Of a stretch of DNA of 64,000 bases, positions 1 to 64,000 are shown one piece after another; the stretch's first letter is position 1, and each line of letters starts with the position of its first letter. Source of the DNA: Auanema rhodensis (taxonomy: Eukaryota; Animalia; Nematoda). A model generated the notes under the pieces. The model saw nothing but the letters and a program-made list of their open reading frames with translations, was not told the origin of the DNA and did not search any database. Location of the stretch: positions 21,762,001 to 21,826,000 of the forward strand of contig OZ059894.1 of NCBI GenBank assembly GCA_964057225.1, read 5' to 3'. Position numbers and translations under genes: made by a program.

Positions 1-38
1 ATATTTGTGTGAACTTATATCAGTTGATATCTCGGTGC

Positions 39-89
39 ATTTTTAAGCTAGCGCAAATCTGATAACACAGATCGACGCAGCTTAAAAAT
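39..89. other. Hairpin A: 51-nt inverted repeat present in each monomer (first copy given)
   Basis: ATTTTTAAGCT-a-GCG-caa-ATCTG-[ataaca]-CAGAT-cga-CGC-AGCTTAAAAAT gives 11+3+5 paired bases with a 6-nt loop at 62-67. Confidence 0.9.
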
Positions 90-172
90 CCGCAACGAAT
101 GCACTATACTACATTGAGAAACGCTTAATACAAAAATTAGTTATGATCGTTTGAAAAATGATGCATTAGTGT

Positions 173-200
173 ATGTTGAGTTTCCATGTACACTCAACAT
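173..200. other. Hairpin C: 9-bp perfect stem with a 10-nt loop in each monomer (first copy given)
   Basis: ATGTTGAGT-[ttccatgtac]-ACTCAACAT. Confidence 0.88.
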
Positions 201-213
201 TGCTTCCAAAAAC

Positions 214-248
214 ATTTTGACAAAAATTTTTTCGAAAAATTTCAAAAT
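214..248. other. Dyad B: A/T-tract imperfect palindrome centred on TCGA in each monomer (first copy given)
   Basis: ATTTTGA-caAAAtTTTTTCGAAAAATT-TCAAAAT region: a perfect 12-bp core TTTTTCGAAAAA with outer arms ATTTTGA/TCAAAAT. Confidence 0.85.
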
Positions 249-3200
249 AATTCAGCAAAAAGTAAATGTTTTTAGATTCCTTTTTTCAAGGCAAAGACGA
301 TGGACAATGTTATTCAACGAAAAAATTAATTCTTCAGGGTGAAAATCGAGGATATAAGTGTGAACTTATATCAGTTGATATCTCGGTGCATTTTTAAGCT
401 AGCGCAAATCTGATAACACAGATCGACGCAGCTTAAAAATCCGCATCGAATGCACTATACTACATTGAGAAACGTTTGATACAAAAATTAGTTATGATCG
501 TTTGAAAAATGATGCATTAGTGTATGTTGAGTTTCCATGTACACTCAACATTGCTTCCAAAAACATTTTGACAAAAATTTTTTCGAAAAATTTCAAGATA
601 ATTCAGCAAAAAGTAGATGTTTTTAGATTCCATTTTTCAAGGCAAAGACGATGGACAATATTATTCAACGAAAAAATTAATTCTTCAGGGTGAAAATCGA
701 GGATATAAGTGTGAACTTATATCAGTTGATATCTCGGTGCATTTTAAAGCTAGCGCAAATCTGATAACACAGATCGACGCAGCTCAAAAATCCGCATCGA
801 ATGCACTATACTACATTGAGAAACGTTTGATACAAAAATTAGTTATGATCGTTTGAAAAATGATGCATTAGTGTATGTTGAGTTTCCATGTACACTCAAC
901 ATTGCTTCCAAAAACATTTTGACAAAAATTTTTTCGAAAAATTTCAAGATAATTCAGCAAAAAGTAGATGTTTTTAGATTCCATTTTTCAAGGCAAAGAC
1001 GATGGACAATATTATTCAACGAAAAAATTAATTCTTCAGGGTGAAAATCGAGGATATAAGTGTGAACTTATATCAGATGATATATCGGTGCATTTTTAAG
1101 CTAGCGCAAATCTGATAACACAGATCGACGCAGCTTAAAAATCCGCATCGAATGCACTATACTACATTGAGAAACGCTTAATACAAAAATTAGTTATGAT
1201 CGTTTGAAAAATGATGCATTAGTGTATGTTGAGTTTCCATGTACACTCAACATTGCTTCCAAAAACATTTTGACAAAAATTTTTTCGAAAAATTTCAAAA
1301 TAATTTAGGAAAAAGTAAATGTTTTTAGATTCCTTTTTTCAAGGCAAAGACGATGGACAATGTTATTCAACGAAAAAATTAATTCTTCAGGGTGAAAATC
1401 GAGGATATAAGTGTGAACTTATATCAGTTGATATCTCGGTGCATTTTAAAGCTAGCGCAAATCTGATAACACAGATCGACGCAGCTCAAAAATCCGCATC
1501 GAATGCACTATACTACATTGAGAAACGCTTAATACAAAAATTAGTTATGATCGTTTGAAAAATGATGCATTAGTGTATGTTGAGTTTCCATGTACACTCA
1601 ACATTGCTTCCAAAAACATTTTGACAAAAATTTTTTCGAAAAATTTCAAAATAATTTAGGAAAAAGTAAATGTTTTTAGATTCCTTTTTTCAAGGCAAAG
1701 ACGATGGACAATGTTATTCAACGAAAAAATTAATTCTTCAGGGTGAAAATCGAGGATATAAGTGTGAACTTATATCAGTTGATATCTCGGTGCATTTTTA
1801 AGCTAGCGCAAATCTGATAACACAGATCGACGCAGCTTAAAAATCCGCATCGAATGCACTATACTACATCAAGAAACGCTTGATACAAAAATTAGTTATG
1901 ATCGTTTGAAAAATGATGCATTAGTGTATGTTGAGTTTCCATGTACACTCAACATTGCTTCCAAAAACATTTTGACAAAAATTTTTTCGAAAAATTTCAA
2001 AATAATTTAGGAAAAAGTAGATGTTTTTAGATTTCTTTTTTCAAGGCGAAGACGATGGACAATGTTATTCAACGAAAAAATTAATTCTTCAGGGTGAAAA
2101 TCGAGGATATAAGTGTGAACTTATATCAGTTGATATCTCGGTGCATTTTTAAGCTAGCGCAAATCTGATAACACAGATCGACGCAGCTTAAAAATCCGCA
2201 TCGAATGCACTATACTACATTGAGAAACGTTTGATACAAAAATTAGTTATGATCGTTTGAAAAATGATGCATTAGTGTATGTTGAGTTTCCATGTACACT
2301 CAACATTGCTTCCAAAAACATTTTGACAAAAATTTTTTCGAAAAATTTCATAATAATTTAGCAAAAAGTAGATGTTTTTAGATTCCTGTTTTTAAGGCAA
2401 AGACGATGGACAATGTTATTCAACGAAAAAATTAATTCTTCAGGGTGAAAATCGAGGATATAAGTGTGAACTTATATCAGTTGATATCTCGGTGCATTTT
2501 TAAGCTAGCGCAAATCTGATAACACAGATCGACGCAGCTTAAAAATCCGCATTGAATGCACTATACTACATTGAGAAACGCTTAATACACAAATTAGTTA
2601 TGATCGTTTGAAAAATGATGCATTAGTGTGTGTTGAGTTTCCATGTACACTCAACATTGCTTCCAAAAACATTTTGACAAAAATTTTTTCGAAAAATTTC
2701 AAAATAATTTAGCAAAAAGTAGATGTTTTTAGATTCCATTTTTTAAGGCAAAGACGATGGACAATGTTATTCAACGAAAAAATTAATTCTTCAGGGTGAA
2801 AATCGAGGATATAAGTGTAAACTTATATCAGTTGATATCTCGGTGCATTTTTAAGCTAGCGCAAATCTGATAACACAGATCGACGCAGCTTAAAAATCCG
2901 CATCGAATGCACTATACTACATTGAGAAACGCTTAATACACAAATTAGTTATGATCGTTTGAAAAATGATGCATTAGTGTGTGTTGAGTTTCCATGTACA
3001 CTCAACATTGCTTCCAAAAACATTTTGACAAAAATTTTTTCGAAAAATTTCAAAATAATTCAGCAAAAAGTAGATGTTTTTAGATTCCTTTTTTCAAGGC
3101 AAAGACGATGGACAATGTTATTCAACGAAAAAATTGATTCTTCAGGGTGAAAATCGAGGATATTTGTGTGAACTTATATCAGTTGATATCTCGGTGCATT

Positions 3201-6200
3201 TTTAAGCTAGCGCAAATCTGATAACACAGATCGACGCAGCTTAAAAATCCGCAACGAATGCACTATACTACATTGAGAAACGCTTAATACAAAAATTAGT
3301 TATGATCGTTTGAAAAATGATGCATTAGTGTATGTTGAGTTTCCATGTACACTCAACATTGCTTCCAAAAACATTTTGACAAAAATTTTTTCGAAAAATT
3401 TCATAATAATTTAGCAAAAAGTAGATGTTTTTAGATTCCTGTTTTTAAGGCAAAGACGATGGACAATGTTATTCAACGAAAAAATTAATTCTTCAGGGTG
3501 AAAATCGAGGATATAAGTGTGAACTTATATCAGTTGATATCTCGGTGCATTTTAAAGCTAGCGCAAATCTGATAACACAGATCGACGCAGCTCAAAAATC
3601 CGCATCGAATGCACTATACTACATTGAGAAACGCTTAATACAAAAATTAGTTATGATCGTTTGAAAAATGATGCATTAGTGTATGTTGAGTTTCCATGTA
3701 CACTCAACATTGCTTCCAAAAACATTTTGACAAAAATTTTTTCGAAAAATTTCAAAATAATTTAGGAAAAAGTAGATGTTTTTAGATTTCTTTTTTCAAG
3801 GCGAAGACGATGGACAATGTTATTCAACGAAAAAATTAATTCTTCAGGGTGAAAATCGAGGATATAAGTGTGAACTTATATCAGTTGATATCTCGGTGCA
3901 TTTTTAAGCTAGCGCAAATCTGATAACACAGATCGACGCAGCTTAAAAATCCGCATCGAATGCACTATACTACATTGAGAAACGTTTGATACAAAAATTA
4001 GTTATGATCGTTTGAAAAATGATGCATTAGTGTATGTTGAGTTTCCATGTACACTCAACATTGCTTCCAAAAACATTTTGACAAAAATTTTTTCGAAAAA
4101 TTTCATAATAATTTAGCAAAAAGTAGATGTTTTTAGATTCCTGTTTTTAAGGCAAAGACGATGGACAATGTTATTCAACGAAAAAATTAATTCTTCAGGG
4201 TGAAAATCGAGGATATAAGTGTGAACTTATATCAGTTGATATCTCGGTGCATTTTTAAGCTAGCGCAAATCTGATAACACAGATCGACGCAGCTTAAAAA
4301 TCCGCATTGAATGCACTATACTACATTGAGAAACGCTTAATACACAAATTAGTTATGATCGTTTGAAAAATGATGCATTAGTGTGTGTTGAGTTTCCATG
4401 TACACTCAACATTGCTTCCAAAAACATTTTGACAAAAATTTTTTCGAAAAATTTCAAAATAATTTAGCAAAAAGTAGATGTTTTTAGATTCCATTTTTTA
4501 AGGCAAAGACGATGGACAATGTTATTCAACGAAAAAATTAATTCTTCAGGGTGAAAATCGAGGATATAAGTGTAAACTTATATCAGTTGATATCTCGGTG
4601 CATTTTTAAGCTAGCGCAAATCTGATAACACAGATCGACGCAGCTTAAAAATCCGCATCGAATGCACTATACTACATTGAGAAACGCTTAATACACAAAT
4701 TAGTTATGATCGTTTGAAAAATGATGCATTAGTGTGTGTTGAGTTTCCATGTACACTCAACATTGCTTCCAAAAACATTTTGACAAAAATTTTTTCGAAA
4801 AATTTCAAAATAATTCAGCAAAAAGTAGATGTTTTTAGATTCCTTTTTTCAAGGCAAAGACGATGGACAATGTTATTCAACGAAAAAATTGATTCTTCAG
4901 GGTGAAAATCGAGGATATTTGTGTGAACTTATATCAGTTGATATCTCGGTGCATTTTTAAGCTAGCGCAAATCTGATAACACAGATCGACGCAGCTTAAA
5001 AATCCGCAACGAATGCACTATACTACATTGAGAAACGCTTAATACAAAAATTAGTTATGATCGTTTGAAAAATGATGCATTAGTGTATGTTGAGTTTCCA
5101 TGTACACTCAACATTGCTTCCAAAAACATTTTGACAAAAATTTTTTCGAAAAATTTCAAAATAATTTAGCAAAAAGTAGATGTTTTTAGATTCCTTTTTT
5201 CAAGGCAAAGACGATGGACAATGTTATTCAACGAAAAAATTAATTCTTCAGGGTGAAAATCGAGGATATAAGTGTGAACTTATATCAGTTGATATCTCGG
5301 TGCATTTTTAAGCTAGCGCAAATCTGATAACACAGATCGACGCAGCTTAAAAATCCGCATCGAATGCACTATACTACATTGAGAAACGCTTAATACAAAA
5401 ATAAGTTATGATCGTTTGAAAAATGATGCATTAGTGTATGTTGAGTTTCCATGTACACTCAACATTGCTTCCAAAAACATTTTGACAAAAATTTTTTCGA
5501 AAAATTTCAAAATAATTTAGCAAAAAGTAGATGTTTTTAGATTCCTTTTTTCAAGGCAAAGACGATGGACAATGTTATTCAACGAAAAAATTAATTCTTC
5601 AGGGTGAAAATCGAGGATATAAGTGTGAACTTATATCAGTTGATATCTCGGTGCATTTTTAAGCTAGCGCAAATCTGATAACACAGATCGACGCAGCTTA
5701 AAAATCCGCAACGAATGCACTATACTACATTGAGAAACGCTTAATACAAAAATAAGTTATGATCGTTTGAAAAATGATGCATTAGTGTATGTTGAGTTTC
5801 CATGTACACTCAACATTGCTTCCAAAAACATTTTGACAAAAATTTTTTCGAAAAATTTCAAAATAATTCAGCAAAAAGTAGATGTTTTTAGATTCCTTTT
5901 TTCAAGGCAAAGACGATGGACAATGTTATTCAACGAAAAAATTAATTCTTCAGGGTGAAAATCGAGGATATAAGTGTGAACTTATATCAGTTGATATCTC
6001 GGTGCATTTTTAAGCTAGCGCAAATCTGATAACACAGATCGACGCAGCTTAAAAATCCGCATCGAATGCACTATACTACATTGAGAAACGCTTAATACAA
6101 AAATAAGTTATGATCGTTTGAAAAATGATGCATTAGTGTATGTTGAGTTTCCATGTACACTCAACATTGCTTCCAAAAACATTTTGACAAAAATTTTTTC

Positions 6201-9099
6201 GAAAAATTTCAAGATAATTCAGCAAAAAGTAGATGTTTTTAGATTCCATTTTTCAAGGCAAAGACGATGGACAATATTATTCAACGAAAAAATTAATTCT
6301 TCAGGGTGAAAATCGAGGATATAAGTGTGAACTTATATCAGATGATATATCGGTGCATTTTTAAGCTAGCGCAAATCTGATAACACAGATCGACGCAGCT
6401 TAAAAATCCGCATCGAATGCACTATACTACATTGAGAAACGCTTAATACAAAAATTAGTTATGATCGTTTGAAAAATGATGCATTAGTGTATGTTGAGTT
6501 TCCATGTACACTCAACATTGCTTCCAAAAACATTTTGACAAAAATTTTTTCGAAAAATTTCAAAATAATTTAGGAAAAAGTAAATGTTTTTAGATTCCTT
6601 TTTTCAAGGCAAAGACGATGGACAATGTTATTCAACGAAAAAATTAATTCTTCAGGGTGAAAATCGAGGATATAAGTGTGAACTTATATCAGTTGATATC
6701 TCGGTGCATTTTAAAGCTAGCGCAAATCTGATAACACAGATCGACGCAGCTCAAAAATCCGCATCGAATGCACTATACTACATTGAGAAACGCTTAATAC
6801 AAAAATTAGTTATGATCGTTTGAAAAATGATGCATTAGTGTATGTTGAGTTTCCATGTACACTCAACATTGCTTCCAAAAACATTTTGACAAAAATTTTT
6901 TCGAAAAATTTCAAAATAATTTAGGAAAAAGTAGATGTTTTTAGATTTCTTTTTTCAAGGCGAAGACGATGGACAATGTTATTCAACGAAAAAATTAATT
7001 CTTCAGGGTGAAAATCGAGGATATAAGTGTGAACTTATATCAGTTGATATCTCGGTGCATTTTTAAGCTAGCGCAAATCTGATAACACAGATCGACGCAG
7101 CTTAAAAATCCGCATCGAATGCACTATACTACATTGAGAAACGTTTGATACAAAAATTAGTTATGATCGTTTGAAAAATGATGCATTAGTGTATGTTGAG
7201 TTTCCATGTACACTCAACATTGCTTCCAAAAACATTTTGACAAAAATTTTTTCGAAAAATTTCATAATAATTTAGCAAAAAGTAGATGTTTTTAGATTCC
7301 TGTTTTTAAGGCAAAGACGATGGACAATGTTATTCAACGAAAAAATTAATTCTTCAGGGTGAAAATCGAGGATATAAGTGTGAACTTATATCAGTTGATA
7401 TCTCGGTGCATTTTTAAGCTAGCGCAAATCTGATAACACAGATCGACGCAGCTTAAAAATCCGCATTGAATGCACTATACTACATTGAGAAACGCTTAAT
7501 ACACAAATTAGTTATGATCGTTTGAAAAATGATGCATTAGTGTGTGTTGAGTTTCCATGTACACTCAACATTGCTTCCAAAAACATTTTGACAAAAATTT
7601 TTTCGAAAAATTTCAAAATAATTTAGCAAAAAGTAGATGTTTTTAGATTCCATTTTTTAAGGCAAAGACGATGGACAATGTTATTCAACGAAAAAATTAA
7701 TTCTTCAGGGTGAAAATCGAGGATATAAGTGTAAACTTATATCAGTTGATATCTCGGTGCATTTTTAAGCTAGCGCAAATCTGATAACACAGATCGACGC
7801 AGCTTAAAAATCCGCATCGAATGCACTATACTACATTGAGAAACGCTTAATACACAAATTAGTTATGATCGTTTGAAAAATGATGCATTAGTGTGTGTTG
7901 AGTTTCCATGTACACTCAACATTGCTTCCAAAAACATTTTGACAAAAATTTTTTCGAAAAATTTCAAAATAATTCAGCAAAAAGTAGATGTTTTTAGATT
8001 CCTTTTTTCAAGGCAAAGACGATGGACAATGTTATTCAACGAAAAAATTGATTCTTCAGGGTGAAAATCGAGGATATTTGTGTGAACTTATATCAGTTGA
8101 TATCTCGGTGCATTTTTAAGCTAGCGCAAATCTGATAACACAGATCGACGCAGCTTAAAAATTCGCAACGAATGCACTATACTACATTGAGAAACGCTTA
8201 ATACAAAAATTAGTTATGATCGTTTGAAAAATGATGCATTAGTGTATGTTGAGTTTCCATGTACACTCAACATTGCTTCCAAAAACATTTTGACAAAAAT
8301 TTTTTCGAAAAATTTCAAAATAATTTAGCAAAAAGTAGATGTTTTTAGATTCCTTTTTTCAAGGCAAAGACGATGGACAATGTTATTCAACGAAAAAATT
8401 AATTCTTCAGGGTGAAAATCGAGGATATAAGTGTGAACTTATATCAGTTGATATCTCGGTGCATTTTTAAGCTAGCGCAAATCTGATAACACAGATCGAC
8501 GCAGCTTAAAAATCCGCAACGAATGCACTATACTACATTGAGAAACGCTTAATACAAAAATAAGTTATGATCGTTTGAAAAATGATGCATTAGTGTATGT
8601 TGAGTTTCCATGTACACTCAACATTGCTTCCAAAAACATTTTGACAAAAATTTTTTCGAAAAATTTCAAAATAATTCAGCAAAAAGTAGATGTTTTTAGA
8701 TTCCTTTTTTCAAGGCAAAGACGATGGACAATGTTATTCAACGAAAAAATTAATTCTTCAGGGTGAAAATCGAGGATATAAGTGTGAACTTATATCAGTT
8801 GATATCTCGGTGCATTTTTAAGCTAGCGCAAATCTGATAACACAGATCGACGCAGCTTAAAAATCCGCATCGAATGCACTATACTACATTGAGAAACGTT
8901 TGATACAAAAATTAGTTATGATCGTTTGAAAAATGATGCATTAGTGTATGTTGAGTTTCCATGTACACTCAACATTGCTTCCAAAAACATTTTGACAAAA
9001 ATTTTTTCGAAAAATTTCAAAATAATTTAGCAAAAAGTATATGTTTTTAGATTCCTTTTTTTAAGGCAAAGACGATGGACAATGTTATTCAACGAAAAA

Positions 9100-12000
9100 A
9101 TTAATTCTTCAGGGTGAAAATCGAGGATATAAGTGTGAACTTATATCAGTTGATATCTCGGTGCATTTTTAAGCTAGCGCAAATCTGATAACACAGATCG
9201 ACGCAGCTTAAAAATCCGCATCGAATGCACTATACTACATTGAGAAACGCTTAATACACAAATTAGTTATGATCGTTTGAAAAATGATGCATTAGTGTAT
9301 GTTGAGTTTCCATGTACACTCAACATTGCTTCCAAAAACATTTTGACAAAAATTTTTTCGAAAAATTTCAAAATAATTCAGCAAAAAGTAGATGTTTTTA
9401 GATTCCTTTTTTCAAGGCAAAGACGATGGACAATGTTATTCAACGAAAAAATTAATTCTTCAGGGTGAAAATCGAGGATATAAGTGTGAACTTATATCAG
9501 TTGATATCTCGGTGCATTTTTAAGCTAGCGCAAATCTGATAACACAGATCGACGCAGCTTAAAAATCCGCATCGAATGCACTATACTACATTGAGAAACG
9601 TTTGATACAAAAATTAGTTATGATCGTTTGAAAAATGATGCATTAGTGTATGTTGAGTTTCCATGTACACTCAACATTGCTTCCAAAAACATTTTGACAA
9701 AAATTTTTTCGAAAAATTTCAAAATAATTTAGCAAAAAGTAGATGTTTTTAGATTCCTTTTTTTAAGGCAAAGACGATGGACAATGTTATTCAACGAAAA
9801 AATTAATTCTTCAGGGTGAAAATCGAGGATATAAGTGTGAACTTATATCAGTTGATATCTCGGTGCATTTTTAAGCTAGCGCAAATCTGATAACACAGAT
9901 CGACGCAGCTTAAAAATCCGCATCAAATGCACAATACTACATTGAGAAACGTTTGATACAAAAATTAGTTATGATCGTTTGAAAAATGATGCATTAGTGT
10001 ATGTTGAGTTTCCATGTACACTCAACATTGCTTCCAAAAACATTTTGACAAAAATTTTTTCGAAAAATTTCAAAATAATTCAGCAAAAAGTAGATGTTTT
10101 TAGATTCCTTTTTTCAAGGCAAAGACGATGGACAATGTTATTCAACGAAAAAATTAATTCTTCATGGTGAAAATCGAGGATATAAGTGTGAACTTATATC
10201 AGTTGATATCTCGGTGCATTTTTAAGCTAGCGCAAATCTGATAACACAGATCGACGCAGCTTAAAAATCCGCATCGAATGCACTATACTACATTGAGAAA
10301 CGCTTAATACAAAAATTAGTTATGATCGTTTGAAAAATGATGCATTAGTGTATGTTGAGTTTCCATGTACACTCAACATTGCTTCCAAAAACATTTTGAC
10401 AAAAATTTTTTCGAAAAATTTCATAATAATTTAGCAAAAAGTAGATGTTTTTAGATTCCTGTTTTTAAGGCAAAGACGATGGACAATGTTATTCAACGAA
10501 AAAATTAATTCTTCAGGGTGAAAATCGAGGATATAAGTGTGAACTTATATCAGTTGATATCTCGGTGCATTTTTAAGCTAGCGCAAATTTGATAACACAG
10601 ATCGACGCAGCTTAAAAATCCGCATCGAATGCACTATACTACATTGAGAAACGCTTGATACAAAAATTAGTTATGTTCGTTTGAAAAATGATGCATTAGT
10701 GTATGTTGAGTTTCCATGTACACTCAACATTGCTTCAAAAAACATTTTGACAAAAATTTTTTCGAAAAATTTCAAAATAATTTAGCAAAAAGTAGATGTT
10801 TTTAGATTCCTTTTTTTGAGGCAAAGACGATGGACAATGTTATTCAACGAAAAAATTGATTCTTCAGGGTGAAAATCGAGGATATAAGTGTGAACTTATA
10901 TCAGTTGATATCTCGGTGCATTTTTAAGCTAGCGCAAATCTGATAACACAGATCGACGCAGCTTAAAAATCCGCATCGAATGCACTATACTACATTGAGA
11001 AACGCTTAATACAAAAATTAGTTATGATCGTTTGAAAAATGATGCATTAGTGTATGTTGAGTTTCCATGTACACTCAACATTGCTTCCAAAAACATTTTG
11101 ACAAAAATTTTTTCGAAAAATTTCATAATAATTTAGCAAAAAGTAGATGTTTTTAGATTCCTGTTTTTAAGGCAAAGACGATGGACAATGTTATTCAACG
11201 AAAAAATTAATTCTTCAGGGTGAAAATCGAGGATATAAGTGTGAACTTATATCAGTTGATATCTCGGTGCATTTTGAAGCTAGCGCAAATTTGATAACAC
11301 AGATCGACGCAGCTTAAAAATCCGCATCGAATGCACTATACTACATTGAGAAACGCTTGATACAAAAATTAGTTATGTTCGTTTGAAAAATGATGCATTA
11401 GTGTATGTTGAGTTTCCATGTACACTCAACATTGCTTCAAAAAACATTTTGACAAAAATTTTTTCGAAAAATTTCAAAATAATTTAGCAAAAAGTAGATG
11501 TTTTTAGATTCCATTTTTCAAGGCAAAGACGATAGACAATGTTATTCAACGAAAAAATTAATTCTTCAGGGTGAAAATCGAGGATATAAGTGTGAACTTA
11601 TATCAGTTGATATCTCGGTGCATTTTTAAGCTAGCGCAAATCTGATAACACAGATCGACGCAGCTTAAAAATCCGCATCGAATGCACTATACTACATCAA
11701 GAAACGCTTGATACAAAAATTAGTTATGATCGTTTGAAAAATGATGCATTAGTGTATGTTGAGTTTCCATGTACACTCAACATTGCTTCCAAAAACATTT
11801 TGACAAAAATTTTTTCGAAAAATTTCAAAATATTTTAGCAAAAAGTAGATGTTTTTAGATTCCTGTTTTTAAGGCAAAGACGATGGACAATGTTATTCAA
11901 CGAAAAAATTAATTCTTCAGGGTGAAAATCGAGGATATAAGTGTGAACTTATATCAGTTGATATCTCGGTGCATTTTTAAGCTAGCGCAAATCTGATAAC

Positions 12001-15000
12001 ACAGATCGACGCAGCTTAAAAATCCGCATCGAATGCACTATACTACATCAAGAAACGCTTGATACAAAAATTAGTTATGTTCGTTTGAAAAATGATGCAT
12101 TAGTGTATGTTGAGTTTCCATGTACACTCAACATTGCTTCAAAAAACATTTTGACAAAAATTTTTTCGAAAAATTTCAAAATAATTTAGCAAAAAGTAGA
12201 TGTTTTTAGATTCCTTTTTTTGAGGCAAAGACGATGGACAATGTTATTCAACGAAAAAATTGATTCTTCAGGGTGAAAATCGAGGATATAAGTGTGAACT
12301 TATATCAGTTGATATCTCGGTGCATTTTTAAGCTAGCGCAAATCTGATAACACAGATCGACGCAGCTTAAAAATCCGCATCGAATGCACTATACTACATT
12401 GAGAAACGCTTAATACAAAAATTAGTTATGATCGTTTGAAAAATGATGCATTAGTGTATGTTGAGTTTCCATGTACACTCAACATTGCTTCCAAAAACAT
12501 TTTGACAAAAATTTTTTCGAAAAATTTCATAATAATTTAGCAAAAAGTAGATGTTTTTAGATTCCTGTTTTTAAGGCAAAGACGATGGACAATGTTATTC
12601 AACGAAAAAATTAATTCTTCAGGGTGAAAATCGAGGATATAAGTGTGAACTTATATCAGTTGATATCTCGGTGCATTTTGAAGCTAGCGCAAATCTGATA
12701 ACACAGATCGACGCAGCTTAAAAATCCGCATCGAATGCACTATACTACATTGAGAAACGCTTAATACAAAAATTAGTTATGATCGTTTGAAAAATGATGC
12801 ATTAGTGTATGTTGAGTTTCCATGTACACTCAACATTGCTTCAAAAAACATTTTGACAAAAATTTTTTCGAAAAATTTCATAATAATTTAGCAAAAAGTA
12901 GATGTTTTTAGATTCCTGTTTTTAAGGCAAAGACGATGGACAATGTTATTCAACGAAAAAATTAATTCTCCAGGGTGAAAATCGAGGATATAAGTGTGAA
13001 CTTATATCAGTTGATATCTCGGTGCATTTTGAAGCTAGCGCAAATTTGATAACACAGATCGACGCAGCTTAAAAATCCGCATCGAATGCACTATACTACA
13101 TTGAGAAACGCTTGATACAAAAATTAGTTATGTTCGTTTGAAAAATGATGCATTAGTGTATGTTGAGTTTCCATGTACACTCAACATTGCTTCAAAAAAC
13201 ATTTTGACAAAAATTTTTTCGAAAAATTTCAAAATAATTTAGCAAAAAGTAGATGTTTTTAGATTCCATTTTTCAAGGCAAAGACGATAGACAATGTTAT
13301 TCAACGAAAAAATTAATTCTTCAGGGTGAAAATCGAGGATATAAGTGTGAACTTATATCAGTTGATATCTCGGTGCATTTTTAAGCTAGCGCAAATCTGA
13401 TAACACAGATCGACGCAGCTTAAAAATCCGCATCGAATGCACTATACTACATCAAGAAACGCTTGATACAAAAATTAGTTATGATCGTTTGAAAAATGAT
13501 GCATTAGTGTATGTTGAGTTTCCATGTACACTCAACATTGCTTCCAAAAACATTTTGACAAAAATTTTTTCGAAAAATTTCAAAATAATTTAGCAAAAAG
13601 TAGATGTTTTTAGATTCCTTTTTTTGAGGCAAAGACGATGGACAATGTTATTCAACGAAAAAATTGATTCTTCAGGGTGAAAATCGAGGATATAAGTGTG
13701 AACTTATATCAGTTGATATCTCGGTGCATTTTTAAGCTAGCGCAAATCTGATAACACAGATCGACGCAGCTTAAAAATCCGCATCGAATGCACTATACTA
13801 CATTGAGAAACGCTTAATACAAAAATTAGTTATGATCGTTTGAAAAATGATGCATTAGTGTATGTTGAGTTTCCATGTACACTCAACATTGCTTCCAAAA
13901 ACATTTTGACAAAAATTTTTTCGAAAAATTTCATAATAATTTAGCAAAAAGTAGATGTTTTTAGATTCCTGTTTTTAAGGCAAAGACGATGGACAATGTT
14001 ATTCAACGAAAAAATTAATTCTTCAGGGTGAAAATCGAGGATATAAGTGTGAACTTATATCAGTTGATATCTCGGTGCATTTTGAAGCTAGCGCAAATCT
14101 GTAAACACAGATCGACGCAGCTTAAAAATCCGCATCGAATGCACTATACTACATCAAGAAACGCTTGATACAAAAATTAGTTATGATCGTTTGAAAAATG
14201 ATGCATTAGTGTATGTTGAGTTTCCATGTACACTCAACATTGCTTCCAAAAACATTTTGACAAAAATTTTTTCGAAAAATTTCAAAATAATTTAGCAAAA
14301 AGTAGATGTTTTTAGATTCCTTTTTTTGAGGCAAAGACGATGGACAATGTTATTCAACGAAAAAATTGATTCTTCAGGGTGAAAATCGAGGATATAAGTG
14401 TGAACTTATATCAGTTGATATCTCGGTGCATTTTTAAGCTAGCGCAAATCTGATAACACAGATCGACGCAGCTTAAAAATCCGCATCGAATGCACTATAC
14501 TACATTGAGAAACGCTTAATACAAAAATTAGTTATGTTCGTTTGAAAAATGATGCATTAGTGTATGTTGAGTTTCCATGTACACTCAACATTGCTTCCAA
14601 AAACATTTTGACAAAACTTTTTTCGAAAAATTTCAAAATAATTTAGCAAAAAGTAGATGTTTTTAGATTCCTTTTTTCAAGGCAAAGACGATGGACAATG
14701 TTATTCAACGAAAAAATTAATTCTTCAGGGTGAAAATCGAGGATATAAGTGTGAACTTATATCAGTTGATATCTCGGTGCATTTTTAAGCTAGCGCAAAT
14801 CTGATAACACAGATCGACGCAGCTTAAAAATCCGCATCGAATGCACTATACTACATTGAGAAACGTTTGATACAAAAATTAGTTATGATCGTTTGAAAAA
14901 TGATGCATTAGTGTATGTTGAGTTTCCATGTACACTCAACATTGCTTCCAAAAACATTTTGACAAAAATTTTTTCGAAAAATTTCAAAATAATTTAGCAA

Positions 15001-18000
15001 AAAGTAGATGTTTTTAGATTCCTTTTTTTGAGGCAAAGACGATGGACAATGTTATTCAACGAAAAAATTAATTCTTCAGGGTGAAAATCGAGGATATAAG
15101 TGTGAACTTATATCAGTTGATATCTCGGTGCATTTTTAAGCTAGCGCAAATCTGATAACACAGATCGACGCAGCTTAAAAATCCGCATCGAATGCACTAT
15201 ACTACATTGAGAAACGCTTAATACACAAATTAGTTATGATCGTTTGAAAAATGATGCATTAGTGTATGTTGAGTTTCCATGTACACTCAACATTGCTTCC
15301 AAAAACATTTTGACAAAAATTTTTTCGAAAAATTTCAAAATAATTCAGCAAAAAGTAGATGTTTTTAGATTCCTTTTTTCAAGGCAAAGACGATGGACAA
15401 TGTTATTCAACGAAAAAATTAATTCTTCAGGGTGAAAATCGAGGATATAAGTGTGAACTTATATCAGTTGATATCTCGGTGCATTTTTAAGCTAGCGCAA
15501 ATCTGATAACACAGATCGACGCAGCTTAAAAATCCGCATCGAATGCACTATACTACATTGAGAAACGTTTGATACAAAAATTAGTTATGATCGTTTGAAA
15601 AATGATGCATTAGTGTATGTTGAGTTTCCATGTACACTCAACATTGCTTCCAAAAACATTTTGACAAAAATTTTTTCGAAAAATTTCAAAATAATTTAGC
15701 AAAAAGTAGATGTTTTTAGATTCCTTTTTTTAAGGCAAAGACGATGGACAATGTTATTCAACGAAAAAATTAATTCTTCAGGGTGAAAATCGAGGATATA
15801 AGTGTGAACTTATATCAGTTGATATCTCGGTGCATTTTTAAGCTAGCGCAAATCTGATAACACAGATCGACGCAGCTTAAAAATCCGCATCAAATGCACA
15901 ATACTACATTGAGAAACGTTTGATACAAAAATTAGTTATGATCGTTTGAAAAATGATGCATTAGTGTATGTTGAGTTTCCATGTACACTCAACATTGCTT
16001 CCAAAAACATTTTGACAAAAATTTTTTCGAAAAATTTCAAAATAATTCAGCAAAAAGTAGATGTTTTTAGATTCCTTTTTTCAAGGCAAAGACGATGGAC
16101 AATGTTATTCAACGAAAAAATTAATTCTTCATGGTGAAAATCGAGGATATAAGTGTGAACTTATATCAGTTGATATCTCGGTGCATTTTTAAGCTAGCGC
16201 AAATCTGATAACACAGATCGACGCAGCTTAAAAATCCGCATCGAATGCACTATACTACATTGAGAAACGCTTAATACAAAAATTAGTTATGATCGTTTGA
16301 AAAATGATGCATTAGTGTATGTTGAGTTTCCATGTACACTCAACATTGCTTCCAAAAACATTTTGACAAAAATTTTTTCGAAAAATTTCATAATAATTTA
16401 GCAAAAAGTAGATGTTTTTAGATTCCTGTTTTTAAGGCAAAGACGATGGACAATGTTATTCAACGAAAAAATTAATTCTTCAGGGTGAAAATCGAGGATA
16501 TAAGTGTGAACTTATATCAGTTGATATCTCGGTGCATTTTTAAGCTAGCGCAAATTTGATAACACAGATCGACGCAGCTTAAAAATCCGCATCGAATGCA
16601 CTATACTACATTGAGAAACGCTTGATACAAAAATTAGTTATGTTCGTTTGAAAAATGATGCATTAGTGTATGTTGAGTTTCCATGTACACTCAACATTGC
16701 TTCAAAAAACATTTTGACAAAAATTTTTTCGAAAAATTTCAAAATAATTTAGCAAAAAGTAGATGTTTTTAGATTCCTTTTTTTGAGGCAAAGACGATGG
16801 ACAATGTTATTCAACGAAAAAATTGATTCTTCAGGGTGAAAATCGAGGATATAAGTGTGAACTTATATCAGTTGATATCTCGGTGCATTTTTAAGCTAGC
16901 GCAAATCTGATAACACAGATCGACGCAGCTTAAAAATCCGCATCGAATGCACTATACTACATTGAGAAACGCTTAATACAAAAATTAGTTATGATCGTTT
17001 GAAAAATGATGCATTAGTGTATGTTGAGTTTCCATGTACACTCAACATTGCTTCCAAAAACATTTTGACAAAAATTTTTTCGAAAAATTTCATAATAATT
17101 TAGCAAAAAGTAGATGTTTTTAGATTCCTGTTTTTAAGGCAAAGACGATGGACAATGTTATTCAACGAAAAAATTAATTCTTCAGGGTGAAAATCGAGGA
17201 TATAAGTGTGAACTTATATCAGTTGATATCTCGGTGCATTTTGAAGCTAGCGCAAATTTGATAACACAGATCGACGCAGCTTAAAAATCCGCATCGAATG
17301 CACTATACTACATTGAGAAACGCTTGATACAAAAATTAGTTATGTTCGTTTGAAAAATGATGCATTAGTGTATGTTGAGTTTCCATGTACACTCAACATT
17401 GCTTCAAAAAACATTTTGACAAAAATTTTTTCGAAAAATTTCAAAATAATTTAGCAAAAAGTAGATGTTTTTAGATTCCATTTTTCAAGGCAAAGACGAT
17501 AGACAATGTTATTCAACGAAAAAATTAATTCTTCAGGGTGAAAATCGAGGATATAAGTGTGAACTTATATCAGTTGATATCTCGGTGCATTTTTAAGCTA
17601 GCGCAAATCTGATAACACAGATCGACGCAGCTTAAAAATCCGCATCGAATGCACTATACTACATCAAGAAACGCTTGATACAAAAATTAGTTATGATCGT
17701 TTGAAAAATGATGCATTAGTGTATGTTGAGTTTCCATGTACACTCAACATTGCTTCCAAAAACATTTTGACAAAAATTTTTTCGAAAAATTTCAAAATAT
17801 TTTAGCAAAAAGTAGATGTTTTTAGATTCCTGTTTTTAAGGCAAAGACGATGGACAATGTTATTCAACGAAAAAATTAATTCTTCAGGGTGAAAATCGAG
17901 GATGTAAGTGTGAACTTATATCAGTTGATATCTCGGTGCATTTTTAAGCTAGCGCAAATCTGATAACACAGATCGACGCAGCTTAAAAATCCGCATCGAA

Positions 18001-20570
18001 TGCACTATACTACATCAAGAAACGCTTGATACAAAAATTAGTTATGTTCGTTTGAAAAATGATGCATTAGTGTATGTTGAGTTTCCATGTACACTCAACA
18101 TTGCTTCAAAAAACATTTTGACAAAAATTTTTTCGAAAAATTTCAAAATAATTTAGCAAAAAGTAGATGTTTTTAGATTCCTTTTTTTGAGGCAAAGACG
18201 ATGGACAATGTTATTCAACGAAAAAATTGATTCTTCAGGGTGAAAATCGAGGATATAAGTGTGAACTTATATCAGTTGATATCTCGGTGCATTTTTAAGC
18301 TAGCGCAAATCTGATAACACAGATCGACGCAGCTTAAAAATCCGCATCGAATGCACTATACTACATTGAGAAACGCTTAATACAAAAATTAGTTATGATC
18401 GTTTGAAAAATGATGCATTAGTGTATGTTGAGTTTCCATGTACACTCAACATTGCTTCCAAAAACATTTTGACAAAAATTTTTTCGAAAAATTTCATAAT
18501 AATTTAGCAAAAAGTAGATGTTTTTAGATTCCTGTTTTTAAGGCAAAGACGATGGACAATGTTATTCAACGAAAAAATTAATTCTTCAGGGTGAAAATCG
18601 AGGATATAAGTGTGAACTTATATCAGTTGATATCTCGGTGCATTTTGAAGCTAGCGCAAATCTGATAACACAGATCGACGCAGCTTAAAAATCCGCATCG
18701 AATGCACTATACTACATTGAGAAACGCTTAATACAAAAATTAGTTATGATCGTTTGAAAAATGATGCATTAGTGTATGTTGAGTTTCCATGTACACTCAA
18801 CATTGCTTCAAAAAACATTTTGACAAAAATTTTTTCGAAAAATTTCATAATAATTTAGCAAAAAGTAGATGTTTTTAGATTCCTGTTTTTAAGGCAAAGA
18901 CGATGGACAATGTTATTCAACGAAAAAATTAATTCTCCAGGGTGAAAATCGAGGATATAAGTGTGAACTTATATCAGTTGATATCTCGGTGCATTTTGAA
19001 GCTAGCGCAAATTTGATAACACAGATCGACGCAGCTTAAAAATCCGCATCGAATGCACTATACTACATTGAGAAACGCTTGATACAAAAATTAGTTATGT
19101 TCGTTTGAAAAATGATGCATTAGTGTATGTTGAGTTTCCATGTACACTCAACATTGCTTCAAAAAACATTTTGACAAAAATTTTTTCGAAAAATTTCAAA
19201 ATAATTTAGCAAAAAGTAGATGTTTTTAGATTCCATTTTTCAAGGCAAAGACGATAGACAATGTTATTCAACGAAAAAATTAATTCTTCAGGGTGAAAAT
19301 CGAGGATATAAGTGTGAACTTATATCAGTTGATATCTCGGTGCATTTTTAAGCTAGCGCAAATCTGATAACACAGATCGACGCAGCTTAAAAATCCGCAT
19401 CGAATGCACTATACTACATCAAGAAACGCTTGATACAAAAATTAGTTATGATCGTTTGAAAAATGATGCATTAGTGTATGTTGAGTTTCCATGTACACTC
19501 AACATTGCTTCCAAAAACATTTTGACAAAAATTTTTTCGAAAAATTTCAAAATAATTTAGCAAAAAGTAGATGTTTTTAGATTCCTTTTTTTGAGGCAAA
19601 GACGATGGACAATGTTATTCAACGAAAAAATTGATTCTTCAGGGTGAAAATCGAGGATATAAGTGTGAACTTATATCAGTTGATATCTCGGTGCATTTTT
19701 AAGCTAGCGCAAATCTGATAACACAGATCGACGCAGCTTAAAAATCCGCATCGAATGCACTATACTACATTGAGAAACGCTTAATACAAAAATTAGTTAT
19801 GATCGTTTGAAAAATGATGCATTAGTGTATGTTGAGTTTCCATGTACACTCAACATTGCTTCCAAAAACATTTTGACAAAAATTTTTTCGAAAAATTTCA
19901 TAATAATTTAGCAAAAAGTAGATGTTTTTAGATTCCTGTTTTTAAGGCAAAGACGATGGACAATGTTATTCAACGAAAAAATTAATTCTTCAGGGTGAAA
20001 ATCGAGGATATAAGTGTGAACTTATATCAGTTGATATCTCGGTGCATTTTGAAGCTAGCGCAAATCTGATAACACAGATCGACGCAGCTTAAAAATCCGC
20101 ATCGAATGCACTATACTACATCAAGAAACGCTTGATACAAAAATTAGTTATGATCGTTTGAAAAATGATGCATTAGTGTATGTTGAGTTTCCATGTACAC
20201 TCAACATTGCTTCCAAAAACATTTTGACAAAAATTTTTTCGAAAAATTTCAAAATAATTTAGCAAAAAGTAGATGTTTTTAGATTCCTTTTTTTGAGGCA
20301 AAGACGATGGACAATGTTATTCAACGAAAAAATTGATTCTTCAGGGTGAAAATCGAGGATATAAGTGTGAACTTATATCAGTTGATATCTCGGTGCATTT
20401 TTAAGCTAGCGCAAATCTGATAACACAGATCGACGCAGCTTAAAAATCCGCATCGAATGCACTATACTACATTGAGAAACGCTTAATACAAAAATTAGTT
20501 ATGTTCGTTTGAAAAATGATGCATTAGTGTATGTTGAGTTTCCATGTACACTCAACATTGCTTCCAAAAA
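9100..20570 (+). repeat. Tandem duplication with a 17-monomer (5967-bp) period
   Basis: Private variants pair at an offset of 5967: CATCAAATGCACAAT (~9921/~15888), TTCATGGTGA (~10161/~16128), AAAATATTTTAG (~11827/~17794), TTCTCCAGG (~12966/~18933). ORF pairs 9277/15244 and 9979/15946 share the offset. Boundaries are approximate. Confidence 0.88.
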
Positions 20571-23500
20571 CATTTTGACAAAAATTTTTTCGAAAAATTT
20601 CATAATAATTTAGCAAAAAGTAGATGTTTTTAGATTCCTTTTTTTGAGGCAAAGACGATGGACAATGTTATTCAACGAAAAAATTGATTCTTCAGGGTGA
20701 AAATCGAGGATATAAGTGTGAACTTATATCAGTTGATATCTCGGTGCATTTTTAAGCTAGCGCAAATCTGATAACACAGATCGACGCAGCTTAAAAATCC
20801 GCATCGAATGCACTATACTACATTGAGAAACGCTTAATACAAAAATTAGTTATGTTCGTTTGAAAAATGATGCATTAGTGTATGTTGAGTTTCCATGTAC
20901 ACTCAACATTGCTTCCAAAAACATTTTGACAAAAATTTTTTCGAAAAATTTCATAATAATTTAGCAAAAAGTAGATGTTTTTAGATTCCTGTTTTTAAGG
21001 CAAAGACGATGGACAATGTTATTCAACGAAAAAATTAATTCTTCAGGGTGAAAATCGAGGATATAAGTGTGAACTTATATCAGTTGATATCTCGGTGCAT
21101 TTTGAAGCTAGCGCAATTCTGATAGCACAGATCGACGCAGCTTAAAAATCCGCATCGAATGCACTATACTACATCAAGAAACGCTTGATACAAAAATTAG
21201 TTATGATCGTTTGAAAAATGATGCATTAGTGTATGTTGAGTTTCCATGTACACTCAACATTGCTTCCAAAAACATTTTGACAAAAATTTTTTCGAAAAAT
21301 TTCAAAATAATTTAGCAAAAAGTAGATGTTTTTAGATTCCTTTTTTTGAGGCAAAGACGATGGACAATGTTATTCAACGAAAAAATTGATTCTTCAGGGT
21401 GAAAATCGAGGATATAAGTGTGAACTTATATCAGTTGATATCTCGGTGCATTTTTAAGCTAGCGCAAATCTGATAACACAGATCGACGCAGCTTAAAAAT
21501 CCGCATCGAATGCACTATACTACATTGAGAAACGCTTAATACAAAAATTAGTTATGATCGTTTGAAAAATGATGCATTAGTGTATGTTGAGTTTCCATGT
21601 ACACTCAACATTGCTTCCAAAAACATTTTGACAAAAATTTTTTCGAAAAATTTCATAATAATTTAGCAAAAAGTAGATGTTTTTAGATTCCTGTTTTTAA
21701 GGCAAAGACGATGGACAATGTTATTCAACGAAAAAATTAATTCTTCAGGGTGAAAATCGAGGATATAAGTGTGAACTTATATCAGTTGATATCTCGGTGC
21801 ATTTTGAAGCTAGCGCAAATCTGATAACACAGATCGACGCAGCTTAAAAATCCGCATCGAATGCACTATACTACATTGAGAAACGCTTAATACAAAAATT
21901 AGTTATGATCGTTTGAAAAATGATGCATTAGTGTATGTTGAGTTTCCATGTACACTCAACATTGCTTCAAAAAACATTTTGACAAAAATTTTTTCGAAAA
22001 ATTTCATAATAATTTAGCAAAAAGTAGATGTTTTTAGATTCCTGTTTTTAAGGCAAAGACGATGGACAATGTTATTCAACGAAAAAATTAATTCTTCAGG
22101 GTGAAAATCGAGGATATAAGTGTGAACTTATATCAGTTGATATCTCGGTGCATTTTGAAGCTAGCGCAAATTTGATAACACAGATCGACGCAGCTTAAAA
22201 ATCCGCATCGAATGCACTATACTACATTGAGAAACGCTTGATACAAAAATTAGTTATGATCGTTTGAAAAATGATGCATTAGTGTATGTTGAGTTTCCAT
22301 GTACACTCAACATTGCTTCCAAAAACATTTTGACAAAAATTTTTTCGAAAAATTTCATAATAATTTAGCAAAAAGTAGATGTTTTTAGATTCCTGTTTTT
22401 AAGGCAAAGACGATGGACAATGTTATTCAACGAAAAAATTAATTCTTCAGGGTGAAAATCGAGGATATAAGTGTGAACTTATATCAGTTGATATCTCGGT
22501 GCATTTTTAAGCTAGCGCAAATTTGATAACACAGATCGACGCAGCTTAAAAATCCGCATCGAATGCACTATACTACATTGAGAAACGCTTGATACAAAAA
22601 TTAGTTATGTTCGTTTGAAAAATGATGCATTAGTGTATGTTGAGTTTCCATGTACACTCAACATTGCTTCAAAAAACATTTTGACAAAAATTTTTTCGAA
22701 AAATTTCAAAATAATTTAGCAAAAAGTAGATGTTTTTAGATTCCTTTTTTTAAGGCAAAGACGATGGACAATGTTATTCAACGAAAAAATTAATTCTTCA
22801 GGGTGAAAATCGAGGATATAAGTGTGAACTTATATCAGTTGATATCTCGGTGCATTTTTAAGCTAGCGCAAATTTGATAACACAGATCGACGCAGCTTAA
22901 AAATCCGCATCGAATGCACTATACTACATTGAGAAACGCTTGATACAAAAATTAGTTATGTTCGTTTGAAAAATGATGCATTAGTGTATGTTGAGTTTCC
23001 ATGTACACTCAACATTGCTTCAAAAAACATTTTGACAAAAATTTTTTCGAAAAATTTCAAAATAATTTAGCAAAAAGTAGATGTTTTTAGATTCCATTTT
23101 TCAAGGCAAAGACGATAGACAATGTTATTCAACGAAAAAATTAATTCTTCAGGGTGAAAATCGAGGATATAAGTGTGAACTTATATCAGTTGATATCTCG
23201 GTGCATTTTTAAGCTAGCGCAAATCTGATAACACAGATCGACGCAGCTTAAAAATCCGCATCGAATGCACTATACAACATTGAGAAACGCTTAATACAAA
23301 AATTAGTTATGTTCGTTTGAAAAATGATGCATTAGTGTATGTTGAGTTTCCATGTACACTCAACATTGCTTCAAAAAACATTTTGACAAAAATTTTTTCG
23401 AAAAATTTCAAAATAATTTAGCAAAAAGTAGATGTTTTTAGATTCCATTTTTCAAGGCAAAGACGATAGACAATGTTATTCAACGAAAAAATTAATTCTT

Positions 23501-24999
23501 CAGGGTGAAAATCGAGGATATAAGTGTGAACTTATATCAGTTGATATCTCGGTGCATTTTTAAGCTAGCGCAAATCTGATAACACAGATCGACGCAGCTT
23601 AAAAATCCGCATCGAATGCACTATACTACATCAAGAAACGCTTGATACAAAAATTAGTTATGATCGTTTGAAAAATGATGCATTAGTGTATGTTGAGTTT
23701 CCATGTACACTCAACATTGCTTCCAAAAACATTTTGACAAAAATTTTTTCGAAAAATTTCAAAATAATTTAGCAAAAAGTAGATGTTTTTAGATTCCATT
23801 TTTCAAGGCAAAGACGATAGACAATGTTATTCAACGAAAAAATTAATTCTTCAGGGTGAAAATCGAGGATATAAGTGTGAACTTATATCAGTTGATATCT
23901 CGGTGCATTTTTAAGCTAGCGCAAATCTGATAACACAGATCGACGCAGCTTGAAAAACCGCATCGAATGCACTATACTACATTAAGAAACGCTTAATACA
24001 AAAATTAGTTATGATCGTTTGAAAAATGATGCATTAGTGTATGTTGAGTTTCCATGTACACTCAACATTGCTTCCAAAAACATTTTGACAAAAATTTTTT
24101 CGAAAAATTTCAAAATAATTTAGCAAAAAGTAGATGTTTTTAGATTCCATTTTTCAAGGCAAAGACGATAGACAATGTTATTCAACGAAAAAATTAATTC
24201 TTCAGGGTGAAAATCGAGGATATAAGTGTGAACTTATATCAGTTGATATCTCGGTGCATTTTTAAGCTAGCGCAAATCTGATAACACAGATCGACGCAGC
24301 TTAAAAATCCGCATCGAATGCACTATACAACATTGAGAAACGCTTAATACAAAAATTAGTTATGATCGTTTGAAAAATGATGCATTAGTGTGTGTTGAGT
24401 TTCCATGTACACTCAACATTGCTTCCAAAAACATTTTGACAAAAATTTTTTCGAAAAATATCAAAATAATTTAGCAAAAAGTAGATGTTTTTAGATTCCA
24501 TTTTTCAAGGCAAAGACGATAGACAAGGTTATTCAACGAAAAAATTAATTCTTCAGGGTGAAAATCGAGGATATAAGTGTGAACTTATATCAGTTGATAT
24601 CTCGGTGCATTTTTAAGCTAGCGCAAATCTGATAACACAGATCGACGCAGCTTGAAAAACCGCATCGAATGCACTATACTACATTAAGAAACGCTTAATA
24701 CAAAAATTAGTTATGATCGTTTGAAAAATGATGCATTAGTGTATGTTGAGTTTCCATGTACACTCAACATTGCTTCCAAAAACATTTTGACAAAAATTTT
24801 TTCGAAAAATTTCATAATAATTTAGCAAAAAGTAGATGTTTTTAGATTCCTGTTTTTAAGGCAAAGACGATGGACAATGTTATTCAACGAAAAAATTAAT
24901 TCTTCAGGGTGAAAATCGAGGATATAAGTGTGAACTTATATCAGTTGATATCTCGGTGCATTTTTAAGCTAGCGCAAATTTGATAACACAGATCGACGC

Positions 25000-27850
25000 A
25001 GCTTAAAAATCCGCATCGAATGCACTATACTACATTGAGAAACGCTTGATACAAAAATTAGTTATGTTCGTTTGAAAAATGATGCATTAGTGTATGTTGA
25101 GTTTCCATGTACACTCAACATTGCTTCAAAAAACATTTTGACAAAAATTTTTTCGAAAAATTTCAAAATAATTTAGCAAAAAGTAGATGTTTTTAGATTC
25201 CTTTTTTTAAGGCAAAGACGATGGACAATGTTATTCAACGAAAAAATTAATTCTTCAGGGTGAAAATCGAGGATATAAGTGTAAACTTATATCAGTTGAT
25301 ATCTCGGTGCATTTTTAAGCTAGCGCAAATCTGATAACACAGATCGACGCAGCTTAAAAATCCGCATCGAATGCACTATACTACATTGAGAAACGCTTAA
25401 TACACAAATTAGTTATGATCGTTTGAAAAATGATGCATTAGTGTATGTTGAGTTTCCATGTACACTCAACATTGCTTCCAAAAACATTTTGACAAAAATT
25501 TTTTCGAAAAATTTCAAAATAATTTAGCAAAAAGTAGATGTTTTTAGATTCCTTTTTTTAAGGCAAAGACGATGGACAATGTTATTCAACGAAAAAATTA
25601 ATTCTTCAGGGTGAAAATCGAGGATATAAGTGTGAACTTATATCAGTTGATATCTCGGTGCATTTTTAAGCTAGCGCAAATCTGATAACACAGATCGACG
25701 CAGCTTGAAAAACCGCATCGAATGCACTATACTACATTGAGAAACGCTTAATACAAAAATTAGTTATGATCGTTTGAAAAATGATGCATTAGTGTATGTT
25801 GAGTTTCCATGTACACTCAACATTGCTTCCAAAAACATTTTGACAAAAATTTTTTCGAAAAATTTCAAAATAATTTAGCAAAAAGTAGATGTTTTTAGAT
25901 TCCATTTTTCAAGGCAAAGACGATAGACAATGTTATTCAACGAAAAAATTAATTCTTCAGGGTGAAAATCGAGGATATAAGTGTGAACTTATATCAGTTG
26001 ATATCTCGGTGCATTTTTAAGCTAGCGCAAATCTGATAACACAGATCGACGCAGCTTAAAAATCCGCATCGAATGCACTATACAACATTGAGAAACGCTT
26101 AATACAAAAATTAGTTATGATCGTTTGAAAAATGATGCATTAGTGTGTGTTGAGTTTCCATGTACACTCAACATTGCTTCCAAAAACATTTTGACAAAAA
26201 TTTTTTCGAAAAATTTCAAAATAATTTAGCAAAAAGTAGATGTTTTTAGATTCCATTTTTCAAGGCAAAGACGATAGACAAGGTTATTCAACGAAAAAAT
26301 TAATTCTTCAGGGTGAAAATCGAGGATATAAGTGTGAACTTATATCAGTTGATATCTCGGTGCATTTTTAAGCTAGCGCAAATCTGATAACACAGATCGA
26401 CGCAGCTTAAAAATCCGCATCGAATGCACTATACTACATTGAGAAACGCTTGATACAAAAATTAGTTATGTTCGTTTGAAAAATGATGCATTAGTGTATG
26501 TTGAGTTTCCATGTACACTCAACATTGCTTCAAAAAACATTTTGACAAAAATTTTTTCGAAAAATTTCAAAATAATTTAGCAAAAAGTAGATGTTTTTAG
26601 ATTCCTTTTTTTAAGGCAAAGACGATGGACAATGTTATTCAACGAAAAAATTAATTCTTCAGGGTGAAAATCGAGGATATAAGTGTAAACTTATATCAGT
26701 TGATATCTCGGTGCATTTTTAAGCTAGCGCAAATCTGATAACACAGATCGACGCAGCTTAAAAATCCGCATCGAATGCACTATACTACATTGAGAAACGC
26801 TTAATACACAAATTAGTTATGATCGTTTGAAAAATGATGCATTAGTGTATGTTGAGTTTCCATGTACACTCAACATTGCTTCCAAAAACATTTTGACAAA
26901 AATTTTTTCGAAAAATTTCAAAATAATTTAGCAAAAAGTAGATGTTTTTAGATTCCTTTTTTTAAGGCAAAGACGATGGACAATGTTATTCAACGAAAAA
27001 ATTAATTCTTCAGGGTGAAAATCGAGGATATAAGTGTGAACTTATATCAGTTGATATCTCGGTGCATTTTTAAGCTAGCGCAAATCTGATAACACAGATC
27101 GACGCAGCTTGAAAAACCGCATCGAATGCACTATACTACATTGAGAAACGCTTAATACAAAAATTAGTTATGATCGTTTGAAAAATGATGCATTAGTGTA
27201 TGTTGAGTTTCCATGTACACTCAACATTGCTTCCAAAAACATTTTGACAAAAATTTTTTCGAAAAATTTCAAAATAATTTAGCAAAAAGTAGATGTTTTT
27301 AGATTCCATTTTTCAAGGCAAAGACGATAGACAATGTTATTCAACGAAAAAATTAATTCTTCAGGGTGAAAATCGAGGATATAAGTGTGAACTTATATCA
27401 GTTGATATCTCGGTGCATTTTTAAGCTAGCGCAAATCTGATAACACAGATCGACGCAGCTTAAAAATCCGCATCGAATGCACTATACAACATTGAGAAAC
27501 GCTTAATACAAAAATTAGTTATGATCGTTTGAAAAATGATGCATTAGTGTGTGTTGAGTTTCCATGTACACTCAACATTGCTTCCAAAAACATTTTGACA
27601 AAAATTTTTTCGAAAAATTTCAAAATAATTTAGCAAAAAGTAGATGTTTTTAGATTCCATTTTTCAAGGCAAAGACGATAGACAAGGTTATTCAACGAAA
27701 AAATTAATTCTTCAGGGTGAAAATCGAGGATATAAGTGTGAACTTATATCAGTTGATATCTCGGTGCATTTTTAAGCTAGCGCAAATCTGATAACACAGA
27801 TCGACGCAGCTTAAAAATCCGCATCGAATGCACTATACTACATTGAGAAA
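25000..27850 (+). repeat. 4-monomer (1404-bp) tandem duplication
   Basis: Markers GTGTAAAC (~25279/~26683), CTTGAAAAACCG (~25704/~27108), ATACAACA (~26080/~27484) and GACAAGGTT (~26277/~27681) are all offset by 1404. Confidence 0.8.
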
Positions 27851-30800
27851 CGCTTGATACAAAAATTAGTTATGATCGTTTGAAAAATGATGCATTAGTG
27901 TATGTTGAGTTTCCATGTACACACAACATTGCTTCCAAAAACATTTTGACAAAAATTTTTTCGAAAAATTTCAAAATAATTTAGCAAAAAGTAGATGTTT
28001 TTAGATTCCTTTTTTTAAGGCAAAGACGATGGACAATGTTATTCAACGAAAAAATTAATTCTTCAGGGTGAAAATCGAGGATATAAGTGTAAACTTATAT
28101 CAGTTGATATCTCGGTGCATTTTTAAGCTAGCGCAAATCTGATAACACAGATCGACGCAGCTTAAAAATCCGCATCGAATGCACTATACTACATTGAAAA
28201 ACGCTTAATACACAAATTAGTTATGATCGTTTGAAAAATGATGCATTAGTGTATGTTGAGTTTCCATGTACACTCAACATTGCTTCCAAAAACATTTTGA
28301 CAAAAATTTTTTCGAAAAATTTCAAAATAATTTAGCAAAAAGTAGATGTTTTTAGATTCCTTTTTTTAAGGCAAAGACGATGGACAATGTTATTCAACGA
28401 AAAAATTAATTCTTCAGGGTGAAAATCGAGGATATAAGTGTAAACTTATATCAGTTGATATCTCGGTGCATTTTTAAGCTAGCGCAAATCTGATAACACA
28501 GATCGACGCAGCTTAAAAATCCGCATCGAATGCACTATACTACATTGAGAAACGCTTAATACAAAAATTAGTTATGATCGTTTGAAAAATGATGCATTAG
28601 TGTATGTTGAGTTTCCATGTACACTCAACATTGCTTCCAAAAACATTTTGACAAAAATTTTTTCGAAAAATTTCAAAATAATTTAGCAAAAAGTAGATGT
28701 TTTTAGATTCCTTTTTTTAAGGCAAAGACGATGGACAATGTTATTCAACGAAAAAATTAATTCTTCAGGGTGAAAATCGAGGATATAAGTGTAAACTTAT
28801 ATCAGTTGATATCTCGGTGCATTTTTAAGCTAGCGCAAATCTGATAACACAGATCGACGCAGCTTAAAAATCCGCATCGAATGCACTATACTACATTGAG
28901 AAACGCTTAATACACAAATTAGTTATGATCGTTTGAAAAATGATGCATTAGTGTATGTTGAGTTTCCATGTACACTCAACATTGCTTCCAAAAACATTTT
29001 GACAAAAATTTTTTCGAAAAATTTCAAAATAATTTAGCAAAAAGTAGATGTTTTTAGATTCCTTTTTTTAAGGCAAAGACGATGGACAATGTTATTCAAC
29101 GAAAAAATTAATTCTTCAGGGTGAAAATCGAGGATATAAGTGTGAACTTATATCAGTTGATATCTCGGTGCATTTTTAAGCTAGCGCAAATCTGATAACA
29201 CAGATCGACGCAGCTTAAAAATCCGCATCGAATGCACTATACTACATTGAGAAACGCTTAATACAAAAATTAGTTATGATCGTTTGAAAAATGATGCATT
29301 AGTGTATGTTGAGTTTCCATGTACACTCAACATTGCTTCCAAAAACATTTTGACAAAAATTTTTTCGAAAAATTTTATAATAATTTAGCAAAAAGTAGAT
29401 GTTTTTAGATTCCTGTTTTTAAGGCAAAGACGATGGACAATGTTATTCAACGAAAAAATTAATTCTTCAGGGTGAAAATCGAGGATATAAGTGTGAACTT
29501 ATATCAGTTGATATCTCGGTGCATTTTTAAGCTAGCGCAAATTTGATAACACAGATCGACGCAGCTTAAAAATCCGCATCGAATGCACTATACTACATTG
29601 AGAAACGCTTGATACAAAAATTAGTTATGTTCGTTTGAAAAATGATGCATTAGTGTATGTTGAGTTTCCATGTACACTCAACATTGCTTCCAAAAACATT
29701 TTGACAAAAATTTTTTCGAAAAATTTCAAAATAATTTAGCAAAAAGTAGATGTTTTTAGATTCCATTTTTCAAGGCAAAGACGATAGACAATGTTATTCA
29801 ACGAAAAAATTAATTCTTCAGGGTGAAAATCGAGGATATAAGTGTGAACTTATATCAGTTGATATCTCGGTGCATTTTTAAGCTAGCGCAAATCTGATAA
29901 CACAGATCGACGCAGCTTAAAAATCCGCATCGAATGCACTATACAACATTGAGAAACGCTTAATACAAAAATTAGTTATGATCGTTTGAAAAATGATGCA
30001 TTAGTGTGTGTTGAGTTTCCATGTACACTCAACATTGCTTCCAAAAACATTTTGACAAAAATTTTTTCGAAAAATTTCAAAATAATTTAGCAAAAAGTAG
30101 ATGTTTTTAGATTCCATTTTTCAAGGCAAAGACGATAGACAAGGTTATTCAACGAAAAAATTAATTCTTCAGGGTGAAAATCGAGGATATAAGTGTGAAC
30201 TTATATCAGTTGATATCTCGGTGCATTTTTAAGCTAGCGCAAATCTGATAACACAGATCGACGCAGCTTGAAAAACCGCATCGAATGCACTATACTACAT
30301 TGAGAAACGCTTAATACAAAAATTAGTTATGATCGTTTGAAAAATGATGCATTAGTGTATGTTGAGTTTCCATGTACACTCAACATTGCTTCAAAAAACA
30401 TTTTGACAAAAATTTTTTCGAAAAATTTCATAATAATTTAGCAAAAAGTAGATGTTTTTAGATTCCTGTTTTTAAGGCAAAGACGATGGACAATGTTATT
30501 CAACGAAAAAATTAATTCTTCAGGGTGAAAATCGAGGATATAAGTGTGAACTTATATCAGTTGATATCTCGGTGCATTTTTAAGCTAGCGCAAATTTGAT
30601 AACACAGATCGACGCAGCTTAAAAATCCGCATCGAATGCACTATACTACATTGAGAAACGCTTGATACAAAAATTAGTTATGTTCGTTTGAAAAATGATG
30701 CATTAGTGTATGTTGAGTTTCCATGTACACTCAACATTGCTTCAAAAAACATTTTGACAAAAATTTTTTCGAAAAATTTCAAAATAATTTAGCAAAAAGT

Positions 30801-31290
30801 AGATGTTTTTAGATTCCTTTTTTTAAGGCAAAGACGATGGACAATGTTATTCAACGAAAAAATTAATTCTTCAGGGTGAAAATCGAGGATATAAGTGTAA
30901 ACTTATATCAGTTGATATCTCGGTGCATTTTTAAGCTAGCGCAAATCTGATAACACAGATCGACGCAGCTTAAAAATCCGCATCGAATGCACTATACTAC
31001 ATTGAGAAACGCTTAATACACAAATTAGTTATGATCGTTTGAAAAATGATGCATTAGTGTATGTTGAGTTTCCATGTACACTCAACATTGCTTCAAAAAA
31101 CATTTTGACAAAAATTTTTTCGAAAAATTTCAAAATAATTTAGCAAAAAGTAGATGTTTTTAAATTCCTTTTTTTAAGGCAAAGACGATGGACAATGTTA
31201 TTCAACGAAAAAATTAATTCTTCAGGGTGAAAATCGAGGATATAAGTGTGAACTTATATCAGTTGATATCTCGGTGCATTTTTAAGCTAG

Positions 31291-31320
31291 CGCAAATCTG
31301 ATCGAAAAAATTTTTGTCAA
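31291..31320. other. Orientation-switch (inversion) junction of the satellite array
   Basis: CGCAAATCTGA-T-CGAAAAAATTTTTGTCAA: the forward monomer stops at its position 63 (expected ...CTGATAACAC) and the reverse monomer starts at its position 235 (expected ...TTTTTCGAAAAAA). The T at 31302 is shared and there is no inserted sequence. Confidence 0.97.
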
Positions 31321-32825
31321 AATGTTTTTGGAAGCAATGTTGTGTGTACATGGAAACTCAACATACACTAATGCATCATTTTTCAAACGATCATAACTAA
31401 TTTTTGTATCAAGCGTTTCTCAATGTAGTATAGTGCATTCGATGCGGATTTTTAAGCTGCGTCGATCTGTGTTATCAGATTTGCGCTAGCTTAAAAATGC
31501 ACCGAGATATCAACTGATATAAGTTCACACTTATATCCTCGATTTTCACCCTGAAGAATTAATTTTTTCGTTGAATAACATTGTCCATCGTCTTTGCCTT
31601 AAAAAAAGGAATCTAAAAACATCTACTTTTTGCTAAATTATTTTGAAATTTTTCGAAAAAATTTTTGTCAAAATGTTTTTGGAAGCAATGTTGAGTGTAC
31701 ATGGAAACTCAACATACACTAATGCATCATTTTTCAAACGATCATAACTAATTTTTGTATCAAGCGTTTCTTGATGTAGTATAGTGCATTCGATGCGGAT
31801 TTTTAAGCTGCGTCGATCTGTGTTATCAAATTTGCGCTAGCGTAAAAATGCACCGAGATATCAACTGATATAAGTTCACACTTATATCCTCGATTTTCAC
31901 CCTGAAGAATTAATTTTTTCGTTGAATAACATTGTCCATCGTCTTTGCCTTGAAAAAAGAAATCTAAAAACATCTACTTTTTGCTAAATTATTTTGAAAT
32001 TTTTCGAAAAAATTTTTGTCAAAATGTTTTTGGAAGCAATGTTGAGTGTACATGGAAACTCAACATACACTAATGCATCATTTTTCAAACGATCATAACT
32101 AATTTTTGTATCAAGCGTTTCTTGATGTAGTATAGTGCATTCGATGCGGATTTTTAAGCTGCGTCGATCTGTGTTATCAGATTTGCGCTAGCGTAAAAAT
32201 GCACCGAGATATCAACTGATATAAGTTCACACTTATATCCTCGATTTTCACCCTGAAGAATTAATTTTTTCGTTGAATAACATTGTCCATCGTCTTTGCC
32301 TTGAAAAAAGAAATCTAAAAACATCTACTTTTTGCTAAATTATTTTGAAATTTTTCGAAAAAATTTTTGTCAAAATGTTTTTGGAAGCAATGTTGAGTGT
32401 ACATGGAAACTCAACATACACTAATGCATCATTTTTCAAACGATCATAACTAATTTGTGTATTAAGCGTTTCTCAATGTAGTATAGTGCATTCGATGCGG
32501 ATTTTTAAGCTGCGTCGATCTGTGTTATCAGATTTGCGCTAGCTTAAAAATGCACCGAGATATCAACTGATATAAGTTCACACTTATATCCTCGATTTTC
32601 ACCCTGAAGAATTAATTTTTTCGTTGAATAACATTGTCTATCGTCTTTGCCTTAAAAAATGGAATCTAAAAACATCTACTTTTTGCTAAATTATTTTGAA
32701 ATTTTTCGAAAAAATTTTTGTCAAAATGTTTTTGGAAGCAATGTTGAGTGTACATGGAAACTCAACATACACTAATGCATCATTTTTCAAACGATCATAA
32801 CTAATTTGTGTATTAAGCGTTTCTC

Positions 32826-32845
32826 AATGTAGTATGCGGATTTTT
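32826..32845. other. 12-bp deletion in one monomer (between 32835 and 32836)
   Basis: AGTAT|GCGGAT versus consensus AGTAT-AGTGCATTCGAT-GCGGAT, flanked by AT microhomology. Phase check: 39958-31546 = 24x351-12. Confidence 0.93.
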
Positions 32846-34899
32846 AAGCTGCGTCGATCTGTGTTATCAGATTTGCGCTAGCTTAAAAATGCACCGAGAT
32901 ATCAACTGATATAAGTTCACACTTATATCCTCGATTTTCACCCTGAAGAATTAATTTTTTCGTTGAATAACATTGTCCATCGTCTTTGCCTTGAAAAAAG
33001 AAATCTAAAAACATCTACTTTTTGCTAAATTATTTTGAAATTTTTCGAAAAAATTTTTGTCAAAATGTTTTTGGAAGCAATGTTGAGTGTACATGGAAAC
33101 TCAACATACACTAATGCATCATTTTTCAAACGATCATAACTAATTTGTGTATTAAGCGTTTCTCAATGTAGTATAGTGCATTCGATGCGGATTTTTAAGC
33201 TGCGTCGATCTGTGTTATCAGATTTGCGCTAGCTTAAAAATGCACCGAGATATCAACTGATATAAGTTCACACTTATATCCTCGATTTTCACCCTGAAGA
33301 ATTAATTTTTTCGTTGAATAACATTGTCCATCGTCTTTGCCTTGAAAAAAGAAATCTAAAAACATCTACTTTTTGCTAAATTATTTTGAAATTTTTCGAA
33401 AAAATTTTTGTCAAAATGTTTTTGGAAGCAATGTTGAGTGTACATGGAAACTCAACATACACTAATGCATCATTTTTCAAACGATCATAACTAATTTGTG
33501 TATTAAGCGTTTCTCAATGTAGTATAGTGCATTCGATGTGGATTTTTAAGCTGCGTCGATCTGTGTTATCAGATTTGCGCTAGCTTAAAAATGCACCGAG
33601 ATATCAACTGATATAAGTTCACACTTATATCCTCGATTTTCACCCTGAAGAATTAATTTTTTCGTTGAATAACATTGTCCATCGTCTTTGCCTTGGAAAA
33701 AGGAATCTAAAAACATCTACTTTTTGCTAAATTATTTTGAAATTTTTCGAAAAAATTTTTGTCAAAATGTTTTTGGAAGCAATGTTGAGTGTACATGGAA
33801 ACTCAACATACACTAATGCATCATTTTTCAAACGATCATAACTAATTTGTGTATTAAGCGTTTCTTGATGTAGTATAGTGCATTCGATGCGGATTTTTAA
33901 GCTGCGTCGATCTGTGTTATCAGATTTGCGCTAGCTTAAAAATGCACCGAGATATCAACTGATATAAGTTCACACTTATATCCTCGATTTTCACCCTGAA
34001 GAATTAATTTTTTCGTTGAATAACATTGTCCATCGTCTTTGCCTTAAAAAAAGGAATCTAAAAACATCTACTTTTTGCTAAATTATTTTGAAATTTTTCG
34101 AAAAAATTTTTGTCAAAATGTTTTTGGAAGCAATGTTGAGTGTACATGGAAACTCAACATACACTAATGCATCATTTTTCAAACGATCATAACTAATTTG
34201 TGTATTAAGCGTTTCTTGATGTAGTATAGTGCATTCGATGCGGATTTTTAAGATGCGTCGATCTGTGTTATCAGATTTGCGCTAGCTTAAAAATGCACCG
34301 AGATATCAACTGATATAAGTTCACACTTATATCCTCGATTTTCACCCTGAAGAATTAATTTTTTCGTTGAATAACATTGTCCATCGTCTTTGCCTTGAAA
34401 AAAGAAATCTAAAAACATCTACTTTTTGCTAAATTATTTTGAAATTTTTCGAAAAAATTTTTGTCAAAATGTTTTTGGAAGCAATGTTGAGTGTACATGG
34501 AAACTCAACATACACTAATGCATCATTTTTCAAACGATTATAACTAATTTGTGTATTAAGCGTTTCTCAATGTAGTATAGTGCATTCGATGCGGATTTTT
34601 AAGCTGCGTCGATCTGTGTTATCAGATTTGCGCTAGCTTAAAAATGCACCGAGATATCAACTGATATAAGTTCACACTTATATCCTCGATTTTCACCCTG
34701 AAGAATTAATTTTTTCGTTGAATAACATTGTCCATCGTCTTTGCCTTAAAAAAAGGAATCTAAAAACATCTACTTTTTGCTAAATTATTTTGAAATTTTT
34801 CGAAAAAATTTTTGTCAAAATGTTTTTGGAAGCAATGTTGAGTGTACATGGAAACTCAACATACACTAATGCATCATTTTTCAAACGATCATAACTAAT

Positions 34900-37800
34900 T
34901 TTTGTATCAAGCGTTTCTTGATGTAGTATAGTGCATTCGATGCGGATTTTTAAGCTGCGTCGATCTGTGTTATCAAATTTGCGCTAGCGTAAAAATGCAC
35001 CGAGATATCAACTGATATAAGTTCACACTTATATCCTCGATTTTCACCCTGAAGAATTAATTTTTTCGTTAAATAACATTGTCCATCGTCTTTGCCTTGA
35101 AAAAAGAAATCTAAAAACATCTACTTTTTGCTAAATTATTTTGAAATTTTTCGAAAAAATTTTTGTCAAAATGTTTTTGGAAGCAATGTTGAGTGTACAT
35201 GGAAACTCAACATACACTAATGCATCATTTTTCAAACGATCATAACTAATTTGTGTATTAAGCGTTTCTTGATGTAGTATAGTGCATTCGATGCGGATTT
35301 TTAAGCTGCGTCGATCTGTGTTATCAGATTTGCGCTAGCTTAAAAATGCACCGAGATATCAACTGATATAAGTTCACACTTATATCCTCGATTTTCACCC
35401 TGAAGAATTAATTTTTTCGTTGAATAACATTGTCCATCGTCTTTGCCTTGAAAAAAGAAATCTAAAAACATCTACTTTTTGCTAAATTATTTTGAAATTT
35501 TTCGAAAAAATTTTTGTCAAAATGTTTTTGGAAGCAATGTTGAGTGTACATGGAAACTCAACATACACTAATGCATCATTTTTCAAACGATTATAACTAA
35601 TTTGTGTATTAAGCGTTTCTCAATGTAGTATAGTGCATTCGATGCGGATTTTTAAGCTGCGTCGATCTGTGTTATCAAATTTGCGCTAGCGTAAAAATGC
35701 ACCGAGATATCAACTGATATAAGTTCACACTTATATCCTCGATTTTCACCCTGAAGAATTAATTTTTTCGTTAAATAACATTGTCCATCGTCTTTGCCTT
35801 GAAAAAAGAAATCTAAAAACATCTACTTTTTGCTAAATTATTTTGAAATTTTTCGAAAAAATTTTTGTCAAAATGTTTTTGGAAGCAATGTTGAGTGTAC
35901 ATGGAAACTCAACATACACTAATGCATCATTTTTCAAACGATCATAACTAATTTGTGTATTAAGCGTTTCTTGATGTAGTATAGTGCATTCGATGCGGAT
36001 TTTTAAGCTGCGTCGATCTGTGTTATCAGATTTGCGCTAGCTTAAAAATGCACCGAGATATCAACTGATATAAGTTCACACTTATATCCTCGATTTTCAC
36101 CCTGAAGAATTAATTTTTTCGTTGAATAACATTGTCCATCGTCTTTGCCTTAAAAAAAGGAATCTAAAAACATCTACTTTTTGCTAAATTATTTTGAAAT
36201 TTTTCGAAAAAATTTTTGTCAAAATGTTTTTGGAAGCAATGTTGAGTGTACATGGAAACTCAACATACACTAATGCATCATTTTTCAAACGATCATAACT
36301 AATTTGTGTATTAAGCGTTTCTTGATGTAGTATAGTGCATTCGATGCGGATTTTTAAGCTGCGTCGATCTGTGTTATCAGATTTGCGCTAGCGTAAAAAT
36401 GCACCGAGATATCAACTGATATAAGTTCACACTTATATCCTCGATTTTCACCCTGAAGAATTAATTTTTTCGTTAAATAACATTGTCCATCGTCTTTGCC
36501 TTGAAAAAAGAAATCTAAAAACATCTACTTTTTGCTAAATTATTTTGAAATTTTTCGAAAAAATTTTTGTCAAAATGTTTTTGGAAGCAATGTTGAGTGT
36601 ACATGGAAACTCAACATACACTAATGCATCATTTTTCAAACGATCATAACTAATTTGTGTATTAAGCGTTTCTTGATGTAGTATAGTGCATTCGATGCGG
36701 ATTTTTAAGCTGCGTCGATCTGTGTTATCAGATTTGCGCTAGCTTAAAAATGCACCGAGATATCAACTGATATAAGTTCACACTTATATCCTCGATTTTC
36801 ACCCTGAAGAATTAATTTTTTCGTTGAATAACATTGTCCATCGTCTTTGCCTTGAAAAAAGAAATCTAAAAACATCTACTTTTTGCTAAATTATTTTGAA
36901 ATTTTTCGAAAAAATTTTTGTCAAAATGTTTTTGGAAGCAATGTTGAGTGTACATGGAAACTCAACATACACTAATGCATCATTTTTCAAACGATTATAA
37001 CTAATTTGTGTATTAAGCGTTTCTCAATGTAGTATAGTGCATTCGATGCGGATTTTTAAGCTGCGTCGATCTGTGTTATCAAATTTGCGCTAGCGTAAAA
37101 ATGCACCGAGATATCAACTGATATAAGTTCACACTTATATCCTCGATTTTCACCCTGAAGAATTAATTTTTTCGTTAAATAACATTGTCCATCGTCTTTG
37201 CCTTGAAAAAAGAAATCTAAAAACATCTACTTTTTGCTAAATTATTTTGAAATTTTTCGAAAAAATTTTTGTCAAAATGTTTTTGGAAGCAATGTTGAGT
37301 GTACATGGAAACTCAACATACACTAATGCATCATTTTTCAAACGATCATAACTAATTTGTGTATTAAGCGTTTCTTGATGTAGTATAGTGCATTCGATGC
37401 GGATTTTTAAGCTGCGTCGATCTGTGTTATCAGATTTGCGCTAGCTTAAAAATGCACCGAGATATCAACTGATATAAGTTCACACTTATATCCTCGATTT
37501 TCACCCTGAAGAATTAATTTTTTCGTTGAATAACATTGTCCATCGTCTTTGCCTTAAAAAAAGGAATCTAAAAACATCTACTTTTTGCTAAATTATTTTG
37601 AAATTTTTCGAAAAAATTTTTGTCAAAATGTTTTTGGAAGCAATGTTGAGTGTACATGGAAACTCAACATACACTAATGCATCATTTTTCAAACGATTAT
37701 AACTAATTTGTGTATTAAGCGTTTCTCAATGTAGTATAGTGCATTCGATGCGGATTTTTAAGCTGCGTCGATCTGTGTTATCAAATTTGCGCTAGCGTAA

Positions 37801-38100
37801 AAATGCACCGAGATATCAACTGATATAAGTTCACACTTATATCCTCGATTTTCACCCTGAAGAATTAATTTTTTCGTTAAATAACATTGTCCATCGTCTT
37901 TGCCTTGAAAAAAGAAATCTAAAAACATCTACTTTTTGCTAAATTATTTTGAAATTTTTCGAAAAAATTTTTGTCAAAATGTTTTTGGAAGCAATGTTGA
38001 GTGTACATGGAAACTCAACATACACTAATGCATCATTTTTCAAACGATCATAACTAATTTTTGTATCAAGCGTTTCTTGATGTAGTATAGTGCATTCGAT
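34900..38100 (-). repeat. Dimeric (702-bp) higher-order repeat, about 5 copies
   Basis: The variant CTAGCGTAAAAA (C at 34988, 35690, 36392, 37094, 37796) is each time followed by the variant CGTTAAATAA. Confidence 0.85.
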
Positions 38101-41100
38101 GCGGATTTTTAAGCTGCGTCGATCTGTGTTATCAGATTTGCGCTAGCTTAAAAATGCACCGAGATATCAACTGATATAAGTTCACACTTATATCCTCGAT
38201 TTTCACCCTGAAGAATTAATTTTTTCGTTGAATAACATTGTCCATCGTCTTTGCCTTGAAAAAAGAAATCTAAAAACATCTACTTTTTGCTAAATTATTT
38301 TGAAATTTTTCGAAAAAATTTTTGTCAAAATGTTTTTGGAAGCAATGTTGAGTGTACATGGAAACTCAACATACACTAATGCATCATTTTTCAAACGATT
38401 ATAACTAATTTGTGTATTAAGCGTTTCTCAATGTAGTATAGTGCATTCGATGCGGATTTTTAAGCTGCGTCGATCTGTGTTATCAGATTTGCGCTAGCTT
38501 AAAAATGCACCGAGATATCAACTGATATAAGTTCACACTTATATCCTCGATTTTCACCCTGAAGAATTAATTTTTTCGTTGAATAACATTGTCCATCGTC
38601 TTTGCCTTGAAAAAAGAAATCTAAAAACATCTACTTTTTGCTAAATTATTTTGAAATTTTTCGAAAAAATTTTTGTCAAAATGTTTTTGGAAGCAATGTT
38701 GAGTGTACATGGAAACTCAACATACACTAATGCATCATTTTTCAAACGATCATAACTAATTTGTGTATTAAGCGTTTCTCAATGTAGTATAGTGCATTCG
38801 ATGCGGATTTTTAAGCTGCGTCGATCTGTGTTATCAGATTTGCGCTAGCTTAAAAATGCACCGAGATATCAACTGATATAAGTTCACACTTATATCCTCG
38901 ATTTTCACCCTGAAGAATTAATTTTTTCGTTGAATAACATTGTCCATCGTCTTTGCCTTGAAAAAAGAAATCTAAAAACATCTACTTTTTGCTAAATTAT
39001 TTTGAAATTTTTCGAAAAAATTTTTGTCAAAATGTTTTTGGAAGCAATGTTGAGTGTACATGGAAACTCAACATACACTAATGCATCATTTTTCAAACGA
39101 TTATAACTAATTTGTGTATTAAGCGTTTCTCAATGTAGTATAGTGCATTCGATGCGGATTTTTAAGCTGCATCGATCTGTGTTATCAGATTTGCGCTAGC
39201 TTAAAAATGCACCGAGATATCAACTGATATAAGTTCACACTTATATCCTCGATTTTCACCCTGAAGAATTAATTTTTTCGTTGAATAACATTGTCCATCG
39301 TCTTTGCCTTGAAAAAAGAAATCTAAAAACATCTACTTTTTGCTAAATTATTTTGAAATTTTTCGAAAAAATTTTTGTCAAAATGTTTTTGGAAGCAATG
39401 TTGAGTGTACATGGAAACTCAACATACACTAATGCATCATTTTTCAAACGATCATAACTAATTTGTGTATTAAGCGTTTCTCAATGTAGTATAGTGCATT
39501 CGATGCGGATTTTTAAGCTGCGTCGATCTGTGTTATCAGATTTGCGCTAGCTTAAAAATGCACCGAGATATCAACTGATATAAGTTCACACTTATATCCT
39601 CGATTTTCACCCTGAAGAATTAATTTTTTCGTTGAATAACATTGTCCATCGTCTTTGCCTTAAAAAAAGGAATCTAAAAACATCTACTTTTTGCTAAATT
39701 ATTTTGAAATTTTTCGAAAAAATTTTTGTCAAAATGTTTTTGGAAGCAATGTTGAGTGTACATGGAAACTCAACATACACTAATGCATCATTTTTCAAAC
39801 GATCATAACTAATTTTTGTATCAAACGTTTCTCAATGTAGTATAGTGCATTCGATGTGGATTTTTAAGCTGCGTCGATCTGTGTTATCAGATTTGCGCTA
39901 GCTTAAAAATGCACCGAGATATCAACTGATATAAGTTCACACTTATATCCTCGATTTTCACCCTGAAGAATTAATTTTTTCGTTGAATAACATTGTCCAT
40001 CGTCTTTGCCTTGGAAAAAGGAATCTAAAAACATCTACTTTTTGCTGAATTATTCTGAAATTTTTCGAAAAAATTTTTGTCAAAATGTTTTTGGAAGCAA
40101 TGTTGAGTGTACATGGAAACTCAACATACACTAATGCATCATTTTTCAAACGATCATAACTAATTTTTGTATCAAACGTTTCTCAATGTAGTATAGTGCA
40201 TTCGATGTGGATTTTTAAGCTGCGTCGATCTGTGTTATCAGATTTGCGCTAGCTTAAAAATGCACCGAGATATCAACTGATATAAGTTCACACTTATATC
40301 CTCGATTTTCACCCTGAAGAATTAATTTTTTCGTTGAATAACATTGTCCATCGTCTTTGCCTTAAAAAAAGGAATCTAAAAACATCTACTTTTTGCTAAA
40401 TTATTTTGAAATTTTTCGAAAAAATTTTTGTCAAAATGTTTTTGGAAGCAATGTTGAGTGTACATGGAAACTCAACATACACTAATGCATCATTTTTCAA
40501 ACGATCATAACTAATTTTTGTATCAAACGTTTCTCAATGTAGTATAGTGCATTCGATGTGGATTTTTAAGCTGCGTCGATCTGTGTTATCAGATTTGCGC
40601 TAGCTTAAAAATGCACCGAGATATCAACTGATATAAGTTCACACTTATATCCTCGATTTTCACCCTGAAGAATTAATTTTTTCGTTGAATAACATTGTCC
40701 ATCGTCTTTGCCTTGAAAAAAGAAATCTAAAAACATCTACTTTTTGCTAAATTATTTTGAAATTTTTCGAAAAAATTTTTGTCAAAATGTTTTTGGAAGC
40801 AATGTTGAGTGTACATGGAAACTCAACATACACTAATGCATCATTTTTCAAACGATCATAACTAATTTGTGTATTAAGCGTTTCTCAATGTAGTATAGTG
40901 CATTCGATGCGGATTTTTAAGCTGCGTCGATCTGTGTTATCAGATTTGCGCTAGCTTAAAAATGCACCGAGATATCAACTGATATAAGTTCACACTTATA
41001 TCCTCGATTTTCACCCTGAAGAATTAATTTTTTCGTTGAATAACATTGTCCATCGTCTTTGCCTTGAAAAAAGAAATCTAAAAACATCTACTTTTTGCTA

Positions 41101-44100
41101 AATTATTTTGAAATTTTTCGAAAAAATTTTTGTCAAAATGTTTTTGGAAGCAATGTTGAGTGTACATGGAAACTCAACATACACTAATGCATCATTTTTC
41201 AAACGATTATAACTAATTTGTGTATTAAGCGTTTCTCAATGTAGTATAGTGCATTCGATGCGGATTTTTAAGCTGCGTCGATCTGTGTTATCAGATTTGC
41301 GCTAGCTTAAAAATGCACCGAGATATCAACTGATATAAGTTCACACTTATATCCTCGATTTTCACCCTGAAGAATTAATTTTTTCGTTGAATAACATTGT
41401 CCATCGTCTTTGCCTTGAAAAAAGAAATCTAAAAACATCTACTTTTTGCTAAATTATTTTGAAATTTTTCGAAAAAATTTTTGTCAAAATGTTTTTGGAA
41501 GCAATGTTGAGTGTACATGGAAACTCAACATACACTAATGCATCATTTTTCAAACGATCATAACTAATTTGTGTATTAAGCGTTTCTCAATGTAGTATAG
41601 TGCATTCGATGCGGATTTTTAAGCTGCGTCGATCTGTGTTATCAGATTTGCGCTAGCTTAAAAATGCACCGAGATATCAACTGATATAAGTTCACACTTA
41701 TATCCTCGATTTTCACCCTGAAGAATTAATTTTTTCGTTGAATAACATTGTCCATCGTCTTTGCCTTGAAAAAAGAAATCTAAAAACATCTACTTTTTGC
41801 TAAATTATTTTGAAATTTTTCGAAAAAATTTTTGTCAAAATGTTTTTGGAAGCAATGTTGAGTGTACATGGAAACTCAACATACACTAATGCATCATTTT
41901 TCAAACGATCATAACTAATTTGTGTATTAAGCGTTTCTCAATGTAGTATAGTGCATTCGATGCGGATTTTTAAGCTGCGTCGATCTGTGTTATCAGATTT
42001 GCGCTAGCTTAAAAATGCACCGAGATATCAACTGATATAAGTTCACACTTATATCCTCGATTTTCACCCTGAAGAATTAATTTTTTCGTTGAATAACATT
42101 GTCCATCGTCTTTGCCTTAAAAAAAGGAATCTAAAAACATCTACTTTTTGCTAAATTATTTTGAAATTTTTCGAAAAAATTTTTGTCAAAATGTTTTTGG
42201 AAGCAATGTTGAGTGTACATGGAAACTCAACATACACTAATGCATCATTTTTCAAACGATTATAACTAATTTGTGTATTAAGCGTTTCTCAATGTAGTAT
42301 AGTGCATTCGATGCGGATTTTTAAGCTGCGTCGATCTGTGTTATCAGATTTGCGCTAGCTTAAAAATGCACCGAGATATCAACTGATATAAGTTCACACT
42401 TATATCCTCGATTTTCACCCTGAAGAATTAATTTTTTCGTTGAATAACATTGTCCATCGTCTTTGCCTTGAAAAAAGAAATCTAAAAACATCTACTTTTT
42501 GCTAAATTATTTTGAAATTTTTCGAAAAAATTTTTGTCAAAATGTTTTTGGAAGCAATGTTGAGTGTACATGGAAACTCAACATACACTAATGCATCATT
42601 TTTCAAACGATCATAACTAATTTGTGTATTAAGCGTTTCTCAATGTAGTATAGTGCATTCGATGCGGATTTTTAAGCTGCGTCGATCTGTGTTATCAGAT
42701 TTGCGCTAGCTTAAAAATGCACCGAGATATCAACTGATATAAGTTCACACTTATATCCTCGATTTTCACCCTGAAGAATTAATTTTTTCGTTGAATAACA
42801 TTGTCCATCGTCTTTGCCTTGAAAAAAGAAATCTAAAAACATCTACTTTTTGCTAAATTATTTTGAAATTTTTCGAAAAAATTTTTGTCAAAATGTTTTT
42901 GGAAGCAATGTTGAGTGTACATGGAAACTCAACATACACTAATGCATCATTTTTCAAACGATCATAACTAATTTGTGTATTAAGCGTTTCTCAATGTAGT
43001 ATAGTGCATTCGATGCGGATTTTTAAGCTGCGTCGATCTGTGTTATCAGATTTGCGCTAGCTTAAAAATGCACCGAGATATCAACTGATATAAGTTCACA
43101 CTTATATCCTCGATTTTCACCCTGAAGAATTAATTTTTTCGTTGAATAACATTGTCCATCGTCTTTGCCTTAAAAAAAGGAATCTAAAAACATCTACTTT
43201 TTGCTAAATTATTTTGAAATTTTTCGAAAAAATTTTTGTCAAAATGTTTTTGGAAGCAATGTTGAGTGTACATGGAAACTCAACATACACTAATGCATCA
43301 TTTTTCAAACGATCATAACTAATTTTTGTATCAAACGTTTCTCAATGTAGTATAGTGCATTCGATGTGGATTTTTAAGCTGCGTCGATCTGTGTTATCAG
43401 ATTTGCGCTAGCTTAAAAATGCACCGAGATATCAACTGATATAAGTTCACACTTATATCCTCGATTTTCACCCTGAAGAATTAATTTTTTCGTTGAATAA
43501 CATTGTCCATCGTCTTTGCCTTGGAAAAAGGAATCTAAAAACATCTACTTTTTGCTGAATTATTCTGAAATTTTTCGAAAAAATTTTTGTCAAAATGTTT
43601 TTGGAAGCAATGTTGAGTGTACATGGAAACTCAACATACACTAATGCATCATTTTTCAAACGATCATAACTAATTTTTGTATCAAACGTTTCTCAATGTA
43701 GTATAGTGCATTCGATGTGGATTTTTAAGCTGCGTCGATCTGTGTTATCAGATTTGCGCTAGCTTAAAAATGCACCGAGATATCAACTGATATAAGTTCA
43801 CACTTATATCCTCGATTTTCACCCTGAAGAATTAATTTTTTCGTTGAATAACATTGTCCATCGTCTTTGCCTTAAAAAAAGGAATCTAAAAACATCTACT
43901 TTTTGCTAAATTATTTTGAAATTTTTCGAAAAAATTTTTGTCAAAATGTTTTTGGAAGCAATGTTGAGTGTACATGGAAACTCAACATACACTAATGCAT
44001 CATTTTTCAAACGATCATAACTAATTTGTGTATTAAGCGTTTCTTGATGTAGTATAGTGCATTCGATGCGGATTTTTAAGCTGCGTCGATCTGTGTTATC

Positions 44101-44960
44101 AGATTTGCGCTAGCTTAAAAATGCACCGAGATATCAACTGATATAAGTTCACACTTATATCCTCGATTTTCACCCTGAAGAATTAATTTTTTCGTTGAAT
44201 AACATTGTCCATCGTCTTTGCCTTAAAAAAAGGAATCTAAAAACATCTACTTTTTGCTAAATTATTTTGAAATTTTTCGAAAAAATTTTTGTCAAAATGT
44301 TTTTGGAAGCAATGTTGAGTGTACATGGAAACTCAACATACACTAATGCATCATTTTTCAAACGATCATAACTAATTTGTGTATTAAGCGTTTCTCGATG
44401 TAGTATAGTGCATTCGATGCGGATTTTTAAGCTGCGTCGATCTGTGTTATCAGATTTGCGCTAGCTTAAAAATGCACCGAGATATCAACTGATATAAGTT
44501 CACACTTATATCCTCGATTTTCACCCTGAAGAATTAATTTTTTCGTTGAATAACATTGTCCATCGTCTTTGCCTTGAAAAAAGAAATCTAAAAACATCTA
44601 CTTTTTGCTAAATTATTTTGAAATTTTTCGAAAAAATTTTTGTCAAAATGTTTTTGGAAGCAATGTTGAGTGTACATGGAAACTCAACATACACTAATGC
44701 ATCATTTTTCAAACGATCATAACTAATTTGTGTATTAAGCGTTTCTCAATGTAGTATAGTGCATTCGATGCGGATTTTTAAGCTGCGTCGATCTGTGTTA
44801 TCAGATTTGCGCTAGCTTAAAAATGCACCGAGATATCAACTGATATAAGTTCACACTTATATCCTCGATTTTCACCCTGAAGAATTAATTTTTTCGTTGA
44901 ATAACATTGTCCATCGTCTTTGCCTTAAAAAAAGGAATCTAAAAACATCTACTTTTTGCT

Positions 44961-44985
44961 AAATTATTTTGAAGTTTTTGGAAGC
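44961..44985. other. 27-bp deletion in one monomer (between 44973 and 44974)
   Basis: TTTTGAA|GTTTTTGG versus consensus TTTTGAA-ATTTTTCGAAAAAATTTTTGTCAAAAT-GTTTTTGG. Phase check: 45196-43468 = 5x351-27. Confidence 0.95.
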
Positions 44986-47949
44986 AATGTTGAGTGTACA
45001 TGGAAACTCAACATACACTAATGCATCATTTTTCAAACGATCATAACTAATTTTTGTATCAAATGTTTCTCAATGTAGTATAGTGCATTCGATGCGGATT
45101 TTTAAGCTGCGTCGATCTGTGTTATCAGATTTGCGCTAGCTTAAAAATGCACCGAGATATCAACTGATATAAGTTCACACTTATATCCTCGATTTTCACA
45201 ATGAAGAATTAATTTTTTCGTTGAATAACATTGTCCATCGTCTTTGCCTTGGAAAAAGGAATCTAAAAACATCTATTTTTTGCTGAATTATTCTGAAATT
45301 TTTCGAAAAAATTTTTGTCAAAATGTTTTTGGAAGCAATGTTGAGTGTACATGGAAACTCAACATACACTAATGCATCATTTTTCAAACGATCATAACTA
45401 ATTTTTGTATTAAGCGTTTCTCAATGTAGTATAGTGGATTTGATGCGGATTTTTAAGCTGCGTCGATCTGTGTTATCAGATTTGCGCTAGCTTAAAAATG
45501 CACCGAGATATCAACTGATATAAGTTTACACTTATATCCTCGATTTTCACCCTGAAGAATTAATTTTTTCGTTGAATAACATTGTCCATCGTCTTTGCCT
45601 TGAAAAAAGAAATCTAAAAACATCTACTTTTTGCTAAATTATTTTGAAATTTTTCGAAAAAATTTTTGTCAAAATGTTTTTGGAAGCAATGTTGAGTGTA
45701 CATGGAAACTCAACATACACTAATGCATCATTTTTCAAACGATCATAACTAATTTTTGTATTAAGCGTTTCTCAATGTAGTATAGTGCATTCGATGCGGA
45801 TTTTTAAGCTGCGTCGATCTGTGTTATCAGATTTGCGCTAGCTTAAAAATGCACCGAGATATCAACTGATATAAGTTTACACTTATATCCTCGATTTTCA
45901 CCCTGAAGAATTAATTTTTTCGTTGAATAACATTGTCCATCGTCTTTGCCTTGAAAAAAGAAATCTAAACACATCTACTTTTTGCTAAATTATTTTGAAA
46001 TTTTTCGAAAAAATTTTTGTCAAAATGTTTTTGGAAGCAATGTTGAGTGTACATGGAAACTCAACATACACTAATGCATCATTTTTCAAACGATCATAAC
46101 TAATTTGTGTATTAAGCGTTTCTCAATGTAGTATAGTGCATTCGATGCGGATTTTTAAGCTGCGTCGATCTGTGTTATCAGATTTGCGCTAGCTTAAAAA
46201 TGCACCGAGATATCAACTGATATAAGTTCACACTTATATCCTCGATTTTCACCCTGAAGAATTAATTTTTTCGTTGAATAACATTGTCCATCGTCTTTGC
46301 CTTGGAAAAAGGAATCTAAAAACATCTACTTTTTGCTGAATTATTCTGAAATTTTTCGAAAAAATTTTTGTCAAAATGTTTTTGGAAGCAATGTTGAGTG
46401 TACATGGAAACTCAACATACACTAATGCATCATTTTTCAAACGATCATAACTAATTTTTGTATTAAGCGTTTCTCAATGTAGTATAGTGCATTCGATGCG
46501 GATTTTTAAGCTGCGTCGATCTGTGTTATCAGATTTGCGCTAGCTTAAAAATGCACCGAGATATCAACTGATATAAGTTCACACTTATATCCTCGATTTT
46601 CACCCTGAAGAATTAATTTTTTCGTTGAATAACATTGTCCATCGTCTTTGCCTTAAAAAAAGGAATCTAAAAACATCTACTTTTTGCTAAATTATTTTGA
46701 AATTTTTCGAAAAAATTTTTGTCAAAATGTTTTTGGAAGCAATGTTGAGTGTACATGGAAACTCAACATACACTAATGCATCATTTTTCAAACGATCATA
46801 ACTAATTTGTGTATTAAGCGTTTCTTGATGTAGTATAGTGCATTCGATGCGGATTTTTAAGCTGCGTCGATCTGTGTTATCAGATTTGCGCTAGCTTAAA
46901 AATGCACCGAGATATCAACTGATATAAGTTCACACTTATATCCTCGATTTTCACCCTGAAGAATTAATTTTTTCGTTGAATAACATTGTCCATCGTCTTT
47001 GCCTTGAAAAAAGAAATCTAAAAACATCTACTTTTTGCTAAATTATTTTGAAATTTTTCGAAAAAATTTTTGTCAAAATGTTTTTGGAAGCAATGTTGAG
47101 TGTACATGGAAACTCAACATACACTAATGCATCATTTTTCAAACGATCATAACTAATTTGTGTATTAAGCGTTTCTCAATGTAGTATAGTGCATTCGATG
47201 CGGATTTTTAAGCTGCGTCGATCTGTGTTATCAGATTTGCGCTAGCTTAAAAATGCACCGAGATATCAACTGATATAAGTTCACACTTATATCCTCGATT
47301 TTCACCCTGAAGAATTAATTTTTTCGTTGAATAACATTGTCCATCGTCTTTGCCTTAAAAAAAGGAATCTAAAAACATCTACTTTTTGCTAAATTATTTT
47401 GAAATTTTTCGAAAAAATTTTTGTCAAAATGTTTTTGGAAGCAATGTTGAGTGTACATGGAAACTCAACATACACTAATGCATCATTTTTCAAACGATCA
47501 TAACTAATTTTTGTATCAAATGTTTCTCAATGTAGTATAGTGCATTCGATGCGGATTTTTAAGCTGCGTCGATCTGTGTTATCAGATTTGCGCTAGCTTA
47601 AAAATGCACCGAGATATCAACTGATATAAGTTCACACTTATATCCTCGATTTTCACAATGAAGAATTAATTTTTTCGTTGAATAACATTGTCCATCGTCT
47701 TTGCCTTGGAAAAAGGAATCTAAAAACATCTACTTTTTGCTGAATTATTCTGAAATTTTTCGAAAAAATTTTTGTCAAAATGTTTTTGGAAGCAATGTTG
47801 AGTGTACATGGAAACTCAACATACACTAATGCATCATTTTTCAAACGATCATAACTAATTTTTGTATTAAGCGTTTCTCAATGTAGTATAGTGGATTTGA
47901 TGCGGATTTTTAAGCTGCGTCGATCTGTGTTATCAGATTTGCGCTAGCT

Positions 47950-49900
47950 TAAAAATGCACCGAGATATCAACTGATATAAGTTTACACTTATATCCTCGA
48001 TGTTCACCCTGAAGAATTGATTTTTTCGTTGAATAACATTGTCCATCGTCTTTGCCTTGAAAAAAGAAATCTAAAAACATCTACTTTTTGCTAAATTATT
48101 TTGAAATTTTTCGAAAAAATTTTTGTCAAAATGTTTTTGGAAGCAATGTTGAGTGTACATGGAAACTCAACATACACTAAAGCATCATTTATCAAACGAT
48201 CATAACTAATTTTTGTATCAAGCGTTTCTTGATGTAGTATAGTGCATTCGATGCGGATTTTTAAGCTGCATCGATCTGTGTTATCAGATTTGCGCTAGCT
48301 TAAAAATGCACCGAGATATCAACTGATATAAGTTCACACTTATATCCTCGATTTTCACCCTGAAGAATTAATTTTTTCGTTGAATAACATTGTCTATCGT
48401 CTTTGCCTTGAAAAATGGAATCTAAAAACATCTACTTTTTGCTAAATTATTTTGAAATTTTTCGAAAAAATTTTTGTCAAAATGTTTTTGGAAGCAATGT
48501 TGAGTGTACATGGAAACTCAACATACACTAATGCATCATTTTTCAAACGATCATAACTAATTTTTGTATCAAGCGTTTCTTGATGTAGTATAGTGCATTC
48601 GATGCGGATTTTTAAGCTGCGTCGATCTGTGTTATCAGATTTGCGCTAGCTTAAAAATGCACCGAGATATCAACTGATATAAGTTTACACTTATATCCTC
48701 GATTTTCACCCTGAAGAATTAATTTTTTCGTTGAATAACATTGTCCATCGTCTTTGCCTTGAAAAAAGAAATCTGAAAACATCTACTTTTTGCTAAATTA
48801 TTTTGAAATTTTTCGAAAAAATTTTTGTCAAAATGTTTTTGGAAGCAATGTTGAGTGTACATGGAAACTCAACATACACTAAAGCATCATTTTTCAAACG
48901 ATCATAACTAATTTTTGTATCAAGCGTTTCTTGATGTAGTATAGTGCATTCGATGCGGATTTTTAAGCTGCATCGATCTGTGTTATCAGATTTGCGCTAG
49001 CTTAAAAATGCACCGAGATATCAACTGATATAAGTTCACACTTATATCCTCGATTTTCACCCTGAAGAATTAATTTTTTCGTTGAATAACATTGTCTATC
49101 GTCTTTGCCTTGAAAAATGGAATCTAAAAACATCTACTTTTTGCTAAATTATTTTGAAATTTTTCGAAAAAATTTTTGTCAAAATGTTTTTGGAAGCAAT
49201 GTTGAGTGTACATGGAAACTCAACATACACTAATGCATCATTTTTCAAACGATCATAACTAATTTTTGTATCAAGCGTTTCTTGATGTAGTATAGTGCAT
49301 TCGATGCGGATTTTTAAGCTGCGTCGATCTGTGTTATCAGATTTGCGCTAGCTTAAAAATGCACCGAGATATCAACTGATATAAGTTTACACTTATATCC
49401 TCGATTTTCACCCTGAAGAATTAATTTTTTCGTTGAATAACATTGTCCATCGTCTTTGCCTTGAAAAAAGAAATCTAAAAACATCTACTTTTTGCTAAAT
49501 TATTTTGAAATTTTTCGAAAAAATTTTTGTCAAAATGTTTTTGGAAGCAATGTTGAGTGTACATGGAAACTCAACATACACTAATGCATCATTTTTCAAA
49601 CGATCATAACTAATTTTTGTATCAAGCGTTTCTTGATGTAGTATAGTGCATTCGATGCGGATTTTTAAGCTGCATCGATCTGTGTTATCAGATTTGCGCT
49701 AGCTTAAAAATGCACCGAGATATCAACTGATATAAGTTCACACTTATATCCTCGATTTTCACCCTGAAGAATTAATTTTTTCGTTGAATAACATTGTCTA
49801 TCGTCTTTGCCTTGAAAAATGGAATCTAAAAACATCTACTTTTTGCTAAATTATTTTGAAATTTTTCGAAAAAATTTTTGTCAAAATGTTTTTGGAAGCA
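47950..49900 (-). repeat. Dimeric (702-bp) higher-order repeat, about 3 copies
   Basis: GTTTACAC (~47982, 48683, 49385), CTGCATCG (~48266, 48968, 49670) and TGTCTATC (~48391, 49093, 49795). Confidence 0.8.
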
Positions 49901-52900
49901 ATGTTGAGTGTACATGGAAACTCAACATACACTAATGCATCATTTTTCAAACGATCATAACTAATTTTTGTATCAAACGTTTCTCAATGTAGTATAGTGC
50001 ATTCAATGCGGATTTTTAAGCTGCGTCGATCTGTGTTATCAGATTTGCGCTAGCTTAAAAATGCACCGAGATATCAACTGATATAAGTTCACACTTATAT
50101 CCTCGATTTTCACCCTGAAGAATTAATTTTTTCGTTGAATAACATTGTCCATCGTCTTTGCCTTAAAAACAGGAATCTAAAAACATCTACTTTTTGCTAA
50201 ATTATTTTGAAATTTTTCGAAAAAATTTTTGTCAAAATGTTTTTGGAAGCAATGTTGAGTGTACATGGAAACTCAACATACACTAATGCATCATTTTTCA
50301 AACGATCATAACTAATTTTTGTATTAAGCGTTTCTCAATGTAGTATAAGGCATTCGATGCGGATTTTTAAGCTGCGTCGATCTGTGTTATCAGATTTGCG
50401 CTAGCTTAAAAATGCACCGAGATATCAACTGATATAAGTTCACACTTATATCCTCGATTTTCACCCTGAAGAATTAATTTTTTCGTTGAATAACATTGTC
50501 CATCGTCTTTGCCTTAAAAAAAGGAATCTAAAAACATCTACTTTTTGCTAAATTATTTTGAAATTTTTCGAAAAAATTTTTGTCAAAATGTTTTTGGAAG
50601 CAATGTTGAGTGTACATGGAAACTCAACATACACTAATGCATCATTTTTCAAACGATCATAACTAATTTTTGTATCAAGCGTTTCTTGATGTAGTATAGT
50701 GCATTCGATGCGGATTTTTAAGCTGCGTCGATCTGTGTTATCAGATTTGCGCTAGCTTAAAAATGCACCGAGATATCAACTGATATAAGTTCACACATAT
50801 ATCCTCGATTTTCACCCTGAAGAATTAATTTTTTCGTTGAATAACATTGTCTATCGTCTTTGCCTTGAAAAATGGAATCTAAAAACATCTACTTTTTGCT
50901 AAATTATTTTGAAATTTTTCGAAAAAATTTTTGTCAAAATGTTTTTGGAAGCAATGTTGAGTGTACATGGAAACTCAACATACACTAATGCATCATTTTT
51001 CAAACGATCATAACTAATTTTTGTATCAAGCGTTTCTTGATGTAGTATAGTGCATTCGATGCGGATTTTTAAGCTGCGTCGATCTGTGTTATCAGATTTA
51101 CGCTAGCTTAAAAATGCACCGAGATATCAACTGATATAAGTTCACACTTATATCCTCGATTTTCACCCTGAAGAATTAATTTTTTCGTTGAATAACATTG
51201 TCTATCGTCTTTGCCTTGAAAAATGGAATCTAAAAACATCTACTTTTTGCTAAATTATTTTGAAATTTTTCGAAAAAATTTTTGTCAAAATGTTTTTGGA
51301 AGCAATGTTGAGTGTACATGGAAACTCAACATACACTAATGCATCATTTTTCAAACGATCATAACTAATTTTTGTATCAAACGTTTCTCAATGTAGTATA
51401 GTGCATTCAATGCGGATTTTTAAGCTGCGTCGATCTGTGTTATCAGATTTACGCTAGCTTAAAAATGCACCGAGATATCAACTGATGTAAGTTCACACTT
51501 ATATCCTCGATTTTCACCCTGAAGAATTAATTTTTTTGTTGAATAACATTGTCCATCGTCTTTGCCTTGAAAAAAGGAATCTAAAAACATCTACTTTTTG
51601 CTAAATTATTTTGAAATTTTTCGAAAAAATTTTTGTCAAAATGTTTTTGGAAGCAATGTTGAGTGTACATGGAAACTCAACATACACTAATGCATCATTT
51701 TTCAAACGATCATAACTAATTTTTGTATCAAACGTTTCTCAATGTAGTATAGTGCATTCAATGCGGATTTTTAAGCTGCGTCGATCTGTGTTATCAGATT
51801 TGCGCTAGCTTAAAAATGCACCGAGATATCAACTGATATAAGTTCACACTTATATCCTCGATTTTCACCCTGAAGAATTAATTTTTTCGTTGAATAACAT
51901 TGTCCATCGTCTTTGCCTTAAAAACAGGAATCTAAAAACATCTACTTTTTGCTAAATTATTTTGAAATTTTTCGAAAAAATTTTTGTCAAAATGTTTTTG
52001 GAAGCAATGTTGAGTGTACATGGAAACTCAACATACACTAATGCATCATTTTTCAAACGATCATAACTAATTTTTGTATTAAGCGTTTCTCAATGTAGTA
52101 TAAGGCATTCGATGCGGATTTTTAAGCTGCGTCGATCTGTGTTATCAGACTTGCGCTAGCTTAAAAATGCACCGAGATATCAACTGATATAAGTTCACAC
52201 TTATATCCTCGATTTTCACCCTGAAGAATTAATTTTTTCGTTGAATAACATTGTCCATCGTCTTTGCCTTAAAAAAAGGAATCTAAAAACATCTACTTTT
52301 TGCTAAATTATTTTGAAATTTTTCGAAAAAATTTTTGTCAAAATGTTTTTGGAAGCAATGTTGAGTGTACATGGAAACTCAACATACACTAATGCATCAT
52401 TTTTCAAACGATCATAACTAATTTTTGTATCAAGCGTTTCTTGATGTAGTATAGTGCATTCGATGCGGATTTTTAAGCTGCGTCGATCTGTGTTATCAGA
52501 TTTGCGCTAGCTTAAAAATGCACCGAGATATCAACTGATATAAGTTCACACTTATATCCTCGATTTTCACCCTGAAGAATTAATTTTTTCGTTGAATAAC
52601 ATTGTCTATCGTCTTTGCCTTGAAAAATGGAATCTAAAAACATCTACTTTTTGCTAAATTATTTTGAAATTTTTCGAAAAAATTTTTGTCAAAATGTTTT
52701 TGGAAGCAATGTTGAGTGTACATGGAAACTCAACATACACTAATGCATCATTTTTCAAACGATCATAACTAATTTTTGTATCAAGCGTTTCTTGATGTAG
52801 TATAGTGCATTCGATGCGGATTTTTAAGCTGCGTCGATCTCTGTTATCAGATTTGCGCTAGCTTAAAAATGCACCGAGATATCAACTGATATAAGTTCAC

Positions 52901-52917
52901 ACTTATATCCTCGATTT

Positions 52918-55900
52918 TTACCCTGAAGAATTAATTTTTTCGTTGAATAACATTGTCCATCGTCTTTGCCTTAAAAAAAGGAATCTAAAAACATCTACTT
53001 TTTGCAAAATTATTTTGAAATTTTTCGAAAAAATTTTTGTCAAAATGTTTTTGGAAGCAATGTTGAGTGTACATGGAAACTCAACATACACTAATGCATC
53101 ATTTTTCAAACGAACATAACTAATTTTTTATCAAGCGTTTCTCAATGTAGTATAGTGCATTCGATGCGGATTTTTAAGCTGCGTCGATCTGTGTTATCAA
53201 ATTTGCGCTAGCTTAAAAATGCACCGAGATATCAACTGATATAAGTTCACACTTATATCCTCGATTTTCACCCTGAAGAATTAATTTTTTCGTTGAATAA
53301 CATTGTCCATCGTCTTTGCCTTAAAAACAGGAATCTAAAAACATCTACTTTTTGCTAAATTATTTTGAAATTTTTCGAAAAAATTTTTGTCAAAATGTTT
53401 TTGGAAGCAATGTTGAGTGTACATGGAAACTCAACATACACTAATGCATCATTTTTCAAACGATCAAAACTAATTTTTGTATTAAGCGTTTCTCAATGTA
53501 GTATAGTGCATTCGATGCGGATTTTTAAGCTGCGTCGATCTGTGTTATCAGATTTGCGCTAGCTTAAAAATGCACCGAGATATCAACTGATGTAAGTTCA
53601 CACTTATATCCTCGATTTTCACCCTGAAGAATTAATTTTTTCGTTGAATAACATTGTCCATCGTCTTTGCCTTGAAAAAAGGAATTCAAAAACATCTACT
53701 TTTTGCTAAATTATTTTGAAATTTTTCGAAAAAAATTTTGTCAAAATGTTTTTGGAAGCAATGTTGAGTGTACATGGAAACTCAACATACACTAATGCAT
53801 CATTTTTCAAACGATCATAACTAATTTTTGTATCAAACGTTTCTCAATGTAGTATAGTGCATTCAATGCGGATTTTTAAGCTGCGTCGATCTGTGTTATC
53901 AGATTTGCGCTAGCTTAAAAATGCACCGAGATATCAACTGATATAAGTTCACACTTATATCCTCGATTTTCACCCTGAAGAATTAATTTTTTCGTTGAAT
54001 AACATTGTCCATCGTCTTTGCCTTAAAAACAGGAATCTAAAAACATCTACTTTTTGCTAAATTATTTTGAAATTTTTCGAAAAAATTTTTGTCAAAATGT
54101 TTTTGGAAGCAATGTTGAGTGTACATGGAAACTCAACATACACTAATGCATCATTTTTCAAACGATCATAACTAATTTTCGTATTAAGCGTTTCTCAATG
54201 TAGTATAAGGCATTCGATGCGGATTTTTGAGCTGCGTCGATCTGTGTTATCAGATTTGCGCTAGCTTAAAAATGCACCGAGATATCAACTGATATAAGTT
54301 CACACTTATATCCTCGATTTTCACCCTGAAGAATTAATTTTTTCGTTGAATAACATTGTCCATCGTCTTTGCCTTAAAAAAAGGAATCTAAAAACATCTA
54401 CTTTTTGCTAAATTATTTTGAAATTTTTCGAAAAAATTTTTGTCAAAATGTTTTTGGAAGCAATGTTGAGTGTACATGGAAACTCAACATACACTAATGC
54501 ATCATTTTTCAAACGATCATAACTAATTTTTGTATTAAGCGTTTCTCAATGTAGTATAAGGCATTCGATGCGGATTTTTAAGCTGCGTCGATCTGTGTTA
54601 TCAGATTTGCGCTAGCTTAAAAATGCACCGAGATATCAACTGATATAAGTTCACACTTATATCCTCGATTTTCACCCTGAAGAATTAATTTTTTCGTTGA
54701 ATAACATTGTCCATCGTCTTTGCCTTAAAAAAAGGAATCTAAAAACATCTACTTTTTGCAAAATTATTTTGAAATTTTTCGAAAAAATTTTTGTCAAAAT
54801 GTTTTTGGAAGCAATGTTGAGTGTACATGGAAACTCAACATACACTAATGCATCATTTTTCAAACGAACATAACTAATTTTTTATCAAGCGTTTCTCAAT
54901 GTAGTATAGTGCATTCGATGCGGATTTTTAAGCTGCGTCGATCTGTGTTATCAAATTTGCGCTAGCTTAAAAATGCACCGAGATATCAACTGATATAAGT
55001 TCACACTTATATCCTCGATTTTCACCCTGAAGAATTAATTTTTTCGTTGAATAACATTGTCCATCGTCTTTGCCTTAAAAACAGGAATCTAAAAACATCT
55101 ACTTTTTGCTAAATTATTTTGAAATTTTTCGAAAAAATTTTTGTCAAAATGTTTTTGGAAGCAATGTTGAGTGTACATGGAAACTCAACATACACTAATG
55201 CATCATTTTTCAAACGATCAAAACTAATTTTTGTATTAAGCGTTTCTCAATGTAGTATAGTGCATTCGATGCGGATTTTTAAGCTGCGTCGATCTGTGTT
55301 ATCAGATTTGCGCTAGCTTAAAAATGCACCGAGATATCAACTGATGTAAGTTCACACTTATATCCTCGATTTTCACCCTGAAGAATTAATTTTTTCGTTG
55401 AATAACATTGTCCATCGTCTTTGCCTTGAAAAAAGGAATCTAAAAACATCTACTTTTTGCTAAATTATTTTGAAATTTTTCGAAAAAATTTTTGTCAAAA
55501 TGTTTTTGGAAGCAATGTTGAGTGTACATGGAAACTCAACATACACTAATGCATCATTTTTCAAACGATCATAACTAATTTTTGTATCAAACGTTTCTCA
55601 ATGTAGTATAGTGCATTCAATGCGGATTTTTAAGCTGCGTCGATCTGTGTTATCAGATTTGCGCTAGCTTAAAAATGCACCGAGATATCAACTGATATAA
55701 GTTCACACTTATATCCTCGATTTTCACCCTGAAGAATTAATTTTTTCGTTGAATAACATTGTCCATCGTCTTTGCCTTAAAAACAGGAATCTAAAAACAT
55801 CTACTTTTTGCTAAATTATTTTGAAATTTTTCGAAAAAATTTTTGTCAAAATGTTTTTGGAAGCAATGTTGAGTGTACATGGAAACTCAACATACACTAA

Positions 55901-56300
55901 TGCATCATTTTTCAAACGATCATAACTAATTTTTGTATTAAGCGTTTCTCAATGTAGTATAAGGCATTCGATGCGGATTTTTAAGCTGCGTCGATCTGTG
56001 TTATCAGATTTGCGCTAGCTTAAAAATGCACCGAGATATCAACTGATATAAGTTCACACTTATATCCTCGATTTTCACCCTGAAGAATTAATTTTTTCGT
56101 TGAATAACATTGTCCATCGTCTTTGCCTTAAAAAAAGGAATCTAAAAACATCTACTTTTTGCTAAATTATTTTGAAATTTTTCGAAAAAATTTTTGTCAA
56201 AATGTTTTTGGAAGCAATGTTGAGTGTACATGGAAACTCAACATACACTAATGCATCATTTTTCAAACGATCATAACTAATTTTTGTATTAAGCGTTTCT
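52918..56300 (-). repeat. 5-monomer (1754-bp) tandem duplication carrying a 1-bp deletion
   Basis: ORF pairs 52918/54672 and 53365/55119 are offset by 1754. Both copies share TTGCAAAAT, GAACATAACTAATTTTTTATC (1 bp short), GATCAAAAC and GATGTAAG. Confidence 0.85.
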
Positions 56301-59300
56301 CAATGTAGTATAGTGCATTCGATGCGGATTTTTAAGCTGCGTCGATCTGTGTTATCAAATTTGCGCTAGCTTAAAAATGCAACGAGATATCAACTGATAT
56401 AAGTTCACACTTATATTCTCGATTTTCACCCTGAAGAATTAATTTTTTCGTTGAATAACATTGTCCATCGTCTTTGCCTTAAAAACAGGAATCTAAAAAC
56501 ATCTACTTTTTGCTAAATTATTTTGAAATTTTTCGAAAAAATTTTTGTCAAAATGTTTTTGGAAGCAATGTTGAGTGTACATGGAAACTCAACATACACT
56601 AATGCATCATTTTTCAAACGAACATAACTAATTTTTTTATCAAGCGTTTCTCAATGTAGTATAGTGCATTCGATGCGGATTTTTAAGCTGCGTCGATCTG
56701 TGTTATCAAATTTGCGCTAGCTTAAAAATGCAACGAGATATCAACTGATATAAGTTCACACTTATATTCTCGATTTTCACCCTGAAGAATTAATTTTTTC
56801 GTTGAATAACATTGTCCATCGTCTTTGCCTTAAAAACAGGAATCTAAAAACATCTACTTTTTGCTAAATTATTTTGAAATTTTTCGAAAAAATTTTTGTC
56901 AAAATGTTTTTGGAAGCAATGTTGAGTGTACATGGAAACTCAACATACACTAATGCATCATTTTTCAAACGATCATAACTAATTTTTGTATCAAACGTTT
57001 CTCAATGTAGTATAGTGCATTCGATGCGGATTTTTAAGCTGCGTCGATCTGTGTTATCAGATTTGCGCTAGCTTAAAAATGCAACGAGATATCAACTGAT
57101 ATAAGTTCACACTTATATTCTCGATTTTCACCCTGAAGAATTAATTTTTTCGTTGAATAACATTGTCCATCGTCTTTGCCTTAAAAACAGGAATCTAAAA
57201 ACATCTACTTTTTGCTAAATTATTTTGAAATTTTTCGAAAAAATTTTTGTCAAAATGTTTTTGGAAGCAATGTTGAGTGTACATGGAAACTCAACATACA
57301 CTAATGCATCATTTTTCAAACGATCATAACTAATTTTTGTATCAAACGTTTCTCAATGTAGTATAGTGCATTCGATGCGGATTTTTAAGCTGCGTCGATC
57401 TGTGTTATCAGATTTGCGCTAGCTTAAAAATGCACCGAGATATCAACTGATATAAGTTCACACTTATATCCTCGATTTTCACCCTGAAGAATTAATTTTT
57501 TCGTTGAATAACATTGTCCATCGTCTTTGCCTTGAAAAAAGGAATCTAAAAACATCTACTTTTTGCTGAATTATTTTGAAATTTTTCGAAAAAATTTTTG
57601 TCAAAATGTTTTTGGAAGCAATGTTGAGTGTACATGGAAACTCAACATACACTAATGCATCATTTTTCAAACGATCATAACTAATTTTTGTATTAAGCGT
57701 TTCTCAATGTAGTATAGTGCATTCGATGCGGATTTTTAAGCTGCGTCGATCTGTGTTATCAGATTTGCGCTAGCTTAAAAATGCACCGAGATATCAACTG
57801 ATATAAGTTCACACTTATATCCTCGATTTTCACCCTGAAGAATTAATTTTTTCGTTGAATAACATTGTCCATCGTCTTTGCCTTGGAAAAAGGAATCTAA
57901 AAACATCTACTTTTTGCTGAATTATTCTGAAATTTTTCGAAAAAATCTTTGTCAAAATGTTTTTGGAAGCAATGTTGAGTGTACATGGAAACTCAACATA
58001 CACTAATGCATCATTTTTCAAACGATCATAACTAATTTTTGTATTAAGCGTTTCTCAATGTAGTATAAGGCATTCGATGCGGATTTTTAAGCTGCGTCGA
58101 TCTGTGTTATCAGATTTGCGCTAGCTTAAAAATGCACCGAGATATCAACTGATATAAGTTTACACTTATATCCTCGATTTTCACCCTGAAGAATTAATTT
58201 TTTCGTTGAATAACATTGTCCATCGTCTTTGCCTTAAAAAAAGGAATCTAAAAACATCTACTTTTTGCTAAATTATTTTGAAATTTTTCGAAAAAAGTTT
58301 TGTCAAAATGTTTTTGGAAGCAATGTTGAGTGTACATGGAAACTCAACATACACTAATGCATCATTTTTCAAACGATCATAACTAATTTTTGTATTAAGC
58401 GTTTCTCAATGTAGTATAAGGCATTCGATGCGGATTTTTAAGCTGCGTCGATCTGTGTTATCAGATTTGCGCTAGCTTAAAAATGCACCGAGATATCAAC
58501 TGATATAAGTTCACACTTATATCCTCGATTTTCACCCTGAAGAATTAATTTTTTCGTTGAATAACATTGTCCATCGTCTTTGCCTTAAAAAAAGGAATCT
58601 AAAAACATCTACTTTTTGCTAAATTATTTTGAAATTTTTCGAAAAAATTTTTGTCAAAATGTTTTTGGAAGCAATGTTGAGTGTACATGGAAACTCAACA
58701 TACACTAATGCATCATTTTTCAAACGATCATAACTAATTTTTGTATCAAGCGTTTCTTGATGTAGTATAGTGCATTCGATGCGGATTTTTAAGCTGCGTC
58801 GATCTGTGTTATCAGATTTGCGCTAGCTTAAAAATGCACCGAGATATCAACTGATATAAGTTCACACTTATATCCTCGATTTTCACCCTGAAGAATTAAT
58901 TTTTTCGTTGAATAACATTGTCTATCGTCTTTGCCTTGAAAAATGGAATCTAAAAACATCTACTTTTTGCTAAATTATTTTGAAATTTTTCGAAAAAATT
59001 TTTGTCAAAATGTTTTTGGAAGCAATGTTGAGTGTACATGGAAACTCAACATACACTAATGCATCATTTTTCAAACGATCATAACTAATTTTTGTATCAA
59101 GCGTTTCTTGATGTAGTATAGTGCATTCGATGCGGATTTTTAAGCTGCGTCGATCTGTGTTATCAGATTTGCGCTAGCTTAAAAATGCACCGAGATATCA
59201 ACTGATATAAGTTCACACTTATATCCTCGATTTTCACCCTGAAGAATTAATTTTTTCGTTGAATAACATTGTCTATCGTCTTTGCCTTGAAAAATGGAAT

Positions 59301-62199
59301 CTAAAAACATCTACTTTTTGCTAAATTATTTTGAAATTTTTCGAAAAAATTTTTGTCAAAATGTTTTTGGAAGCAATGTTGAGTGTACATGGAAACTCAA
59401 CATACACTAATGCATCATTTTTCAAACGATCATAACTAATTTTTGTATCAAGCGTTTCTTGATGTAGTATAGTGCATTCGATGCGGATTTTTATGCTGCG
59501 TCGATCTGTGTTATCAAATTTGCGCTAGCTTAAAAATGCACCGAGATATCAACTGATATAAGTTCACACTTATATCCTCGATTTTCACCCTGAAGAATTA
59601 ATTTTTTCGTTGAATAACATTGTCCATCGTCTTTGCCTTAAAAACAGGAATCTAAAAACATCTACTTTTTGCTAAATTATTTTGAAATTTTTCAAAAAAA
59701 TTTTAGTCAAAATGTTTTTGGAAGCAATGTTGAGTGTACATGGAATTTCAATATACACTAATGCATCATTTTTCAAACGATCATAACTAATTTTTGTATT
59801 GAGCGTTTCTCAATGTAGTATAGTGCATTCGATGCGGATTTTTAAGCTGCGTCGATCTGTGTTATCAGATTTGCGCTAGCTTAAAAATGCACCGAGATAT
59901 CAACTGATATAAGTTTACACTTATATCCTCGATTTTCACCCTGAAGAATTAATTTTTTCGTTGAATAACATTGTCCATCGTCTTTGCCTTAAAAAAAGGA
60001 ATCTAAAAACATCTACTTTTTGCTAAATTATTTTGAAATTTTTCGAAAAAATTTTTGTCAAAATGTTTTTGGAAGCAATGTTGAGTGTACATGGAAACTC
60101 AACATACACTAATGCATCATTTTTCAAACGATCATAACTAATTTTTGTATTAAGCGTTTCTCAATGTAGTATAAGGCATTCGATGCGGATTTTTAAGCTG
60201 CGTCGATCTGTGTTATCAGATTTGCGCTAGCTTAAAAATGCACCGAGATATCAACTGATATAAGTTCACACTTATATCCTCGATTTTCACCCTGAAGAAT
60301 TAATTTTTTCGTTGAATAACATTGTCCATCGTCTTTGCCTTAAAAAAAGGAATCTAAAAACATCTACTTTTTGCTAAATTATTTTGAAATTTTTCGAAAA
60401 AATTTTTGTCAAAATGTTTTTGGAAGCAATGTTGAGTGTACATGGAAACTCAACATACACTAATGCATCATTTTTCAAACGATCATAACTAATTTTTGTA
60501 TCAAGCGTTTCTTGATGTAGTATAGTGCATTCGATGCGGATTTTTAAGCTGCGTCGATCTGTGTTATCAGATTTGCGCTAGCTTAAAAATGCACCGAGAT
60601 ATCAACTGATATAAGTTCACACTTATATCCTCGATTTTCACCCTGAAGAATTAATTTTTTCGTTGAATAACATTGTCTATCGTCTTTGCCTTGAAAAATG
60701 GAATCTAAAAACATCTACTTTTTGCTAAATTATTTTGAAATTTTTCGAAAAAATTTTTGTCAAAATGTTTTTGGAAGCAATGTTGAGTGTACATGGAAAC
60801 TCAACATACACTAATGCATCATTTTTCAAACGATCATAACTAATTTTTGTATCAAGCGTTTCTTGATGTAGTATAGTGCATTCGATGCGGATTTTTAAGC
60901 TGCGTCGATCTGTGTTATCAGATTTGCGCTAGCTTAAAAATGCACCGAGATATCAACTGATATAAGTTCACACTTATATCCTCGATTTTCACCCTGAAGA
61001 ATTAATTTTTTCGTTGAATAACATTGTCCATCGTCTTTGCCTTAAAAAAAGGAATCTAAAAACATCTACTTTTTGCTAAATTATTTTGAAATTTTTCGAA
61101 AAAAGTTTTGTCAAAATGTTTTTGGAAGCAATGTTGAGTGTACATGGAAACTCAACATACACTAATGCATCATTTTTCAAACGAACATAACTAATTTTTT
61201 TATCAAGCGTTTCTCAATGTAGTATAGTGCATTCGATGCGGATTTTTAAGCTGCGTCGATCTGTGTTATCAAATTTGCGCTAGCTTAAAAATGCACCGAG
61301 ATATCAACTGATATAAGTTCACACTTATATCCTCGATTTTCACCCTGAAGAATTAATTTTTTCGTTGAATAACATTGTCCATCGTCTTTGCCTTAAAAAC
61401 AGGAATCTAAAAACATCTACTTTTTGCTAAATTATTTTGAAATTTTTCAAAAAAATTTTAGTCAAAATGTTTTTGGAAGCAATGTTGAGTGTACATGGAA
61501 TTTCAATATACACTAATGCATCATTTTTCAAACGATCATAACTAATTTTTGTATCAAACGTTTCTCAATGTAGTATAGTGCATTCGATGCGGATTTTTAA
61601 GCTGCGTCGATCTGTGTTATCAGATTTGCGCTAGCTTAAAAATGCACCGAGATATCAACTGATATAAGTTCACACTTATATCCTCGATTTTCACCCTGAA
61701 GAATTAATTTTTTCGTTGAATAACATTGTCCATCGTCTTTGCCTTGGAAAAAGAAATCTAAAAACATCTACTTTTTGCTAAATTATTTTGAAATTTTTCG
61801 AAAAAATTTTTGTCAAAATGTTTTTGGAAGCAATGTTGAGTGTACATGGAAACTCAACATACACTAATGCATCATTTTTCAAACGATCATAACTAATTTT
61901 TGTATTAAGCGTTTCTCAATGTAGTATAGTGCATTCGATGCGGATTTTTAAGCTGCGTCGATCTGTGTTATCAGATTTGCGCTAGCTTAAAAATGCACCG
62001 AGATATCAACTGATATAAGTTCACACTTATATCCTCGATTTTCACCCTGAAGAATTAATTTTTTCGTTGAATAACATTGTCCATCGTCTTTGCCTTAAAA
62101 AAAGGAATCTAAAAACATCTACTTTTTGCTAAATTATTTTGAAATTTTTCGAAAAAATTTTTGTCAAAATGTTTTTGGAAGCAATGTTGAGTGTACATG

Positions 62200-63600
62200 G
62201 AAACTCAACATACACTAATGCATCATTTTTCAAACGATCATAACGAATTTGTGTATTAAGCGTCTCTCAATGTAGTATAGTGCATTCGATGCGGATTTTT
62301 AAGCTGCGTCGATCTGTGTTATCAGATTTGCGCTAGCTTAAAAATGCACCGAGATATCAACTGATATAAGTTTACACTTATATCCTCGATTTTCACCCTG
62401 AAGAATTAATTTTTTCGTTGAATAACATTGTCCATCGTCTTTGCCTTGAAAAAAGAAATCTAAAAACATCTACTTTTTGCTAAATTATTTTGAAATTTTT
62501 CGAAAAAATTTTTGTCAAAATGTTTTTGGAAGCAATGTTGAGTGTACATGGAAACTCAACATACACTAATGCATCATTTTTCAAACGATCATAACTAATT
62601 TTTGTATTAAGCGTTTCTCAATGTAGTATAGTGCATTCGATGCGGATTTTTAAGCTGCGTCGATCTGTGTTATCAGATTTGCGCTAGCTTAAAAATGCAC
62701 CGAGATATCAACTGATATAAGTTTACACTTATATCCTCGATTTTCACCCTGAAGAATTAAATTTTTCGTTGAATAACATTGTCCATCGTCTTTGCCTTGA
62801 AAAAAGAAATCTAAAAACATCTACTTTTTGCTAAATTATTTTGAAATTTTTCGAAAAAATTTTTGTCAAAATGTTTTTGGAAGCAATGTTGAGTGTACAT
62901 GGAAACTCAACATACACTAATGCATCATTTTTCAAACGATCATAACGAATTTGTGTATTAAGCGTCTCTCAATGTAGTATAGTGCATTCGATGCGGATTT
63001 TTAAGCTGCGTCGATCTGTGTTATCAGATTTGCGCTAGCTTAAAAATGCACCGAGATATCAACTGATATAAGTTTACACTTATATCCTCGATTTTCACCC
63101 TGAAGAATTAATTTTTTCGTTGAATAACATTGTCCATCGTCTTTGCCTTGAAAAAAGAAATCTAAAAACATCTACTTTTTGCTAAATTATTTTGAAATTT
63201 TTCGAAAAAATTTTTGTCAAAATGTTTTTGGAAGCAATGTTGAGTGTACATGGAAACTCAACATACACTAATGCATCATTTTTCAAACGATCATAACTAA
63301 TTTTTGTATTAAGCGTTTCTCAATGTAGTATAGTGCATTCGATGCGGATTTTTAAGCTGCGTCGATCTGTGTTATCAGATTTGCGCTAGCTTAAAAATGC
63401 ACCGAGATATCAACTGATATAAGTTTACACTTATATCCTCGATTTTCACCCTGAAGAATTAAATTTTTCGTTGAATAACATTGTCCATCGTCTTTGCCTT
63501 GAAAAAAGAAATCTAAAAACATCTACTTTTTGCTAAATTATTTTGAAATTTTTCGAAAAAATTTTTGTCAAAATGTTTTTGGAAGCAATGTTGAGTGTAC
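62200..63600 (-). repeat. Dimer (702-bp) tandem duplication
   Basis: TAACGAATTTGTGTATTAAGCGTCTCTC at ~62241/~62943 and ATTAAATTTTTCG at ~62756/~63458. Confidence 0.8.
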
Positions 63601-64000
63601 ATGGAAACTCAACATACACTAATGCATCATTTTTCAAACGATCATAACTAATTTTTGTATTAAGCGTTTCTCAATGTAGTATAGTGCATTCGATGCGGAT
63701 TTTTAAGCTGCGTCGATCTGTGTTATCAGATTTGCGCTAGCTTAAAAATGCACCGAGATATCAACTGATATAAGTTCACACTTATATCCTCGATTTTCAC
63801 CCTGAAGAATTAATTTTTTCGTTGAATAACATTGTCCATCGTCTTTGCCTTAAAAAAAGGAATCTAAAAACATCTACTTTTTGCTAAATTATTTTGAAAT
63901 TTTTCGAAAAAATTTTTGTCAAAATGTTTTTGGAAGCAATGTTGAGTGTACATGGAAACTCAACATACACTAATGCATCATTTTTCAAACGATCATAACT

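Follow-up and report, generated by a model that had tools for sequence, protein, structure and literature searches.

A head-to-head inversion joint in a 351-bp satellite array of Auanema rhodensis, with both sides in predicted hairpin loops

A satellite array with one change of direction

The window, meaning the whole stretch of 64,000 nt from Auanema rhodensis that was analyzed, consists entirely of one AT-rich satellite (31% GC) with a repeat unit of 351 bp. TRF describes it as an array on the + strand from 7 to 31302 (period 351, 89.2 copies, 97% matches) followed by an array of the reverse complement from 31302 to 64000 (93.3 copies, 97% matches). Polarity changes at 31302, where the AT skew and the GC skew both flip sign, and this is the single orientation switch of the satellite within the window (n=1). 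Unit position 1 was set at window position 31241; the unit numbering of a preliminary description of this DNA equals these positions plus 1. The array is built up as follows.

7 to 31302, + strand: forward arm, made of 89 full 351-bp units and a truncated last unit at 31241-31302 (unit 1-62)
31302 to 31303, strand not applicable: inversion joint, head to head, between T62 and the complement of G233; 1 bp (T) fits either side, and there is no filler
31303 to 64000, - strand: reverse arm, made of a truncated first unit at 31303-31535 (unit 233 down to 1) and then 92 full reverse units
31303 to 31473, - strand: unpaired spacer of the giant inverted repeat, 171 nt (unit 233 down to 63), beyond which the arms are complementary unit for unit

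Unit spacing in the forward arm is exactly 351 in 89 of 89 cases. Deletions occur in the reverse arm, namely two of 1 bp, one of 12 bp and one of 27 bp, and its units are offset in phase by 171 nt from those of the forward arm. Taken as a whole, positions 7-64000 form a giant imperfect inverted repeat whose arms, each longer than 31 kb, are about 97.6% complementary and are separated by a spacer of only 171 nt. In many organisms, giant inverted repeats are fragile or serve as a source of hairpin RNA. A disguised gene array can be ruled out as the identity of the satellite, as a search of the unit against Rfam matched no family, a tRNA search of the unit returned none, and the unit contains no open reading frame of at least 50 amino acids.

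At the joint itself, the forward arm ends in ...GCGCAAATCTGAT, its final base being T62 (31302), and the reverse arm begins with CGAAAAAATTTTTGTC..., starting at the complement of G233 (31303) and running downward through the unit. The T at 31302 is compatible with either parent; the two sides therefore overlap by 1 bp, with no filler between them. The preliminary description had given the same overlap and the same lack of filler, and both the sequence and a microhomology count of 1 bear this out. Randomly placed joints of this unit have a microhomology of 0 bp in 52% of cases and of 1 bp in 28%. The 20-mer that spans the joint occurs once in the 64-kb window. Compared to the consensus, the truncated forward unit has 0 differences in 62 positions and the truncated reverse unit 2 in 233, so that the truncated units are not more diverged than other units of the array. 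Folding of the sequence across the joint detected no new hairpin made by the joint itself (z +0.55 to +0.79).

Hairpins of the unit and the position of the two breaks

Both sides of the joint fall within sequences of dyad symmetry in the unit. Intact reference copies of the two, here called hairpin A and dyad B, lie in the last full forward unit.

30927 to 30977, + strand: hairpin A, intact reference copy, 51 nt, with 11-nt arms that are 100% complementary
31278 to 31302, + strand: 5' half of hairpin A retained at the joint (unit 38-62), with the break 1-2 nt into the 6-nt loop
31116 to 31127, + strand: dyad B, intact reference copy, TTTTTCGAAAAA, with its centre between 31121 and 31122

Hairpin A occupies unit positions 38-88 and is predicted to comprise an 11-bp outer stem (38-48 with 78-88), three further pairs and an apical stem ATCTG/CAGAT (56-60 with 67-71) closed by the loop 61-66. 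As single-stranded DNA its predicted folding energy is -13.9 kcal/mol (z -5.2), and none of 200 shuffled sequences folds as well. It is the strongest hairpin of the unit and dominates the fold ensemble of the whole unit. Dyad B is a palindrome with 6-bp arms at unit positions 227-238, centred between 232 and 233. Its arms reach 8-9 nt when one bulge is allowed. The motif is of low complexity (T5CGA5) and its fold is weak, with a z of -1.6 and 14 of 200 shuffles (7%) folding as well.

The preliminary description placed the end of the forward arm inside the 6-nt loop of hairpin A and the start of the reverse arm close to the centre of dyad B. Both placements hold: T62 lies in the loop 61-66, once the numbering is shifted by one, and G233 lies 1-2 nt from the boundary between 232 and 233. 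On both sides the break is thus 1-2 nt from the centre of a dyad, that of hairpin A being between 63 and 64. In an ensemble of 2000 sampled structures per strand, computed with DNA parameters, the left break has a hairpin-loop probability of 0.92-1.0. For the right break, placed between 233 and 234, the strands differ, with loop probabilities of 0.88 (top) and 0.38 (bottom). Placed between 234 and 235, which amounts to assigning the shared T to the right arm, it has a loop probability of 0.13-0.16.

Elsewhere in the array, small dyads coincide with deletions. Among 181 units there are just two multi-bp deletions, at the boundaries 32835-32836 and 44973-44974, and each removes a small dyad. The first, of 12 bp (unit 93-104), takes away most of the mini-hairpin GCATCGAATGC and has a 2-bp flanking repeat. 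The second, of 27 bp (unit 213-239), takes away all of dyad B together with the 5' arm of its outer stem and has no flanking repeat.

How unusual it is for both breaks to lie at hairpin apices depends on how an apex is defined. Perfect dyads were counted on the circular consensus, and a break was scored as an apex site if it fell in a loop or at most 2 nt from a centre. If stems must reach 5 bp and loops may not exceed 8 nt, the unit has 18 perfect dyads and apex sites make up 16.8% of it, a share that gives 2.8% when squared. Allowing loops of up to 12 nt raises the apex sites to 21.9% and the square to 4.8%, the number of perfect dyads of at least 5 bp being 18-23 over these settings. Stems of at least 4 bp give 33.6% and 11%, and a cut-off of at least 6 bp would drop the apical stem of hairpin A altogether. 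The sampled ensemble yields a mean hairpin-loop probability of 0.17-0.18 per site, with 12-13% of sites above 0.5. The unit is rich in such elements, as it also contains 11 inverted-repeat pairs of at least 8 nt. Under definitions wide enough to include both hits, a double apex hit is therefore expected by chance in about 2-5% of cases. The strictest value, about 0.5%, is obtained when one break must be placed in the strongest hairpin's loop, which offers 7 of 351 sites, a requirement that was itself set post hoc.

The earlier remark that apices take up little of the unit is only partly right in view of these figures: their share is 12-13% for sites with an ensemble loop probability above 0.5, 17-22% for perfect dyads with stems of at least 5 bp and 34% for stems of at least 4 bp. 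The accompanying judgement, that a double hit at a single junction is suggestive, agrees with a chance of about 2-5% at n=1. By the fold predictions the double hit is nominally unusual but suggestive only, since the apex definition is post hoc and a single joint was available.

One possible account of this placement, to be taken tentatively, is that hairpin A and dyad B extrude, either in single-stranded DNA at a replication fork or as small cruciforms, that their loops are nicked or opened, and that the resulting ends are joined in inverted order. The satellite's own hairpins would then set where the array breaks and flips, with the loops of A and B as preferred sites of cleavage or stalling, a proposal that we regard as possible, though less probable than an ordinary joint. 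Topoisomerase II or a hairpin-opening nuclease of the Mre11 type might, speculatively, be the loop cutter. Several observations are consistent with such breakage. Both breaks lie in predicted loops (0.92-1.0 on the left, 0.88 for the top strand on the right), hairpin A is exceptional for its composition at z -5.2, and a near-blunt joint is compatible with the joining of ends left by opened loops. In vitro, the loop of an alpha-satellite hairpin is nicked by human topoisomerase II alpha (PMC2577340), and both multi-bp deletions of the right arm removed small dyads. Against this stand the post-hoc definition and the single junction, as well as the properties of dyad B, whose 6-bp arms (z -1.6) are far too short for a stable cruciform and whose loop probability is 0.38 on the bottom strand and falls to 0.13-0.16 if the shared T is assigned to the right arm. 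Nor is hairpin A depleted in variable columns, of which 7 out of 44 lie inside it, compared to 6.4 expected.

The same letters can also be decomposed in a different manner. The joint reads GATCGA, a string that also occupies unit 69-74 on the far side of hairpin A's loop. The forward arm could accordingly have run to unit 74, lost 9 bp (63-71) between two GAT repeats that lie across the loop, and been joined through the 4-bp TCGA, by microhomology-mediated joining or by a template switch. The microhomology is then 4 bp (TCGA) with a 9-bp deletion, as opposed to 1 bp in the simple reading. Among random pairs of breakpoints, 1.7-3.4% have a joint 6-mer that recurs no more than 20 nt from one parent, a value about as low as that of the double apex hit. 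This decomposition is nevertheless improbable, as it needs two events where one suffices. That two post-hoc stories reach similar p-values shows how easily such coincidences arise in this sequence. Because of the post-hoc definition, the single joint, the dyad-rich unit, the weak dyad B and an equally improbable alternative decomposition, the double hit falls short of evidence. The location of both sides of the joint in predicted hairpin loops is best treated as a coincidence so far indistinguishable from chance.

The two arms and the kind of event

If the joint had arisen by fold-back, the arms on either side of it would be expected to mirror each other. Over all pairs, forward and reverse units differ by a mean of 8.3 in 351 positions, compared to 7.7 and 7.9 within the arms, which corresponds to a divergence per site of 2.4% between arms and 2.2-2.3% within them. 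A unit-by-unit distance matrix has no mirror diagonal below the mean of 8.3, and the strings of variants along the array reveal local higher-order patterns and joint-adjacent subfamilies that differ between the arms. Judged from their sequences, the arms are not a recent inverted duplication, because there is no low mirror diagonal and because their variant strings and subfamilies differ.

The variants also document the fine structure of the array, with units labelled L in the forward arm and R in the reverse arm. Over about 22 units on each side of the joint (23500-39300), R0-R22 are mostly 132C with 278T, and L0-L20 are of types such as 10A/132C and 280A/301A. Variant 45C is found in the right arm only, and the consensus sequences of the two arms differ at unit position 286 only (T vs C). 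Variants seen exactly twice delineate local higher-order repeats, with 22 of 24 such doubletons lying within one arm. Their periods are 17 units (L35/52, L38/55, L43/60), 15 (L70/85) and 7 (R38/45, R39/46), along with the shorter periods of 5 (R61/66, R62/67, R80/85) and 2 (R47/49, R87/89/91).

A fold-back duplication, or a fold-back chimera generated during sequencing, is excluded, as the arms are not mirror copies of each other. An origin by fold-back or by origin-dependent inverted-repeat amplification (ODIRA) was likewise rejected, the two sides of the joint lying in two dyads that are 171 nt out of phase and not in one. A two-step model, in which a direct deletion from 62 to 232 is followed by fold-back at dyad B, is more complex, and the upstream mirror half that belongs to it is absent.

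Copying from a template within the array deserves separate consideration, since one unit of the forward arm matches the start of the reverse arm.

27731 to 28081, + strand: forward unit L9, which shares variant 193A with the first reverse unit and with no further unit of the window

L9 lies 3.3 kb upstream and is identical to the first reverse unit; the exact reverse-complement match extends over 277 nt (31303-31579 vs 27687-27963), variant 193A included. A template switch with copying from the sister or from the same strand would fit this identity. Past its first unit, however, the right arm does not mirror L10, L11 and so on, and the 277-nt identity is bounded solely by a variant of L10's own. 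The window units carry 66 singleton variants, among which about 1-2 coincidences would be expected by chance, and a second cross-arm doubleton is present. Furthermore, 193A (window position 31343) accounts for about 2.8% of word depth in the public sequencing run X1 and hence is not a mutation private to two units; it accordingly marks a minor subfamily. With a match that ends at the variant of L10, 1-2 chance doubletons expected and 193A at about 2.8% in X1, the case for copying of the first reverse unit from L9 is weak.

The joint could, lastly, be an artefact of assembly or of sequencing, such as a chimeric long read or a mis-join, and be absent from the organism. Logan short-read contigs of four public runs (three organisms, three studies) were compared with a 350-base stretch that holds each unit position once. 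The satellite is extremely abundant in all four. Among the contigs listed from these runs, none bridges 31302/31303, and nearly all stop at 31302 as loose ends that continue into normal forward or reverse units. The sole well-supported joint between opposite strands in these contigs is the normal continuity of units. Of 36 sampled words, the best runs contain a share of 0.92, roughly the value that a loss of the words spanning the junction would produce, a value that other explanations fit too. Yet satellites are collapsed in short-read contigs, from which a joint present in one copy amid many thousands of units can be expected to be missing. For satellites, Logan contigs show presence and not absence, and they neither support nor refute the joint. 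Fold-back chimeras, moreover, yield exact mirror arms, which these are not, and mis-joins based on overlaps create no new joint that is free of homology. An artefact is thus quite unlikely. We infer the reality of the joint in the organism from the assembly.

Beyond the joint, the same resource includes 18 public DNA runs that contain the satellite. Words of the satellite occur in runs X1-X16, labelled as seven different organisms, with shares from 0.92 down to 0.19, and the 351-bp unit may be common to related species or strains. In run X1 only, many low-depth contig joints with different starting places converge on window position 31389 (unit ~147), with a short side of 21 nt; noisy contigs may have produced them artificially. 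No match was returned when metagenomes were scanned with a conserved 25-mer of the satellite.

The reading that we favor, with a probability of about 0.5, is that of a real polarity switch through an ordinary, near-blunt joint of an inversion, with no demonstrable influence of structure on its position. Two double-strand ends, one after unit position 62 and the other beside 233, would have been joined nearly blunt, and the 1-bp overlap without filler, the signature of classical end joining, suggests that this pathway was used. A block of several units was most likely inverted, with one of its ends at the joint and the other beyond the window. Some doubt attaches to this explanation because the left break falls in the loop of the most stable hairpin and because 1-2 nt separate the right break from a palindrome centre. 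The strictest, post-hoc estimate of about 0.5% for the double hit is hard to dismiss entirely.

Dyad-associated rearrangements and satellite inversions elsewhere

Breaks at the centres of dyads are known from the human palindromic AT-rich repeats (PATRRs). The t(11;22) and other PATRR translocations have breaks at most a few nucleotides from the dyad centre in each partner, and little or no microhomology where the partners meet. Breakage of this type requires near-perfect AT-rich palindromes hundreds of bp long, from which cruciforms extrude, and PATRR junctions have recurred many times. The satellite joint resembles them in that both breaks lie 1-2 nt from dyad centres and the joint is near-blunt. 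It differs in being one event and in the nature of its dyads, a palindrome of 12 bp and a bulged, imperfect hairpin of 51 nt whose loop measures 6 nt. Fold-back inversions and ODIRA, which proceed through hairpin priming or template switching at the fork, leave mirror-image arms centred on one short inverted repeat. Like the present locus, they have a head-to-head junction surrounded by many short inverted repeats. Here, in contrast, the arms are not mirrors, the mirror match ending after 277 nt, and two dyads 171 nt apart are involved.

A closer parallel comes from beetle satellites. The available sections of two studies of Tribolium (PMC12581902, PMC13081366) describe, for TfSat01 of T. freemani and TmSat1/2 of T. 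madens, a "macro-dyad symmetry" in which multi-kb subarrays of one satellite lie in opposite orientation. As described there, an inversion segment consists of an abruptly truncated unit followed by a reverse unit that is truncated elsewhere, with nothing in between and no extra variability. The inversion types are few and conserved, have loops of 9-27 bp, and have been copied to many loci and chromosomes (PMC12581902, PMC13081366). Those portions of the two accounts do not tie the truncation sites to hairpins within the unit, and the corresponding part of one of them states that macro-dyad symmetries are documented in Tribolium only (PMC13081366). The nematode array has the same general architecture, with 89 forward and 93 reverse units of one 351-bp satellite arranged as opposite subarrays. 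As in Tribolium, the truncations lie at different positions of the unit (62 and 233), foreign sequence is absent and the truncated copies are not more diverged. Unlike the recurring beetle types with their 9-27-bp loops, the spacer here is 171 nt and there is one joint in the 64-kb window. The array joint adds a further case to a known class, the inversion points of satellite macro-dyad symmetries.

A human enzyme is known to act on a satellite hairpin: topoisomerase II alpha makes a single-strand nick in the loop of an alpha-satellite hairpin in vitro (PMC2577340). By analogy, a hairpin that is encoded by a satellite and nicked in its loop makes this enzyme a candidate for the left break. That case differs in that it concerns single-strand cleavage of a human satellite in vitro.

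Many complete assemblies now reveal satellite arrays that switch orientation internally, and the pervasiveness and conservation of such switches in Tribolium have led to the proposal that they play a structural role at centromeres. This locus contributes a clean, base-resolved data point for a survey of breakpoints, as one junction cannot show clustering. Should breakpoints prove to cluster in the unit's own hairpin loops, there would be a concrete and testable mechanism by which small dyads nucleate giant inverted repeats, and the macro-dyad organization would extend beyond beetles. If breakage is indeed directed by structure, dyads within the unit would seed the multi-kb inverted subarrays, the macro-dyad symmetries, both here and in Tribolium, and small non-B DNA motifs would be linked to the large-scale architecture of satellite arrays.
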